Below are positions 1-64,000 of a stretch of 64,000 nt of DNA, one piece after another. The stretch is from Candidatus Multivorans sp. (GTDB lineage: Bacteria > Acidobacteriota > Thermoanaerobaculia > Multivoradales > Multivoraceae): positions 1,440,001-1,504,000 of the forward strand of contig OZ251997.1 of the NCBI GenBank assembly GCA_965247095.1, written 5' to 3'. The notes below the pieces were generated by a model. It had not been told where the DNA came from, made no database searches, and worked only from the letters and a program-made list of their open reading frames with translations. Made by a program: the position numbers and the translations under genes. The stretch's first letter is position 1. Every line of letters begins with the position of its first letter.

Positions 1-44
1 GGGTGATCGAGCAATTCCACGACCAGGTGATGGCCAAGCTGTAG
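1..44 (+). CDS. 3' end of a CDS entering from outside the window (...VIEQFHDQVMAKL*)
   Basis: Open frame with GC-rich third codon positions ending TAG at 42-44; too short to assign. Confidence 0.5.
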   Translation, partial: VIEQFHDQVMAKL

Positions 45-58
45 CTTCGAGCCGACGC

Positions 59-64
59 TACGAT
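59..64 (+). promoter_or_regulatory. Putative -10 box (TACGAT) of a leaderless transcript
   Basis: TAnnnT 6 nt before ATG 71 with no Shine-Dalgarno; the same geometry recurs at other genes. Confidence 0.45.
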
Positions 65-70
65 CACGCC

Positions 71-1177
71 ATGCTGCTGCTGGTTCTGCCCTGGAACGCC
101 GAAGCGGAGGCGTCCGCCGAGTGGTGGTACCTCCGCCGTTGGCTGAGCGGAGAGGCGCGGGCCGTCTTCGGCGATGTCGAGGTCATAGCAAAGTTGCCTG
201 CCAGACTGCCGGATCGCGCCGACGCGGTGCTGATCCTGGAGTCCTGCCGCGTCCTGATCGGCCGGGCTTCCCTGAAGCGGATGCGGGAGGAACTCACCGG
301 CGGCGCGGGCCGTGACCAAGGCGCCGTCTACGCGACCGACCTGACCACGACTGGACCGGAGGCGAGCAACGACCTGTTCACCCTGGCCGACTTCGAGCTC
401 GCCGAGGCGGCGTGGCTCGTCGGCGGCGCCGCGAACCCGGCAACCGCACCGCCCGAGCAGGGGGCGAGCCCCGCCGTCCTGCTGTCGCCCGCCGCGTCAG
501 TCAGGTGGGCGGCAGGTGAACGCCCCGCTGGGCCGCGCGCCGGCCTCTGTTACCAGTTCATCGACTACTACGGCGGCGAGCGCGCCGATGTCCTGCCTCT
601 GCTGCCAGGGGACCTCGGACCTGCATCGTCCGTGCTGGAAATCGGCTGCGGACGCGCCGCGACCGGGGCGCTGATCAAGGAGCGGTTCGGCTGCCGCGTG
701 GTCGGAGTCGAACTGAACCCCGAAGCGGCGGCGGCAGCGGCGGCGCGCCTGGACCGGGTGATGCGCGGCGACGTTCAGATCCTCGAACCGGGCGAGACCT
801 TCGACGCGATCGTCGCCTTCGAGCTGTTCGAGCACCTGACGGACGGGCAGGTCTTCCTGGAGCGGGCAGCCGGCTGGCTCCGTCCCGGCGGCCGGATGGT
901 GTTCTCGGTGCCCAACGTCGGCCACTACTCGGTGGTCGAGGATCTGATTGCCGGGCGTTGGGACTACGTGCCCATGGGCCTGCTCTGCGCCACCCACGTC
1001 CGGTTCTTCACCCGTCGCACGCTGGAGGACTGGCTGCACGCGGCCGGCTTCGACCGCTACCGGATCGACGCCCAGACCACTCCCCTGCCGGCGCGGATCG
1101 ATGCGCTGCCCGCGTCGCTGGCGCCGGACCGCGAGAGTCTGGCCACGGCCGGTTTCTACGTCTCAATCTTCGTGTGA
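71..1177 (+). CDS. Class I SAM-dependent methyltransferase with N-terminal extension
   Basis: VLEIGCGRAATG motif I, FDAIVAFELFEH, LRPGG and SVPNVGH, typical of glycan-associated methyltransferases. Confidence 0.85.
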   Translation: MLLLVLPWNAEAEASAEWWYLRRWLSGEARAVFGDVEVIAKLPARLPDRADAVLILESCRVLIGRASLKRMREELTGGAGRDQGAVYATDLTTTGPEASNDLFTLADFELAEAAWLVGGAANPATAPPEQGASPAVLLSPAASVRWAAGERPAGPRAGLCYQFIDYYGGERADVLPLLPGDLGPASSVLEIGCGRAATGALIKERFGCRVVGVELNPEAAAAAAARLDRVMRGDVQILEPGETFDAIVAFELFEHLTDGQVFLERAAGWLRPGGRMVFSVPNVGHYSVVEDLIAGRWDYVPMGLLCATHVRFFTRRTLEDWLHAAGFDRYRIDAQTTPLPARIDALPASLAPDRESLATAGFYVSIFV

Positions 1178-2205
1178 CCGACCGGCCGCTCCGTCACGAG
1201 ACCGTGCCGGAACGCGCCCAACAGCGCTTCGGCCGTCCGTTGCTCGGTGTACGTCTCGGCGATAGAGCGACCGCCCGCGCCCAACCGGCGTCGCAGTTCC
1301 CGGTCCCGCCACAGGCGTTCGACCGCCGAGCGAAGCGCCTCCGCGTCACCGACCGGCACCTTGATCGAGGCCCGGTCCTCCGGGTCGAGGTCGCGGTGCG
1401 ACGGAATGTCCGTCAACACACAGGCGCGGCCGCAGCCCATCGCCTCGAGCGCGATCAGACCGAAGCCTTCGAGCGGCGACGACGGACCGATGCATAGATC
1501 GACGCCCCGGAACAGCGCCGGTACTGCCGTCGGCGGGACATGGCGTCGCCGGTCCGCCTCGGGCCACAGGGCCAGTTCCTCCTCGTCCGCATCGAGCGAC
1601 AGGCGGACCAGTTCGAGCCGTCCCCCGGTCTGCTCGAACAGAGGCCGAAGCGCCCGCAGGCACCAGGCCACGCCCTTGACCTCGAGGGCCCAGTGCCCGC
1701 TGACCAGCAGCCGCAACCGACCGTCGTCGGCGCGCTCACGCTCCGGCGGGCGGAACAGGTCCGGCTCGAAGGGCTGCGGAATCCAACGCGCCGCCACGCC
1801 GTGCCGATCGCGCAGTGTACGAACCAGGTGCGGCGATACAACCAGCTTGAGCGCCGGCAGGTCGTAGGCCACCCGCATCGCCTCACGGGCTACCGGCGCC
1901 AGCGTGTCGTGACCCGGCTCGTACCCCTGGCACAGGTGGCAGGCCAGCCGCTCGGCGATCTCGATCGCCGGGGCGACCGTCGGCGCCAGCGTGCCGACTG
2001 CGACCTCGACTCGGGGCAGGAAACGACCCTCGAGGGCCGGAGCCTGCCGGTAGAACGCGTCGGCACCGTCGAACCAGTCCGGGCAAGTGTCAGGCGAATG
2101 GACCGTGACCTCGACCCCGAGCCGCCTCAAGGCCCGAGCGTGCTGGAACACGACCTTGACGCCGCCGTAGAGGGCGGCGCCGGGCAGGAGATAGGCGACT
2201 CTCAG
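1156..2205 (-). CDS. Glycosyltransferase family 4 (GT-B), probable CTG start
   Basis: EGFGLIALEAMGCG motif; frame extends upstream of the called 2151 start as (M)RVAYLLPGAALYGGVKVV, a typical GT4 N-terminus, from CTG at 2205. Confidence 0.85.
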   Translation of the reverse strand: MRVAYLLPGAALYGGVKVVFQHARALRRLGVEVTVHSPDTCPDWFDGADAFYRQAPALEGRFLPRVEVAVGTLAPTVAPAIEIAERLACHLCQGYEPGHDTLAPVAREAMRVAYDLPALKLVVSPHLVRTLRDRHGVAARWIPQPFEPDLFRPPERERADDGRLRLLVSGHWALEVKGVAWCLRALRPLFEQTGGRLELVRLSLDADEEELALWPEADRRRHVPPTAVPALFRGVDLCIGPSSPLEGFGLIALEAMGCGRACVLTDIPSHRDLDPEDRASIKVPVGDAEALRSAVERLWRDRELRRRLGAGGRSIAETYTEQRTAEALLGAFRHGLVTERPVGHTKIET

Positions 2206-2240
2206 GCCACAATCCCCAGCGATCAGGCCACGATGCCCAA
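2202..2240. repeat. Imperfect 18-bp duplication (21-bp period) of the upstream gene's 3' end
   Basis: tcaggccacaatccccag (2202-2219) vs tcaggccacgatgcccaa (2223-2240); both read LGIVA* on the minus strand. Confidence 0.7.
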
Positions 2241-3617
2241 CGGCGGCCGCGTCCGGTAGGCGCCTCGGGTGAAGTCCGGGAACTCGACCGGCTCGCTGCC
2301 CCGCGCCACCGAGAGTTCGCTCAACTCGACCGGCGCCGACAGCGCGGCCGCATCGTAGACGTCCATGTCGGTCGGCGTGCCCTCAAGCAGGCAGCGCACG
2401 AGGCGGTAGTCCTCGAGGTAGTCCATGCCGCCGTGGCCGGCGCCCTCGGCGTCGTCCGCCTGCTCCGACCACAACGGGTGTTCGAAGCGCTCCCGGTAGG
2501 GCTCGACGTCGCTCCAGTCGTGCCCTTCGGCCTCGCCCTCGATGAATACGCGGTCCGGGAAGCCCGCGAACACGCCGCGCGTGCCCTGCACCAGGTTCAG
2601 CCGGCTGTATGGCCGGGGCGTCGTCGTGTCGTGCTGGAGCAGGATGCTGCGCCCGCGGCGCGTACGGATCAGGCTGGAGTTCATGTCGCCGAGGGCGTAG
2701 CGGACCTTGGCCCGCGGGTCGTCGGTCCCGAAGCGCTCGGCCGCGTAACGCGCCAGACCGCGAGCCGGGCTCGAGAGCGACACGAGGTAGTCGAAGCAGT
2801 CGCCCCGGTTGATGTCCATGCACTGGGCCACCGGTCCGAGGCCGTGGGTCGGATAGAGGTTCGCGTTCCGCTCGACCGAGTGCTGCAAACGCCAAAGGCC
2901 CTCGTTCGCATCGGAGAACTTGATCGACCGCAGGTCGTGGATGTAGGCCGCCTCGCCGTGCAGGAGTTCGCCAAGCAGGCCCTGGCGCACCATGTTGAGG
3001 ACCATCATCTCGCTGCGGCCGTAGTTGCAGTTCTCCATCATCACGCAGTGGCGTGCCGTGCGCTCGGCGGTCTCGACCAGCCGCCAGCAGCCCTCAAGCG
3101 TGATCGCGGCCGGCACCTCGACCGCGGTGTGCTTGCCGGTCTCCATCGCCTCGACGCAGACCGGCACGTGCCAGCGCCAGGGCGTCGCGTTGAACACCAG
3201 ATCGACGTCGTCGCGCTCGCATAACCGCTTGAAGTCCGTCTCCCCGCGCGTGTAGAGCTCCGGCGCCTCATTCCCGGCGTCGACCACCCAGGACGCGACC
3301 TCCTCGGCGCGCGGCTCGTCGATGTCGCACACCGCAACGATGTCGACACCGTCGATACGGAGGAAGTTGCGGACGTGGCCGCCGCCCTGGAGACCGACGC
3401 CGACGAAGCCGATCCGCACACGCTCGAGTGGCGGCGCGGCGAACCCCGCGCGATAGGCCTCGACCGCCGGGTCGGCCGCCTGTGGTCCGGTCTGCCGGCC
3501 GACCGGCTCCTGAGGAGTTGCGGCGCGGGCGCGCACTGCCGCTGCGGCGGCGGCCGGGCCCACCCATGCCGCCTTCAACAGCTCACGGCGCCCCCACCGA
3601 GGTGTCCACCTGCTCAT
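2223..3617 (-). CDS. Tat-exported Gfo/Idh/MocA protein, GH109 alpha-N-acetylgalactosaminidase-like
   Basis: GRRELLK twin-arginine signal, IGFVGVGLQG Rossmann motif, EVP, MENCNY, YPTHG and GHGGMD motifs; start placed at MSRWT. Confidence 0.85.
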   Translation of the reverse strand: MSRWTPRWGRRELLKAAWVGPAAAAAAVRARAATPQEPVGRQTGPQAADPAVEAYRAGFAAPPLERVRIGFVGVGLQGGGHVRNFLRIDGVDIVAVCDIDEPRAEEVASWVVDAGNEAPELYTRGETDFKRLCERDDVDLVFNATPWRWHVPVCVEAMETGKHTAVEVPAAITLEGCWRLVETAERTARHCVMMENCNYGRSEMMVLNMVRQGLLGELLHGEAAYIHDLRSIKFSDANEGLWRLQHSVERNANLYPTHGLGPVAQCMDINRGDCFDYLVSLSSPARGLARYAAERFGTDDPRAKVRYALGDMNSSLIRTRRGRSILLQHDTTTPRPYSRLNLVQGTRGVFAGFPDRVFIEGEAEGHDWSDVEPYRERFEHPLWSEQADDAEGAGHGGMDYLEDYRLVRCLLEGTPTDMDVYDAAALSAPVELSELSVARGSEPVEFPDFTRGAYRTRPPLGIVA

Positions 3618-3735
3618 GGACCGGAGGCTACACCCAGGAGACCGGGCAGCGCCACGAAGGTTCTCCGTTCGACCGCCAACTCCAGGGCCCCTTCCCTTGG
3701 ACGGCAAACGGGGCCGCAACCGTATACTCCTCTGC

Positions 3736-4341
3736 ATGTCCGTGACGTTGCTGGAACAGCCGCCGCCGACGCTGCACCGGAAGCTCGGCCCGTACCGCCG
3801 GGCCGACTACGCCGTCCTGCCAGACGAACCACGCTGCGAACTGATCTTCGGCAGGCTCTATTTGAGTCCGAGCCGAGTCCCCCTGCACCAGTTCCTCGTG
3901 ACCCGGATCTGGCGCCTTGTCGCCGACGTGGCGGAACGGACCGGCGGCATGGCGCTGGTCGCGCCGATGGATGTCCACCTCGCCGACCACTCCGTGGTGC
4001 AGCCCGACATCCTCTACGTCTCGCGGCGGAACCGCGGGATCATCCAGAACTGGATCGAAGGTCCGCCCGACCTTGTGGTCGAGATCCTGTCGAGGTCGAC
4101 GGCAAGCCGGGACCAGGTCCACAAGCTGAACCTCTACGCCGAGGCTGGTGTACCCGAGTACTGGATCGTCGATCCGGCGGGTCGCCACATCACGTTTCTT
4201 GTGCTCCGGGACGGCGCCTTTGCCGTCTATGCCCCGGAAGCGGGAGAGTGGCGCTCTCCTGCGCTCCCCGAGGTCAAGTTGGACATCGACAGTCTGTGGG
4301 CAGCGGTCGAACGAGAGTTCGGCCCACGTTCCGGCCCGTAG
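3736..4341 (+). CDS. Uma2 family PD-(D/E)xK endonuclease
   Basis: ELIFG, VQPDILY, PDLVVEILS, KLNLYAEAGVPEYWIVDP; TATACT 7 nt before the ATG. Confidence 0.9.
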   Translation: MSVTLLEQPPPTLHRKLGPYRRADYAVLPDEPRCELIFGRLYLSPSRVPLHQFLVTRIWRLVADVAERTGGMALVAPMDVHLADHSVVQPDILYVSRRNRGIIQNWIEGPPDLVVEILSRSTASRDQVHKLNLYAEAGVPEYWIVDPAGRHITFLVLRDGAFAVYAPEAGEWRSPALPEVKLDIDSLWAAVEREFGPRSGP

Positions 4342-4354
4342 CGGCGACCGGAGC

Positions 4355-4467
4355 GGCGCTTCGCGCCGAATGCGGGCGGGACGCCCGCATGTCATCCGTG
4401 CGCCCGATGACCGGCGCACGGAGTGGTTCGCGGGTGGCGCGGATCGCGCCACCCGGGTTCCCAGGGA
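4355..4467. repeat. Multi-hairpin REP/MITE-like element, full copy
   Basis: Stems atgcgggcg/cgcccgcat, tccgtgcgcc/ggcgcacgga and cgggtggcgcg/cgcgccacccg followed by ggttcccaggg; homologous to 26689-26757 and 34719-34829. Confidence 0.85.
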
Positions 4468-4474
4468 CTAGCTG

Positions 4475-5281
4475 CTAGAAGTTGAAGAAGTCGTCTTCCT
4501 CGCCGCCGCCGAGGTAGGACGCCTCCTCGTCGAGCCAGGCCTGGAACCCTTCCTCGGTGTGAACGGTCAGGAAGCCGCGCATCGAGTAGTGGCTGTTGCC
4601 GCAGAGCTGGGCGCAGGCGATTTCGTAGACGTAGTCGGGATTGCCGACCTCCTCGCGAATCCGGGCCGTCGTCTTGGTGGGAATGAACCAGACCGGAATC
4701 GAGAGACCCGGGATCACGTCCTGTTTGATCCGCATGTTCGGGAGATTGAAGCTGTGGATCACGTCCTTCGACCTCAGATGAATGATCGCCGGCTTGTCGA
4801 CGGGGAGATGCAACTGGTTCACGGTCCAGATGTCGTCGGTGCCTGCCGGGTCGTTGCGGTCGAGGCCGATCGGGTTCGTCGCCTCGTCGGTCAGGTGCGG
4901 ATCCGCCTGCCCAAACACGCCGTCAGCGCCCGGGTACCAGACGTTCCAGGCGAACTGCTGCGCAACGACGCGCACGACCGTTGACTCCGACTCGGACGGC
5001 ACTTCGTCGACTCGTTCCGCCCACATGGGGATCGAGAAGCCGAGGAGCAGAATCCCCTCCCCGATCGCCACCGCGACCTCGCCATACGTGCTCATCTTGC
5101 TCTTGACGCCGACGTAGTCCGCCTTGGGATTGCGGCCGGCGCGGAAGCGCATCAGCGTGTAGAGGAAGAACGCACCCCACACAATCAAGAGCGCGAGCAT
5201 CAGGTAGTGCACCGCGTCGATCATGGTGTCGATCGCGCCGGCATGGGCCGAAGCGGCCGCCGGGAACATGGCATCCATCAT
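4475..5281 (-). CDS. coxB: Cytochrome c oxidase subunit II (CuA), no fused cytochrome c
   Basis: Two TM helices, QQFAWNVWY, DVIHSF and CAQLCGNSHYSM CuA motif. Confidence 0.95.
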   Translation of the reverse strand: MMDAMFPAAASAHAGAIDTMIDAVHYLMLALLIVWGAFFLYTLMRFRAGRNPKADYVGVKSKMSTYGEVAVAIGEGILLLGFSIPMWAERVDEVPSESESTVVRVVAQQFAWNVWYPGADGVFGQADPHLTDEATNPIGLDRNDPAGTDDIWTVNQLHLPVDKPAIIHLRSKDVIHSFNLPNMRIKQDVIPGLSIPVWFIPTKTTARIREEVGNPDYVYEIACAQLCGNSHYSMRGFLTVHTEEGFQAWLDEEASYLGGGEEDDFFNF

Positions 5282-5387
5282 GACTTCACTGGCTCCTCAA
5301 CTGCCGTCAAGAAAGTAGGGCTGCAGGCACTGCCCCGGCGGAACGCCGGGCAAATCGTTGCCATCATGACTTCACTGGCTCCTCAAC
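5275..5387. repeat. 27-bp perfect direct repeat flanking a 59-bp hairpin-containing spacer
   Basis: ccatcatgacttcactggctcctcaac at 5275-5301 and 5361-5387. Confidence 0.9.
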
Positions 5388-5837
5388 CGTGCTCCACCAG
5401 GGCGGCACCGGGTCTGTTTGCAAACGACGCGCGCGGCGCCGGACATGGAGAAAGAAGAGAACGAAGGCGGCCTGCATCACGAGCACCGCGCCGAGCAGGA
5501 ACCACACACCGACGCGCGCGGCGTCGATCATCGAGCCTTCCGCGGCGCCGTAGCAGACGGAGCAGGCCCAGGCCGCCTGCTCGGATCCGAAGAGCCACAG
5601 GCCAACCACCGCGGGCACGCTGCGGAACAGCTTGCGGCGGCGATTCCACTCCTCTTCGGGCGTGGTGATCTTGCGCCAGAACCAGAAGCCGTACACCACC
5701 AGCGCCGCGGCGACAACGAAGGAACCCACCCCGAGTGCGAAGAACTCGGCGCCTTGGGCCAGGCACCAGCCTCCGAAGAACAACGCCAACAGAACGGCGC
5801 TGCTCACGAAGACGATGTGGATGACCTTCAGGTTCAT
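5364..5837 (-). CDS. Small multi-pass membrane protein with CxxC (ACSVCYG), oxidase-operon accessory protein
   Basis: Between coxD and coxB; hydrophobic helices; start at MNLKVIH. Confidence 0.75.
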   Translation of the reverse strand: MNLKVIHIVFVSSAVLLALFFGGWCLAQGAEFFALGVGSFVVAAALVVYGFWFWRKITTPEEEWNRRRKLFRSVPAVVGLWLFGSEQAAWACSVCYGAAEGSMIDAARVGVWFLLGAVLVMQAAFVLFFLHVRRRARRLQTDPVPPWWSTVEEPVKS

Positions 5838-5844
5838 GGCTTGA

Positions 5845-6174
5845 TCAGTGCGGCGCCGGTGCTCCGCTGGGCGCAAAGACTCCCGCCTGGTCGATCACCG
5901 AGGTCAGGAGCGGAACAGCCATCAGGACAACGAAGAACGCGACCGTCAGGAGCAGCGCCCAGTGGATCAGCTTCTTCTCATCGATCAGGTGCATGAAGAA
6001 GCAGGCGACCAGGGACGCCTTGACGCTCGCGATGAACAGACCGATGGCGATGGCCAGCGGCACCGACACATCAAGGTACGAGGCCGCGACCGTGACCCCG
6101 GTGCCGACCAGCAGGGCACCGAACACCAGGAAGTACGTACGAACGTGCTTGTCGATATCGACGTGTTCACTCAT
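5845..6174 (-). CDS. coxD: Cytochrome c oxidase subunit IV family protein
   Basis: Three TM helices with KASLVACFFMHL motif. Confidence 0.9.
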   Translation of the reverse strand: MSEHVDIDKHVRTYFLVFGALLVGTGVTVAASYLDVSVPLAIAIGLFIASVKASLVACFFMHLIDEKKLIHWALLLTVAFFVVLMAVPLLTSVIDQAGVFAPSGAPAPH

Positions 6175-6225
6175 GGGATACGACTCGCTCCAAGGTAGCT
6201 ACGGATCAGGGCGAAAGAGGCTCAG

Positions 6226-6825
6226 CTACAGCAGGTAGAAGACGGGGAAGAGGAAGATCCAGACCAGGTCGACGAAGTGCCAGAACAGGCCCGAGTGCTC
6301 GACGCGGTCCGTCAGCCACTGCCGGTTGGTGTGGAACAGCTTCGACCCCGGCCCGCTGAAGTAGGCGTTCCAGGCCATGCCGCCGATCACGTGCAGGGCA
6401 TGCAGCCCGGTCATCGTGAAGTAGATGGCGAGGAAGGTGTTCGACTCCGGATAGTGGTCGTGCGCGAACTTCGCCGTGTACTCGAAGTACTTGATGACCA
6501 GGAAGCCGCCGCCGCAAGCGACGGTCAACCAGCCGAACAGGCGGAAGCGGTTCAACTGTCCGCGCATCAGGGACGCCCAGGCCATCACCATGGTCAGACT
6601 GGAGGCGATCAGCACGGCGGTGTTGAGCGTCGCCAGCGGGATGTTCAGCTCCGCCTCGGCCTGGTAGTGCGCCCACTGACCGTCCGACCCGAGGCGCAGC
6701 ATGATGTAGGTGGCGAACAGCGCGCCGAACAGCATGACCTCCGAGGTCAGAAACAGCCAGATCCCGATCTTGCCGTTGTTGAGGCCCGTTTCGGGGTGGG
6801 CCTCTACCGTGTAGGGGATTTCCAT
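6226..6825 (-). CDS. coxC: Cytochrome c oxidase subunit III (short form)
   Basis: WLFLTSEVMLFGALF, TGLHALHV and WHFVDLVWIFLF motifs. Confidence 0.95.
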   Translation of the reverse strand: MEIPYTVEAHPETGLNNGKIGIWLFLTSEVMLFGALFATYIMLRLGSDGQWAHYQAEAELNIPLATLNTAVLIASSLTMVMAWASLMRGQLNRFRLFGWLTVACGGGFLVIKYFEYTAKFAHDHYPESNTFLAIYFTMTGLHALHVIGGMAWNAYFSGPGSKLFHTNRQWLTDRVEHSGLFWHFVDLVWIFLFPVFYLL

Positions 6826-6845
6826 CTCTTCAGGTCCTCAGGCAG

Positions 6846-8603
6846 TCAGGTTGAGGCCGGTTCGGCCTGTGGAGCGTAGTCCTTGTCGCTACCCGGGACG
6901 CTGTACTCGTAGGGCCCGCGTACGACCTCAATCGGCTGATCGAAGTTGCCGTGCGGCGCCGGCGACGGCGCCAACCACTCAAGCGTGGTCGAGTTCCAGG
7001 GGTTGCGGCCAGCCTTCTCGCCGTTCCGGATGCTCATGAAGAAGTTGATGATGAAGGGAATCTGGGCTAGGGCCAGACACCAGGCCGAGACCGACATCAT
7101 CCGGTTCAGGCCGGCCACCTCACCCGCGAAGTCGTAGGTGATGCCGCCGTCCGCCAGCCGCCGGGAGACGCCGTTCAGACCCTGGATCATCATCGGGAAG
7201 AAGACCCCGTTCATGAAGATGAGCGAAGGCCAGAAGTGGAGCTTGCCCAGGAACTCGTTCATCTTGCGGCCCGTGACCTTCGGGAACCAGTAGTAGACGC
7301 CGGCAAACAGCGCGAACAGGGTTCCGGGCGCGACCACGTAGTGGAAGTGCCCGATCACGTAGTAGGTGTCGTGCAGCGGGATGTCCGCCGCCGACAGACC
7401 GAGCGGCAGCCCGGTCAGCCCTCCGATGCCGAACATCGGCAGGAAGCCGAGCGCGAACAGCATCGGCGTGTTGAAGCGGATGGACCCGCCCCAAAGCGAG
7501 ATGAACAGCGCGCTCAGGATGATCACCGATGGGATGGAGATGATCATCGTCGTGGTCTGGAAGAAGGCGGACATCACCGAACCCATGCCGGTGATGAACA
7601 TGTGGTGCGCCCAGACGATGAAGCTCATGAAGCCGAGGAAGATCAGCGAGTACACCATCGAGCGGTAGCCCCAGAGCGGCTTGCGCGAGTTGTTCGCAAT
7701 AACCTCGGCGACGATGCCCATCGCCGGCAGGATCAGGACGTAGACCTCTGGATGGGCGAGGAACCAGAACAGGTGCTGCCAGAGCAGGGGGCTGCCGCCG
7801 CCGCTGACCTCGAGCACCTCGCCGCCGACCACCAGGCCGTCAGGCAGGAAGAAGCTGGTGGAGGCGACCCGGTCCATCAATTGCAGCACGCCCGCGGCTT
7901 CCAGCGGCGGGAAGGCGAGCAGCAGCAGGAAGGCGGTCACGATCTGCGCCCAGCAGAAGAAGGGCAGGCGCATCCAGGTCATCCCGGGCGCCCGGAGTTG
8001 CACCGCGGTGGTGATGAAATTGATCGCGCCGAGCAGCGACGACGTGATCAGGAAGATCATCCCGATCAGCCACGCCGTCTGGCCGTTCAGCGCGATATCG
8101 GAAAGCGGCGAGTAGGAGGTCCAGCCGTTGGCGGCGGCGCCGGTGGGCAGGAAGAAGCTGGCGAACATCGTCACGCCGCCCATGAACAGGGACCAGTAGC
8201 TGATCATGTTGATGCGCGGGAAGGCCATGTCCGGCGCGCCGAGCTGCAGCGGCATCACGAAGTTGCCGAAGCCGCCGACTGCCAGGGGCACAACGCCCAG
8301 GAACACCATGATCGTGCCGTGCATGGCGCCGAGTTCGTTGTAGAAGTCCGGCAGCATGATGCCGCCCGGCGCCCGGCTGTCACCCAGCAGCGAACCGATC
8401 AGGGGAATCGCCTCGCCCGGATAGGCGAGCTGCCAGCGCATGATCATCATCAGACAGAACCCGAAGAACAGGAACGCCAGACCAGTCACGGAGTACTGGA
8501 CGCCGATCACCTTGTGATCGGTCGAGAAGATGAACTTCCGCCAGAAGCTCTGCTCGTGGTGATGCTCTTCGTATGCGTGTGAGGCTTGAACGGGCTCCGC
8601 CAT
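6846..8603 (-). CDS. coxA: Heme-copper oxidase subunit I, A-family-like
   Basis: TDHKVIG, MHGTIM, PDMAFPR, AHPEVY, WAHHM, HDTYYVIGHFHY and RR motifs. Confidence 0.97.
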   Translation of the reverse strand: MAEPVQASHAYEEHHHEQSFWRKFIFSTDHKVIGVQYSVTGLAFLFFGFCLMMIMRWQLAYPGEAIPLIGSLLGDSRAPGGIMLPDFYNELGAMHGTIMVFLGVVPLAVGGFGNFVMPLQLGAPDMAFPRINMISYWSLFMGGVTMFASFFLPTGAAANGWTSYSPLSDIALNGQTAWLIGMIFLITSSLLGAINFITTAVQLRAPGMTWMRLPFFCWAQIVTAFLLLLAFPPLEAAGVLQLMDRVASTSFFLPDGLVVGGEVLEVSGGGSPLLWQHLFWFLAHPEVYVLILPAMGIVAEVIANNSRKPLWGYRSMVYSLIFLGFMSFIVWAHHMFITGMGSVMSAFFQTTTMIISIPSVIILSALFISLWGGSIRFNTPMLFALGFLPMFGIGGLTGLPLGLSAADIPLHDTYYVIGHFHYVVAPGTLFALFAGVYYWFPKVTGRKMNEFLGKLHFWPSLIFMNGVFFPMMIQGLNGVSRRLADGGITYDFAGEVAGLNRMMSVSAWCLALAQIPFIINFFMSIRNGEKAGRNPWNSTTLEWLAPSPAPHGNFDQPIEVVRGPYEYSVPGSDKDYAPQAEPAST

Positions 8604-8661
8604 GGACGCCGCTCCTTTCCTGGTCCTTGTCTCGACTCTTCGACCCGGCAGTACGGCCCGA

Positions 8662-9387
8662 CTACGGCCTCACGAACACGAAGTCCTGCGTGACCGCGTC
8701 GCTCGCACCAACGGTCACTTCCGCGGTGTAGATGCCACCGTCGCCGAATCCTTCGACTTCGTGTTGCGCTTCAATGGTGTAGGTGCCGGCCGGCAGCCCC
8801 TCGATCTTGAACGTGCCGTCCATGCCGGTGACGGCGTAGAACGGATGGTCGACGACCGTCATGTAGGAGCCCATCCAGGGATGGACATCGCACTTGATCC
8901 TAAAGCGCTCCTTCTTGGTGAACTTGTAGTCCGCCTCGGTCACGTTGCCCGGCATCGCCCGGTTGAAGGGAGTGTTCTCCTTCGACAGCGAGTGGACGTT
9001 GTGCAACAGACCGTCCGAGTTCTTGACCTTGAACTGCTGGCCGATCTGGATGCCCATCACGTGCGGCGTGTAGACGCAGCCGTTCTGGTCCATGACGACG
9101 GGCTCGGAGGGCGGATCGTACGACTTGTCTTCCAGGCCATCCGTGATCATCACGAACACGTTGGCGAGAGCGTTGTCGGCCCCCAGCACGAGCATTTCGG
9201 GCTTGACAGCGCCGCTGTGCTTGGCGGCGCACTTGGGATCGGCGTCCATCCTCAAAGGGCGGAAGTTCGGCACCTGGCCGTCATAGGTGATCTTGCCGGT
9301 AATCGTGCCGCCGAGAACGACCGAGGACGAAGCCAGGGCAAGGGCGAGGAGGACGGCACAGACGCGGATCGTCTGCTTCGGAATCAT
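8662..9387 (-). CDS. Secreted cupredoxin-like / carboxypeptidase-regulatory-like domain protein with putative type-1 Cu site
   Basis: Signal peptide; DQNGCVYTPHV, HNVH and amicyanin-like CDVHPWM loop. Confidence 0.75.
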   Translation of the reverse strand: MIPKQTIRVCAVLLALALASSSVVLGGTITGKITYDGQVPNFRPLRMDADPKCAAKHSGAVKPEMLVLGADNALANVFVMITDGLEDKSYDPPSEPVVMDQNGCVYTPHVMGIQIGQQFKVKNSDGLLHNVHSLSKENTPFNRAMPGNVTEADYKFTKKERFRIKCDVHPWMGSYMTVVDHPFYAVTGMDGTFKIEGLPAGTYTIEAQHEVEGFGDGGIYTAEVTVGASDAVTQDFVFVRP

Positions 9388-9598
9388 GTCGAGGCTCCTT
9401 GGACAGGGAGGTGATGTAGAGGTTGATGAACTGGGCGCCGGCTACCTGCCCGCGCCGCCCCATGACGGCATGGCGCGCGGCGACCGCCGGATGAACTTCC
9501 CCAGATTCAGGACTTCTCCTAGAGCGGGGGCAGCGTAGCAAGGACCGGGACTGGGAACAAGACGGATCGGCGGTGCGGCGGCACGCGTCTTCGGGTCG

Positions 9599-10819
9599 TC
9601 AGATGTTCTCGAAGGCAAGCGACTCCAGCAGGCGCGGATCGCGAGTCGGCAGCAGCGCGCCGCGGCCCAGCAGCCAGGTCACGAACGCCACGAACAGTCC
9701 CCCGACACCGAGGATCGACGTGACGTCGAGCAACGAGAAATGCACACCCTCGTGATGCAGGTTCGGCATCACCAGCCAGTAGATATCCCACAGGTGCATG
9801 GCCAGCATCCACAACGCGCCGAGCAGCAGCAGCACGCGGTTGCGCTTGATCGTCCGCGGCATCAGGAAGAAGAACGGAATCGCGAAGTGGCCGATCGCGA
9901 GCAGCATCGTCGCCGTCCGCCAACTCCCCTCCAGACGGTGCAGGAACCAGCCCGTCTCTTCCGGGATGTTCGCGTACCAGATCAGGAAGAACTGGCTGAA
10001 GGCGATGTAGGCCCAGAACACCGTGAAGGCGAACAGCAGCTTGCCGAGGTCGTGCAGGTGCTCGCCGGTGATCACGCCCCGGAAGTAGCCGGCGAAGCCG
10101 AGCGCCAGGGTGAGAACGGTGAGCCCAGCGAAAGCGGCGACGATCGTGCCGGCGAAGAAGTACACGCCGAACATCGTCGAGTACCAGTGCGGATCGAGCG
10201 ACATGAGCCAGTCGAAGCCGGCAAAGGTCAGGGTCAGAGCAAACAGGGCCAGGGCCGGCGGACTGAAACGGGCCATGCGCCGGGAGAGGGCCTCGTCGCC
10301 GGTCGCGTCCTGCCGGCGCGAAGTGTTCCGGAAAAACAGCGCCAACCCGGTCCAGATGCCGAAGTAGACGACGGTGCGGATCCAGAAGCCGGTCTGGTTG
10401 AGCCACGGCTCCTTGGCCTGGAGCAGACGGTCATGCGCCACCGCGTCGGCATGGGTCCAGTGGAACAGGTCGTGCATCCCGTACGCCACGACCGGAATGA
10501 ACAGAACCGCCAGCACCGGCAACGCACAAGCCAGCGTCTCCGCCAGCCGGCGGACGACCACGCCCCACCCCGCCTTCGTCGCATGGTGGATCAGGACGAA
10601 GAACAGGCTGCCAAGGCCGATGCCGACGAAGAAGACGACCGCCACCAGCCACGAGTGGAAGAACTGCTTGGCGTTCTCCTCGGAGCCCATCGCCAGCAGA
10701 ACCGACGCCGCGGTTCCCAGGACCCCGACCGCGCCGGCGATGAGCGGCAGCCGCGCCCACGTGCTGCCCGGCCGGATCACGAGCTGGTCGAGATGAATGA
10801 TGCGGGGTCCGTGACTCAT
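9599..10819 (-). CDS. actF: Alternative complex III subunit F (ActF)
   Basis: About 10 TM; WGVVVRRLAE, DWLMSLDPHWYSTMFG, HDLGKLLFAF, FWAYIAFSQFFLIWYANIPEET. Confidence 0.9.
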   Translation of the reverse strand: MSHGPRIIHLDQLVIRPGSTWARLPLIAGAVGVLGTAASVLLAMGSEENAKQFFHSWLVAVVFFVGIGLGSLFFVLIHHATKAGWGVVVRRLAETLACALPVLAVLFIPVVAYGMHDLFHWTHADAVAHDRLLQAKEPWLNQTGFWIRTVVYFGIWTGLALFFRNTSRRQDATGDEALSRRMARFSPPALALFALTLTFAGFDWLMSLDPHWYSTMFGVYFFAGTIVAAFAGLTVLTLALGFAGYFRGVITGEHLHDLGKLLFAFTVFWAYIAFSQFFLIWYANIPEETGWFLHRLEGSWRTATMLLAIGHFAIPFFFLMPRTIKRNRVLLLLGALWMLAMHLWDIYWLVMPNLHHEGVHFSLLDVTSILGVGGLFVAFVTWLLGRGALLPTRDPRLLESLAFENI

Positions 10820-11427
10820 CAGGCGTCCTCGCCGCCGGCGCCGTCGTCCGGCGGATCCTCGATCGGCACGTGCTCGACCTCGACCGCGCCGAGACCGCTC
10901 AGGAACTCGGCCGTGGCCTGATCGTCGTACTTCGGATCCCAGGCCTCGATGGCGATGAACAGACCGTCATCGGTGACCCGCGCGAAGGTCTCCGACCGGA
11001 ACAGCGGGTGGTGGTAGGTCGGGAGCTTGTTCAACGCGAACATGCCGAGGACCGCCCCCAGGGCGGCGCCGAGCACGCCGAGTTCGAAGGCGACCGGCAC
11101 GAAGGCCGGCCAGGTGAAGAGCGGCTTGCCGCTGATGACCAGCGGATAGGCCATGATGTGGACCCAGCTCTGCAGGCCGAAGCCGAGCCCGGCGCCGGTA
11201 AGACCCGTTCCCAGCACCAGGAACGGCAGCTTGGACGGCTTGAGGCCCATCGCCTTCTCCAGGCCGTGGACCGGGAAGGGGGTCAGCGCGTCCCACTTCG
11301 AGTAGCCGGCGTCTCTGACCGCCTCGCAGGCGCGGTAGAGCGCCTTGGCGGTCGTAAAGCGGGCCAGCACGCCGTAGTGGCTGTAGCCGCCGGACGCCTC
11401 GGGGACCTCCAGGTGCATCAGACCCAT
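10819..11427 (-). CDS. actD: Alternative complex III subunit D (DUF3341)
   Basis: DALTPFPVHGL, YPLVISGKP, PAFVPVAFELGVL; start at MGLMHL. Confidence 0.9.
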   Translation of the reverse strand: MGLMHLEVPEASGGYSHYGVLARFTTAKALYRACEAVRDAGYSKWDALTPFPVHGLEKAMGLKPSKLPFLVLGTGLTGAGLGFGLQSWVHIMAYPLVISGKPLFTWPAFVPVAFELGVLGAALGAVLGMFALNKLPTYHHPLFRSETFARVTDDGLFIAIEAWDPKYDDQATAEFLSGLGAVEVEHVPIEDPPDDGAGGEDA

Positions 11428-11428
11428 G

Positions 11429-12889
11429 TCAGGCTCCTCCCCCACCGGCCGGGGCCGTCTGAGGCATCGGCGCCGCGTCCGCACCGCCCCGCACGACCCG
11501 CACCAGTTCCTCGCCCTGGTGGGGATCCGCCTCCGGCAGCACCGTCTTGACCTCGGCGGTCGCCACCATCGGCAGGAAGCGGGCGAACAGGCAGAACATC
11601 GTGAAGAACAGGCCGAAGCTGCCGATCAGCGAGGCGAAGTCCCAGAAGGTGGCCTGGTAGTAGTCCCAGTTCGCGGGCAGGAAGTCGCGGTGGAGCGACG
11701 AGACGACGATCACGAAGCGCTCGAACCACATGCCGATGTTGATCAGGATCGAGGAGATGAACAGCCAGCCGATGTGGTTGCGCATCTTCTTGAACCAGAA
11801 CAACTGCGGCGTGAGCACGTTGCAGCTCACCATGATCCAGTAGGCCCAGGAGTACGGCCCCATGACCCGGTTGGCGAACGCGAACTGCTCGTAGGGATTG
11901 CCGCTGTACCAGGAGATGAACAGCTCGATGCTGTAGGCATAGCCGACCATGGACCCGGTCAGCAGCATGATCTTGGCCATGTTCTCGAGGTGGCGCATCG
12001 TGATGATGTCCTCCATCTTGAATACGACCCGGCAGATCAGCATCAGGGTCATGACCATGGCGAAGCCCGAGAAGATGGCGCCGGCGACGAAGTAGGGCGG
12101 GAAGATGGTCGTGTGCCAGCCCGGCAACTGCGCGGTGGCGAAGTCCATCGACACCACCGAGTGGACCGAGAGCACCAGCGGCGTCGCCAGCCCGGCCAGC
12201 ATCAGGTAGGCCCGCTCGTAGTGGAGCCAGCTTCGGTACGAACCGCGCCAGCCGAGCGCGAAGATGCCGTAGACGAGCTTGCGGATCCGCGTCTTGGCGC
12301 GGTCGCGGATCGTCGCCAGGTCGGGAATCAGGCCCACGTACCAGAACATCACGGACACCGTGCCGTAGATCGAGACCGCGAACACGTCCCAGATCAGCGG
12401 ACTGCGGAAGTTCGGCCACATGTCCATCTGGTTCGGCAGCGGGAACATCCAGTACGCGACCCACACCCGGCCGACGTGAATGCCCGGAAACACCATCGCG
12501 CACATGACCGCGAAGATGGTCATCGCCTCGGCGGCGCGGTTGATCGAGGTGCGCCACTTCTGCCGGAACAGGAACAGGATCGCCGAAATCAGGGTGCCGG
12601 CGTGGCCGATGCCGACCCAGAACACGAAGTTGACGATCGCGAAGCCCCAACTGACCGGGTTGTTCAGGCCCCAGATACCGGTGCCCTCCCAGAACAGCCA
12701 GCCGATGGAGACCCCGAACAGGCCCAGCATCGCCAGCGACGGCAGGAAGAAGAACCACCAGCCGAGCGGCGTCTTGCGCTCGACGGGGAGGGCGACCGCG
12801 TTCGTCAGCGAACGGAAGTCGTAGCCGCCGACAATGAGCGGCGCGCGTCCGGCGACGGGCTCGTGAGTGTTGTCCTGACTCTGTGCCAT
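11429..12889 (-). CDS. actC: Alternative complex III subunit C (NrfD/PsrC family)
   Basis: [64 protein letters not shown]. Confidence 0.95.
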
Positions 12890-13034
12890 CGAGGGCGTAC
12901 AAGTAGGGCGGCGGTACCCTCAAGGGCGGGCCGGGCCACGAATCGCGCGGAAGCTAACACCGGCCCCCATCCGGGTCAAGGAATCCGGCCCGAAGAATGC
13001 GAATTCGGCCGTTCGTTCTCAGCCACGAGGCCCA

Positions 13035-13040
13035 TAGAAT
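13035..13040 (+). promoter_or_regulatory. Putative -10 box TAGAAT (leaderless)
   Basis: 6 nt before ATG 13047, no SD. Confidence 0.55.
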
Positions 13041-13046
13041 GGCGCC

Positions 13047-13859
13047 ATGACTCATCTCCCGCTTCGCTCGTTCCGCCGCGTCCCGCCCGCGACGCTCCTC
13101 CTGCTCCTGTTTCCCCTCGCCCTGACCGGCTGCGGCGGTGGCACGGGCGACGGGGCCGGCCAGGCTGCCCCGGAAGCCGAAGCGCCGCCGACGGCGCCGC
13201 TCGGCGGCAGCACGATCGCCGGCGCCATCCGCTACGACGGCGAGCTCCCCCGACTCCAACCCCTGAACATGGACGCGGATCCGGCCTGCGCCGCCAAGCA
13301 CACCGAGGCCGTGTTCCCCGAGATTCTCGAAGTCGACGAACAGGCCGGCCTGGCCAACGTCCTGGTCTACGTGACCAGCGGCCTCCCCGGGGGCCCGTAT
13401 CCGCTGGCGGAGCCAACCGTTATCGACCAGCGTGGATGCCGCTACACCCCCCACGTCGCCGGCATCATGGTCGGCCAGGAGTTGGAGGTCCTGAACTCCG
13501 ACGAACTGCTGCACAACGTCCACTCGCTGTCCGAGGTCAATCGGCCCTTCAACCGCGCGATGCCGGGCGCCATCAAGCGGGCCACCTTCTCGTTCACCGA
13601 CGAGGAGCCGGCCTTCCGCATCAAGTGCGACGTCCACCCGTGGATGTCGACCTACCTCGGCGTGTTCAACCACCCCTACTTCGCCGTCACCGGACCCGAC
13701 GGCTCGTTCGAGATCCCCGGCCTGCCGGCCGGCACCTACGAGATCGAGGCGTGGCACGAACGCCTCGGCACCCTGAAGTCCCCCGTCACCCTGCTCGACG
13801 GCCTCACCGCCATGGTCGACCTCAAGTTCGCCTTGCCGGGAACGGTAGAAGCTCCGTAG
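13047..13859 (+). CDS. Lipoprotein paralog of the cupredoxin-like protein at 8662-9387
   Basis: LTGC lipobox; MDADPACAAKH, DQRGCRYTPHV, HNVHSLS and FRIKCDVHPWM shared with the paralog. Confidence 0.8.
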   Translation: MTHLPLRSFRRVPPATLLLLLFPLALTGCGGGTGDGAGQAAPEAEAPPTAPLGGSTIAGAIRYDGELPRLQPLNMDADPACAAKHTEAVFPEILEVDEQAGLANVLVYVTSGLPGGPYPLAEPTVIDQRGCRYTPHVAGIMVGQELEVLNSDELLHNVHSLSEVNRPFNRAMPGAIKRATFSFTDEEPAFRIKCDVHPWMSTYLGVFNHPYFAVTGPDGSFEIPGLPAGTYEIEAWHERLGTLKSPVTLLDGLTAMVDLKFALPGTVEAP

Positions 13860-13874
13860 GGGACGTATGCCGAG

Positions 13875-13894
13875 GAATTCCGTGAACGGAATTC
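13875..13894. terminator. Hairpin gaattccg-tgaa-cggaattc, possible terminator
   Basis: Perfect 8-bp stem just after stop 13859; no U-tract. Confidence 0.3.
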
Positions 13895-14002
13895 AGTCGT
13901 AGCGATGCCGGTTCCAGCCACCAGCCCTTCGGCTGCACCCGGCTGTCAGGACGCCGACGCGATTCGGCAGCAACAAATGACCAAGGTTGATAAGTTCATG
14001 CC

Positions 14003-14638
14003 ATGAGATTCGGAGAACTGGTCGCCGCAGTCGCTGACGAGCCAGTCTTCGAGACGGGACTACTGCTGGCCGGACCCTGCGACCCCGGAAACGTCAGGCG
14101 GCAACTCTCGCGCTGGGTCCGCAACGGCAGAGTTCAGAAGCTGCGGCGCGGACTGTATGCGCTCGCGCCACCCTGGCAGCACCGCGTTCCGCACCCGTTC
14201 CTGCTCGCCAACCGCCTGGCGCCGGGATCCTACGTCAGCGGACTGGCGGCGCTGGGCTTCGCCCATGCAATCCCGGAATTCGTCCCGGAGGTCACCAGCG
14301 TGACACCTGGACGACCGCACACCCGGCACCTGCCGTCGGGCCGCTTCTCCTTCCGCCACCTCAAGGCCGATCGGTTGTTCGGCTACCGCCTGCTCGATCT
14401 CGGCGACAACCAGCAGGCGTTCGTGGCGACGCCGGAGAAGGCGCTGCTCGATTCCGTCTACCTGCAACCCGGCGGCGACGACCGGAAGTACCTGCGGGAA
14501 CTTCGGCTGGACTTCGGCGCCCTGGACTTGGACGCCCTCCAAGAGGCAGCGGCACGGTATGCCTCGCCGAAACTGGTTCGAGCGGCCCGTCGCATCCGCG
14601 AACTCGCCGCCGAGGCGCCCCCGTACGAGCTGCTGTGA
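14003..14638 (+). CDS. Type IV toxin-antitoxin AbiEi-like antitoxin
   Basis: N-terminal wHTH (QLSRWVRNG...LRRGLY), SYVSG, ATPEKALLD; GTGA overlap with the toxin; TG-a-TAAGTT extended -10 upstream. Confidence 0.85.
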   Translation: MRFGELVAAVADEPVFETGLLLAGPCDPGNVRRQLSRWVRNGRVQKLRRGLYALAPPWQHRVPHPFLLANRLAPGSYVSGLAALGFAHAIPEFVPEVTSVTPGRPHTRHLPSGRFSFRHLKADRLFGYRLLDLGDNQQAFVATPEKALLDSVYLQPGGDDRKYLRELRLDFGALDLDALQEAAARYASPKLVRAARRIRELAAEAPPYELL

Positions 14639-15453
14639 AGGACCACCTCAAGGCGCTGGTCCGCGGGCGCGACCCGTTGCACGGCCGCAACGTGGCCAGG
14701 GAGTACCTGCAGGCGCGCGCTCTCCGGGCCATTCAAGGCGCGGGCGCCATGAACGCGTTGGCGTTTCAGGGCGGCACCTGCCTGCGGTTCCTGTTCTCGC
14801 TGCCCCGCTACTCCGAAGACCTGGACTTCGCGCTCGAAGGCAACCGCGCGGTCTACGACCTACCGAACTATCTGAGAGCCATCCGCGCCGAACTCGCCGC
14901 CGAGGACTATCGGGTGGAGTTGCGGCTCCGCGAACACCGCTCCGTCCATGGCGCGTTCACGCGCTTCCCTGGTTTGCTCCACGAGTTGGGCCTGTCGCCG
15001 CACCGCTCGGAAGCGTTGGCAATCAAGATCGAAGTCGACACCAATCCCCCGAAGGGGGCGGGACACCAGATCAGCCTCGTGCGCCGACACGTTACGCTCA
15101 GGCTCTTCCATCACGACCGCGCTTCTCTCTTGGCCGGCAAGCTTCATGCCGTTCTGCAGCGCGGCTATGCGAAGGGCCGGGATCTGTACGACCTGATCTG
15201 GTACCTGAGCGACCCGGACTGGCCCGCGCCCAACCTGTCGCTGCTCAACGCGGCGCTGCGCCAGAGCGACTGGCAGGGAGATGAGTTGACGCCCCGTTCG
15301 TGGACCGAGGCGGTCGCGGAGCGACTGGAGGCGCTGAACTGGGAGCGGGCGCTTGGAGACGTGCGGCCGTTCCTCGAAGAACAGGACGACATCGACCTCG
15401 TCACCCGCGACAACGCGCTGCGCCTCCTCGCCAGGTCGAGTTCGGGCGGTTGA
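14635..15453 (+). CDS. AbiEii/AbiGii nucleotidyltransferase toxin
   Basis: FQGGTCLR, RYSEDLDF, KIEVD, KLHA and KGRDLYDL motifs. Confidence 0.9.
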   Translation: MKDHLKALVRGRDPLHGRNVAREYLQARALRAIQGAGAMNALAFQGGTCLRFLFSLPRYSEDLDFALEGNRAVYDLPNYLRAIRAELAAEDYRVELRLREHRSVHGAFTRFPGLLHELGLSPHRSEALAIKIEVDTNPPKGAGHQISLVRRHVTLRLFHHDRASLLAGKLHAVLQRGYAKGRDLYDLIWYLSDPDWPAPNLSLLNAALRQSDWQGDELTPRSWTEAVAERLEALNWERALGDVRPFLEEQDDIDLVTRDNALRLLARSSSGG

Positions 15454-15462
15454 ACCCTACCG

Positions 15463-16119
15463 CTAGTCGCCCAGCGTCCGCCACAGTTCGGCCAGCGCGT
15501 CGTCCGGATCGTCGACCTTGATCGTGGTCATGCCGAGCGCCCGAGCCGTCTTGAGGTTCGATCCGATGTCGTCCAGGAACACCGCCTCCTCCGGCTCGAC
15601 GCCGATCCGGCTGCAGGCCAGGCCGTAGATCGCAGGATCCGGCTTGCGCAGGCCGACGACGCTCGACTCGATGTACTCGTCGAACAGGGCCCGGACCTCC
15701 GCCCGCGCCGCGGCCTCCCCGGCATCCTTCGGTTCCCGTTCCTCCTCGCTGACCCAGTTGTTGGTCAGCGCCGCCACCGTGTAGCCGTCGGCCCGCAGCC
15801 GCCGCAACGCGTCGATCATCTGCGGTCGCGGCCTCGACTCCTCGGCGATCGCCGCCATCATGTCCTCGGCCGAGAACCGCTCGGCGACCGCCGGGTCGGC
15901 GGCCTCCACGTCGCGGTCGAAGGCGGCGAAGAAGCCCGGCCCCATGACCAGCTCGCCCCTCTCCATCCGCTGCCAGGAACCTTCCGGGCCGGCCGCAACG
16001 ACCAGGCGGTTGACGAAGTTCTCCTCGATCCCGTTCGCCAGTTCGTATCGCCGGATCGCATGCAGGGGCGAACCGAAGACGACCCCACCGAGGTCGAAGA
16101 TGACTGCTCTGTACTTCAT
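15463..16119 (-). CDS. HAD family phosphatase
   Basis: AVIFDLGGV, LTNN, RKPDPAIY, FLDD; start at MKYRAV. Confidence 0.9.
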   Translation of the reverse strand: MKYRAVIFDLGGVVFGSPLHAIRRYELANGIEENFVNRLVVAAGPEGSWQRMERGELVMGPGFFAAFDRDVEAADPAVAERFSAEDMMAAIAEESRPRPQMIDALRRLRADGYTVAALTNNWVSEEEREPKDAGEAAARAEVRALFDEYIESSVVGLRKPDPAIYGLACSRIGVEPEEAVFLDDIGSNLKTARALGMTTIKVDDPDDALAELWRTLGD

Positions 16120-16156
16120 GCGCATCTCTCTTGGTGTTTGGCGCCGCCGGCCGCCT

Positions 16157-17206
16157 CTATCGAAGCAGCGTGGCAGGCAACGGCGGGAAGCCGCCGGGCG
16201 CCCGCACAACCCCGGAGACCAGGGCCTGCTCGTCATCCCAGCGGTAGTCAAGCATGTGGATCCGCGGATCGATGGCTTCGTAGCGACCATCGCTCCGGCG
16301 GCGGAGGACGGCATAGTGCAGGTTCGGCGCCACGCTCCAGCCGGTCGCCCCGACCGTACCGATCCTCCGGCCCCTCTCGACACTCTGTCCAGCGCGGAAC
16401 TCGGTGGCTTCCAGGTGACCGAAGATGGTGATGAAGTCGTCGCCGTGACGGATCCCCAGCAGGCGGCCGTACCGTCTCCACGCAGGTCCCAGGGCGGCGC
16501 CGCGGCCGGCGAATGTCACCCGGCCGGCGGCGGTGGCCCGCACCGGCGCGCCGGCCGGCGCCGCGAGATCGATGCCGTAGTGAAACTCGGGCACCCTGGT
16601 CACCCGGTTCGTGGTTTCCCCGAAGGGGGCGACGAGAACGAAGTCGTCGCCGCGCAGCGGAGACGCGGACGGCGTCAACTCGACCAGGTCAGGCCGTGAG
16701 GACTCGACCTCGACCGCGGCCTCCAGCCGGTTTGCGAAATGCGTGGCGACGCCCTCTACATCTGCCTCGATCGCGGTTCGCACCGCCCGTACCTGCTCCT
16801 CGGAGATCGTCGCTCCCGGCGCGGCGACAAGATCGGCCGCCCGGCCGCAGCCCTCGGCAGCCGCCCCCTCCACGCCGTAGGCCAGCACGACCTTGCAGAG
16901 ACGGTCGTCGAGATCGGAAGCCGCCTCCCGCATCTCCCCGTAGCGTCCCGTGAGCGCCTCGAACCTCTCACCGAAGCGCTGGCGCGCCTCGAACAGCTCG
17001 ACCTGGTCGGCCCGGAACAGCTCGTCCCGCACCACGGTCGGCGCCGCCACGACGGCATTCACGAAGAAGGCGAACAAGACGACGGCTACCGCAACAACGA
17101 GCTGCAGCCACAACCTCGTCACCGTCAGGTAGCGCACCCTGCCCCGCGGGCCGTGGAACTGGATCTCCCCGAGTCGGGAGTCGCCGCTCAAGCGTCGGTC
17201 AGCCAT
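16157..17206 (-). CDS. M23 family peptidase domain protein
   Basis: N-terminal TM and coiled coil; HYGIDL, FGHL, VGATGWSVAPNLHY. Confidence 0.85.
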   Translation of the reverse strand: MADRRLSGDSRLGEIQFHGPRGRVRYLTVTRLWLQLVVAVAVVLFAFFVNAVVAAPTVVRDELFRADQVELFEARQRFGERFEALTGRYGEMREAASDLDDRLCKVVLAYGVEGAAAEGCGRAADLVAAPGATISEEQVRAVRTAIEADVEGVATHFANRLEAAVEVESSRPDLVELTPSASPLRGDDFVLVAPFGETTNRVTRVPEFHYGIDLAAPAGAPVRATAAGRVTFAGRGAALGPAWRRYGRLLGIRHGDDFITIFGHLEATEFRAGQSVERGRRIGTVGATGWSVAPNLHYAVLRRRSDGRYEAIDPRIHMLDYRWDDEQALVSGVVRAPGGFPPLPATLLR

Positions 17207-18692
17207 CGCATCCCGCCGCCCCGGCGCCGGCGATCCGGCCGAAGACGGCGCCCGCGGTCAGGCCGGAACCGCCGGGATAGTTGTCGTAGAACAGTCCCCC
17301 GACCAGCTCGCCGGCCGCGAACAGGCCCAGAATCGGTCGCCCGGTTCCGTCCAACACTCTGGCGATCGGGTCCACGGCCAGACCGCCGAACGTGAACGTG
17401 ATGCCGCAGGTCACGGCGAAGGCCTCGAAGGGAGGCTGCTCCAACGGATTGGCCCAATTCGACTTGTCCGGGTCGAGACCGCGGGTCGAGCGGCCGTCCC
17501 GGACGCTGGGGTCGAAGGGCACGTCCCGCCGTACCGCGGCGTTGAAGTCCCGCACCGTGCGGAGAAACCCCTCATTGTCGACGCCCTCGAGCCGGCCGGC
17601 GAGTTCCTCGACCGAGTCGGCCGTCACCCGGCTCGCATGCGGCTGGCGGTACTCGTCCCGCAGCAGGTCGGCGACCTGGGCGTCGAAGACCTGCCACGCG
17701 AACCGTCCCGGCTGCTCCAGCACCCTACGGCCGTAGCGGACGTAGGTGTAGTTCCGAAAGTCCGCGCCCTCGTCGAGGAAGCGTTCGCCGCCGGCGTTGA
17801 CGACAATGCCGAGCGGATAGCTGTGCTTCTGGTAGCGGTGCCGGACCTCGAGATTGCCGACCTCGGGCGCATTCAGGTCCCAGGCGACCGCGTGACAGCC
17901 CGTCCACTGCCCGCCGCGCGCCGCACCGGCTTCGAGCGCCATCCGAATGCCGTCGCCCGTGTTGTAGCGGCTACCGCGTACCTTGGCCGCTTCCCAACCC
18001 TCGCCCAGATGTTGCCGCCGCCACTCGCGGTTCGCCTCGAAACCGCCGCTTGCCAGCACCACGGCGTCCGCCGGCAGCGAACGGGCGCCCTCCGGCCCCT
18101 CGACCTCGACGCCGCAAACCGCCCCGCCGTCCACGACTAGCCCGACCGCACGGCACTCGTAGAGGATCCCGATGCCGGCCCGCTCCGCCGCCCGCCCGAG
18201 CGACGCGACCAGGCCGGGACCTCCGCCGCGCGCCTGCAGGGTCAAACCGCCCCAGAACCGGCGCTTGCCGTCGACCTCGAACGCCTGGCCCGCATACAGC
18301 GGCACGAACTCCACGCCCAGGTCACGCATCCAGCGCAGCGTCGGACGGCTTCGAGCGACCAGGGTTTCGACCAGACCCGGGTCGGCCCGACCGCCGCTCA
18401 TCCGCTCCAGATCACGGGCGAACTGAGGCTCCGGGTACGACCCGAAGTCGCTTGACCCGATCTCTTCGGCGCGAAGTCGGCCCGCCACCTCCTGCAGCTC
18501 GTCGAGGCCGCCGTATGCAAAGCGCATGGACGCCATCGTGAAGCGGCTGTTGCCGCCGTGCTCCTGGCGCGGCGCGCGTTCCAGCACCGTCACCGCCGCA
18601 CCGCTCTCCCGCGCCGAGAGCGCCGCGCACAGCGCCGCGTTGCCCGCGCCGACGACGACGACACGCCGCTTGACTGCTGCTCGGTCTTCCAT
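17199..18692 (-). CDS. tcuA: FAD-dependent tricarballylate dehydrogenase-like flavoprotein
   Basis: VVGAGNAA, GGNSRFT, GCHAVAWD, KHSYPLGI, DEGADFRNYTY, GITFTFGGL, NYPGGSGL; start at MEDRAA. Confidence 0.85.
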   Translation of the reverse strand: MEDRAAVKRRVVVVGAGNAALCAALSARESGAAVTVLERAPRQEHGGNSRFTMASMRFAYGGLDELQEVAGRLRAEEIGSSDFGSYPEPQFARDLERMSGGRADPGLVETLVARSRPTLRWMRDLGVEFVPLYAGQAFEVDGKRRFWGGLTLQARGGGPGLVASLGRAAERAGIGILYECRAVGLVVDGGAVCGVEVEGPEGARSLPADAVVLASGGFEANREWRRQHLGEGWEAAKVRGSRYNTGDGIRMALEAGAARGGQWTGCHAVAWDLNAPEVGNLEVRHRYQKHSYPLGIVVNAGGERFLDEGADFRNYTYVRYGRRVLEQPGRFAWQVFDAQVADLLRDEYRQPHASRVTADSVEELAGRLEGVDNEGFLRTVRDFNAAVRRDVPFDPSVRDGRSTRGLDPDKSNWANPLEQPPFEAFAVTCGITFTFGGLAVDPIARVLDGTGRPILGLFAAGELVGGLFYDNYPGGSGLTAGAVFGRIAGAGAAGCDG

Positions 18693-18835
18693 GGTCTCTC
18701 GCGTCCGGCGCCGAAAGGCGCCGAAAGGTAGCGTAGCCGCCCGGAACTTCAGGGAGACCTTCAGCATGGACAACTCGAAGAGCAGCAACAACGTAGTCGG
18801 GTAAGGACTGCACCGCAGAATGCCCCGTCGCCGAT

Positions 18836-18866
18836 CCGGGGAACCCGGGTGGCGCGATCCGCGCTA
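18836..18866. repeat. Partial reverse copy of the REP-like element, overlapping the pyrC stop codon
   Basis: Reverse complement gtagcgcggatcgcgccacccgggttcccc matches the last hairpin and tail of the element. Confidence 0.7.
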
Positions 18867-20153
18867 CGGCAGCTCGATCACCCGGCCGCCGACGATCGTG
18901 CCGGCCGGAGCGCCCTTGAGCTTCCAGCCCGCGAACGGCGTGTTGCGCGACTTGCTGTGGAAGGCGACCGGGTCGACCTCGACTTCGCGGTCCAGGTCGA
19001 TCAGGGTGACATCGCCGGCGGCCCCGGGGGCAAGGCTGCCGCCCGGGATGCCGAGCAGGCGCGCGGGCGCGGTCGACAGCAGCTCGACCAGCCGGGGCAG
19101 ATCGATCACACCCTTCCCCACCAGGCGGTCCAGGCACAGACTGAGCGTCGTCTCAAGCCCCACCACCCCGTTCGGCGCGGCCACGAAGTCGAGCTCCTTC
19201 TCGTCCGGGTGATGGGGCGCGTGGTCGCTGGCGATCGCGTCGATTGAGCCGTCGACGATGCCAGAGACCAGGGCGTCCCGGTCGGCCGCGCTGCGCAGCG
19301 GCGGGTGCATCTTGAAGTCCGGATCGAGGCCCGAGTCGTACACGTCCTCGTCGCACAGCAGCAGGTGATGGGCCGAGACCTCGACCGTGACACGGTAGCC
19401 GCCCGCCTTCGCGCCCCGGATGAGCTCCAGACTGCGGGCGGTCGACATGTGCGCCAGGTGGTAGCGGCCACCGGTGTCGGCGGTCAGCACGAGGTCGCGG
19501 CAGACCATCACGTCGTCGGCGGCGCCGGGAATCCCGGGGACGCCGAGCCGGGTCGAGAACCGGCCTTCGTGCATCACCCCGTCGCCCGAGAGTTCGAGCT
19601 CCTCCGCATGCTGGATCACCGGCAGGTCGAAGTGCCGGGCGTAGCGCAGCGCGTGCCGCATGAGAGCCGCGTTCCATACCGGGCGCCCGTCGTCCGACAG
19701 CGCCACCGCGCCGGCGCGACGTTGGGCGCCGAACTCGGTCAGTTTCCGGCCCTCGAGCCCCTTGCTCACCGCGGCGATCGGATGGACCCGGGCCCAGCCG
19801 GCCCGCTTCGCCTGGGTGAGGATGAACTCGGTGACCGACGGATCGTCGTTCACCGGGGCCGTGTTCGGCATGCAGGCGACCGCGGTGAAGCCGCCCGCGG
19901 CGGCCGCCCGCGTGCCGCTCTCGATCGTCTCCTTGTACTCCTGCCCCGGCTCCCGCAGGTGGACGTGCATGTCGACGAGCCCCGGCGTCACCACCAACCC
20001 GGTGGCGTCGACTTCCCGCGCTCCGTCCGGCGTCGCGAGCGCCGGTCCGCACGCCGTGACCACGCCGTCCTCGATCAGGACGTCGGCCCGGCCGTCGAGT
20101 TCCTGGCTCGGGTCGACGACCCGGCCGCCGCGAATCAGCAGGACTCCGGTCAA
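18864..20153 (-). CDS. pyrC: Dihydroorotase
   Basis: [36 protein letters not shown]. Confidence 0.95.
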
Positions 20154-21103
20154 ACCGCCGTACCGTCCGCGCTGGCCTTGGCCCCGGCCAGCAGATAGAG
20201 CACCGCCATCCGCACCGCGACGCCGTTCGCCACCTGCTCGAGGATCACGGACCAGGGGCCGTCCGCCACCTCGCTCGCGATCTCGATGCCGCGGTTCATC
20301 GGCCCCGGGTGCATGATGATCACGTCGTCCTTCGCGGCTTGCAGCCGGTCCGCGGTAAGACCGAAGAACTCGAAGTACTCGCGCTCGGAGGGGAAGGAGG
20401 CGCGCGCCTGCCGCTCCAACTGCACGCGCAGCATCATGATCACGTCCGCGCCACAGGCAGCCTCCTCCAGGGAGTAGGCAACCCGCGCGCCGAGCGCTTC
20501 AGGCGCCTCGGGCATCATCGTGCGCGGACCGGCGATCGTGACCTCGGCGCCCAGCTTGTTCAGGCAGAGGACGTTCGAACGCACGACACGGCTGTGCGCC
20601 ACGTCACCGACGATCGCCACCTTGAGGCCCTCCACCCTGCCCTTGTGGCGGCGGATGGTAAAGGCGTCGAGCAGCGCCTGGGTCGGATGCTCGTGGGCGC
20701 CGTCGCCGGCGTTGATGACCCCCGAACCGATGCGCTCCGCGAGACCGTGGGGCACCAGCGGGTGCGCGTGCCGGATGACGACCAGGTCGGGCGCCATGGC
20801 CTCCAGGTTGCGCACGGTATCTAGAAGCGATTCCCCCTTGGACAGCGACGAACCGGAGGTCGAGAAGTTGATGTTGTCGGCGGAGAGCCACTTCTCGGCG
20901 ATCTCGAAACTGGAGCGGGTGCGCGTCGAGGGCTCGAAGAAGAGGTTGATCACCGTCTTGCCGCGCAGCGTCGGCACCTTCTTGATCGGCCGCGCCGCGA
21001 CCTCGACGAACGACTCCGCGGTGTCGAGAACGTGAACGATCTCCGCTGTGGACAACTCGGCGACCCCAAGCAGGTCGCCTCGCTGCCACCTGAGGTCGCT
21101 CAC
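20150..21103 (-). CDS. pyrB: Aspartate carbamoyltransferase catalytic subunit
   Basis: [32 protein letters not shown]. Confidence 0.97.
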
Positions 21104-21654
21104 GGTTCGCGCTCGAGGAGCTGGACCATCTCCTTGCCGTCGTCGGTCGCGGCGTAGGAGACCTTGATCACTTCGGTGTCCGTCGTCTGGACGTTCTCAC
21201 CGACACAGTCGGCGTGAATCGGCAGCTCGCGGTGACCGCGGTCGATCAGCACGGCGAGCCGGATCGCCAGCGGCCGGCCATAGTCCATCAGCGCGTCCAT
21301 CGCCGCGCGGATCGTCCGGCCACTGTAGAGCACGTCGTCGCAGAGCACGACGATCTTGTCGTCGAGCGACACCGGCAGCACGCTCTCCTTGACCACCGGT
21401 TGCGGCGCGATCGTCGACAGGTCGTCCCGGTAGAGCGTGATGTCCAGCACGCCGACCGGCACCTCGACACCCTCGGTGCGGACGATCTCGGCAGCGACGA
21501 AATCCGCCAGCGGAACGCCCCGGGTGCGCACGCCGACCAGCATCAGCGCCTCCGTGCCCCCGGCGCGCTCGACGAGTTCGGCTGCCATCCGGCGCATCAT
21601 GCGCGCCATCTGGCGGGCGTCGAACAGCGTCCTCTTGACGGTCAGCTTGGCCAC
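21100..21654 (-). CDS. pyrR: Bifunctional pyr regulator / uracil phosphoribosyltransferase
   Basis: [36 protein letters not shown]. Confidence 0.95.
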
Positions 21655-21807
21655 TGGCGCGGCAGCGTATCAGCCGGCCGGCTTCACTGCTACATGTTGT
21701 GGACGCAAGCCCGGACAGGCACAACGAGTTGTGACCTATGCGCGAAAGCTGCTAAGTTCCTCCAGGGCAGTCGATCCTCTTCCCTTCCGACCCTGCCGAC
21801 AGCGCCG

Positions 21808-24800
21808 ATGCTCAAACTGGAACGCCTCGAGGTTAACGGCTTCAAGACCTTCGTGGAGCCGGTCACAAGTCACTTCGCGCCCGGAATCACGGCGATCGTC
21901 GGGCCGAACGGCTGCGGCAAGAGCAACCTGGCCGAGGCGATCACCTGGGTGCTGGGCGAGCAGAGCGCCAAGTCGCTGCGCGGCAGCTCCATGGAGGAGA
22001 TCATCTTCAACGGCACCCGCCAGCGCAAGCCCTCAGGACTCGCCGAGGTCAGCCTCTCCTTTCTCACCGACGGCAGCATCGAGCAGGCCGAGGACGGCCG
22101 GATCACGATCGGGCGCCGCATCTTCCGCGGCGGCGAGGGCCAGTACCGGTTGAACGACCGGGTTGTCCGGCTCAAGGACATTCGCGACATCCTGATGGAC
22201 ACGGGTCTGGGTATCCGCGCCTACTCCGTGATCGAGCAGGGGGGGATCGGAATGATCCTGTCCGGCAGACCGCAGGACCGTCGCAAGCTGATCGAAGAGG
22301 CGGCAGGCATCACCCGCTACAAGAACCGCAGGCGGCTCGCCGCACTGAAGCTCGAGGACGCCACCGCCGACCTGCTTCGTCTGGACGACATCGTCGCCGA
22401 GGTGGAACGCCAACTGCGCTCCCTGAAGCGGCAGGCGAACGCCGCCCGCCGCCACGGGGAACGCCGGCAGGCCTACCGCGAGCTGCTCGACGCCGTGCTC
22501 AAGGAGCGCTGGGTCCTGCTCCATGCAGACCTGGACGATCTGGCCTCGACCCTGAAGCAGGACACCGACCGCGAAGCCGATCTGCTGGCCGAACTCGCGC
22601 GCGCCAATGCGCAGCTCGCCGCCTGCCGGCAGGTGATCGACGCCCGCACCGAGGACGCCGTGCGCTCCCACGAGCACCAGGCGAATCTGCTCGCCGTGAT
22701 CGAGGGTCGCCAGGAACTGATCAAGGGCGCCCGCACCACCCTCGCGGAGATCGCCGAACGGCTCGAATCCGGCGGCGTGAGCGCTGAGCGGCGCCGCCGC
22801 GACCTCGCCGCGGCCGAAGAGCGGCTTGCCAGTCTCCTCGGCCGGCGCCAGATGCTCCAATCCAAGCGCGAGCAGGCCCTGGCCGACGTGCAGGAGGACC
22901 GCCGGCGCATCGGCAACGCCGACGCCGCGATTGCGGAAGCCCGCAAGCGCCAGCGCCTGCTCCTTGGCGAGCTCGCCACCTGCCGGGCGCGGCAGGGCGA
23001 ACTGCGCGGAACACTGATCGCCGAGCGCATCCGTAGCGAGAAGGCCGTCGACCGCCGCGATCGCGCCGAAGCGATCCTCGACCGCTGCCGGGATGCGCTC
23101 AAGGCCATCGATGTCGAAGTCGAGGCCGTCCGAACCAAGATCGAATCCCTGGAAGTCGCCCTGACCGCCGAGACCAGGACCGCCCAACGGGTGGCGGCCG
23201 ATCTCGAAGCGAACCGAAGTCGGCGACAGGAGGCCCAAGTCGAACTCGAAACCTGTCGCGAGGAACTGGTCGAGGCGCAGAAGAGGGCTGCCGTGCTCGG
23301 TGAACTGGGCCAGCGCGACGCCGAAGAAAGGGGCGAGATTCGCCAGGCTCTACTCGAACTGGGTCTTCCGGCGCCGCGCTTCCTGGGCGATGAAGTGACG
23401 GTGCCCGAGGGCTGGGAGCACAGCCTCGATTTGTTCCTCGGCCCGCTGCGCAACGCCGTCATGACACCCGACGACGAAGACGCCCTGGCCATCGCACGCT
23501 CCATCGGCGGTTCCGACTTCGAGGCCACTCTGCTGCGCGCCGGCAAGGGCGCGAAGCTGCTGCCGGTGGTCGAAGATCCGGCAATCGTCGGCGACCTCGC
23601 CGCGGCGCTCGGGCGCCCCGAGGAATCTCGCAGCGCCCTTCCTCCCGCCTACCTGGTCGAGAGTCCGGAGGATGCCGAGCGTCTGGCGCCCGACCATCCA
23701 GGCGTGGCCTTCCTGTGCCGGGACCGTCTCTGGATCGAGGCCGGCCGCGTCACGGTACGCGGCGAACAGGCGGCGCTGGGCGCCCTGGGCCGCCAGCGCG
23801 AGATGGACGAGCTGGGACGCTCTATCGCCGAACTGGAACAACAGCGTTCGGCCCTCACCAAGGAGATCGAAGCGGCCGGCGAGCGTGTTCGCCAGGCCGC
23901 CGCCGAGGGCCAGCGTCTGGAGCGGGCAGGCGCGGAACTTCGCCAGCAACTGGCGGTGGCCAAGGCCCGTCTCCAGGACATCGGCGAGCGACGTGCCGCT
24001 CTGCATCACGACCACAGAGCGGCGCAGTCAGAGCACGACGAGCTGGAGAGCGAAATCAAGACGAGAGGGGCAAGGCGGTCCAAGGTCGAGACGGACATCG
24101 CGGACTCCGACACCCGGCTTGCGACCCTGGAACAAGCGGCCGACGACGCAAGCGCCGCGGTCGAGCGCGCCCGCGAGGAGCGCGAAGAGCGCATCACCGC
24201 GGGCGCCGGGCGCCAGGGGCAGCTCGACCTGATCGAAGAACGCGCGGCCTCGGAACGGAGCGAGCGGGAGCGCGTCGAAGGCCAGATCGCCTCGCTGCGG
24301 GAGGCCGACGCAGCCTGGGCCGCCGAAACGGACCGGCTGCGCGGGCGGATCAGCGAGCATGAAGCGGCCACGGCTACCGCCCGGCGCGAGCTGGACGAGG
24401 CGCTCGCCGAGCGCACGAATGCCCAGGACGAAGCCGCCGGCGCCCAGCGCGCCCTCGACAACGAACGGGAACGGGGCCGGACGCTCGAGGCGCAACTCCG
24501 GGAACTCAACGTGCGCCGCGACGAACTGCGCGGCCGGATCGAGGAACTGCGCGTGCGCCAGGCCGGCCAGCAACAGGAGTCGGAGCATCTGGGCCAGGAC
24601 TACCACCAGGAGTTCGGGCGCGAGCTGGTCGGGCAGGAGTTCCGGGCAGCCGGGGCCGACGAGGCGCCCGACCTGGAAGCGATGACCGGGGAACTGGAAC
24701 GCCGGCGCGCTCTGCTGGAGCGGATGGGGCCGGTCAACGTTCTCGCCGCCGACGAGTACGACGAGCACCAGGAGCGTCACGAGTTCCTGACCGGGCAGCG

Positions 24801-25350
24801 CAACGACGTCACCGAGTCCATCGAAAGCCTGAAGCGCACGATCCGCGACATCGACAAGACCTCTTCCGAGCGCTTCGTTACCACCTTCCGCGAGGTCAAC
24901 GAGAGCTTCGGCCACATCTTCACGGAGCTGTTCCGCGGCGGCGAAGCGGAGATGCGCCTGATGGACGAGGACGACCCGCTGGACTGCGGCATCGAGATCA
25001 CCGCCAGGCCACCCGGCAAGCGGGCGCAGAACATCATGCTGCTGTCGGGCGGCGAGAAGGCGCTGGCCGCGATCGCTCTGCTGTTCGCCCTGTTCCAGAC
25101 CAAGCCTTCGCCCTTCTGCATCCTCGACGAAGTCGACGCGCCGCTCGACGACGCGAACATCCTGCGCTTCGTCGACATGCTGAAGCGGATGTCGGCGGAC
25201 ACCCAGTTCCTCGTCATCACCCACAACAAGCTGACGATGCAGGCCGCGAGCACGCTCTACGGCGTCACGATGGAGGAACAGGGCGTGTCGAAGATCGTCG
25301 GCGTCGATGTCGACGAGATGCACCCGGAGCAGCAGTTGGCGACCGCCTGA
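21808..25350 (+). CDS. smc: Chromosome segregation protein SMC
   Basis: GFKTF, GPNGCGKSN Walker A, long coiled coils, LSGGEK, LDEVDAPLD, ITHNK; start at MLKLERL. Confidence 0.95.
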   Translation: MLKLERLEVNGFKTFVEPVTSHFAPGITAIVGPNGCGKSNLAEAITWVLGEQSAKSLRGSSMEEIIFNGTRQRKPSGLAEVSLSFLTDGSIEQAEDGRITIGRRIFRGGEGQYRLNDRVVRLKDIRDILMDTGLGIRAYSVIEQGGIGMILSGRPQDRRKLIEEAAGITRYKNRRRLAALKLEDATADLLRLDDIVAEVERQLRSLKRQANAARRHGERRQAYRELLDAVLKERWVLLHADLDDLASTLKQDTDREADLLAELARANAQLAACRQVIDARTEDAVRSHEHQANLLAVIEGRQELIKGARTTLAEIAERLESGGVSAERRRRDLAAAEERLASLLGRRQMLQSKREQALADVQEDRRRIGNADAAIAEARKRQRLLLGELATCRARQGELRGTLIAERIRSEKAVDRRDRAEAILDRCRDALKAIDVEVEAVRTKIESLEVALTAETRTAQRVAADLEANRSRRQEAQVELETCREELVEAQKRAAVLGELGQRDAEERGEIRQALLELGLPAPRFLGDEVTVPEGWEHSLDLFLGPLRNAVMTPDDEDALAIARSIGGSDFEATLLRAGKGAKLLPVVEDPAIVGDLAAALGRPEESRSALPPAYLVESPEDAERLAPDHPGVAFLCRDRLWIEAGRVTVRGEQAALGALGRQREMDELGRSIAELEQQRSALTKEIEAAGERVRQAAAEGQRLERAGAELRQQLAVAKARLQDIGERRAALHHDHRAAQSEHDELESEIKTRGARRSKVETDIADSDTRLATLEQAADDASAAVERAREEREERITAGAGRQGQLDLIEERAASERSERERVEGQIASLREADAAWAAETDRLRGRISEHEAATATARRELDEALAERTNAQDEAAGAQRALDNERERGRTLEAQLRELNVRRDELRGRIEELRVRQAGQQQESEHLGQDYHQEFGRELVGQEFRAAGADEAPDLEAMTGELERRRALLERMGPVNVLAADEYDEHQERHEFLTGQRNDVTESIESLKRTIRDIDKTSSERFVTTFREVNESFGHIFTELFRGGEAEMRLMDEDDPLDCGIEITARPPGKRAQNIMLLSGGEKALAAIALLFALFQTKPSPFCILDEVDAPLDDANILRFVDMLKRMSADTQFLVITHNKLTMQAASTLYGVTMEEQGVSKIVGVDVDEMHPEQQLATA

Positions 25351-25359
25351 ACGGCAGAC

Positions 25360-25368
25360 TGTTAGGCT
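25360..25368 (+). promoter_or_regulatory. Extended -10 TGtTAGGCT (leaderless)
   Basis: 6 nt before ATG 25375, no SD. Confidence 0.5.
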
Positions 25369-25374
25369 GACGCC

Positions 25375-26679
25375 ATGAAGCGCTCAGCCCTGCCCGCCGC
25401 GGTCCTTTTCGCTTCTTTCGCCGGGCCGGCCGCCGCGGCCGACCGCGACGCGCCGACCTTCTACGCCGACGTGCTGCCGCTGCTCCAGGTGCATTGCCAG
25501 GACTGCCACCGGCCGGCGGGCGCGAACTATGGCGGCATGCGCGCGCCGATGGCGCTGACCAGCTACGCCGACGTGCGCCCCTGGGCCAAATCGATCGCCC
25601 GCACCGTGGCCGCCCGTGAAATGCCGCCGTGGGACGCGCATCCCCAGCACGACGGGACCTTCGCCAACGAGCGCGTGCTCAGCGCGGCCGAGATCGAGAC
25701 CCTGGTGAGCTGGGCCGCGACCGCCGCCGCCGCCGGCAACGCCGCCGACGCCCCGCCCCCGCGCGAGTTCCCCAGCTTTGGGGGATGGGTCGTGGGCGAG
25801 CCCGACCTGGTGGTGACCATGCCCGAGCCCTACTTCGTCGAGGACACAGTCGGCGACCTCTACGCCGCCTTCTCCTACGTCCTCACCGAGGAGGATCTGC
25901 CGGGGGATCGCTGGGTCGTCGCCTTCCAGTGCAAGCCGGACAGCGACATCATCCACCACTTCAACCTCCACCTCCTGGAACCAAACGAGAACGGCGAGCT
26001 GCCGCCGCCGCCGGAGTTCCCGAACCAGGATCAGATCGCCCCGTCGCCGGAGAACGCCGGCAACTACATGGGCGGCGTCTCCTCCGGCAGCGACGCGAAC
26101 CGCTATCCGGAGGGCTACGGCTTCCTGCTCAAGAAGGGTTCCCGGGTGACCTTCGACATCCACTACCACAAGGAAGCCGGCGACGGCACCGGCGTGTGGG
26201 ACCAGTCGTCGATCGGCTTCGTCTTCGCCGACAAGCCGGTGACCCGGTCGCTGGGCTCTGGGCTCCGCCCGATCATGAACTTCACCTTCGCGATTCCGCC
26301 GAACGACGGCAACCACCAGGTCGGCCCCTACTCCACCGTGGCCCAGAAGGACACGGACATCATCGCCCTGATGCCGCACATGCACATGCGCGGCAAAGCG
26401 GCCCGTTTCGAGGCCTTCTACCCCGACGGCGCCACCGAGGTGCTGCTGGACGTGCCCCAGTTCGACTTCTCGTGGCAGACGGTCTACTACTACGACCAGT
26501 TGAAACGGATCCCCGAGGGCACCCGGGTCGAGTACACGGCCTGGTACGACAACTCGGCCGAGAAGGCCCAGCGCTACGGCTTCAACTCGGACCGTACGGT
26601 CCGCTTCGGCCAGCCGTCGACGGACGAGATGATGATGGGCTTCATGATGAGCGCGGCCACGCCGGAGAACGAGCCGTAA
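25375..26679 (+). CDS. Secreted heme c plus copper type II (PHM/DBH-like) monooxygenase-domain protein
   Basis: Signal peptide, CQDCH, MPPW, IIHH, IHYH, PHMHMRG, FDFSWQ, DEMM. Confidence 0.8.
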   Translation: MKRSALPAAVLFASFAGPAAAADRDAPTFYADVLPLLQVHCQDCHRPAGANYGGMRAPMALTSYADVRPWAKSIARTVAAREMPPWDAHPQHDGTFANERVLSAAEIETLVSWAATAAAAGNAADAPPPREFPSFGGWVVGEPDLVVTMPEPYFVEDTVGDLYAAFSYVLTEEDLPGDRWVVAFQCKPDSDIIHHFNLHLLEPNENGELPPPPEFPNQDQIAPSPENAGNYMGGVSSGSDANRYPEGYGFLLKKGSRVTFDIHYHKEAGDGTGVWDQSSIGFVFADKPVTRSLGSGLRPIMNFTFAIPPNDGNHQVGPYSTVAQKDTDIIALMPHMHMRGKAARFEAFYPDGATEVLLDVPQFDFSWQTVYYYDQLKRIPEGTRVEYTAWYDNSAEKAQRYGFNSDRTVRFGQPSTDEMMMGFMMSAATPENEP

Positions 26680-26688
26680 CCGCGGGTC

Positions 26689-26757
26689 TGCCATCCGTGC
26701 GCCCGATGACGGGCGCACGGACTGGTTCACGGGTGGCGCGGATCGCGCCACCCGGGT
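26689..26757. repeat. REP-like element (last two hairpins) between convergent genes
   Basis: tccgtgcgcccg-atga-cgggcgcacgga and gggtggcgcg-gat-cgcgccaccc. Confidence 0.85.
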
Positions 26758-26798
26758 GTCATCCGCTGATAACAGCGCGCCGCGGAGCGGCGACCGCT

Positions 26799-27191
26799 CT
26801 AGCGTCGCCGCCGATGCGAGAGCCGGTGCGCGGTCACCAGGAAGGCGCCGGCGATCGCCAGACCCAGAAGTTCCCGGCTGTGCTCGATGTACATCCGGTC
26901 GGCCGACATCGGTGCCCATAGATCGCTGGTCGGGCGGTTCAGCACCCAGTCGGCAAAGCCCGGCAGCGTGAGCACCGCGCCTGCCAAGGTCACCGCGGCC
27001 AAGCCCAGGAACGCGACCGTGGGCAACGGCCGGTAGGCGGCAACCGTACAGGCGCAGGCAACCGCCGCGTAGTAGCCGACCCAGACCAGGGGGTCCGGGT
27101 CGTTGAGCTGCAGCAGGGCGAAGACCAGCATGAGCAGGCCCATGACCAGCGGCAGGAGCCCGGGGCTCGGGAGACGCCTTGAGGACTGCAT
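26799..27191 (-). CDS. Transmembrane 220 family protein
   Basis: LQLNDPDPLVW and IEHSRELLGL motifs; TAGGCT 7 nt before the ATG. Confidence 0.8.
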   Translation of the reverse strand: MQSSRRLPSPGLLPLVMGLLMLVFALLQLNDPDPLVWVGYYAAVACACTVAAYRPLPTVAFLGLAAVTLAGAVLTLPGFADWVLNRPTSDLWAPMSADRMYIEHSRELLGLAIAGAFLVTAHRLSHRRRR

Positions 27192-27368
27192 CGCCCCGAG
27201 CCTAGCGCCCCGAAACCCCTCCCAAGCTCGGTGTTTCGGCCCATCCCGTCCTCGCCCAGGAGCTTGCGCAGAGAACTCGCTCCGCTGCGTTCTACGGCGC
27301 AACCTTCTGGGCCCGGCAACGGCTTTCTGCAAGGACGGTTCCGTCCACACGGTTCATCTCGTTCAGTC

Positions 27369-27398
27369 TTGACAAAACAAACCGGATGTTCCAACATC
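27369..27398 (+). promoter_or_regulatory. Promoter (-35 TTGACA) with overlapping inverted repeat gatgtt-cc-aacatc, candidate operator
   Basis: TTGACA at 27369-27374 in an AT-richer patch before the regulator; palindrome at 27385-27398. Confidence 0.45.
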
Positions 27399-27406
27399 TC
27401 TGACTC

Positions 27407-27934
27407 ATGACTGTCTCCGAGCCGATTTCCGTTCCGGATCGATCCGCCGAGCCCTCCGCCGCGGCCGACTTCAGCCTCGACGCCGCGGAGGAACGCTTCA
27501 TCGAGGGCATGGGCCTGGCGCTCGAAGAGGACCGTCTACCCCGCATCGCGGGCCGCCTGGTCGGCCTGCTCATCCTGTCGCCGCAGCCACTTCGCTTCGA
27601 CCGCCTGGCCGAGCGCCTGCGCGTGAGCCGCGGCAGCATCAGCACGAACACCCGTCTGCTGGAGAACATGGGCGTCATCGAACGGGTCACTCGCCCGGGC
27701 GACCGCCGCGACTACTTCCAGATCAACGAGCAGCCCGGCCTGCTGCAACGGGTCGCGGACCGCTTCCGCGACCGGCAGGCCATGGCCGAAGAGATGAAGC
27801 AGGCGCTCCTTCCCGGCGGCGGCGGCAGCGTCGTCGTTAACCGCCTGGACGGCTTCGTCCGCTTCTACGCCATCCTCGCCGACAGTCTCCACTCCGTGCT
27901 CGCCGCGATGGAGGACGGCGACGGCAACTCCTGA
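27407..27934 (+). CDS. GbsR/MarR family transcriptional regulator
   Basis: LPRIAGRLVGLL, LRVSRGSISTNTRLL, PGDRRDYF. Confidence 0.9.
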   Translation: MTVSEPISVPDRSAEPSAAADFSLDAAEERFIEGMGLALEEDRLPRIAGRLVGLLILSPQPLRFDRLAERLRVSRGSISTNTRLLENMGVIERVTRPGDRRDYFQINEQPGLLQRVADRFRDRQAMAEEMKQALLPGGGGSVVVNRLDGFVRFYAILADSLHSVLAAMEDGDGNS

Positions 27935-27992
27935 CCTGGAACCGCGCAGACGATCCGAACCGCAGCACAACCAACCAGAGAGAACGACAACC

Positions 27993-29360
27993 ATGGCGAT
28001 AGTCAGACCCGGAGGAGCTGGAACCGGCCCCGTGCCGCCCCGCTCCCGAGCAGCCGCTGGACCGACAGCCAACGCGCCCCGTCAGTCGGGGCACGCCGGC
28101 GGCGCCGAGCGCTTCGACCCCGCCGCGGGCGGCTTTGTCCCGGCCGGCGCCCGCCCCCCCGCAAGGCCCCGGCGCCGCATCAGCGGCCCCTGGATCGCCG
28201 TTGGCGTAGCCGGGACAGTGGTTCTGGCCGCGGCCGCCGTCATCGCACTGGGCCGTTCGCCCGGGGCAGCGGCGCCCGGCGCCGTCGCGCTGGCCCAGGC
28301 GGTGCCGGTGCGCGCCGAGGCCGCCCGCCGGGGACACCTCTCGGTGCGCACCGCCTACTCCGGCGAACTGGTCGGCGAGGTCGCCGACATCTCGCCCCAG
28401 GTCTCGGGTCTGCTGGTCGAAATGTCGACCCGAATCGGTCAGCGGGTAGCGGCCGGCGCCGTGCTCGCCGTGATCGAGGACATCGACCTGAAGAGCCAGT
28501 TCCAGGAGGCCAGCGGTCAGCTTGGCGTCGCCAAGGCGAACCGCGACCGGGCCGCTGCCGAGCTGGTCGGGGTGGCAGCGGACTACCAGCGGGCGATGGA
28601 GCTCTACGAACAGAACCTGCTCTCCGAGCAGGAACAGCAGCAGTTCACGTCCAAGTACGGGACGGCGAAGGCGAACCTGGCCGCCGCCGAAGCCCAGGTC
28701 CGACAGTCAGCGGCGCGCGAGGCGCAGCTCGCGGAGCAGTTCGCCAACACCCGCGTGCGCGCCCCGTTCAACGCCGTGGTCGCCGACCGCTACCTCGACC
28801 GGGGCGCCCTGGTGCAGCCGGGAACCCCGATCCTCCGCCTGGTCGAGGAGGCGCCGCTGATGGTTCAGTTCCGGGTGCCCGAACGCGATCTGGCCTCCGT
28901 TCAGGCCGGCGCGGCCTTCGATGTCTCGACCGAGGCCACCGGTGAGCAGATCTTCTCCGGCACGGTGCGCCGGGTCGCCGGCGAGGTGCGCCGCAACGAT
29001 CGCACTGTACTCGTCGAGGGCGAACTCGTGGGGACCGACGACCTGCTCAGGCCCGGCATGTACGCGAACGTCTCCGTCAGCCTGCGCGACCTCGACGACG
29101 CGCTGATCATTCCCGGCACCGCCCTGCTCGAGCGGGTGGCAATGGATGGCGCCCGCTCGGTCGGCGTCCTGGTGCCGGTCGACGGCTTGGCCGAGTGGCG
29201 GGCCGTCACCGTCGCGGGCCGCTCCGGCGAGTTCAGCGCGGTGAACGGCCGCCTCGAGGCCGGCGACCTTGTGCTGACGGTGGGACACGAGCAGCTCGGC
29301 AACGGCGCTCCGGTACGGGTGGTCAACGCGTACGAGGCGCCGGGCGGCGCAAGCTCCTAG
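27993..29360 (+). CDS. RND efflux periplasmic adaptor subunit
   Basis: TM anchor, lipoyl-like halves, coiled hairpin, RAPFNAVV, LRPGMYA. Confidence 0.9.
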   Translation: MAIVRPGGAGTGPVPPRSRAAAGPTANAPRQSGHAGGAERFDPAAGGFVPAGARPPARPRRRISGPWIAVGVAGTVVLAAAAVIALGRSPGAAAPGAVALAQAVPVRAEAARRGHLSVRTAYSGELVGEVADISPQVSGLLVEMSTRIGQRVAAGAVLAVIEDIDLKSQFQEASGQLGVAKANRDRAAAELVGVAADYQRAMELYEQNLLSEQEQQQFTSKYGTAKANLAAAEAQVRQSAAREAQLAEQFANTRVRAPFNAVVADRYLDRGALVQPGTPILRLVEEAPLMVQFRVPERDLASVQAGAAFDVSTEATGEQIFSGTVRRVAGEVRRNDRTVLVEGELVGTDDLLRPGMYANVSVSLRDLDDALIIPGTALLERVAMDGARSVGVLVPVDGLAEWRAVTVAGRSGEFSAVNGRLEAGDLVLTVGHEQLGNGAPVRVVNAYEAPGGASS

Positions 29361-32300
29361 ATGAACCTCCCCCGTCTCTCGGCCAACCGTCCGGTCGGCG
29401 TCGGCATGCTCTACGTCTGCATCGCCGTGCTGGGCCTTGTCGCCGCTCGCCAACTCGCCGTCGACCTGATGCCCGAGGTCGACATGCCCCGGATCTCGAT
29501 CTCCACCACCTACGAGGGCGTGGCGCCCGAGGAGATGGAGACCCTGGTCACGCGGCCGATCGAGCAGGCCCTCTCGACCGTCACCGGCCTCGACCAACTG
29601 AGCTCCATGTCCGCGGAGGGCATGAGCAGCATTCAGGCCCAGTTCGACTGGGGCATCGACCTGAACGAGGTCGTGAACGACATCCGCGAGCAGCTCGACT
29701 TCGTGCGTGGCAACCTGCCCGAAGACGCCTCCGCGCCGATGCTCTTCAAGTTCAACCTCTCGGACATGCCCGTCGTCTTCCTCGGCCTCTCCGGCGAGGG
29801 CGACGTCCGCCAGCTCCGCCACATGGCCGAGGAGACGATCAGCCGCCGTCTCGAGCGCCTGCCCGGGGTCGCCGCCGTCGACATCCAGGGCGGCCGGGTG
29901 CGGGAGATCCAGGTCCAGCTCGCCGCCGACCGGATGGCCGCGCTCGGCATCACGCCCAGCGAGGTCTCAATGGCCCTGTCACGGGAGAACCGCAACGTCT
30001 CGGCCGGCGACATGCTCGAGACGGGGCGCGAGGTTCTCATCCGTACGATCGGCGAGTTCGAGCGCAAGGTCGACGTCGAGAACACGATCGTCGCGATCCG
30101 CGACGGGCGCCCGATCCTCGTGCGCGACGTCGGGCGGGTCGAAGACGGCATCCGCGAGTTGACGAACGAGCTCTGGATCAACGGCGCGCCCGGCATGCGG
30201 ATGTTCGTGCAGAAGCAGTCCGGCTCGAACACGGTGGAGGTCGTGGATCGACTGAGGAAGGAGATCGACGCGATCAATCGCGACTACGCCGGCCGCGCCG
30301 AGATTTCGATCCTCATGGACAGCGCCGCCTTCATCCGCCAGGCCGTGAACAACGTCCAGATGGGGGCCATGTTCGGCGCCGCGCTGGCGATCCTGGTGCT
30401 CTTCTTCTTCCTCCGCGACATACGGGCGACCCTGATCGTCGGCGCCGCCATCCCGATCTCGGTGCTGGCGACGATCGCTCTGATGTACTTCAACGGCTTC
30501 ACCCTGAACGTCATCTCCCTGGCCGGCATCGCGCTTGGCATCGGCATGCTGGTCGACGGTTCGATCGTGGTGCTCGAGAGCATCTACCGCCGGCTCCACG
30601 AGGGCGAACGGCCCACCGCCGCCGCGATTGCCGGCAGCAACGAGGTGGCGATGGCGATCGCCGCCGGCACTCTGACCACCGTGGCCGTGTTCCTGCCCGT
30701 CGTCTTCATCTCCGGTTTCGCCGGCATCTTCTTCAACCAGTTGGCGATCACGGTCAGCTTCGCGCTGCTTTGCGCGCTGTTCGTCGCCCTCACCCTGATT
30801 CCCGCGGCGGCCGCGAGGTGGCTGCGCAAAGTGCCGGCAAGCCGCCGAACCGACGACGAACGCGTAGCCGCACTCGGCCCGGTCGACCTCGCCTACGGCC
30901 GCATGATCAAGTGGGCCCTCGGCCGGCCCGGCCTGGTCCTGGCCACGGCCGTCGTGCTGCTCTTCGGGTCCTTTACCCTGGTGCCGGTGATCGGGCTCGA
31001 GCTGATGCCCGAAAGCGACGAGGGCCGCCTCAACATGCAGGTCGAGATGCCGGTCGGCTCGCCGCTCGACGTCACCACCTCCACCATGGCTGAGATCGAG
31101 GCAAGGGTCCGCGGCGCCGTGCGACCGGAGGAACTCGACAACCTGCTCACCACCGCCGGCCCCGAGAGCTGGTGGCGGCCGGCCCAGTCGAACCAGGGCA
31201 CGATGGAGATCCTGCTCACCCCGATCACCGAGCGGAGTCGCGGCCAGGACGAGATCGTGGCGTCGATCCGCCGGGCGATCGCCCACGTGCCCGCGGCCGA
31301 CATCGAACTCTACGCCTCGTCCAGCAACATGATGATGCGCATGATGCGCGGCGGTCAGGACGCCCGCCTGGTGGTCGAGATCCGCGGCCACGACCTGGAC
31401 CAGGGCAACGAGCTCGCCCAGCGCGTGGTCGACGCGATGGCGACAGTTCCGGGAGTCGTCCACCCCCGCCTCGACCGCGAGGCCGGCCAGCTCGAACGCA
31501 CGCTGCGGGTCGATCGCGCCCGGCTGGCCCAACTGGGTCTCAACGGCAGCCAAGTCGCCGACGCGGTCGAGCACTACGTCCTCGGGCGCGTGGCGACCCG
31601 GTTCCGGGACCAGGGCGACGAGTTCGACATCCGGGTCCAGCTCCAGCCGGAGGACCGGCTGCGCCTCGAGCAGCTACCGCAACTGCCCATCGTCACCCCG
31701 TACGGCGACGTCGTCCGCCTGGGCTCGATCGTGAGCATCGATCCCGGCGAGGGGCCGCTGTCCATCAACCGTGAGAACCAGCAGCGCATCATGCAGGTCC
31801 TGGCCGGCATCGACGGCCGGCGTTTCAGCGACGTGGCGAACGAGGTCGAGGCCGCGCTGGCGCGGGTCGAGACGCCCTACGGTTTCACCATCGACATGGG
31901 CGGCGAACTCGAGGAGCAACGTCAGGTGTTCCTGGAGCTCCTGATCGGCGTGCTGCTTGCCGTCTTCCTCGTCTACACCGTGATGGCGGTCCAGTTCGAG
32001 TCCCTGGTCCAGCCGCTGGTGATCATGACCGCGGTGCCGTTCTCGCTGCTCGGCGTGCTCCTGACCCTCGCGGTCACCGGCACGACGCTGAACATGAACT
32101 CCTTCCTCGGCCTGGTGGTCCTGGTCGGCATCGTGGTCAACAACGCGATCGTGCTGGTGGACAACGTGAACCGGATGCGCCGGGAAGTCGGCTGCACCCT
32201 CCACGAGGCCCTGGTCCGCGGCGCCCGGCGCCGCCTGCGACCGATCCTGATGACGACGCTCACCACCGCGCTCGGCCTGTTGCCCTTGACCCTCGGAATC

Positions 32301-32513
32301 GGCGAGGGCTCGGAACTGCAGGCGCCCCTGGCCCGCGTGGTCGTCGGCGGGCTCCTGGCCTCGACCCTGATCACGCTGATCTTCGTGCCCTCGCTCTACC
32401 TGCTGGTCGAACGCGGCCGCGAACGCCGCCGGGCGATGCGTGGTCGCCGGAAAGCGGCGCGGAGCGCCGGCCTGAACATCCCGCATGGCGCTCCGGCGCT
32501 GCGGGGTTCGTGA
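29361..32513 (+). CDS. RND efflux permease (AcrB/AcrD/AcrF family)
   Basis: 1050 aa; GMLVDGSIVVLE, GIVVNNAIVLVD, RLRPILMTT. Confidence 0.95.
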   Translation: MNLPRLSANRPVGVGMLYVCIAVLGLVAARQLAVDLMPEVDMPRISISTTYEGVAPEEMETLVTRPIEQALSTVTGLDQLSSMSAEGMSSIQAQFDWGIDLNEVVNDIREQLDFVRGNLPEDASAPMLFKFNLSDMPVVFLGLSGEGDVRQLRHMAEETISRRLERLPGVAAVDIQGGRVREIQVQLAADRMAALGITPSEVSMALSRENRNVSAGDMLETGREVLIRTIGEFERKVDVENTIVAIRDGRPILVRDVGRVEDGIRELTNELWINGAPGMRMFVQKQSGSNTVEVVDRLRKEIDAINRDYAGRAEISILMDSAAFIRQAVNNVQMGAMFGAALAILVLFFFLRDIRATLIVGAAIPISVLATIALMYFNGFTLNVISLAGIALGIGMLVDGSIVVLESIYRRLHEGERPTAAAIAGSNEVAMAIAAGTLTTVAVFLPVVFISGFAGIFFNQLAITVSFALLCALFVALTLIPAAAARWLRKVPASRRTDDERVAALGPVDLAYGRMIKWALGRPGLVLATAVVLLFGSFTLVPVIGLELMPESDEGRLNMQVEMPVGSPLDVTTSTMAEIEARVRGAVRPEELDNLLTTAGPESWWRPAQSNQGTMEILLTPITERSRGQDEIVASIRRAIAHVPAADIELYASSSNMMMRMMRGGQDARLVVEIRGHDLDQGNELAQRVVDAMATVPGVVHPRLDREAGQLERTLRVDRARLAQLGLNGSQVADAVEHYVLGRVATRFRDQGDEFDIRVQLQPEDRLRLEQLPQLPIVTPYGDVVRLGSIVSIDPGEGPLSINRENQQRIMQVLAGIDGRRFSDVANEVEAALARVETPYGFTIDMGGELEEQRQVFLELLIGVLLAVFLVYTVMAVQFESLVQPLVIMTAVPFSLLGVLLTLAVTGTTLNMNSFLGLVVLVGIVVNNAIVLVDNVNRMRREVGCTLHEALVRGARRRLRPILMTTLTTALGLLPLTLGIGEGSELQAPLARVVVGGLLASTLITLIFVPSLYLLVERGRERRRAMRGRRKAARSAGLNIPHGAPALRGS

Positions 32514-32546
32514 TCGGGATCCAGTCAGAGCAGCTGCCGTCCGGCG

Positions 32547-32927
32547 AACCGGGACCACCTCAATGAGAACGGGCGCGACAAGAACGATCGCACACATCGG
32601 CGCTACCGTGGTTTGGTGCGCATCCTGAAGGAGCTCCGCAGCGAACTGGACGACGCCGGCCATCCTGCCGCTCAGTCGATCCCAGGATACGTCCTCGAGT
32701 GCTTGACCTGGAACGCTCCCGACACCTTTTTCGATCGCTACGGCTGGTATGCCCGGGTTGGAGCCGTGTTGGGGTATCTCGGGACCCAGATCGACAGCGG
32801 ATCGAGTTGGCAGACGTGGCGTGAGGTCGACAAAGTTAAGCTCCTCTTTGCACAGTCTCAACCGTGGACACCGGTCCAGGCACGCGCCTTCATCAATGCC
32901 GCGTGGGCCTACCTGGGAGCACGCTAG
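32547..32927 (+). pseudogene. 5'-truncated CBASS CD-NTase (CdnE-like), C-terminal part only
   Basis: NENGRDKNDRTHRRYRGLVRILKELR...IPGYVLECLTWNAPD...WREVDKVKLLF resembles a CD-NTase C-terminal lobe; GS and DxD catalytic motifs absent; directly upstream of a Cap15-like gene. Confidence 0.75.
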
Positions 32928-32929
32928 TC

Positions 32930-33592
32930 GTGAGGCTTGAGCGCCTCCACATCACCGTTTTTGTCGGAATCTCCGCGATCGTATGGTCCATCGTGTTGGT
33001 GGCTCGCGGCACCCCTGTTTCTTGGGATCACGCCGCGCCCTTCTCCAGCGTCGTGGGAGTTTTGGTCTCGCTTGGCTTTCTCTTCGAGCGCTACGCTTGG
33101 CGGCAGTCCTTTCTGAAAGGCTGGCTTGTCAACAGACCGGATCTACGAGGCACTTGGCGAGTCGAACTTCAGTCCAGCTACATTGATCCCGACACGGGCG
33201 AGACAATCCCAACGATCCTCTGCTACATGGGGGTGAAGCAGACGCTGTCGACTCTTCAGATGCACCTCATGACACCTGAGTCGGAGTCGTCCTTCATCGC
33301 CAGCCATGTGCAACCGTCACCCAACGGAGAGGGCTTCCAAGTGATCGGTGTCTACGCCAACGAGCCCAACATTCATCTGCGTAACGAGCGGATCAGCGAG
33401 ATGCATCATGGAGCCATCGTCGTCGGGACGCACGGGCCGCGGCTTCGACCAACCACTCTCACGGGGAAGTACTGGACGGACCGTAAGACGACGGGCACCA
33501 TGGACTTCACCCACCGTCTCGATGAGCTCCATACGCGCTTTGAGTCAGCCGACAAGGCGTTCTCGGCGGAGGAGCCGAGAATCGCAGCATAG
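32930..33592 (+). CDS. cap15: CBASS Cap15-like 2TM plus beta-barrel effector
   Basis: Two TM helices, RPDLRGTW, KQTLS, TPESES, YANEP, HHGA, GKYWTDRKTTGTM; lower GC. Confidence 0.85.
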   Translation: MRLERLHITVFVGISAIVWSIVLVARGTPVSWDHAAPFSSVVGVLVSLGFLFERYAWRQSFLKGWLVNRPDLRGTWRVELQSSYIDPDTGETIPTILCYMGVKQTLSTLQMHLMTPESESSFIASHVQPSPNGEGFQVIGVYANEPNIHLRNERISEMHHGAIVVGTHGPRLRPTTLTGKYWTDRKTTGTMDFTHRLDELHTRFESADKAFSAEEPRIAA

Positions 33593-33689
33593 GGCCAAGC
33601 AGGATCCCAGCAGCTCTCCCGTCACGGACAGGCGAAGATGGAGGTGTAGTGGTTCAGCCATGGTCCTCGGGCCCGATAGGATCACCGCC

Positions 33690-34697
33690 ATGGCTGAGCC
33701 CGCGCACACGGCGACGCTGTCGCCGTCGGAGGAAGAGCGCGACCCGGAAGCGGCGCCGCTCGATCCGGCCGACTTCCCCGGTTGCCGGCCGGTTCACATT
33801 CCACTCGAAGACATCGAGGACTACGAGGGCCGCCTCGAGTACTGGGAGGCGCGCACCGAAACGGCGATGGTCGTCGGCGAACCGACCACGCGGTTCCACG
33901 AAGGCCCGTCACACCGGCTCGCCAAGCTGTCGGAACGACTGGCTGCGGAACGCGGATCGCCGATCGAGGCGTACGGGACGACAGACCTCGTACGGTTCGA
34001 TGCTGGCGGTAGACCTCATGTCCTGATGCAGGCCGACCAGATCCTCTACCTGCACCCACCGCCATCCGATGAACTGACCCCGAAGGTTGACGTGGACGGC
34101 GATGCTCTGCCGGACGTGATCCTGGAGGTCGACTACTCGACCGATGTCAGGGTACGCAAGCTGCCGCTGTACGAAGCGTGTGGCTTCCCCGAGGTCTGGG
34201 TCGACGTGCCCGACGCGCCGTCGCCGAGCCGGCCGAAGTCTCGTGTCTCGGGACTTATGATCCATGTTCTCGAAGGAGGCCGCTTCCGCACCGCGCGAAC
34301 CAGCCGCGCCTTCCCCAGTTGGACCGCGAAGGAGATCCACCGAGCGCTGAACGAGCACACGATGTCGGCCTCGACGGAGGCCGCACTGCATCGCGTCGGG
34401 AGAGCCCTTGGCGCCGCGGAAGGCACCGGTCCGGACGACGATCGATGGCTTCGCCGCCACCGCGACGAGGGCCGGGCCGAGATACGATCCGAGACAGGCT
34501 ACGAGACGGTGACGGCAGTCCTCAGGGAGCGCGGCATCCCGACCACGCCCGCCCTGAAGGTCCGGCTCCTGGAACTCGGGGAGGTACCCGTGGCCGAGTT
34601 GATTCGCGCCGCGCTCAGGTGCCGGAGCGAAGCGGAGTTCCTGGAACTCTGCGCCGCAAACGAACGCGGACCCCGGCCTGAAGGCGCCGACTTGTAG
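33690..34697 (+). CDS. Uma2-like PD-(D/E)xK nuclease with C-terminal extension
   Basis: RLEYW, QADQILY, PDVILEVD, KLPLYEACGFPEVW; TAGGAT 7 nt before the ATG. Confidence 0.8.
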   Translation: MAEPAHTATLSPSEEERDPEAAPLDPADFPGCRPVHIPLEDIEDYEGRLEYWEARTETAMVVGEPTTRFHEGPSHRLAKLSERLAAERGSPIEAYGTTDLVRFDAGGRPHVLMQADQILYLHPPPSDELTPKVDVDGDALPDVILEVDYSTDVRVRKLPLYEACGFPEVWVDVPDAPSPSRPKSRVSGLMIHVLEGGRFRTARTSRAFPSWTAKEIHRALNEHTMSASTEAALHRVGRALGAAEGTGPDDDRWLRRHRDEGRAEIRSETGYETVTAVLRERGIPTTPALKVRLLELGEVPVAELIRAALRCRSEAEFLELCAANERGPRPEGADL

Positions 34698-34718
34698 CAG
34701 CTAGCGCCCACCGAGCCA

Positions 34719-34829
34719 GCGCTTCACGCCGGATGCGGGCGAGACGCCCGCGTGCCATCCGTGCGCCCGATGACGGGCGGACGGAGTGGTTCGCGTGTGG
34801 CGCGGGTCGCGCCACACGGGTTCCCAGGG
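34719..34829. repeat. Multi-hairpin REP-like element, full copy
   Basis: Homologous along its length to 4355-4467, with a compensatory pair change in the last stem. Confidence 0.85.
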
Positions 34830-34851
34830 TCGGAGCGACAACCGCTGGTTG

Positions 34852-36886
34852 CTAGCCCCCGCCCCAGCGGTACTGCAACCGGGCGTAGTAGAAGCCGCCG
34901 TTGATGTCGAACGGGGCGCGCGTGCTGTAGAGGTTGCCGATCACGGTCGGGTTCGGATTGAGATCGGCCGCCCCGTCCAGCGCGTTGCGGCCTCCGATCA
35001 CGAGCCGGGTTGAGGCGTCGAGCCTGACCGCAGCCTCCAGGTCGAGAAGGTACGAGCCGCCGTAGGCCCAGGCGTCCCGGGGGTCCCACCAGCCGTCGAA
35101 GTAACCCAGGCGCCCGAGCAGTTCCACGCGGCCGATCTCGTGGTGAACGGCGGCGTTCCAGCGCAGGCCGGGAAGTGCGTCGCGCAGCTCGCGGATCCGC
35201 CGCGCGTCCAGAGTGAGCGGGTTGTATTCGGTGACTTCGGTGCGGGTCAGGTTGATCGCGAAGTCGATCGTCGTATGCCCGCCCCAAGCCTCCGGCTGCC
35301 ACGACGCGACCAGATCGACGCCCTCGGTGCGGGTCTCGAAGTCGTTGGCGAAGAAGCGGAAGTTCGCCAGGTTGGCGGCGCTGGCGATGCCCTCCGCCAG
35401 GAGCTGGTCCACTTCGTCCGGCGCCAGGGCGAAGAGCTGGGTCACGCCCAGGCGGTCGCGCAGATCGATCCGGAACACGTCCGCTGTGAGCAGGAGCGAT
35501 CCCCGCTCCAGAACCATTCCGGCCGCCAGGTTGAGCGACTTCTCGGCGTCGAGGGCCCTGCCGCCGCGCAGCGCCGCCACCCGCGAAGTGGACGGGATCG
35601 TGCCGTTGTTGACGAGCTCCAGCAGGTTGGGATCCCACTGCGTCGAGACGTTGAACGCGTTCTGCTGGCCGGGCGCACGCCGCCGACCAGGGAAGCGTCG
35701 GTGCGCTCGCCGCCGAACACCGGCTGGAAGCCGCCCGGGAACATCTCCTGGAAGCTGAAGCAGTTCGGATCGGCGAACACGCGGCCGAGCGCGTCCTGGT
35801 CGGGCAGGCCGTTCGTCACCGAAACGGTGGGACAGCCGGCCGACCCGTCGACGACCCCGTCGGCCGCGTCCAGGGCGTCGCCGATGAGCAGCGTGGCGCC
35901 GCCGTCGTTGCTGAACACGGCGTCCCGGGTGTTCGGGTTGCGGAAGAAGAAGTTCCGCGATCCCACCCGCCGGCTGGCGTAGTTGGCATGGCCGTAGAAC
36001 TGCGAACTGCCGCCGCCCAACGGCCGGCCGAAGTTCATCCACAGCTTGAGGTTGTCTTCGACCTCGGGCGCGCCGAAGAGTTGCGCCGGGTCGGCGACAT
36101 GGGTGTTGCCGGCGGCAACCAGCAGCGCGGCGTCGGCGCGCTGGATGTTCCGGTTCGTCGGCTCGGCGCCGCCGTACTCCAGGCTCAGGTTGAGAAAGCC
36201 GCTCTCTCCCCAGGGCAGGCCGATGTTGCCGGCGAAGGTCACGGACTCCCCGTCCCCCCGGCCATAGGCGCCGGTGAGCAGCTCGAACGACCCGCCGGAC
36301 CTCTTGTCCTTGAGCAGGAAGTTCATCACCCCGGCGATCGCGTCCGAACCGTACTGCGCCGAGGCGCCGTCACGCAGCACCTCGACCTGGCGCAGCGCGA
36401 TGGCGGGAATCGGCGACAGGTCCGGGCCCTGGGCGCCGTGGGAGACGCCGATCCGGGACCACAGGATGACCGCGCCGCGATGGCGCCGCCGGCCGTTGAC
36501 GAGCACCAGGGTGTGGTCGGGCGCCAGACCGCGCAGGTTGGTCGGCCGCACGACGACCGCGGCGTCGCCGGAGGTGGCGCTGATGTTCAGCGACGGAACC
36601 ACGTTGCGCAGCAGCATGTCGAGTTCGTCTCGCCCTGATGCGCGACGTGCTCGCTGGAGATCACGTCGATCGGCGCCATCGACTCGGTGATCGACCGCTG
36701 CCGCGCGCGGGTGCCGGTGACCACGATCTCATCGTGAACGTGCGCCGCCGGATCGTCGGACTCGGCTTCGTCGTGTGCGGCCTCCGCACCTTCGGTCTCG
36801 CCGTCCAGCTGGCCAGACAACGGACCAGCCAGGAACAAGGCAAGCAACAGCGCGCGCGCCGCAAGACGCCAGCAAGGAACTCCCAT
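34852..36886 (-). pseudogene. TonB-dependent receptor pseudogene (frameshift near 36624, large internal deletion near 35675)
   Basis: Signal plus EIVVTGTR in one frame; plug (LRGLAPDHTLVLVNGRR, DGASAQYGSDAIAGV) in a second; C-terminal YYARLQYRW in a third; much shorter than a full barrel. Confidence 0.85.
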
Positions 36887-36927
36887 CTCCGAAACCTCCG
36901 CCCGGTTCGCGCCGACCAACTCGGACC

Positions 36928-38565
36928 CTACTCCCCAGCCAGGCCGAACACAAAGACGACGTTCCCCATCGCGACGACGACCCGTTGCTCGCCAGAGGCG
37001 GCGTAGGTCATCGGCGAGGCGTGCGGCGCGGCGCCGAGCGAGATCCGCCACAGCGGCTCCCCGGTCTCCTCGTCCAGGGCGAAGAAGTAGCCGTCGACGC
37101 TGGCGCTCCAGACCAGGCCGCCGGCCGTGGCCAGGACGCCGCTGCGGGTTCTCGGCGTGATCGGGAACTCCCAGCGCACCTCGCCGGTCACAGCCTCGAC
37201 CGCCCGGATGGCGCTCTGGTAGTGCTCGGTCGGTTTTGCCATTCGCATGCCGCCGCCGAGGAAGTTGCTGCCCTCCACGTACTCGTCGTCACGCTGGTAG
37301 TAGATGGCCTCGCCGTCGAAGGCGTTCACGTAGAGCAGCCCCGTTTGCGGACTGTAGGCCGGCGACCACCAGTTCGTGGCGCCGCCGGCCATCGGCGCGA
37401 TGAGGGTGCCCTCCTCGGTCGGAAACACGTTCTCGCGCAGCAGCGGCCGCCCTTCCTCGTCGAGTCCGTCGGCCCAGTTCTGCATGGCGAACGCCTCCCC
37501 GAGCACGAACTTGCCGTTCTGCCGGTTCAGCAGGTAGTAGAAGGCGTTCCGGTTGGCCCACAGCATCGCCTTCATCGGCTCGCCGGAGACTTCAACCTCA
37601 GCCAGCACCGGCACCTGGATCGCGTCCCAGTCCCAGACGTCGTGGGGCGTGAACTGAAAGTGCCAGACGATCTTCCCGGTCTTCCCGTCGAGCGCCAGCA
37701 CCGACGACGAGTACAGATTGTCGCCGAGCCGCAGGTCGCCGTTCCAGTCCGGCGCCGGGTTGCCTGTGCCCCAGTAGATGAGGTCGAGATCCGGGTCGTA
37801 GACGCCGGTGAGCCAAGTCGGCGCGCCGCCCGTACGCCAGGAGTCACCCGCCCAGGTGTCGTTGTGCGGCTCGCCAGGGCCCGGGACCGTGTAGGTACGC
37901 CACCTGCGTTCGCCGGTCGCGGCGTCGTAGCCGTCGATGAAGCCGCGGATGCCGTACTCGCCACCGGCGATGCCGGTAACGACCGTGTCGCCGACGACGA
38001 GCGGCGCCGAGGTTTTGCTGTAGCCCTTCGTGTGCTCTTCGACCTCCGTTTCCCACAGCAGGGAGCCGGAGCGCGCGTCGATCGCCACCAGGTGGGCGTC
38101 GTTCGTGCTCATGTAGAGCGTCTCGCCCAGGATCGCGACACCCCGGTTGTTGCGACCGCAGCAGACCCGGATGTCATCCGGCACCGGGTGTTCGTAGCGC
38201 CAGTAGGGGCGCCCCGTCGCCGCATCGACGGCGGTCACGTTGCTGGGCGACTCGGTGATGAACATCAGGCCGTCGACCACCAGGGGCGTCGTCTCGTTCC
38301 GGTCGAGCTGCCGGATCTGGTGGGCCCACTTCAGTTCGAGCCGACCGACGTTCTCGCGGTCGATCTGGTCGAGGCGGCTGAAACGCTGCCCATGCAAGGC
38401 GCCGTGGTACATCAGCCAGTTGTGCGGCTCGTCGTCCGAGTTCAACAGCCGATCCCAGGTCACCGGCGACAGCACCGGTGCTCCCTCACCGACCCCTTCC
38501 TGGGCCAGGAGGACCGGCGCGGAGGCCAGCAGCAGGATGGCCGGCGCCGCGATGAGCCACCTCAC
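36928..38565 (-). CDS. PQQ-dependent dehydrogenase, methanol/ethanol family-like
   Basis: ETTPLVVDG, vicinal CC (VCCGRNNRG), GEYGIRG, WGTGNP, TPHDVWDWD, GATNW. Confidence 0.9.
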   Translation of the reverse strand: MRWLIAAPAILLLASAPVLLAQEGVGEGAPVLSPVTWDRLLNSDDEPHNWLMYHGALHGQRFSRLDQIDRENVGRLELKWAHQIRQLDRNETTPLVVDGLMFITESPSNVTAVDAATGRPYWRYEHPVPDDIRVCCGRNNRGVAILGETLYMSTNDAHLVAIDARSGSLLWETEVEEHTKGYSKTSAPLVVGDTVVTGIAGGEYGIRGFIDGYDAATGERRWRTYTVPGPGEPHNDTWAGDSWRTGGAPTWLTGVYDPDLDLIYWGTGNPAPDWNGDLRLGDNLYSSSVLALDGKTGKIVWHFQFTPHDVWDWDAIQVPVLAEVEVSGEPMKAMLWANRNAFYYLLNRQNGKFVLGEAFAMQNWADGLDEEGRPLLRENVFPTEEGTLIAPMAGGATNWWSPAYSPQTGLLYVNAFDGEAIYYQRDDEYVEGSNFLGGGMRMAKPTEHYQSAIRAVEAVTGEVRWEFPITPRTRSGVLATAGGLVWSASVDGYFFALDEETGEPLWRISLGAAPHASPMTYAASGEQRVVVAMGNVVFVFGLAGE

Positions 38566-39365
38566 GATTCGCTCCTCCGAAGCGAGGACAGATAGGCGAC
38601 CAGGTCGTCGCGCTCTTCGTCCGAAAGCGGCTCCACCGGCATCGACGATTCCTCTATCCGCTCGACCTTGCCAACCGCCGCCTTCGAGAAGGATCGGAGC
38701 TCGTCGTCACCGTCCATCATCCGCAGGTTGAACGTGTCCTCGCCCATCCTCAGGCCCTCGATCACGGCGCCGTCGGCGCGCGTGACCCGCAGCGTCCACC
38801 AGCGCGGCGCGACCTCGGCATTCGGTTCCGTCAGGTCCTCAACCAACTCTGTGGGGTTGCGCCGCTCGCCGACCCTCGACAGATCGGGACCGAGACGGCC
38901 GCCGCGGCCGTGAACCATGTGGCAGCGGCCGCAGTCGAAACGCTCGAACGCTTCCCTGCCGGCCTCCACCGACCCGGGAAGGGAGGCAAGATCGACGGCA
39001 TCCGAGAGCGAACCAAGGTAGGTGACCAACTGCCAGATCACCTGGTCCTTGGCGCGCCGCAAGCCCCGCATCGAGGTGCCCTCGACGCCATTCCGGATGA
39101 CCCGGTAGAGCCCGGCGTCCGTCGTCGCGTGCCGGAATCGCCCGGTCGTGAGGTCCGGGCCGTCGCCCTCCTCTCCCCCGGTGCCGAGCAGCCCGTGGCA
39201 ACTGACGCATCTCAACCCGTACTGCCGTGCTCCCATCCGGGCGTCGACGCTGCTGGTGTACGGGTTCTCCGGTCCCTCCGCGGTTTGCCCGATGGCTACG
39301 ACCGGCAGGAAAAGCAACAGCGCGACCGCTACGCCAGCAAAGCGGGCTTGGCTGCGGCCAGCCAC
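38562..39365 (-). CDS. Diheme c-type cytochrome, partner of the PQQ dehydrogenase
   Basis: Signal peptide; CVSCH and CGRCH, GPDL motifs, SSMP; GTGA overlap with the dehydrogenase. Confidence 0.85.
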   Translation of the reverse strand: MAGRSQARFAGVAVALLLFLPVVAIGQTAEGPENPYTSSVDARMGARQYGLRCVSCHGLLGTGGEEGDGPDLTTGRFRHATTDAGLYRVIRNGVEGTSMRGLRRAKDQVIWQLVTYLGSLSDAVDLASLPGSVEAGREAFERFDCGRCHMVHGRGGRLGPDLSRVGERRNPTELVEDLTEPNAEVAPRWWTLRVTRADGAVIEGLRMGEDTFNLRMMDGDDELRSFSKAAVGKVERIEESSMPVEPLSDEERDDLVAYLSSLRRSES

Positions 39366-39367
39366 TG

Positions 39368-40447
39368 CTACTCCCCACCGCCCTCCGTCTCCGGCCGCCG
39401 CTTCGGTTCCACCTTCGCCACCGCGAGCAGCGACTCCACGCAGTCGCGCAGCGACTCGTCGAAGGGCCGGAACTCGATACCCGTGGCCGCCCGCATCCGG
39501 TCGTTGCGCAGTTCGCAGCCGGCCCAGATCCCGCGCAGTTCCTCCTCCCGTTTCTGCACGTGCTCGGGATGGGGATCCACCACCTCCGGCGTGGCGTGGC
39601 GGATCTCCGGCAGCAGGCGATCGATGCCGGCGTTGATCTCCTCCACCGGCACGGCGTCCGTCGACCAGGCGATGAAGCGTTCGCCGTTGTGCACGTCGAC
39701 ACTCTCGAGCAGCCGGATGTGGCACTCCGCGTCGTCGCGGACATCGACCGTCATCCAGGGCCGGTAGGCCTGGGTCTGCGTGCACGAGCCGCTCAGCATC
39801 AACTCGATGTTGTGCTGCCAGGGCCCCTTGTCCTTCTGGTGCGCCGACAGGATAGGGCCGACGTTGTCGCCTGGGCAGCAGGTGATCGCGTCCCAGCGGC
39901 CGCTCTTCTCCGCCGCGTCGGTGAAGGCCCGCTGAGCGTAGACCTTGCTCATCGAGTATCCGTGGCCGCGCTCCGGCGTGCGCTTCGGGTTCGCTTCGTC
40001 CGGATAGCGGTCCTCGTACAGGACGGGCCGCCGGACGAACTCGTAGATGTCGGCCTCCATGATGATTGCGGCGATGCTCGAGGTGACGACAACGCGCGTC
40101 ACCGACCCCGACTTCTCGATACTCGCGACAATGTGGACGCAAACCTTCTTGACGTAGTCGAAGTCGTCGTAGTCGCTGACGTGCGCGATGTGTGCGACGC
40201 CGTGGCAACCGGCGAAGATGTCGTCGAAGCAGCCCGCCTCGTCCAGGTTCGCGGAGTGGATGGTCAGCCGGCCCGAGGCGTACCCCGGCATCTCGCGCAG
40301 AAAGGTCGTCTTCTCCGGGTCGTTCGCGTCCCGCACACAGGCGCGCACCCGGTAGCCCTTGTCCAGTAGCAGGCGGACCGCCCAGCCGCCGACGAAACCG
40401 GCGCTGCCCGTGACCGCGACCGTGCCGCCCTTCGGTATCGGAGCCAT
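39368..40447 (-). CDS. NAD-dependent epimerase/dehydratase (dihydroflavonol reductase-like SDR)
   Basis: VTGSAGFVG, VVVTSS, YSMSK, VDVRD; start at MAPIPK after a ggag RBS. Confidence 0.85.
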   Translation of the reverse strand: MAPIPKGGTVAVTGSAGFVGGWAVRLLLDKGYRVRACVRDANDPEKTTFLREMPGYASGRLTIHSANLDEAGCFDDIFAGCHGVAHIAHVSDYDDFDYVKKVCVHIVASIEKSGSVTRVVVTSSIAAIIMEADIYEFVRRPVLYEDRYPDEANPKRTPERGHGYSMSKVYAQRAFTDAAEKSGRWDAITCCPGDNVGPILSAHQKDKGPWQHNIELMLSGSCTQTQAYRPWMTVDVRDDAECHIRLLESVDVHNGERFIAWSTDAVPVEEINAGIDRLLPEIRHATPEVVDPHPEHVQKREEELRGIWAGCELRNDRMRAATGIEFRPFDESLRDCVESLLAVAKVEPKRRPETEGGGE

Positions 40448-40605
40448 CTCGCTTTCTCCTTCGGTTGGTTCGCGCGACGATACCCGACCGGGATGCGGAA
40501 TCGCGCGTGTGTGTAGTGCGAACCGGCGCATGGTGCTAGCGTTGCCTGGTTGGCCCACTGGGCGCCTCTTCGAAAGGCCCTGCCGTCAACGCGTTCGCTT
40601 CGCGC

Positions 40606-41247
40606 ATGTCCGACCTCCGCAGTGCCCTGACTGCCTCTGTCCTGCTGCCGGGAACCGATCCCGGCGCCGACTGCTCGACTCGGCGCAGCGAGAACAACGA
40701 CGCCGGCGAGCGGGTCCAATGCGGCGACCACGTCTACGAGTTGCGCCGCCTGCGGCCCGAAAACCGCGACGACATCGTGAGCCTCGCCCGCGCCCTGCCC
40801 GAGATCGACCTGCAGTTCCTGCGCTCCGACCTCACCGATCCGGACGTGGTCGAGGGCTGGATCCGCGACGCCAGTTCCGGCAGCCGTTTCACGACCCTGG
40901 CCTACTACGAGGACGAGCTGGTGGGCTATGGAAGCCTGAATCTGCGGGACCTGCAGTGGATGAGCCACCTGGGCGAGATCCGCGTGATCATCGCGGAAGG
41001 CCACCGACGTTCCGGTCTAGGCCGCGTCCTGACCCAGCGCGTGTTCGACACGGCGCGCGACCTGGGCCTGCTCAAGCTCGTGGCGCAGATGACGCGCGAG
41101 CAGATCGGCGCCCGCCGGCTCTTCGAACGGCTCGGCTTCTCGCCCGAGGCCCTGCTCACGGACTGGGTGATCGACCGCTCCGGGCGTACCCGCGACATGA
41201 TGATCATGTCGTTCGACGTGGACGCGGAGAACCGGAGCGGCACCTGA
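40606..41247 (+). CDS. GNAT family N-acetyltransferase
   Basis: HRRSGLGR acetyl-CoA motif, LFERLGF. Confidence 0.8.
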   Translation: MSDLRSALTASVLLPGTDPGADCSTRRSENNDAGERVQCGDHVYELRRLRPENRDDIVSLARALPEIDLQFLRSDLTDPDVVEGWIRDASSGSRFTTLAYYEDELVGYGSLNLRDLQWMSHLGEIRVIIAEGHRRSGLGRVLTQRVFDTARDLGLLKLVAQMTREQIGARRLFERLGFSPEALLTDWVIDRSGRTRDMMIMSFDVDAENRSGT

Positions 41248-42053
41248 GTCAGCGAAAGCGGCGCCGCATCCGCGTCGTCTCCTGGAACGTGAACGGCCTG
41301 CGCGCCTGCGCGCGCAAGGGCTTCCTCGACTGGCTCGGGACCAGCCGGGCGCAGATCGTCGGCCTGCAGGAGACCAAGGCCCGCGCCGAACAGTTGCTGC
41401 CGGAGCTGCGGAAGCCGAGCCGCTGGCACACGGCCTTCTCCAGCGCTGAGCGCCCCGGCTACTCGGGCGTCGGCCTCTATTCACGCCTGGAACCCGCTTG
41501 GGTCCAAACCTCGCTGGGCGAGCACCGCTTCGACGCGGAGGGCAGACTGCAACTGGCCCTGTTCGGCAAGCTGCTGGTGGCCAACGTCTACTTCCCCAAG
41601 GGCAGCGGCAGCAAGCGCGACAACAGCCGGGTGCCGTACAAGCTGGACTTCTACCGGGCGCTGTTCGACCAGCTCGACCAGGCCCGTGAAGCCGGCTATC
41701 GCGTCCTGGTGATGGGCGACTTCAACACCGCGCCGCAGCCGATCGACCTGGCGCGGCCGAAGCAGAACGTCCGCAACTCGGGCTTCCTGCCGGAAGAACG
41801 CGAGGAACTCCAGCGGTGGCTCGACGCCGGCTGGATCGACACTTTCCGCAGCCTGCACCCGGACACGGTCCGCTATAGCTGGTGGCGACAGGCCTTCAAT
41901 GCTCGCGAGCGGAACGTCGGCTGGCGGATCGACCTGGTGCTGGCCTCGGAAGCCGCGATGCGCTTCGTCGATCGTGCCTTCATCGCCACGGAGATCGCCG
42001 GGGCCGACCACTGCCCGGTGGGTGTCGATCTCAACGCTGAGGTGCTGGCGTGA
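41244..42053 (+). CDS. xth: Exodeoxyribonuclease III (probable CTG start)
   Basis: SWNVNGLRA, LQETKA, GYSGV, NVYFP, GDFN, GWRIDL, DHCP. Confidence 0.92.
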   Translation: MSQRKRRRIRVVSWNVNGLRACARKGFLDWLGTSRAQIVGLQETKARAEQLLPELRKPSRWHTAFSSAERPGYSGVGLYSRLEPAWVQTSLGEHRFDAEGRLQLALFGKLLVANVYFPKGSGSKRDNSRVPYKLDFYRALFDQLDQAREAGYRVLVMGDFNTAPQPIDLARPKQNVRNSGFLPEEREELQRWLDAGWIDTFRSLHPDTVRYSWWRQAFNARERNVGWRIDLVLASEAAMRFVDRAFIATEIAGADHCPVGVDLNAEVLA

Positions 42054-42967
42054 GCGAAGCGCGCTCGGCGCCGAGCCGGGCGACCACTGCGAAGGGCATC
42101 CGGCGCCGGATGGCCGGCTTCGCGACGCCGGAGGGCCTGGCGCGGGGACGGAGCTTCCGGCTGCGGCCGACCGACATCCTGATCGCCACCTATCCCAAGG
42201 CCGGTACGACCCTGATGCAGCAGATCGTCCACGGGCTGCGCACCGGCGGCGACATGGACTTCGGCGAGATCACGGAGGTCGTGCCCTGGCTCGAACTCGC
42301 CCACGACCTCGGCCTCGACCTCGACGCCCCGCAGCGCGCCGAACCGAGGGCCTTCAAGACCCACTTCGACTGGAACGAAGCGCCGAAGGGTGGCCGCACG
42401 CTCTACGTTGTCCGCGACCCGGCCGACTCCCTGGTCTCCTTCTTCCACTTCTTCAACGGCTGGGTGTTCGAAGCCGGAAGCGTCTCGATCGAGGACTTCG
42501 CTCTCGAGTACGTGCACCGCGGCTCGCGCAGCGGCCGGTACTGGGATCACCTCGTGTCCTGGTGGCCCCGCCGCCTCGACCCCGACACCCTCTGGCTCTG
42601 CTTCGAGGACATCGTCGCCGACCTCCCCGCCGCCACAGCTCGCGTGGACCGATTCCTGGGCCTCGACCCGGAGCGCCCGAACGTCGAGATCGCGACCCGT
42701 CAGGCGTCAATCGACTTCATGCGCCGGCACGGCTCGAAGTTCGACGACAACCTGGTACGCCGCACCCGCAACGCCGCGTGCGGCCTGCCCGCAGACGCAG
42801 GCAGCACGAAGGTCCGCAAGGGCCGTGTCGGCGACAGCAAGCGGGAACTGCCGGCCAGGGTCGCCGAAGTGTGGCGCCGCGAATGGAGGCGGGTCGTCGA
42901 ACCGGCGACCGGATGCGCCTCGTACGCAGAACTCCGGGCGAAGGCGGCAGCTCTTCTCGACCGCTGA
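42050..42967 (+). CDS. Sulfotransferase domain protein
   Basis: TYPKAGTT PAPS loop, KTH, RDPADSLVS, RKGRVGD. Confidence 0.88.
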   Translation: MSEARSAPSRATTAKGIRRRMAGFATPEGLARGRSFRLRPTDILIATYPKAGTTLMQQIVHGLRTGGDMDFGEITEVVPWLELAHDLGLDLDAPQRAEPRAFKTHFDWNEAPKGGRTLYVVRDPADSLVSFFHFFNGWVFEAGSVSIEDFALEYVHRGSRSGRYWDHLVSWWPRRLDPDTLWLCFEDIVADLPAATARVDRFLGLDPERPNVEIATRQASIDFMRRHGSKFDDNLVRRTRNAACGLPADAGSTKVRKGRVGDSKRELPARVAEVWRREWRRVVEPATGCASYAELRAKAAALLDR

Positions 42968-42973
42968 TTGCTG

Positions 42974-43708
42974 CTACAGCAGGCCGCCCTCAGGCGCAGG
43001 GCGGGCGCGCTGGTTGTAGAGCATCTTCTTCAACCGCTCGCGTTCTTCGTCGGAAAGGTTCGTGTAGTCGATCGCCAGGTCGCTTGAGATCTCCATGCCT
43101 CGCTGGACCGCCGGGCGGGCGCTGAGTTCCTCGAACCAGCGCTTGAAGTACGGGAACTCGTCGATGTCCTGCTCCTGGTCCTGCCAGCGGACCGTCCACG
43201 GGTAGCAGATCATGTCGGCGATCGTGTACTCGTCACCGATCAGATAGCGGCGGTCGTAGAGGCGGTTGTTCATCACCCCGTAGAGCCGGTTCACCTCGTC
43301 GGTGAAGCGTCGTACGGCGTAGCTCTGGTCGCCCTCGGTGTCGCCGAGGCGGCGGAAGTGGCCGCACTCGCCCGACTTCGGCCCCTGGTTCGCCATCTGC
43401 CAGATGAGCCACTGGTTCACTTCGTGTCGGCCGCGCAGATCCTCCGGGTAGAAGCGACCCGCCTTCTCCGCGATGTAGATCATGATCGCGCCGGACTCGA
43501 ACAGCGTAATCGAACCGCCGCCGTCCGCCGGCTCGTGGTCGACCATCGCCGGCATGCGGTTGTTGGGCGAGATCTGGAGGAACTCGTCCTTGAACTGGTC
43601 CCCGAAGCCGATCCGGCAGGGCACGATGCGGTACGGCAGCCCGCACTCCTCCAGCAGGATCGTGACCTTCTTGCCGTTCGGTGTCGGCCAGTAGTGCAGA
43701 TCGATCAT
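42974..43708 (-). CDS. Glutathione S-transferase, YfcG/YghU-like
   Basis: YWPTPNGKK, SPNNRMP, FESGAI, YTIADM. Confidence 0.9.
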   Translation of the reverse strand: MIDLHYWPTPNGKKVTILLEECGLPYRIVPCRIGFGDQFKDEFLQISPNNRMPAMVDHEPADGGGSITLFESGAIMIYIAEKAGRFYPEDLRGRHEVNQWLIWQMANQGPKSGECGHFRRLGDTEGDQSYAVRRFTDEVNRLYGVMNNRLYDRRYLIGDEYTIADMICYPWTVRWQDQEQDIDEFPYFKRWFEELSARPAVQRGMEISSDLAIDYTNLSDEERERLKKMLYNQRARPAPEGGLL

Positions 43709-43836
43709 CGCGCGCCCTCTCTCTAGTAGTCGCAGGATCGGCCCGCGAGAATAGCCCAGCGACGGCAAGGCGGAAGCGCCGGAACCTCCGTCAGACGGCC
43801 CTGCCGTAGGATGGGCGGCGTCGCACGGAAACCGAC

Positions 43837-45684
43837 ATGCTCACTCGATTCACGATCAAGGGCTTCAAGCGCTTCCGCGACTCAATGACCGTCGACCTCG
43901 AGGACGTCACGGTTCTGGTTGGCGCCAACAACAGCGGCAAGTCCACGGTTCTCCAAGCGCTGACGCTGTTTCAGTACTGCATCGAGATCACGCGCAAGTT
44001 CAACGGTAACGGTCGTCGAGCCGAGGAGTTGTCCCTTGCCAGTCGCACCATTGGGTTTGACGAGTTCGGGGTGTTGCCGGTCGCCCATCCCGGTGACCTT
44101 TGGCCCAATGGTCAGATGTCTCAGAAAGGCAAACAGAGGCCGATCTCACTACGGGCCACCTTCGCCAACGACGCTCATGTCGAGTTCCAGCTCGCGATCA
44201 GCTTCAACCGCTTGAGTATCAGGCCAATCACCAAAGGGGCGTGGCGAGAAGCGATCGGTCGCGGCGACATTCGCCTGATCCCCATCTTCGCGGGCTTCCT
44301 CCCTCAGGAGGAGTATCTGACGCCGCCCGCCCGGCAGGATCGGCTGCGTCTGCAGCGGCACGGCGAGATGGTCCGCAACCAACGGTGGGGCCTCCAACAG
44401 GAGGAACCGAAACGATGGGATCAACTCCGCGCGCTTCTGGCTGAGCTCTTTCCCGAGAGCCGAATCGACGTCGACTTCAACCTTGACATCGACCGATTCC
44501 TTAGGGCCACATACCGGGACGAAGCCCTACGGCGCAGGAGCGACGTGATCACGGCAGGTTCCGGTTTCCACCAAGCTCTTCAAATCCTGGCGTCCGTACT
44601 AACGCCGGGGACCGCGTTGTTCCTCCTCGATGAACCGGACGCCCATCTTCACGCGCGCCTGCAGGGGCAACTGATGGGGATTCTAGGGCGTCTGGCGCAT
44701 GAGGCGCCGCAGCAGTTCGTCCTGGCCACGCACTCGCCGCAGCTCATGAATGCGGCCCCGACCGGCTCGGTCCGAGTCTGCATGGGAGGTCGGGCCGTGC
44801 CGCTGTCCGTACAGCCCGAGCAACTCCAGTTGCTGGGCGACCTGGGCGCCATGGACCAGATGGAACTGGTGCCTCTGCTGTTGAATCGCGCCGTCGTCTT
44901 CGTCGAGAACAAGAGCGACCGAAAACTGCTGGAGGCCTTCGCCCGTAAGCACTGGGACTCGCAGAGGCAGCAGGCCGTCTGGCGGGATCTGACGTTCCTC
45001 TACACGTACCAGGGACCGATCGAGGCCCGTGTCCTCGACCTGGCGCGCCAGGTACGCGACATCGCCTCAAGTCCCATAGCGGAGAGTTCCGCACCAATGA
45101 AGTTCGTGGCGATAGGAGATCGGGATCACCGCACGGACAAAGCGCGCAGAAGAGCCCTGCGAGATCGGAACGCTCGCGCAAAGAGCGACACGTGCAAGCT
45201 CGACTTCAGGTTGGTGCTCTGGGAGGAGAACGAGATCGAGAACTATCTCCTCGACCGCGAGGCGATCCTGCGCCTGCTCGATTCTCAAGCCGCGGAGGCG
45301 CGACGGAAAGGCGAATGGGGCAAGCTGCGGAGGGAGTTCGCGCTCGAATGGGATCGCCTGTTGAGAGATCAGAGCGAGAGCATCTGGGAGCGAGTTGCCG
45401 ACCGACTGCATCGTGAGGATCGCCGCCTGGCTCTGGTGACCGCGATGGACCGCGCTCGAGGCGAGGTCCAACTCAGCGACGAGAACCTGGCCCACTGGTG
45501 CGATGCAAAGACAATGCTGAGCAAGCTGCGGCGCTGGCTCCAGGAACGGGGATTCGCGTCCCACCTGACGCCGGAAGAGATCATCGAGCAGATGACAGTC
45601 GTGCCGCCGGATGTCCAGAAGACGCTGCGCCTGCTGCAACGGCTCAAGCCGCCACGCAGCCGCGCCAGCTCGGTACCGGCGTAG
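43837..45684 (+). CDS. OLD-family-like ABC ATPase plus TOPRIM nuclease
   Basis: GANNSGKST, LDEPDAHLH, ATHSP, FVENKSD, GDRD, EIENYL; codon usage differs from neighbours. Confidence 0.8.
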   Translation: MLTRFTIKGFKRFRDSMTVDLEDVTVLVGANNSGKSTVLQALTLFQYCIEITRKFNGNGRRAEELSLASRTIGFDEFGVLPVAHPGDLWPNGQMSQKGKQRPISLRATFANDAHVEFQLAISFNRLSIRPITKGAWREAIGRGDIRLIPIFAGFLPQEEYLTPPARQDRLRLQRHGEMVRNQRWGLQQEEPKRWDQLRALLAELFPESRIDVDFNLDIDRFLRATYRDEALRRRSDVITAGSGFHQALQILASVLTPGTALFLLDEPDAHLHARLQGQLMGILGRLAHEAPQQFVLATHSPQLMNAAPTGSVRVCMGGRAVPLSVQPEQLQLLGDLGAMDQMELVPLLLNRAVVFVENKSDRKLLEAFARKHWDSQRQQAVWRDLTFLYTYQGPIEARVLDLARQVRDIASSPIAESSAPMKFVAIGDRDHRTDKARRRALRDRNARAKSDTCKLDFRLVLWEENEIENYLLDREAILRLLDSQAAEARRKGEWGKLRREFALEWDRLLRDQSESIWERVADRLHREDRRLALVTAMDRARGEVQLSDENLAHWCDAKTMLSKLRRWLQERGFASHLTPEEIIEQMTVVPPDVQKTLRLLQRLKPPRSRASSVPA

Positions 45685-45765
45685 GCCGCCGGCCGGCGAG
45701 TACCCCGGCCGCGATACGCTCTCGCTCGCCCCTCTACGCTCGCAGGCTCAACAGGAGGTAACCTG

Positions 45766-46374
45766 GTGCACAACCGCACGTCGACTCTCGCAACTACCAT
45801 CAGCACGCTCGCACTCGGCTTCATCGCGGCTGCCTCCACTGCAGCCGAACCGGCCGACGCCGCGGCGCAACTCGCTGCCGCGATCCAGGCGGCGCCCGAC
45901 GACCGCCGGGACGGCGCGCGGGTCCTGGGCTGGGACGACGACGGCAAGGTCGTCGAGTTGCGCGCGGGCAGCAACGATCTGGTCTGCCTGGCCGCCCGGC
46001 CGGGCGAGGAGCGCTGGAGCGTCGCCTGCTACCACAAGTCGCTGGAGCCCTTCATGGCCCGCGGCCGCGAGCTCCTGGCCCAGGGCATCACCGGCGAGGA
46101 GCGCATCGCGATGCGCGAAACGGAGATCGCCGAGGGCAAGCTGGCCATGCCGCGCGAGCCGCGCACCCTCTACGTCCTCCACGGCAGCGGCTTCGACGCC
46201 GAGGCCGGCAAGGTCGTCGATCCGTATCTGCGCTGGGTGATCTACACCCCTTACGCCACGCCGGAGTCGACCGGGCTCACGACCCGCCCCGTACCCGGCG
46301 CGCCCTGGCTGATGGCGCCCGGCACCGCGGGGGCCCACGTGATGATCAATCCGCCGCAGCCCGACCAGCAGTGA
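45766..46374 (+). CDS. Secreted hypothetical protein
   Basis: GGAGG RBS, signal peptide, PWLMAPGTAGAHVMI C-terminus. Confidence 0.75.
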   Translation: MHNRTSTLATTISTLALGFIAAASTAAEPADAAAQLAAAIQAAPDDRRDGARVLGWDDDGKVVELRAGSNDLVCLAARPGEERWSVACYHKSLEPFMARGRELLAQGITGEERIAMRETEIAEGKLAMPREPRTLYVLHGSGFDAEAGKVVDPYLRWVIYTPYATPESTGLTTRPVPGAPWLMAPGTAGAHVMINPPQPDQQ

Positions 46375-46399
46375 CCGCGGTCGCCACAACCGCTGCCAA

Positions 46400-47311
46400 A
46401 TGATGAGCACCGCCTTCAGCGACAGTCCCTTCCGGGACATTGTCGGCCCGTCGTCGCAGTTCTACATCTCGCAGCGCCTGCGGCTCCACTACCTGAGCTG
46501 GGGCAACGAGGACAAGCCGCCCCTGGTGCTGATCCACGGCGGCCGGGACCACGCGCACAACTGGGACTGGGTGGCGAACGCGCTGCGCTCCGACTACCAC
46601 ATCGTGGCCCCGGACCTGCGCGGCCACGGCGACAGCGAGTGGGCGATCGGCGGCATGTACGCGATCACCGACTTCGTGCTCGACATCGCGCAACTGCTCG
46701 AGGCGCTCGACCGCTTTCCGGTGCGCATCCTGGCCCACTCCCTGGGCGCGAACATCGCCCTCCACTACACCGGCCTCTACCCCGAGAACGTCCACAAGCT
46801 GGTGGCGATCGAGGGCATGGGGCCGCCCCCTCGAATCCTCAGCGACCGGGTCACCACGGCGGTCGATGAGCGCATGCGGGGCTGGATCGGAAGCATGCAG
46901 AAGCTCGCCGGGCGGCAACCGCGGCGCTACCCGTCGCTCGACGCCGCGGCCGAGCGGATGCAGGAGGTGAACAGCTTCCTGAGCCCCGAGCAGGCCCGCC
47001 ACCTCACGGTCAACGGCATGGCGCGCAACGAGGACGGCACCTACACCTGGAAGTTCGACAACTACGTCCGCTCGTTCCCGCCCTACCGCTACGACGAGGA
47101 GGAATTGCGCAGCATCTGGGGCCGGATCACCTGCCCCACCCTGCTGGTACGGGGCACGGAGAGCTGGGCCAGCGACCCGGTCGAGGACGGCCGAATCGAC
47201 GCGTTCCAGAACGCGGAGCGGCGCAACTTCCAAGGCGCCGGGCACTGGGTCCACCACGACCAGATCGACGAGTTCGTGGCTACGACCCGGGCCTTCCTGG
47301 CCGGCGACTAG
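46400..47311 (+). CDS. Alpha/beta hydrolase
   Basis: HGG, PDLRGHGDS, AHSLG, GHWVH. Confidence 0.9.
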   Translation: MMSTAFSDSPFRDIVGPSSQFYISQRLRLHYLSWGNEDKPPLVLIHGGRDHAHNWDWVANALRSDYHIVAPDLRGHGDSEWAIGGMYAITDFVLDIAQLLEALDRFPVRILAHSLGANIALHYTGLYPENVHKLVAIEGMGPPPRILSDRVTTAVDERMRGWIGSMQKLAGRQPRRYPSLDAAAERMQEVNSFLSPEQARHLTVNGMARNEDGTYTWKFDNYVRSFPPYRYDEEELRSIWGRITCPTLLVRGTESWASDPVEDGRIDAFQNAERRNFQGAGHWVHHDQIDEFVATTRAFLAGD

Positions 47312-47322
47312 CGGAGCGCACC

Positions 47323-48585
47323 GTGACCGCGACCGATCCGGCGAGCGACCCGGCCCCGCGCCCCGCGGCCCCGGTCCAGGCCGGCGAGCGGATCGCCGCC
47401 ATCGACGTCCTGCGCGGCTTCGCCGTGCTGGGCATCCTGGTGATGAACGTGCAGAGCTACTCGATGATCTCGGCGGCGTACCTGAACCCGGCCGCGAACG
47501 ACAAGCTGGCGGGCGCCGGTTTCTCGGTCTGGCTGCTGACCCACGTGTTCGCCGATACCAAGTTCATGTCGATCTTCTCGACGCTGTTCGGCGCCGGCAT
47601 GGCCCTGATGGCCGAGCGGGCCGCCTCCCGCGGCGCCTCGGCCACCGGCATCCACTACCGGCGGCAGTTCTGGCTGCTCCTCCTTGGCCTGGCGCACGCC
47701 CATCTGATCTGGTACGGCGACATCCTGGTGCCGTACGCGCTATGCGGCTTCATTCTCTACAGCCTCCGCAACATGCGGCCGCGGAAGCTGGTGATCGCCG
47801 GGTTCGCCATGACCGCGGTGACCCCGGTTCTCTTCCTGCTGACGGCGCAGTCCCTGCCGAGCATGCCCGCCGACGTACGGGCCGGTCTCGAACTGGGTTG
47901 GGCGCCGGCCGCAGGCGAGGTCGAAGCCGAGATCGCCACCTACCAGTCGGGCTGGCTGACCCAGATGCCGGAGCGCAGCGCCAACGCCATTGGCCTGGAG
48001 ACCACCGTCTTCCTGCTCCTGTTCCTCTGGCGTTCCGGCGGCCTGATGCTGGTCGGCATGGGTCTCTACAAGCTCGGCGTGCTCTCGGCGCAACGCTCGT
48101 CCGCGTTCTACCGGCGCATGGCCGCTGCAGGCCTCGCGCTCGGCCTGCCGATCGTGGCCGCCGGAGTGATCTTCAATACCCGGCACGACTTCGCCTTCGA
48201 GTATTCAATGTTCCAGGGCCAGATGTTCAACTACGTCGGCTCGATCGGCGTCTTCCTCGGCTACCTCGCCATGGTCATGCTCGCGGTCCAGAACGGCTGG
48301 CTTCGCGCCCTGCAGCGGCGGTTTCAGGCGGCGGGCCGGATGGCGCTCTCGAACTACATCAGCCAGAGCGTGATCTGCACCCTGATCTTCTACGGCCATG
48401 GCATCGGCCTGTTCGAGCAGGTCGATCGCCTCGGCCAGACCGCGATCGTCGCCCTGATCTGGGCTCTGCAACTGATCTGGTCGCCCTGGTGGCTGGCCCG
48501 CTTCCGCTTCGGGCCGCTGGAGTGGCTGTGGCGTTCGCTCACCTACATGAAACTCCAACCGATGACCGTGGGCAGACCTGCCTAG
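47323..48585 (+). CDS. DUF418 (YeiB-like) membrane protein
   Basis: IDVLRGFAVLGIL, FSTLFG, GRMALSNY, GPLEWLWR. Confidence 0.9.
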   Translation: MTATDPASDPAPRPAAPVQAGERIAAIDVLRGFAVLGILVMNVQSYSMISAAYLNPAANDKLAGAGFSVWLLTHVFADTKFMSIFSTLFGAGMALMAERAASRGASATGIHYRRQFWLLLLGLAHAHLIWYGDILVPYALCGFILYSLRNMRPRKLVIAGFAMTAVTPVLFLLTAQSLPSMPADVRAGLELGWAPAAGEVEAEIATYQSGWLTQMPERSANAIGLETTVFLLLFLWRSGGLMLVGMGLYKLGVLSAQRSSAFYRRMAAAGLALGLPIVAAGVIFNTRHDFAFEYSMFQGQMFNYVGSIGVFLGYLAMVMLAVQNGWLRALQRRFQAAGRMALSNYISQSVICTLIFYGHGIGLFEQVDRLGQTAIVALIWALQLIWSPWWLARFRFGPLEWLWRSLTYMKLQPMTVGRPA

Positions 48586-48603
48586 CAACTTGCGCGGCAC
48601 AAA

Positions 48604-48635
48604 CTGGGTGCGGCGGCGTCCCCGCCGGCATCCGG
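48604..48635. repeat. Degenerate short REP-like copy (reverse orientation)
   Basis: ctgggtgcggcggcgtccccgccggcatccgg resembles ctgggaacgcgggcatccctgcccgcatccgg at 50883. Confidence 0.45.
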
Positions 48636-48676
48636 TAGTTCTGCCGCGCAAGCAGCCCCACCGAAAGGAGCCCCCA

Positions 48677-49183
48677 ATGAACCGCAAGCTCTCCGTCGCA
48701 ACGTGCATCCTCTTCTTCGCCGTGGCCGCTCTCGCTACCGGCGGCGCCGCCATGGGACAGATCGGCCCCCGGCCCGAACAGATCGAAGAACTCATGAAGG
48801 GACCGGCCGATACGCCGGTCGTCATGGTCAACCTGCTGCGGTTCAAGGAAGCGGCCGACGCGTCCGACGAGGGCCTGAGCGGGGCCGAGGCCTACCAGCG
48901 CTACGGCACCCAGATGATCCAGTGGATCACATCCCAGGGCGGCCGCCTGATCTGGTCGGGCCGGGTCGACTCGTTCGTGATCGGCGACACGGAGGAGCGC
49001 TTCGACGTGGTCGCGCTGGTCGAGTACCCGTCGCGTGCCGAGTTCCTGCGCATCGCCGGCGATCCGCGGGTGGCGGAGTACTCGGTTCACCGCACCGCCG
49101 GTCTGGAAATGCAGTGGCTGATCGCGTCGACGACCGCGGCCTCGCTCAGCACAAGCGCGCCCGACGAGGCGTCGAACGACTGA
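48677..49183 (+). CDS. DUF1330 family protein with signal peptide
   Basis: PVVMVNLLRF, AYQRY, LVEYPSRAEF, HRTAGL. Confidence 0.8.
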   Translation: MNRKLSVATCILFFAVAALATGGAAMGQIGPRPEQIEELMKGPADTPVVMVNLLRFKEAADASDEGLSGAEAYQRYGTQMIQWITSQGGRLIWSGRVDSFVIGDTEERFDVVALVEYPSRAEFLRIAGDPRVAEYSVHRTAGLEMQWLIASTTAASLSTSAPDEASND

Positions 49184-49259
49184 GTTACACTCCCGGCTCG
49201 CGAGCCCGCGACCCGAGTCAACCAACGACGGTTCCCTCAAGGTGAAGGAGATCCCGGAT

Positions 49260-49793
49260 ATGCGTTCGAAGAACCTGGCGCCAGTCCTGGCCGCGGCAGT
49301 GCTTCTCGCTGCCGGCACGACGATCGCCGCGACGCCACTCGCCGCCTCGGAGCACGAGGAACCGGTCGGCAACCTGGCCGAACTGATGCGCGCCATCCTG
49401 TTCCCAAACTCGAACTTCCTGTTCGACGTCCAGACCACGGACCCGGGCGCCCCGCCCGAGGCCGGCAGCGAAGACGACCGCTCCGCATCGTCCCTCTTCT
49501 CCGGCATCTACACCGGCTGGCAGGTGCCGCAGCAGGCGGCGCTCGCCCTGGCCGAGGTCGAGCCGCTGATCATGAATGCCGACCGCAAGTGCGAGAACGG
49601 CAAGCCCGCGCCGGTCGGCAACGAGGACTTCCAGAAGTACGCCAAGCAGTTGACCGCCGTCGCCAAGGAGATCTACGCCGCGGCGCACGAAGAGGATCAG
49701 GAGAAGGTCAGCGACCTGACCAACCAACTCGCGGGCGCCTGCGAGGACTGCCACGCGATCTACCGGAAGTACCAGGACCGCTGCCGCAGGTAG
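49260..49793 (+). CDS. Class II (cytochrome c'-like) monoheme cytochrome
   Basis: Signal peptide, helical body, C-terminal CEDCH. Confidence 0.8.
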   Translation: MRSKNLAPVLAAAVLLAAGTTIAATPLAASEHEEPVGNLAELMRAILFPNSNFLFDVQTTDPGAPPEAGSEDDRSASSLFSGIYTGWQVPQQAALALAEVEPLIMNADRKCENGKPAPVGNEDFQKYAKQLTAVAKEIYAAAHEEDQEKVSDLTNQLAGACEDCHAIYRKYQDRCRR

Positions 49794-49840
49794 GGCCGTG
49801 CCGGCGCCGCCCGGTATGAGCCGAACAGGGTCACCTTCCG

Positions 49841-50371
49841 ATGTTCATCCGCAGCGCCTTCGAGTGGGTCGACGCGCTTCCCAGCAGCGTCGCGCTGCGG
49901 GAATCGCTGAACGCGTACCCGACCCTGCTGACGGCCCACGTCGTCAGCATGTGCCTGTTCGCCGGCCTGATCGCTTTCTGGGACATGCGGCTGGTCGGGC
50001 TGACACTCAAGAAGGTGCCGGTATCGAACATCCCGGCCCGGATCTTCCCGTGGGCGCTGACCGGATACGCGATCAACCTGATCACCGGCGGTCTGCTGCT
50101 CTACAGCCAGCCCATGCGCTACTACAACAACTTCTACTTCTGGGCCAAGATGCTGCTGATGGTGATCGCCGGCATCAACATGTTCTGGTTCCACTACGCC
50201 ACCTACAAGTCGGTTCAGGCTTGGGACCAGGGACGCGATATCCCGTTCAACGCCCGGGTCGCCGGCGTTGTCTCCCTGGTGCTGTGGGCGGCGGTCGTCG
50301 TGACCGGCCGCATGATGGCCTACGCCGGCCTGATGCCAGACTGGTGGGACAACCTGAACATAGGCGCCTGA
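49841..50371 (+). CDS. DUF6644-like 4-TM membrane protein
   Basis: AHVV, DMRLVG, ITGGLL, FWAKM, GRMMAY. Confidence 0.7.
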   Translation: MFIRSAFEWVDALPSSVALRESLNAYPTLLTAHVVSMCLFAGLIAFWDMRLVGLTLKKVPVSNIPARIFPWALTGYAINLITGGLLLYSQPMRYYNNFYFWAKMLLMVIAGINMFWFHYATYKSVQAWDQGRDIPFNARVAGVVSLVLWAAVVVTGRMMAYAGLMPDWWDNLNIGA

Positions 50372-50391
50372 CCGCGGAGGATCGATCAGTG

Positions 50392-50862
50392 ATGCAGTCC
50401 TTCTTCGAGTGGATGCAGGGTCTATCCCTCAGCGCCTGGATGCTGGAGGAGACCTGGGCGTCGCCGATCATCCAATGCGCGCACCTGGTCGCCCTGGTGG
50501 CCTTTGCCGGCGCCGTGCTGCTGGTCGACATCCGGCTGCTCGGTCGCGGCCTGATCAAGACATCGACCGCCCGGCTCGCGCGCGAGGCCGACCGCTGGAT
50601 GATCTGGAGCTTCGTCGCCCTGTTCGTCACCGGCGCGCCGCAGGTCCTGTCCACGGCGCTCAAGCAGTACTACAGCCCGTTCTTCTGGTGGAAGATGCAG
50701 ATCATCGTCATCGGGCTGCTCTTCAACTTCACCATCCGACGCCGCGTCGCGTTCGCCGAAGAAGGAACGCTGGGGCACTGGCCCAAGGTGGTCGGCGCGC
50801 TGTCGATCGGCATCTGGACCAGCGTCTCGGTGTGGGCACGGCTGATCGGCCTGCTGTCCTGA
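50392..50862 (+). CDS. DUF6644-like 4-TM membrane protein, tandem paralog
   Basis: AHLV, DIRLLG, VTG, FWWKM, ARLIG. Confidence 0.7.
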   Translation: MQSFFEWMQGLSLSAWMLEETWASPIIQCAHLVALVAFAGAVLLVDIRLLGRGLIKTSTARLAREADRWMIWSFVALFVTGAPQVLSTALKQYYSPFFWWKMQIIVIGLLFNFTIRRRVAFAEEGTLGHWPKVVGALSIGIWTSVSVWARLIGLLS

Positions 50863-50882
50863 CCAGGCGTTCCACTCCCCAC

Positions 50883-50917
50883 CTGGGAACGCGGGCATCC
50901 CTGCCCGCATCCGGCGC
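50883..50917. repeat. Short REP-like hairpin copy at or within the 5' end of the PQQ GDH-like gene
   Basis: Reverse complement gcgccggatgcgggcagggatgcccgcgttcccag equals the first main hairpin plus tail of the larger element. Confidence 0.65.
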
Positions 50918-50975
50918 AAGTCGCGCAGCGACGAGCGCGGGTTTCTGCTCGGCTTCCAGAGCCGCGGCAACCCTG

Positions 50976-52925
50976 ATGCTCGCTACAGCGCTCTCAAGCC
51001 CGCCCTTGACGGGCCAGACGGGCGCCTCCGGCGACTGGCCGGCCTTCGGCGGCGATCCCGGCAACAGCAAGTACTCGACGCTCGACCAGATCGACCGCGA
51101 CAACTTCCGGGACGTCGAGGTCGTCTGGCGCTGGCGGTCGGTCGCCGCCGACACGGAGGTCCCGAGCACCGTACGGCGGAGCCAGTTCAAGGCGATCCCG
51201 CTCGAGATCGGAGGCCGGATCTTCGTCTCCACTTCTCTCAGCCAGGTCGCCGCCATCGACGCCGAAAGCGGCGAAACGATCTGGACCTACGACCCGGAGA
51301 GCTGGCGTGCCGGCCGTCCCGCGAACCTCGGCTTCCAGCACCGCGGGGTCGCCTACTGGACCGATGGCGAGCGCGAGCGGGTGCTGATTCCCACCCACGA
51401 CCGCCGGCTCGTGTCGCTCGACGCCGCCACCGGCAAGCCCGATCCTGACTTCGGCGACGGCGGCGCGGTCGAGATGACGCCCCATCTCGGGCGCGAGGTG
51501 ATGGAGAGCCGGACCACCCATAGCTCACCGCCCGCGATCTGCGGCAACACGGTGATCGTCGGCTCGATCGTCGCCGATTTCGCAACCCACAAGGAGGCCC
51601 CGCCCGGCTTCGTCCGCGCCTACGACATCCCGACCGGCGAACTCGCCTGGGTGTTCCACACAATTCCCCAGGACGATGAGCTCGGCGTCGAGACCTGGGA
51701 GGAAGAGTCCTGGCGCTACAGCGGCAACACGAACGTCTGGTCGATGATCGCGGTCGACGAGGAAGCGCGAACAGCCTTCCTGCCCATCGGCACGCCGACG
51801 AACGATCTCTACGGCGGCCACCGGCTCGGCGACAATCTGTACGCCGAGAGCATCGTCGCGGTCGACTGCGAGACCGGGGAGCGCCGCTGGCACTACCAGT
51901 TCGTCCACCACGGCCTCTGGGACTACGACCCGCCGACCGCCCCCAACCTGTTCGAGGCGACGGTGGACGGCGAGCGGGTGCGCGGCGTGGTCCAGGTCAC
52001 CAAGCAGGCCTTCGCCTTCGTCTTCGACCGCACGAACGGCAAACCGGTGTGGGAGATCGAGGAACGCGAGGCGCCGCCCAGCGACGTACCGGGCGAGCGC
52101 GCGGCGCCGACCCAGCCGTTCCCTACCAAGCCGGCCGCCTTCGACCGCCAGGGCATCACCGCGGACGACCTGATCGACTGGACTCCGGAACTCCGCGCCG
52201 AGGCGCTCGAGATCGTCGCGGAGTACGACCTGGTGCCGCTCTACACCCCGCCTCGCTACGAGGAAACCGGCAAACCCACGATCCAGTTGCCGTCCGACGG
52301 CGGCGGCGCGAACTGGACCGGGGCCGCCGTCGATCCCGAGACCGGGATCCTCTACGTGGTGTCGCACACCCGTCCCGCCAGCGTCTCCCTGACCAAGCCC
52401 GACCCGAACCGCTCGGACCTGAACTTCGTGCCCGACCGCTGGTACTCGACGGTCCAAGGACCCCGGGGCCTGCCGCTGGTGAAGCCGCCGTACGGGCGGA
52501 TCACGGCGATCGACCTGAACACCGGCGAGCATCTGTGGGTGGTTCCCCACGGCGTCGGCCCGGTGAACCACCCGGCCATCGCCGATCTCGAACTCGGCCG
52601 CCTCGGCAACATCAACCACACGGCGGCGCCCCTGGTGACGCCCACGCTGCTCTTCGTCACCGCGACGAGAGAGCACTCCCGCGATCCCGAAGCGGACGGA
52701 CCCGACATACCGCCCGAGATCAGCGTCTACGACAAGGCGACGGGCGAGTACCTGGGCGGCATCGAGTTGCCGGAGACACCGCACTCGAACGTGATCAGCT
52801 ACGAACACGGCGGCCGGCAGTATCTCGCCGTCGCCACCGGCGGCGGCCGCTTCGCCATCGGCGGCGGCGGTACGCCTCCCGAGCTAGTGACCCTCGCGCT
52901 GCACGTAGGAGATTCCGCGCCATGA
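50976..52925 (+). CDS. PQQ-dependent glucose/quinate dehydrogenase-like quinoprotein (start may be upstream, CTG 50859)
   Basis: WPAFGGD, RGVAYW, PPGFVRAYD, HHGLWDYD, GGANW, KPPYG. Confidence 0.88.
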   Translation: MLATALSSPPLTGQTGASGDWPAFGGDPGNSKYSTLDQIDRDNFRDVEVVWRWRSVAADTEVPSTVRRSQFKAIPLEIGGRIFVSTSLSQVAAIDAESGETIWTYDPESWRAGRPANLGFQHRGVAYWTDGERERVLIPTHDRRLVSLDAATGKPDPDFGDGGAVEMTPHLGREVMESRTTHSSPPAICGNTVIVGSIVADFATHKEAPPGFVRAYDIPTGELAWVFHTIPQDDELGVETWEEESWRYSGNTNVWSMIAVDEEARTAFLPIGTPTNDLYGGHRLGDNLYAESIVAVDCETGERRWHYQFVHHGLWDYDPPTAPNLFEATVDGERVRGVVQVTKQAFAFVFDRTNGKPVWEIEEREAPPSDVPGERAAPTQPFPTKPAAFDRQGITADDLIDWTPELRAEALEIVAEYDLVPLYTPPRYEETGKPTIQLPSDGGGANWTGAAVDPETGILYVVSHTRPASVSLTKPDPNRSDLNFVPDRWYSTVQGPRGLPLVKPPYGRITAIDLNTGEHLWVVPHGVGPVNHPAIADLELGRLGNINHTAAPLVTPTLLFVTATREHSRDPEADGPDIPPEISVYDKATGEYLGGIELPETPHSNVISYEHGGRQYLAVATGGGRFAIGGGGTPPELVTLALHVGDSAP

Positions 52926-55096
52926 GGCCTCTACCCATGCCTATCGTCCCAACCCTCGCCGCCGCGACCGCGGCGTTCCTTCTCGCCGGCGCCGCCGTCT
53001 CTCAGTCGCCGCGCCGCGCGGAGGCCGCCTACGCGGTCGACGACGCGGCCCTGGTCGGCGCCGCCGGCCGCACCAGCGACTGGTTGACCTACGGCGGCAC
53101 CTACAAGGAGCAACGCTACAGCCCGCTCGATCAGATCAACAACGGCAACATAGGCGAGCTCGGCATCTCCTGGGTCATGGAGACGAACACGAAGCGCGGC
53201 CTCGAGGGCACGCCCCTGATCGTCGACGGCGTGATGTACGCAACCGGCGCCTGGAACGTGATCTACGCGCTGGACGCGGTGACCGGCGAACCGCTGTGGA
53301 CCTACGACCCGGAGGTGCCTCGTTCCGTTTCGATGAAGGCCTGCTGCGACGCCGTCGACCGCGGCGCCGCCCTCTACCGGGGCAAGGTGATCTCGGCCAC
53401 GCTCGACGGGCGGCTGATCGCGGTCGACGCCGAGACGGGGGAGCTCGCCTGGTCGGCGATGACCGTGCCCGAGGACTCGATGTACACGATCACCGGCGCG
53501 CCCCGGATCGCCAGGGGCAAGGTGATCATCGGCAACAGCGGCGCCGAGTACGGCGTGCGCGGCTACGTCGACGCCTACGACGCCGAGACCGGCGACCTGG
53601 CCTGGCGCTTCTACACCGTGCCCGGCAACCCGGCCGACGGCTTCGAGAACGACGCGATGCGCATGGCTGCCGAGACCTGGACCGGCGAGTGGTGGACCGG
53701 CGGCGGCGGCGGCACCGTGTGGGACTCGATCGTCTACGACCCAGAACTCGACCTGCTCTACATCGGCGTCGGCAACGGCGCGCCGTGGGACCGGAACCTC
53801 CGCAGTCCAGACGGCGGCGACAACCTGTTCCTGTCGTCGATCGTGGCGCTTCGCCCCGACACCGGCGAGTACGTCTGGCACTACCAGACGACCCCGGGAG
53901 ACTCCTGGGACTACACGGCGACGCAGCCGATCGTGCTCGCCGAACTGCCCATCGGCGGCCGCGTGCGCCAGGTGCTTATGCAGGCGCCGAAGAACGGCTT
54001 CTTCTACGTCCTCGACCGCCGCACCGGCGAGCTGATCTCGGCCGAAGAGTTCGTCACCGTAACCTGGGCCAGCCACGTCGACCTCGCGACCGGACGTCCG
54101 GTCGAGCTCGCCGGCGCCCGCTACACCGACCAGGCCGTCGCCGTCTCGCCCGGACCACTCGGCGGGCACAACTGGCACCCGATGGCGTTCAGCCCGGACA
54201 CTGGACTCGTGTACATCCCGGCGATGGAGATGTCGAACTTCTACGTCCCCGACCCGAACTTCAAGTACACCCCGGGCCAGTGGAACCTGGGCGTGCGGGC
54301 GGCGGCGCCCGAGGACATCCCCCAGGCGGTGATCGACGCCACCGGCCTCTCCGGTCAGATGCTGGCCGAGGACGCGCCGCCGGCCCTGCTCTCCGGACAT
54401 CTCCTGGCCTGGGACCCGGTCGCCCAGCGCGAGGCCTGGCGCGTGCAGTACACGATGCCGTGGTCCGGCGGCACGCTCGCCACCGGCGGCAACCTGGTCT
54501 TCCAGGGCACGCCCTTCGGTCTTCTCACCGCCTACCGCGCCGACGACGGCGAGAAGCTCTGGGAGAGCTACACCGGCAGCGGCGTGATCGCCCCGCCGAT
54601 CACCTTCGAGAGCGGCGGCACCCAGTACATCGCGGTGATGTCCGGCTGGGGCGGCGCCTTCGGCATCGTCGGCAGCCGCTCGGCCCGGCAGGCGGTCGAG
54701 AGCGAGGGCCGCATCGTAGTCTACGCCCTCGGCGCCACCGGCCGACCGATCGAGCGGCAGGAGCGCCGCGAGGTGCGCGTCACCCGCGTCGATCACGGAG
54801 CGTCGACCGGGGACATCGACGCCGGACGGCGGCTGTTCAACCAGTACTGCCTGGTCTGCCACGGCTACGGCGCGGTCTCCGGCGGCGTCACCCCGGATCT
54901 CCGCCAATCGTCGCAGCGCGTCTTCGACTCCTACGAGGCGGCCCTTCTCGAAGGCGCCCTCGTCGACCTCGGCATGCCCGACTTCTCGCCCGTCCTCGAC
55001 CGCGACGACGTTGCGTTGATCAAGGCCTACGTGTTGCACCGCCGCAACATGCTCGCGGACGAGCAGGCCGCCGCGGCGGCTGGCGAGGCGCCCTGA
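52922..55096 (+). CDS. Type II quinohemoprotein alcohol dehydrogenase (PQQ plus C-terminal heme c)
   Basis: ACCDAVDRG, GAEYGVRG, TPGDSWDYTAT, GGHNW, CLVCHG, GMP; ATGA overlap. Confidence 0.92.
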   Translation: MRPLPMPIVPTLAAATAAFLLAGAAVSQSPRRAEAAYAVDDAALVGAAGRTSDWLTYGGTYKEQRYSPLDQINNGNIGELGISWVMETNTKRGLEGTPLIVDGVMYATGAWNVIYALDAVTGEPLWTYDPEVPRSVSMKACCDAVDRGAALYRGKVISATLDGRLIAVDAETGELAWSAMTVPEDSMYTITGAPRIARGKVIIGNSGAEYGVRGYVDAYDAETGDLAWRFYTVPGNPADGFENDAMRMAAETWTGEWWTGGGGGTVWDSIVYDPELDLLYIGVGNGAPWDRNLRSPDGGDNLFLSSIVALRPDTGEYVWHYQTTPGDSWDYTATQPIVLAELPIGGRVRQVLMQAPKNGFFYVLDRRTGELISAEEFVTVTWASHVDLATGRPVELAGARYTDQAVAVSPGPLGGHNWHPMAFSPDTGLVYIPAMEMSNFYVPDPNFKYTPGQWNLGVRAAAPEDIPQAVIDATGLSGQMLAEDAPPALLSGHLLAWDPVAQREAWRVQYTMPWSGGTLATGGNLVFQGTPFGLLTAYRADDGEKLWESYTGSGVIAPPITFESGGTQYIAVMSGWGGAFGIVGSRSARQAVESEGRIVVYALGATGRPIERQERREVRVTRVDHGASTGDIDAGRRLFNQYCLVCHGYGAVSGGVTPDLRQSSQRVFDSYEAALLEGALVDLGMPDFSPVLDRDDVALIKAYVLHRRNMLADEQAAAAAGEAP

Positions 55097-55209
55097 TCCG
55101 GAGCCGTGAGCACGCACCCGCCTGCGGCGGGGCCATAGGGGGAGGGGCCCCAGCGGTCCTTCGCGCTCGGAGGAGGATGGAAGGGGGTGCGCTCACTTCA
55201 CTCCGCTTG

Positions 55210-55215
55210 TATTTT
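55210..55215 (+). promoter_or_regulatory. -10 box (TATTTT) of the IS110 circle-junction promoter
   Basis: Sits 17 bp from TTGACT (56550-56555) once the ends are joined. Confidence 0.7.
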
Positions 55216-55380
55216 GGACTTCCAGTCCGGGGAGGGTGAGATCAGGTTCTTCAAGCAGTCCGCAGCCGCCGGGCCTGTGGAGAACGCGTTGTTTTGCGGA
55301 TTTCGCTTGCATGCGTCGCAGCGAGGGTACGTCGGGCGCCGCAGCGAGTTCAGATTTTCCCCGCCGCTCGCGGGGGATGG

Positions 55381-55554
55381 CCGCCTCGGGGCCTGGCCAG
55401 GCCCCGAGGCGGGCGGCGGGTCGGACCGTTTTCACTCCGTGGGCTTCAGGCCCGGGAGCGAGCTTGGTCGGCCCGTCGCGACCCATCCTGCGCGTCCTGA
55501 ACGGATGCATGGGCTCGAGGCCCGCATAACCAACAAGCGAAGGAGACCCAGGAC
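55381..55554 (+). ncRNA. IS110 bridge RNA (5' hairpin, target-binding loop, donor-binding loop); 5' end uncertain
   Basis: Perfect 32-nt palindrome 55381-55412; target loop gacc..ttcactccgt-gggc/gccc-ggagcgagc..ggtc; donor loop gtcctg..acggatgc-gggc/gccc-acaagc..caggac. Confidence 0.85.
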
Positions 55555-56523
55555 ATGGCCAACCAGAGACTACACGCGGTTGCCGGCATCGATGTAGGCA
55601 AGCACTGGCTCGACGCCCACATCGACCCGCTTGACGTAGCGCGGCGCTTCGAGAACACGCTGCCCGGCCGCCGCGCCCTGCGCAACTGGCTGCGCAGAGA
55701 GGGCGTCCGCCGCGCGGTCTTCGAACCGACCGGCCGCTACCACCGCCGGCTGCACCAGTGTCTGGCCGCGGACGGCTGTGAGACCGTCCTGGTGCAACCG
55801 GCCCGCGCCCGGCGCTTCGCCCAGGCCTTCGGCAAGCTCGCCAAGACGGATCGCGTCGATGCCGCGATGTTGGCCCGGTTCGGGCGCCTGGAAGGCCTGG
55901 AGGCCACGCCGCCAAAAACGGCTAATCTGCGCCAACTCAAGGATCTCGTGCTGATCCGGCGGCGCTTCGTCGACGAGCGCGCCGACCTGGGAAAGCTGGC
56001 GTCGGAGCTCGAATCGAAGGCCGGCCTGCGGCAGGTACGTCTGCAACTGCGCTCGCTCGACACGCGCGTCGAGGCCCTCGATGGGGCCATTCTCGCCGCG
56101 ATCGATGCCGATGAAGAGCTGAAACGCCGCGCCGAAGTGCTGCAGTCGATCCCCGGCATCGGCCCGGCCACGGCAGCCAGCCTGGTCGCCGACATGCCGG
56201 AACTGGGGAGCCTCGACCGGCGTGCCGCCGGTGCCCTGCTCGGAGTAGCCCCCTGGGCCTGCGACAGCGGCCAGCGCCAGGGCCGCCGCCACGTGCGAGG
56301 CGGCCGCGCTGCGCCGAGGCGCGCCATGTTCATAGCCGCCCTGGCGGCGATCCGCTTCAATCCCCCTCTCCGCGACTTCTACCGCAGACTCCGCGAACGC
56401 GGCAAGGAGCACAAGGTCGCCCTCGTCGCCGTCATGAGAAAGCTCGTCGTGCTCGCCAATGTCCTGCTGCAGCAAGACCGCCTCTGGTTGCCCGAACCGC
56501 CCGCGGCGACGACGCCAGCATGA
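55555..56523 (+). CDS. IS110 family DEDD recombinase/transposase
   Basis: GIDVGK, FEPTG, KTDRVDA, SIPGIG, DSG catalytic Ser, MRKL. Confidence 0.95.
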   Translation: MANQRLHAVAGIDVGKHWLDAHIDPLDVARRFENTLPGRRALRNWLRREGVRRAVFEPTGRYHRRLHQCLAADGCETVLVQPARARRFAQAFGKLAKTDRVDAAMLARFGRLEGLEATPPKTANLRQLKDLVLIRRRFVDERADLGKLASELESKAGLRQVRLQLRSLDTRVEALDGAILAAIDADEELKRRAEVLQSIPGIGPATAASLVADMPELGSLDRRAAGALLGVAPWACDSGQRQGRRHVRGGRAAPRRAMFIAALAAIRFNPPLRDFYRRLRERGKEHKVALVAVMRKLVVLANVLLQQDRLWLPEPPAATTPA

Positions 56524-56549
56524 ACCCCCGAATTCACCGGCCACTAACC

Positions 56550-56555
56550 TTGACT
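56550..56555 (+). promoter_or_regulatory. -35 box (TTGACT) in the IS110 right end
   Basis: 15 nt before the element end. Confidence 0.7.
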
Positions 56556-56677
56556 CCCAACACGGATGCTCGCTCCGACTTGGTGTCGGTTTGTGTGAGC
56601 ACGCGGGGCGTCGCTCGCTTCGAGCCCGCTGGGCCCCCTTCGCAGGCTGGACGTTGTCGGGCGGCCGGGTCTTCCCA

Positions 56678-56887
56678 ATGGCTGAGCGCGGCTTCGTCGG
56701 CACGTACCACCGGATGTCGCCCAAGCACTTGCACCGCTACGTCGCGGAGTTCGTGGGACGCCAGAACCAGCGCGAGGAAGACACACTCGACCAGATGCTC
56801 GACATGGTTCGCGGCATGATCGGACGACGGCTGATGTACAGCAGCCTCATTGAACCGAACGGCCTACCGTCAGGAGCGCGCCAGTGA
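56678..56887 (+). pseudogene. IS1595 family transposase, C-terminal fragment
   Basis: RGFVGTYHRMSPKHLHRYVAEFVGRQN...RLMYSSL. Confidence 0.8.
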
Positions 56888-57799
56888 GTCGGGAAGTTGT
56901 CCTGCCGCCCGTCAACGACATCACCCCCGAAGAACTCGCCCGGAGACTCGTTACGCCCATGCCCAAGCCGCCCTACAAGGTCATCGCTCACCGAGCCGAT
57001 CACCCGCTCAAGATCGGCGACATCGAGATCTCGTGCTTCGTCTTGGAGGACGAAACGCGGGTGCTGAGCCGGAGAGGAACCGCGGCGGGCATCGGAGTTC
57101 AGATCGGCGGAAGTGGTGATGGTGGCGAAATGCCCGTTTTCATGCATCAGAAGTGCTCTCGCCCTTTGTTGATGCGGGTTTGGTGATGGTGGCGAAATCG
57201 CCCATCCCGTTCACCGCGCCGAGCAGCGGCAAGGTGGTTCACGGCTACCCGGCAACGATGCTTTCGGACCTGTGCTTGGCGATCGTGGAGGCTCACCGGC
57301 ACGGCGCCACCACGTCCAGGCAGCAGGTCATCGTGGATCGCGCCTACGCTCTCAACCGAGGGTTTGCAGCGGTCGGCATCGTCGCCCTCGTCGATGAAGC
57401 GACGGGCTACCAGCGCATCCGCGAGGAACGCGCGCTTGCGGCGATCCTGGAGCGCTACCTGAGCGAGGAACTACAGCCTTGGGTGCGGACATTCCCGTTC
57501 GAGTTCTACGAGTTGATGTTCAAGTTGCGTGGGCACCGAATGCCGCCGCCGAACGGCAAGATGCCGGCGTGGGTCGCTTCACCATCGAACTCGTCTATGC
57601 GCGGTTTGCCCCCGGAGTGCTCCGGGACGTGATGGACCGAACCCCGCGTCTGCCGAGCGGTGAACTCAAGTACCGCCTTCAGCGTTGGAGCGGCTTCATG
57701 CAGCGGTTCAACGTCGCGTCGCCGCAGTTTCGCGAAGACACAAACCAGCTTCAACTCGACCTGGAGCAGAAGACCCGGCAGCGGAAGATGGACCTCTGA
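56884..57799 (+). pseudogene. P63C-domain protein, frameshifted (IS1595 passenger)
   Basis: LKIGDIEISCFVLEDETRVLS, then GIVALVDEATGYQ..WVRTFPFEFY, then IELVYARFAPGVL, split over different frames. Confidence 0.75.
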
Positions 57800-57880
57800 T
57801 GCCCATGCCCCGCGTGGCCGACACGCTATGCACGCCGCGCTACGATCCGTCAAACTCATCACTGAGAGAGGAGACACCGG

Positions 57881-58321
57881 ATGGGCAACGCCAAATCCCG
57901 CATCGTACTGGCACTCCTGTTCACATGTTCAGGATCACTACTAGCCCAGGCGCTGCGTGCCCAAGAAGCGAAGTGGACCTGTACCGAGACGCTGGAGTAT
58001 CTGCGCGGCAGTCGGTTCGCTCACGTCGCGTTGACCCAACCTGCCGACATGCCCGGCGTCGGCGAGGTCTACATCACGCTGGCGAATGTTCGGCGCTTCG
58101 CCGTAGTCCGCAGCCAGGGATTGGAGATCCGGTGGGACTGGAACGACCCTGACAGCGACAACGATGCCGGCTACCGCTATTCGTTCATCATCGAACCGAG
58201 TGGCGAAGGAAGGTACCTCGACTTCGACTTTGGAGAGGAAGATGACGCTGGCGGGGTCTCGGCAAAAGCCCGCCAGCGTTATACCTGCCGCCGGACGCAA
58301 ACGCCGGCGGAGGCGCAATGA
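57881..58321 (+). CDS. Secreted hypothetical protein
   Basis: GAGGAG RBS, signal peptide, two Cys near the termini of the mature part. Confidence 0.6.
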   Translation: MGNAKSRIVLALLFTCSGSLLAQALRAQEAKWTCTETLEYLRGSRFAHVALTQPADMPGVGEVYITLANVRRFAVVRSQGLEIRWDWNDPDSDNDAGYRYSFIIEPSGEGRYLDFDFGEEDDAGGVSAKARQRYTCRRTQTPAEAQ

Positions 58322-58423
58322 GTGTGCTTACTGACCAACGGCCCCTATACGCGCTGCCATAATCCCCCGGCCTCTCGGCTAGTAGTCGAGGGGCCCTGTT
58401 CCACATCCCGAAAGAGGTCCCCC

Positions 58424-58924
58424 ATGTTGACCGACGTTATGTCTGCGGCCGCCGTCGCCCTCTCCTTGGTGGCGATTCTCGTGTCGGTCGCGACCGGTCG
58501 GAACCTCCAAAAACGACAACACCGTTTCGAGCTGCTGGCAACCTGCCTAGAGGATCTATCCGAGCGGGAGAAGAAGGCCGCCCGGTTCGTTCGATGGGAA
58601 GTGCTGGGCGAGTACGACGAGGACAGCGGCTGGAGCCATTACCAGAGCGCGGTTGAGATCTACGGTTTGATGAAGCACCACCTTCTCGACATTGCGGTCC
58701 TCGAAGAGCAGATCAAACGCGTAGAGGACTTCCGATCCCGGCTACTTCGTGGCGAACGCCGCACACCCGATGGTGAGTGGCATCTTCGCGATGCGCTGCA
58801 CATGGAGACAGCTTCGTTTGTTTGGCTGCTGAAGGACGCTGTCGCTAAAGCACTGTACGGCACCGATCCACGGCCGCCGGGAGCGAAGTGGAGGAAGGCT
58901 GGCAGCGCCGCCTCAACCGTCTAG
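58424..58924 (+). CDS. Hypothetical protein with N-terminal TM helix
   Basis: GAGG RBS, hydrophobic N-terminus, lower GC. Confidence 0.55.
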   Translation: MLTDVMSAAAVALSLVAILVSVATGRNLQKRQHRFELLATCLEDLSEREKKAARFVRWEVLGEYDEDSGWSHYQSAVEIYGLMKHHLLDIAVLEEQIKRVEDFRSRLLRGERRTPDGEWHLRDALHMETASFVWLLKDAVAKALYGTDPRPPGAKWRKAGSAASTV

Positions 58925-58940
58925 TCAAGGTTGTAATCCC
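58924..58940. mobile_element. Candidate right terminal inverted repeat of the IS1595-like element (gtcaaggttgtaatccc)
   Basis: Lies where the low-GC cargo ends and resembles IS1595-type ends as I recall them; no matching left end found. Confidence 0.3.
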
Positions 58941-58953
58941 CATCTGAAGCATC

Positions 58954-59427
58954 ATGATCATCGAGACTTGGCGGCGGTACCTGCTGTACATCCTGCTCTT
59001 CGGGGCGGTCGGCCTGTTGGCCGAGTTCTACCTCCTCGGCCACTATGAGGATCGGAAGCAGTGGATCCCGCTGGTGCTGCTCGGTGCCGGCACGGTAGCC
59101 GGAACTTGGCTGGCGGTGCGGCCGTCCTGGTTGGCGGCCCGCGTGTTCCGGGTGATCGTCGCCGCCTACCTGCCGGCCGGCCTGCTCGGCGTCTACTTTC
59201 ACTTCCAGTCCAACGTCGAGTTTGAGCGTGAACTGCACCCGACCTCCAATGGCCTGGAACTCGTGATTGAGAGCCTCGGCGGCGCGATGCCGACACTGGC
59301 GCCGGGAGCGATGATCCTGCTCGGCATGCTCGGTATACTGATCGCCCTCCAGCACCCGGCTGCCGGCGGCTCCGCCGGCACGTCACCGGACGGCGACACG
59401 GCGGACCCTGCCGCCCCGCACAACTAG
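58954..59427 (+). CDS. Hypothetical 4-TM membrane protein
   Basis: EFYLLGHYED, YFHFQSNVEFERE, PTLAPG. Confidence 0.7.
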   Translation: MIIETWRRYLLYILLFGAVGLLAEFYLLGHYEDRKQWIPLVLLGAGTVAGTWLAVRPSWLAARVFRVIVAAYLPAGLLGVYFHFQSNVEFERELHPTSNGLELVIESLGGAMPTLAPGAMILLGMLGILIALQHPAAGGSAGTSPDGDTADPAAPHN

Positions 59428-59459
59428 CCCTCCAATCCCAGATGAGGACCAATCTCCAG

Positions 59460-59912
59460 ATGAATCGCTCGGCTCTAATGTGGGCTACAACGGTTCTGTT
59501 GACCTGCGCCATCCCCGCCGCCGCACAAGTCGGCGCCAATCAGGGTCTCCTCAACCCGAACCTCGCCAGCGAGGAAGAACTCGCCGCGGTCGACGGTCTC
59601 GACGGCGACGCGGTCAAGGCACTCCTCGAAGGCCGTCCGTTCCTGCGCGCCGCGGACCTCCACGCCGTGATCTCGGCTCACGTCGGCGAGGACGCGTACG
59701 ACGGGATCTACGGGGCTCTCTGGGCGCCCATCGACCTGAACGACGCGACCTCCGAGGAAATCGAGCTCATCCCCGGCGTCGGCCGCCGCATGCGGCACGA
59801 GTTCGAGGAGTACCGCCCGTACGAGGCGATGTCCCAGTTCCGCCGCGAGATCGGCAAGTACGTCGACGACGACGAGGTGGAGCGGCTCGCGCGCTACGTC
59901 GAGATCCGGTAG
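59460..59912 (+). CDS. Secreted helix-hairpin-helix (ComEA/PsbU-like) protein
   Basis: Signal peptide; NPNLASEEEL and DLNDATSEEIELIPGVG repeats. Confidence 0.8.
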   Translation: MNRSALMWATTVLLTCAIPAAAQVGANQGLLNPNLASEEELAAVDGLDGDAVKALLEGRPFLRAADLHAVISAHVGEDAYDGIYGALWAPIDLNDATSEEIELIPGVGRRMRHEFEEYRPYEAMSQFRREIGKYVDDDEVERLARYVEIR

Positions 59913-60065
59913 CTCGCCAACGTTGGTACGCCGGAATGCGCTCACACGGTGACCCGCGCACCTCTCTCCAAGCCGTTGCGGTAACCGGCCGGCCCAGGCG
60001 GGGCGTCGGGCGTAGGCCGACTCTGGATTCCATGCGTCGGCATAGCGGATACGCTATGGGGAATC

Positions 60066-60389
60066 GTGAAGTGGTCGGTCGAAACCCATGCCGCCGTCGA
60101 TTCCGAGATCGCGGCCCTACCACCGGGACTTCGAGCCCAGCTGGTGCGCCTGCTCGAGATGGTCGAGACGGTCGGCCTTGACCGGCTGCGCGAACCGCAC
60201 GTACGACACCTGGAGGGCAAGCTCTGGGAGTTGCGGGCCAAGGCGGTTGAGGGAATCGCACGGGGCATCTACGTGACGGCAACGGGGCGGCGCGTAGTGG
60301 TGCTGCATGTCTTTGCGAAGAAGTCGCAGCGCACGCCACGACGGGCCTTGGCAACCGCCCGACAACGACTGGGAGGGGTGACACCATGA
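60066..60389 (+). CDS. RelE/ParE family (Gp49-like) type II toxin
   Basis: EPHVRHLEGKLWELR, LHVFAKKSQRTP; toxin-first arrangement. Confidence 0.88.
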   Translation: MKWSVETHAAVDSEIAALPPGLRAQLVRLLEMVETVGLDRLREPHVRHLEGKLWELRAKAVEGIARGIYVTATGRRVVVLHVFAKKSQRTPRRALATARQRLGGVTP

Positions 60390-60667
60390 CGAAGCTGAAG
60401 GATCTGAAGGCGCGCTTGATGGAGGATCCGGCGTTTCGGGAGGAGTACGCCAGTGCCGACAGCGAGTATGCGTTGATCGAGGCGATGATCCGCGCCCGTA
60501 CTGCGGCGAAGCTGACGCAGGCGGAACTGGCCGAACGGCTCGGCACGACCCAATCGGCGATCGCGCGGCTGGAAGGGGGCCGGGTGTCGCCGTCTTACGC
60601 GACGTTGCGGCGCTATGCGGAAGCGACCGGAACGCGGCTAACGGTCGGATTCGAACGCGCTGGCTGA
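60386..60667 (+). CDS. XRE/HTH antitoxin
   Basis: LTQAELAERLGTTQSAIARLEGG; ATGA overlap with the toxin. Confidence 0.9.
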   Translation: MTKLKDLKARLMEDPAFREEYASADSEYALIEAMIRARTAAKLTQAELAERLGTTQSAIARLEGGRVSPSYATLRRYAEATGTRLTVGFERAG

Positions 60668-60699
60668 CCAGCTAGCCGCCGGCAGGTTCTTCGCCGTAA

Positions 60700-60975
60700 C
60701 GAAAACACCCGGGTGCCGCGGCCGACGATCTGCTTGAACTCGGTCATCGAGCCGACCACCCTGTCGAGCACGATGACCCGGCAGGTCTGGATATCGACGC
60801 CGGTGGACAGCAGGCGCGAGGTGGTGACGAGCGGCAGGTTCGTCTCGCGGGGCGTACTGGCCCCCGTGCGGTCGTGGAACACGAAGCCGTCGCCGTTCGA
60901 TGAGAACGCGAAGGGGATGTTCAGGGTCTCGGCGTAATCCAGCGCCTGCTGCATGCCGTCGCCCACGCTATCCGC
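60700..60975 (-). pseudogene. hsdR: Type I restriction R subunit (EcoAI/EcoEI-like) remnant with massive internal deletion
   Basis: Nuclease segment GMQQALDYA..FSSNGDGF fused directly to helicase segment TTSRLLSTGVD..SMTEFKQIVGRGTR. Confidence 0.8.
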
Positions 60976-61044
60976 CTCAGCGGCCTCCGTGCCGTTCCGC
61001 GTCACTTCGGGCATCCACGCCCGGACCGCCCCCAGGCCGCAAGC

Positions 61045-62301
61045 CTAAGCCACGCCGAAGATCGGCAACGCCGGATAGTCCCCCTTGAGGATGGCCGAGG
61101 CGTCGTCCATGCCCATCCAGCCCTCGATCATCGACGCGTAGACGCGCCGGAAGTCGGTGGTCATCTTCAGGTTGCCGTCGTCCAGGTCGGTAAGGCTGGG
61201 CGGGTCGCCGTAGAAGCCGCCGGCAACGCCCTTGCCGGCGACGAACATCGGACCGGCAGTGCCGTGGTCGGTGCCAAGGCTCCCGTTCTCCTCTACCCGG
61301 CGCCCGAACTCGGTGAACATGAGCACGGCCACGTCGTCGGCACGATCCATACGCTCGATGTCGCGCACGAAACCAGCCACCGCGTCGGACATGTACATGA
61401 GCAGCCGGGCGTGGGTGTCGGCCTGGTGGACGTGGGTGTCGAACGAGTTGCCGCGGAAGCTGACGTAGTAGATGCGGGTCGGCAACTCGGCCTGGATCAG
61501 CGCCGCCACCTTGCGCAGGTCGGCGCCGAGCCCGCCTATGCCGTAGTCGACCGGTGTCTTGTAGCCCGACCAGGCGTCGCGCACGAGAGCCGCGCTCGTG
61601 GCGGCGTTCGAGGCCGTACCGCGCAGGAAGTCGAGGGCGTCGTTGCCGCTCGCCTCGTCGCTGCCGAGCTGCGCGAGCGCCCGCTTCTGCTGCGGCGTAC
61701 CCTGACGCCGCAAGCGTCCCGGATCGTCGAACACCAGGGGCGAATGGCGAGCGGCGCGCACCGCGGGCGACTGCGAACGGGCGACGTTGATGATGTAGTT
61801 CGGGGTGCCGTCGGGACCGTGGTCGTCGGCGAAGCGGCCGAGCCAGCCGAGGGCCTCGCCGCCATTCGGTACGCCGGTGTGCCAGAAGCCCATCGACGAG
61901 AAATGGGAGAGACTGGGGTTCGGGTAGCCGCAGCCTTCGACCACCGCCATCCGCCCCTCCTTGTACAGGCGCTCCATGCCGCTCAGCGACGGATGGAACC
62001 CGGCCTCCTCGGTGAGCCCGATCACGCGCTTCGGGCGGATGCCGAGGTTCGGCCGTACCCGGTAGTACTCGTCGTTGCGGAACGGGACGACCGTGTTCAG
62101 GCCGTCGTTGCCGCCCGACAGCTCGACCACGACGAGGATGCGGCGCGACGCGTCCGAGACGCCGCTCTGTAGTTCCTCGAGCGCCAGCGCCGCCGAAGTG
62201 CGGCCCAGTACCGCGGGCAAACCGGCAGCAACGCCGATGCCGTAGAGGCCCCGGTGCAGGAAATCGCGCCGCGAGCAGCCGCAGGGTAGTCGTTCAGGCA
62301 T
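61045..62301 (-). CDS. DUF1501 domain protein (Tat signal)
   Basis: SRRDFL, LSGGNDGLNTVVP, SHFSS, FDTH, EFGRRVEEN, GTDHG, DFRRVY. Confidence 0.9.
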   Translation of the reverse strand: MPERLPCGCSRRDFLHRGLYGIGVAAGLPAVLGRTSAALALEELQSGVSDASRRILVVVELSGGNDGLNTVVPFRNDEYYRVRPNLGIRPKRVIGLTEEAGFHPSLSGMERLYKEGRMAVVEGCGYPNPSLSHFSSMGFWHTGVPNGGEALGWLGRFADDHGPDGTPNYIINVARSQSPAVRAARHSPLVFDDPGRLRRQGTPQQKRALAQLGSDEASGNDALDFLRGTASNAATSAALVRDAWSGYKTPVDYGIGGLGADLRKVAALIQAELPTRIYYVSFRGNSFDTHVHQADTHARLLMYMSDAVAGFVRDIERMDRADDVAVLMFTEFGRRVEENGSLGTDHGTAGPMFVAGKGVAGGFYGDPPSLTDLDDGNLKMTTDFRRVYASMIEGWMGMDDASAILKGDYPALPIFGVA

Positions 62302-62332
62302 ATCGGCTCCTTGGTTCCTGGTTGCGGGTGCC

Positions 62333-64000
62333 TCAGCCCAACTGGTACTCCGGCGAACTGAAGATGAGGTAGAGCGTCGAACGGAGCGCCTTCTCCACCT
62401 TCCCCGGCGCTCCCTCCGCTTCTTCGTCCAGCCCGGTCGAATCGAGTTCCGCTGCTAGGTAGTCCACCAACGCCCGGCGGCCCGGCCCGGTCACCGGCAC
62501 GCGGAGGAACCGGCGCAGCAGATGATCGACCGCACCCTCCGCGTCGGTGGCTCCAGCCGCCAGCACCATCGCCCGCAGGTCGACATCGAGGGTGTGGCGC
62601 GGAATCAGCTTGACCCGTTCGTATGCCATCGCGTAGCCGCGGTAGCCGCCGTACCGCGTGTTGTACTCCTCGTCGGCGTCGGCCATCGCGTTCGAGGCCG
62701 CGTCGCCCTGCCTGGTCGCCGCGGTGATCGTCATGCCCTGCGCCAACCGCTCGCCGACCTGCCGGTAGATGCCCGGCATGCGCCGGTCCGGATGTCCGAA
62801 CTCCTCGAGCCTGGGCGGGAAGAGCACGGAGCGCATCGCGTTGCCGCGTTCGAGCAACGTCGCCGGCGTGATCCAGGTCCGACCGCCGGCCCAACCGGCG
62901 ACATTCGGCGGGTAGAGCAACTGCTGCCCCAGGCGCCCGGTCAGACTGTTCATGTCCGGCACTGTCGGCGCGGTCGCGGCGCCGAGCTTGCGGTAGGTCG
63001 AGACGACAAGCTGGACCGGACTCTTGATCTGCGTCGCGACCGACGGCGGACTGTAGAAGTCGCGCGACGAGAGGATCGTGCGCAGCAGAACCTTCAACTC
63101 GTATCCGGATTCCCGCAGGCGACGCCCCAGTTCCGCCTGGAGCGCGGGCGCCAAATCCGCGCGCACCAGGTAGCGGAAGAGCTTGCCGGCGATGAACTCA
63201 GCGGTGGCCGGCTGCTCGAGGATGGTGTCGAGCACCTCCTCGCCACCGAGGTTTCCCTCGCGACCCAGGAAGGTCTTGGCGCCGTCGTCGTGGAGCTCGG
63301 CGTCGAACCGGAAGTCGAGCACGTCGTTGGTCCAGCCGGTGAAGGCCCGCGACGCCTCCCGAATGTCCTGCTCGGTGTAGTTGCTCGCGTTTCCCAGGTT
63401 GTTCAGGCCCATCGTGAACAGCTCGAGCAGCTCGCGGCCGAAGTTCTCGTTCGGGTGGTCCTTCACGTTCTCCCGGTTGTCCAGGTAGACCAGCATCGCC
63501 GGGTCGCGCATGACGGCGAGCACCAGGCTGCGGAAGTCGCCGGTGGCGTGGGCACGCAGGGTCCGGTTCTGCAGGGCCATCTTCCGGACGTCGCGGACCT
63601 TGACCTCCGAGGTCGCGAAGTGGTCGTGCCAGAAGAGCGTCATCTTCTCTTCGAGCGGCCGCGGCGTCGCGACCATGCGGTCGCCCCACCACAATGCGAG
63701 TCGCCGCGTTTCCAGCACGTTGCTGCGCAGACCGTAGAAGAACTTGTCGACCACCGGCTGCAGCGGGCGCGAGGAACCCTCAGGCAGGACATCCACGCCC
63801 AACGCGCTCCCCCGCTGCCGCCCGATCCGCACTGCCTGGGCGCGGCTGGGAGGAAATGGGTCCATCCCAACGTCCCAGATCCCCGATTCGTCGAACGGAA
63901 GCAGATCCGAGTCGTCTACCTGCTCGTAGTCCACCAGTCTCGCGACCGCACCCTCGAGGCCCAAGGCAACAAGCTCCTCGATCTGCGCCGGCGTGCCGCC
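62333..64000 (-). CDS. DUF1800 domain protein (5' end beyond the window)
   Basis: EKMTLFWHDHFAT, PAMLVYLDN, PNENFGRELLELFTMG, PPNVAGW, SPEYQL. Confidence 0.9.
   Translation of the reverse strand, partial: GGTPAQIEELVALGLEGAVARLVDYEQVDDSDLLPFDESGIWDVGMDPFPPSRAQAVRIGRQRGSALGVDVLPEGSSRPLQPVVDKFFYGLRSNVLETRRLALWWGDRMVATPRPLEEKMTLFWHDHFATSEVKVRDVRKMALQNRTLRAHATGDFRSLVLAVMRDPAMLVYLDNRENVKDHPNENFGRELLELFTMGLNNLGNASNYTEQDIREASRAFTGWTNDVLDFRFDAELHDDGAKTFLGREGNLGGEEVLDTILEQPATAEFIAGKLFRYLVRADLAPALQAELGRRLRESGYELKVLLRTILSSRDFYSPPSVATQIKSPVQLVVSTYRKLGAATAPTVPDMNSLTGRLGQQLLYPPNVAGWAGGRTWITPATLLERGNAMRSVLFPPRLEEFGHPDRRMPGIYRQVGERLAQGMTITAATRQGDAASNAMADADEEYNTRYGGYRGYAMAYERVKLIPRHTLDVDLRAMVLAAGATDAEGAVDHLLRRFLRVPVTGPGRRALVDYLAAELDSTGLDEEAEGAPGKVEKALRSTLYLIFSSPEYQLG

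Follow-up and report, generated by a model that had tools for sequence, protein, structure and literature searches.

Does the IS110-family locus of the 64-kb window (the whole stretch of DNA analysed, 64,000 nucleotides) encode a bridge-RNA element with an exchange dinucleotide of its own, or does it follow the organisation known from IS621? The initial annotation had read an IS110 bridge RNA in which the guides overlap on GC, rather than on the CT core of IS621, and took the element for a distinct ortholog. Our analysis indicates that the locus is probably a structurally intact insertion sequence (IS) of the IS110 group, placed in the centre of a palindromic repeat, which encodes a bridge RNA and exchanges at the canonical CT, the preceding G being position 7.

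Structure of the element and its insertion site

We delimited an element of 1363 bp (counting one copy of the core) inserted at ttcactccg-CT-cgctcc. On the + strand, it comprises the left copy of the CT core (55206-55207), a non-coding left end that encodes the bridge RNA (55208-55554), the transposase gene (55555-56523), a right end (56524-56568) and the right copy of the core (56569-56570). The two ends were placed from the sequence, and the two core copies from the sequence and from homology to the junctions of relatives. The terminus of the right end (56562-56568, acggatg) is the left donor. A long left end (347 nt) and a short right end (45 nt) correspond to the layout of the IS110 group. 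The IS1111 group shares the transposase family, but has its guide RNA (seekRNA) in a long right end and is described as having long subterminal inverted repeats (PMC11208160), whereas the window element has a right end of 45 nt and its RNA in the left end.

The element lies at the centre of a palindromic intergenic repeat of approximately 165 bp, to which no strand was assigned. The left half of the repeat (55112-55205) ends with the nine nucleotides of the left target (ttcactccg, 55197-55205, positions -1 to 7), and the right half (56571-56639) starts with the right target (cgctcc, 56571-56576). The joined flanks match at least 14 uninterrupted paralogous copies of the repeat in the same genome, and these matches span the insertion point. 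Locus L003 has the reconstructed empty site with one mismatch. A depth-2 contig (side 25, among the contigs of one sample) carries the left flank up to 55207, then cgctccgg, then unrelated letters; we interpret it as a further repeat copy and not as an excision product. The target previously reconstructed as ttcactccgc (55197-55206) followed by tcgctcc (56570-56576) is present at these positions, and direct reading of the sequence together with exact-match scans located every other string quoted in the initial annotation exactly where it had been reported. There is a single copy of the element in the 4.6-Mb single-contig genome. As a consequence, the comparison of copies could only be made on relatives.

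The transposase

The gene at 55555-56523 (+) encodes an IS110-family RNA-guided transposase of 322 aa. The protein matches PF01548, the DEDD RuvC-like domain (E 3.5e-20, 72.8 bits for a cutoff of 29), PF02371, the Tnp domain with the catalytic serine (E 1.1e-16), and NF033542 (199 bits for a cutoff of 140). It also matches the IS621 structure 8wt6 (phmmer, E 1.2e-28) and the ISCro4/IS622 structure 9t56 (E 1.6e-27). All five catalytic residues align in the former: D13, E57, D99 and D102 with the DEDD residues of IS621, and S238 with its catalytic serine. In native numbering the IS621 residues are D11/E60/D102/D105/S241 (PMC11208158), and the offset of +2 between the PDB chain and this numbering is our own count.

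A conserved bridge RNA scaffold

We compared the scaffold of the putative bridge RNA across 20 relatives, where 96.7% of the cells are paired, versus 32.6-46.9% when the partners are slid, and where 15 of the 41 pairs have changed on both sides. The 5' stem-loop (helix 1, 55381-55412, +) is a perfect palindrome of 32 nt that makes 14 bp in the RNA, and 12 of these 14 pairs have changes on both sides. The target-binding loop (55413-55479, +) is closed by helix 2, in which 55413-55428 pairs with 55465-55479. This stem is 99.7% paired in the relatives, and the positions of the loop are hypervariable among them. The donor-binding loop (55486-55553, +; helices 3 and 4) has an outer stem made by 55486-55492 and 55547-55553. 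Five pairs of helix 3 never vary and are thus uninformative either way. Each loop contains a gggc/gccc hairpin, at 55441-55453 in the target loop (55441-55444 with 55450-55453) and at 55511-55523 in the donor loop (55511-55514 with 55520-55523). Because the alignment is out of register in the inner hairpin of the target loop, its presence in relatives was assessed by eye from the loop strings. These results bear out the earlier description of an intact IS110-group element with a left-end bridge RNA, four readable guides, hairpins within the loops and closing stems.

Some alternative structures were discarded. The minimum free energy fold of the single sequence pairs the two target guides with each other and was set aside in favour of the alignment-based structure. 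The inner pairs proposed by RNAalifold in the donor loop (columns 120-122/137-139 and 125-126/133-134) were left out of the tested structure, because they would bury the left donor guide and have no compensatory support. A search against Rfam gave nothing at the gathering threshold. The sole near match, to RF02234 (sX15), had 27.1 bits for a threshold of 55 (E 0.067), was on the opposite strand and had no counterpart in nine relatives at E <= 0.01.

Guides match the target and the donor

We then read the four guides on the + strand. The left target guide, uucacuccg(u) (55431-55440), was placed from the sequence and from its register relative to relatives; nine of its nucleotides are identical to the left flank (55197-55205), and its final U55440 could wobble with the complement of the core C. 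The right target guide (55455-55462), ggagcg followed by ag, is complementary to CT-cgctcc (56569-56576), and matches the right flank at six of seven positions when the register is fixed. The left donor guide, acggaugc (55501-55508), equals the right-end terminus (56562-56569, positions 1-8), and its position 9 is an A, a mismatch. The right donor guide, acaag (55533-55537), is complementary to CT-TGT, i.e. the core plus 55208-55210.

Could such complementarities be accidental, in a GC-rich sequence that adjoins an ordinary transposase gene? Taken one by one, the 8-9-mers are not rare in the GC-rich window: TTCACTCCG occurs twice in the 64 kb for 0.59 expected after shuffling, GCTCGCTCC three times for 2.85 and ACGGATGC three times for 3.43. 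Yet, the four matches fall within 108 nt, in the correct order, on the correct strand and in conserved stems, the same positions vary with flanks and ends in 50 related combinations of guides and sites, and the empty site is found elsewhere in the genome. The guides therefore exceed chance, and their covariation with flanks and ends already refutes an explanation by coincidence, to which we give practically no credit.

This covariation was measured on 90 records (the window and L007-L095), of which 30 were skipped because they lacked one or more sequence anchors. Identical L007 and L023 were counted once, and L008 and L015 are duplicates of L024. Between a right target guide and its own flank, 4.28 of seven positions match (50 cognate combinations), against 1.45 of seven when the flank is that of another element (2122 non-cognate pairings). 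For the left guide, the longest exact run with the left flank averages 5.40 in cognate and 3.75 in non-cognate pairings. Donor ends behave alike: the relatives have three types, each with a matching donor loop and guide, such that ACAAG pairs with TGT ends and AAAAG with TTT ends.

The left target guide has an unusual register. Among the relatives whose loops can be read, the closest ones (L024, L016, L096 and cluster F) have this guide ending with ...G-CU just before the loop hairpin. It ends with ...CCG-U in the window and with ...CCG-A in L007. Hence, the left target guide of the window element pairs one base out of register and leaves the core T uncovered. Neither the register of the Bryobacterales nor that of cluster F and L024 fits its match of nine nucleotides.

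The core dinucleotide is most likely CT

The two junctions of the window element share three nucleotides, GCT (55205-55207 and 56568-56570), which makes the exchange point unreadable from this copy alone. The T is paired by the two right guides only. The junctions of relatives were compared in a table of 56 distinct rows that retains L077, L089 and probably L107, which have doubtful left-end matches, and a misplaced right-donor-guide string in L096. The base preceding CT, i.e. position 7, differs between target and donor junctions in 45 of these rows, so that CT alone is common to both junctions there. For example, L101 and L112 have the same CT-TGT start of the left end as the window element, yet they have A7 in the donor and G7 in the target. 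The donor ends of the window element are homologous to those of relatives that share only CT. The claim of a GC core thus finds no support, and in all likelihood the ordinary CT core was misread.

An exchange at GC, or at an extended GCT, shifted leftward by one base relative to the IS621-type CT, would make the element a distinct variant of bridge recombinase. The guides lend this some appeal. G and C are covered by all four of them (g plus a u wobble, ggagcgaGC, acggatGC and acaaGC). If one takes the last two bases before the hairpin as the core guide, as in L024 and cluster F, the window element has GU. Furthermore, the left donor guide pairs with the T at position 9 in none of the 20 relatives. 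Against this, the structures of IS621 account for a near-invariant T at position 9 (PMC11208158), and the clade retains the T at both junctions: it follows ...GGA[A/T]GC at the first-listed right-end match of every locus, except L094. Relatives that share only CT do not differ from the window element in their donor ends, in the register of the donor loop or in the 3' AGC of the right target guide, a triplet that shows no variation in 20 of 20 relatives. Finally, in 51 of the 56 rows the additional C of the right guides and the base at position 7 of the partner DNA vary together, as expected from a handshake guide. Altogether, we consider an exchange at GC very unlikely. The C through which the right guides overlap on GC is the handshake guide known from IS621 (PMC11208158).

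Handshake guides and the matching G at position 7

With exchange at CT, the bases that follow the two right guides can be assigned to handshake guides, which are known from IS621 (PMC11208158). In the target loop these are C and U (55463-55464, +), an assignment based on the invariant AGC and on the mechanism described in that publication. In the donor loop they are C and G (55538-55539, +), complementary to target positions 7 and 6 (G and C). Both loops show the expected partner pairing: C55463 is complementary to the donor G7, and C55538 and G55539 to the target G7 and C6. Of the 56 distinct rows, 51 show pairing between the first handshake base of the donor loop and target position 7.

The window element is peculiar in that C55463 is also complementary to the target G7. 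Position 7 is a G in both donor and target, so there is no mismatch between the handshake guides and their cognate DNA at this position, and both guides can pair before and after strand exchange. By our count, the number of Watson-Crick handshake pairs goes from two to three in this element and from zero to three in multi-copy relatives of Bryobacterales; the figures quoted for IS621 are one to three. In IS621 and IS622, an identical base in donor and target at position 7 is described as a hindrance to the handshake (10.1101/2025.05.14.653916). The matching G is present in eight distinct rows (the window, L007, five copies of cluster F and L096), as well as in L024 and L016 when these are judged by eye. 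In the subfamily with acggatg-CT-tgt ends, donor and target always have G7 in common. Its exchange region could effectively be GCT or be shifted to GC, but we think that this is unlikely.

A putative split promoter and a proposed mechanism

The right end carries TTGACT (56550-56555) and the left end TATTTT (55210-55215), the -35 and -10 halves of a predicted junction promoter. In the window, TTGACT-N17-TATTTT is a match to the consensus only. The split motif TTGAC[A/T]-N17-TAT[N]TT is found in 19 of 20 representatives, and L040 has TATAGT as its -10. By analogy with IS621, circularisation would bring both halves 17 nt apart and create a promoter, whose transcript of the left end would contain the 5' hairpin, the target-binding loop and the donor-binding loop, directly followed by the transposase gene. 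The right target guide would read CT and six bases of the right flank, and the donor loop would read both termini of the element, acggatg-c at the right end and CT-tgt at the left end. Exchange would occur at the canonical CT, preceded by a position 7 that happens to be a G in both donor and target. The C after each right guide would act as a handshake guide and, once the top strands have been exchanged, pair with position 7 of the partner DNA. In this scheme, the sequence, the boundaries, the conservation of the RNA scaffold, the covariation of guides with flanks and ends and the catalytic residues are observed, and transcription, the cleavage positions and the current activity of the element are inferred.

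The donor loop may have an additional role in translation. A Shine-Dalgarno-like aggag (55541-55545, +) lies on its 3' side, 9 nt before the ATG. Aligned relatives have a purine tract and a CAGGA stem, which ends 0-1 nt from the start codon in 19 of 20, the exception being L060, with no ATG at the aligned position. The presence of the ribosome-binding site (RBS) in the donor loop is itself kept in 20 of 20 relatives. Structural control of transposase translation by this loop, as already hinted at in the initial annotation, is plausible. A second inner stem of the donor loop (CCUG with CAGG/AGGA) could sequester the RBS and can be drawn in most relatives; it stays a hint because it lacks covariation and is broken in CCUC variants.

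Is the element mobile?

An element of canonical architecture may nevertheless be an immobile resident relic, with guides that can still be read only owing to a recent insertion or a conserved site. Beyond the single copy in a 4.6-Mb genome, a second exact target is absent elsewhere in the genome, where the best free sites have one mismatch. Relatives of the same genus are broken: one has a TAG stop (G015), another is split between two frames (G025) and two are fragments (G012, G024). The left target guide also lacks complementarity to the core. These observations have to be weighed against a full-length open reading frame with every catalytic residue and against intact promoter halves, loops and guides, the latter matching nine of nine bases of the left flank and six of seven of the right one. 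We regard immobility as a possible but doubtful explanation, and favour an intact element that exchanges at CT.

Comparison with known systems

IS621 of E. coli (8wt6-8wt9) is the natural reference. Both elements have a DEDD RuvC-like domain followed by a Tnp domain with the catalytic serine, and a long left end that encodes a 5' hairpin, a target loop and a donor loop. In both, the left guides are directed at the bottom strand and the right guides at the top strand. They probably also share the CT core, the handshake guides and the promoter rebuilt over the junction between right and left ends, as described for IS621 (PMC11208158, PMC11208160). In contrast, the proteins are distant, as the phmmer score indicates, the right target guide pairs two bases past the core in IS621 and six in the window element, and the bridge RNA of IS621 has 177 nt whereas the left end of the window element has ~347 nt, with additional 5' hairpins. 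Further differences are the G at position 7 of both donor and target, a left donor guide that reaches no further than the first core base, and a left target guide that ends at position 7 or 8. Long right target guides and left ends of ~350 nt had been put forward as distinctive of this locus, but both fall within the variation already reported for the family (PMC11208160).

ISCro4/IS622 is similar in family and domain order, and probably in its CT core and handshake bases. Its published design rule avoids a matching position 7, whereas the window element and seven related insertions match with a G. ISPpu9 and ISPpu10, the IS110 elements that target REP sequences in Pseudomonas, are also described as inserting into a multi-copy palindromic intergenic repeat. 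They differ in the phylum of the host, since the relatives of the window element are found in metagenome-assembled genomes of Acidobacteria, Thermoanaerobaculia and Bryobacterales.

Little is new in principle in this element, since its long right target guide, its extended left end and its handshake guides all have published precedents. Its value is that of a clean natural bridge-RNA element from Acidobacteriota, whose target, donor, guides, handshakes and split promoter can be read from the sequence and checked on around 50 related insertions. Two traits are unusual: the G7 in both donor and target, and a left target guide that falls short of the core. The former is its one point of experimental interest. 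If exchange in this subfamily did involve GCT or GC, the element would be a bridge recombinase from nature that obeys a less strict core rule and whose built-in preference for insertion over excision is far weaker than that of IS621. Because the design rules of IS621 and IS622 avoid a matching position 7, the subfamily with the matching G7 could reveal how far handshake asymmetry constrains natural elements.

Transposase and insertion site

One open reading frame between the proposed ends (55555-56523, plus strand, 322 aa) encodes a transposase with the domains PF01548 (DEDD_Tnp_IS110, 3.5e-20) and PF02371 (1.1e-16) in a domain search, and with 199 bits, where the cutoff is 140, it also passes the NCBIfam equivalog 'IS110 family RNA-guided transposase'. 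Among proteins of known structure, it is closest to the transposases of IS621 (8wt6, E 1.2e-28) and ISCro4 (9t56, E 1.6e-27). In a pairwise alignment, D13, E57, D99, D102 and S238 fall on the catalytic residues of IS621, whose native numbers are given in sections of PMC11208158 as D11/E60/D102/D105/S241 (the PDB chain is numbered at an offset of +2, by our own count).

The element is present as a single copy in its own 4.6-Mb, one-contig genome, and its flanks are the two halves of one repeat. When the left flank (to 55207) and the right flank (from 56571) are joined, 14 uninterrupted paralogous copies span the join with 67-79% identity; one of them, at locus L003 of the same genome, carries cacttcactccgctcgcttcgg, i.e. 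the reconstructed site with one mismatch. We found no second exact copy of the 17-mer target in this whole genome. There are three near targets with one mismatch and four with two, and six of these seven have repeat sequence on both sides in the printed context. Since the joined flanks match uninterrupted copies and the near targets lie mostly inside the repeat, the insertion point is the centre of a palindromic intergenic repeat of ~165 bp. IS110 members usually insert into such repeats.

The repeat family itself numbers at least 14 members in this genome (e.g. 1501-1620 in L003 and 1440-1570 in L005, another locus of this genome), with the IS target at the repeat centre; the halves in the window lie at 55112-55207 and 56571-56639. 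Variant copies carry TTCACTCCACTCGCTCC (two copies) or TCCACTACGCTCGCTCC (three). Directly downstream of the repeat lies a C-terminal piece of an IS1595/ISXO2-like transposase (56650-56887; PF12762, E 8.8e-06, 26.2 bits, just below the cutoff of 27), the full gene being absent.

Structure of the bridge RNA and its guides

Relatives were drawn from same-genus genomes, from 80 genome contig loci (Thermoanaerobaculia, Acidobacteria and Bryobacterales MAGs, 51-85% protein identity) and from 26 metagenome loci. We aligned the ~180 nt upstream of the start codon in 20 representatives, which revealed invariant stems separated by hypervariable loop positions. RNAalifold together with a hand-curated structure yields a 5' hairpin of 14 bp, closing stems of 15 bp for the target loop and 7 bp for the donor loop, and a donor-loop hairpin of 5 bp, four helices in all. 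Of the 816 cells in this structure, 96.7% are paired, a share that falls to 32.6-46.9% if the partners are slid by 1-3 columns. Both sides have changed in 15 of the 41 pairs, and none of 500 shuffles reached the observed covariation score. The compensatory changes are mostly in the 5' hairpin. In the stem that closes the donor loop, five pairs are invariant and hence uninformative.

Ahead of the canonical bridge RNA, the left end has a 5' portion (55216-55378) that contains more hairpins, with compensatory changes in relatives, and is ~40 nt longer in the window and in the relative at L007. A perfect 32-nt palindrome (55381-55412) coincides with the point at which the contigs assembled from each of the four runs stop and restart (55383-55410). 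On the minus strand, a sub-threshold match to the Rfam family sX15 (55398-55552; 27.1 bits, E 0.067) spans exactly the bridge-RNA region; nine relatives showed no such match. Parts of PMC3300014 describe sX15 and asX7 as complementary plasmid RNAs in Xanthomonas, with 10 homologues in a Stenotrophomonas chromosome, a description that would fit an IS-borne RNA.

The initial annotation had read four guides in this RNA, and every string that it quoted stands at the coordinates it gave, as exact scans also show. Guide parsing anchored on conserved end and stem motifs succeeded for 60 of 90 records, giving 50 distinct guide/site combinations once duplicates were collapsed. The seven bases preceding an invariant AGC match the right flank, in a fixed register, at 4.28 of 7 positions in cognate pairs and at 1.45 of 7 in 2122 non-cognate pairs; for the left flank, its longest exact match to the 5' loop is 5.40 on average when cognate against 3.75. 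The window's own guides match at 6 of 7 positions on the right and over nine bases in a row on the left. Donor-loop sequence changes with the ends: type acggatg-CT-tgt occurs with loop guides ACGGAUGC and ACAAG, type acggaag-CT-ttt with ACGGAAGC and AAAAG, and type acggata-CT-tgt with ACGGAUAC and ACAAG. Taken together, the guide matches to the flanks and the tracking of the ends by the donor loop show that the four guides are real.

The copy at L018 (junctions near 1155 and 2501) presents a mixed pattern. Its left flank fits its own left guide over a run of 10, but for its right flank the right guide of L020/L021, a co-resident sister variant, is a better fit (5/7, by eye) than its own (3/7). 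This may result from a bridge RNA acting in trans or from recombination between variants.

The core dinucleotide

The left and right guides had been described as overlapping on a GC core, versus the CT of IS621. The window's junctions, with CT at 55206-55207 and 56569-56570, read ...ccG-CT-tgtat on the left and acggatG-CT-cgctcc on the right. They have three bases in common, not two, and hence this copy alone cannot place the exchange. The right end reads ...ACGGA[A/T]GC then T in the first-listed right-end match of every locus except L094. Among the Bryobacterales, 42 distinct rows have C-CT at the left junction and G-CT at the right one, and in L101 and L112, relatives whose left end starts with CT-TGT as in the window, the base before CT is A in the donor and G in the target. 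Overall, CT alone is common to both junctions in 45 of 56 distinct rows, a count that takes in one doubtful row (L107).

The right target guide ends in AGC in 20/20 relatives. Sections of PMC11208158 describe handshake guides: in each right guide, the bases that directly follow the core-pairing AG on its 3' side pair with partner DNA positions 6-7 after top-strand exchange. The same paper also accounts for the near-invariance of T at core position 9. Here, the C following the right target guide matches the invariant donor G7, and the base that follows the right donor guide fits position 7 of the target in 51 of 56 rows (G for C, C for G). Because only CT is common to both junctions in most relatives and the extra C behaves as a handshake guide, the core is probably CT, and the overlap on GC would consist of position 7 and the first core base.

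Left guides and the matching position 7

The left target guide ends in ...G-CU directly before the loop hairpin in the relatives L024, L016, L096 and cluster F (a group of relative copies), in ...CCG-U in the window and in ...CCG-A in L007. The 9-nt left match of the window is one base off the L024/F register and touches the core at most through a U-G wobble. In that register, the G and U with which it ends would fit the proposed GC. The spacing is not fixed in the clade, since Bryobacterales loops use another one, with CU-C before the hairpin. Position 9 of the left donor guide is G, A or C, never U, in 20/20 relatives, and this guide thus appears to cover the first core base only in this clade.

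Donor and target both have G7 in the window, L007, five cluster F copies and L096 (8 rows), and by eye also in L024 and L016. Equal bases at position 7 interfere with the handshake and are avoided in design, according to parts of 10.1101/2025.05.14.653916. The rise in handshake pairs on exchange, from 1 to 3 in IS621, is described in portions of PMC13626964 as favouring insertion over excision. By our own count of Watson-Crick pairs, the rise is from 2 to 3 in the window and from 0 to 3 in multi-copy Bryobacterales families. One could speculate, from very few lineages, that the matching G7 and the low copy number of this subfamily are related.

In one Bryobacterales chromosome record (L049-L092), two subfamilies number at least 23 and 6 copies, many in the same repeat contexts. 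Their handshake is fully asymmetric, in contrast with the single-copy element of the window.

Expression signals and activity

When the right and left ends are joined, TTGACT (56550-56555) comes to lie 17 nt from TATTTT (55210-55215). The split motif TTGAC[A/T]-N17-TAT[N]TT is present in 19 of 20 representatives (the -10 of L040 is TATAGT) and, in sequence, matches the junction promoter reported for IS621 in parts of PMC11208160. We saw no similar motif by eye in the integrated upstream flanks, and found no promoter-like site in integrated sequence. One base separates the start codon from the preceding 3' strand of the stem that closes the donor loop, and the loop itself contains AGGAG. Comparable purine tracts and a CAGGA stem occur in 20/20 relatives, the stem ending 0-1 nt upstream of the start in 19 (in L060 the aligned position lacks an ATG). 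It is plausible that folded or protein-bound RNA occludes translation.

The intact frame, catalytic residues, promoter halves and guides point to activity. The single copy, the lack of a second exact target and the same-genus relatives with a TAG stop, a split frame or fragments point away from current activity. At L017, group II intron domains (RF02003, 90.5 bits; 2728-3001, minus strand) lie ~230 nt downstream of the IS copy.

Comparison with IS621

The element had also been proposed as a distinct ortholog. Compared with IS621, its right target guide is indeed longer, and its left end is longer and more structured, but right-guide length is a known variation (sections of PMC11208160) and the GC core was not borne out. 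Whereas all four guides of IS621 cover the core (same source), the left guides of the element would do so only in part. The element also differs by its matching position 7: partner pairing of the handshake is present, but the cognate mismatch is absent, with G in both DNAs. CT stands at both junctions, yet GCT is common to them. These results suggest that the element works like IS621, with most sequence-level traits of the family, and that the GC core, which had seemed its special feature, is most likely misread.
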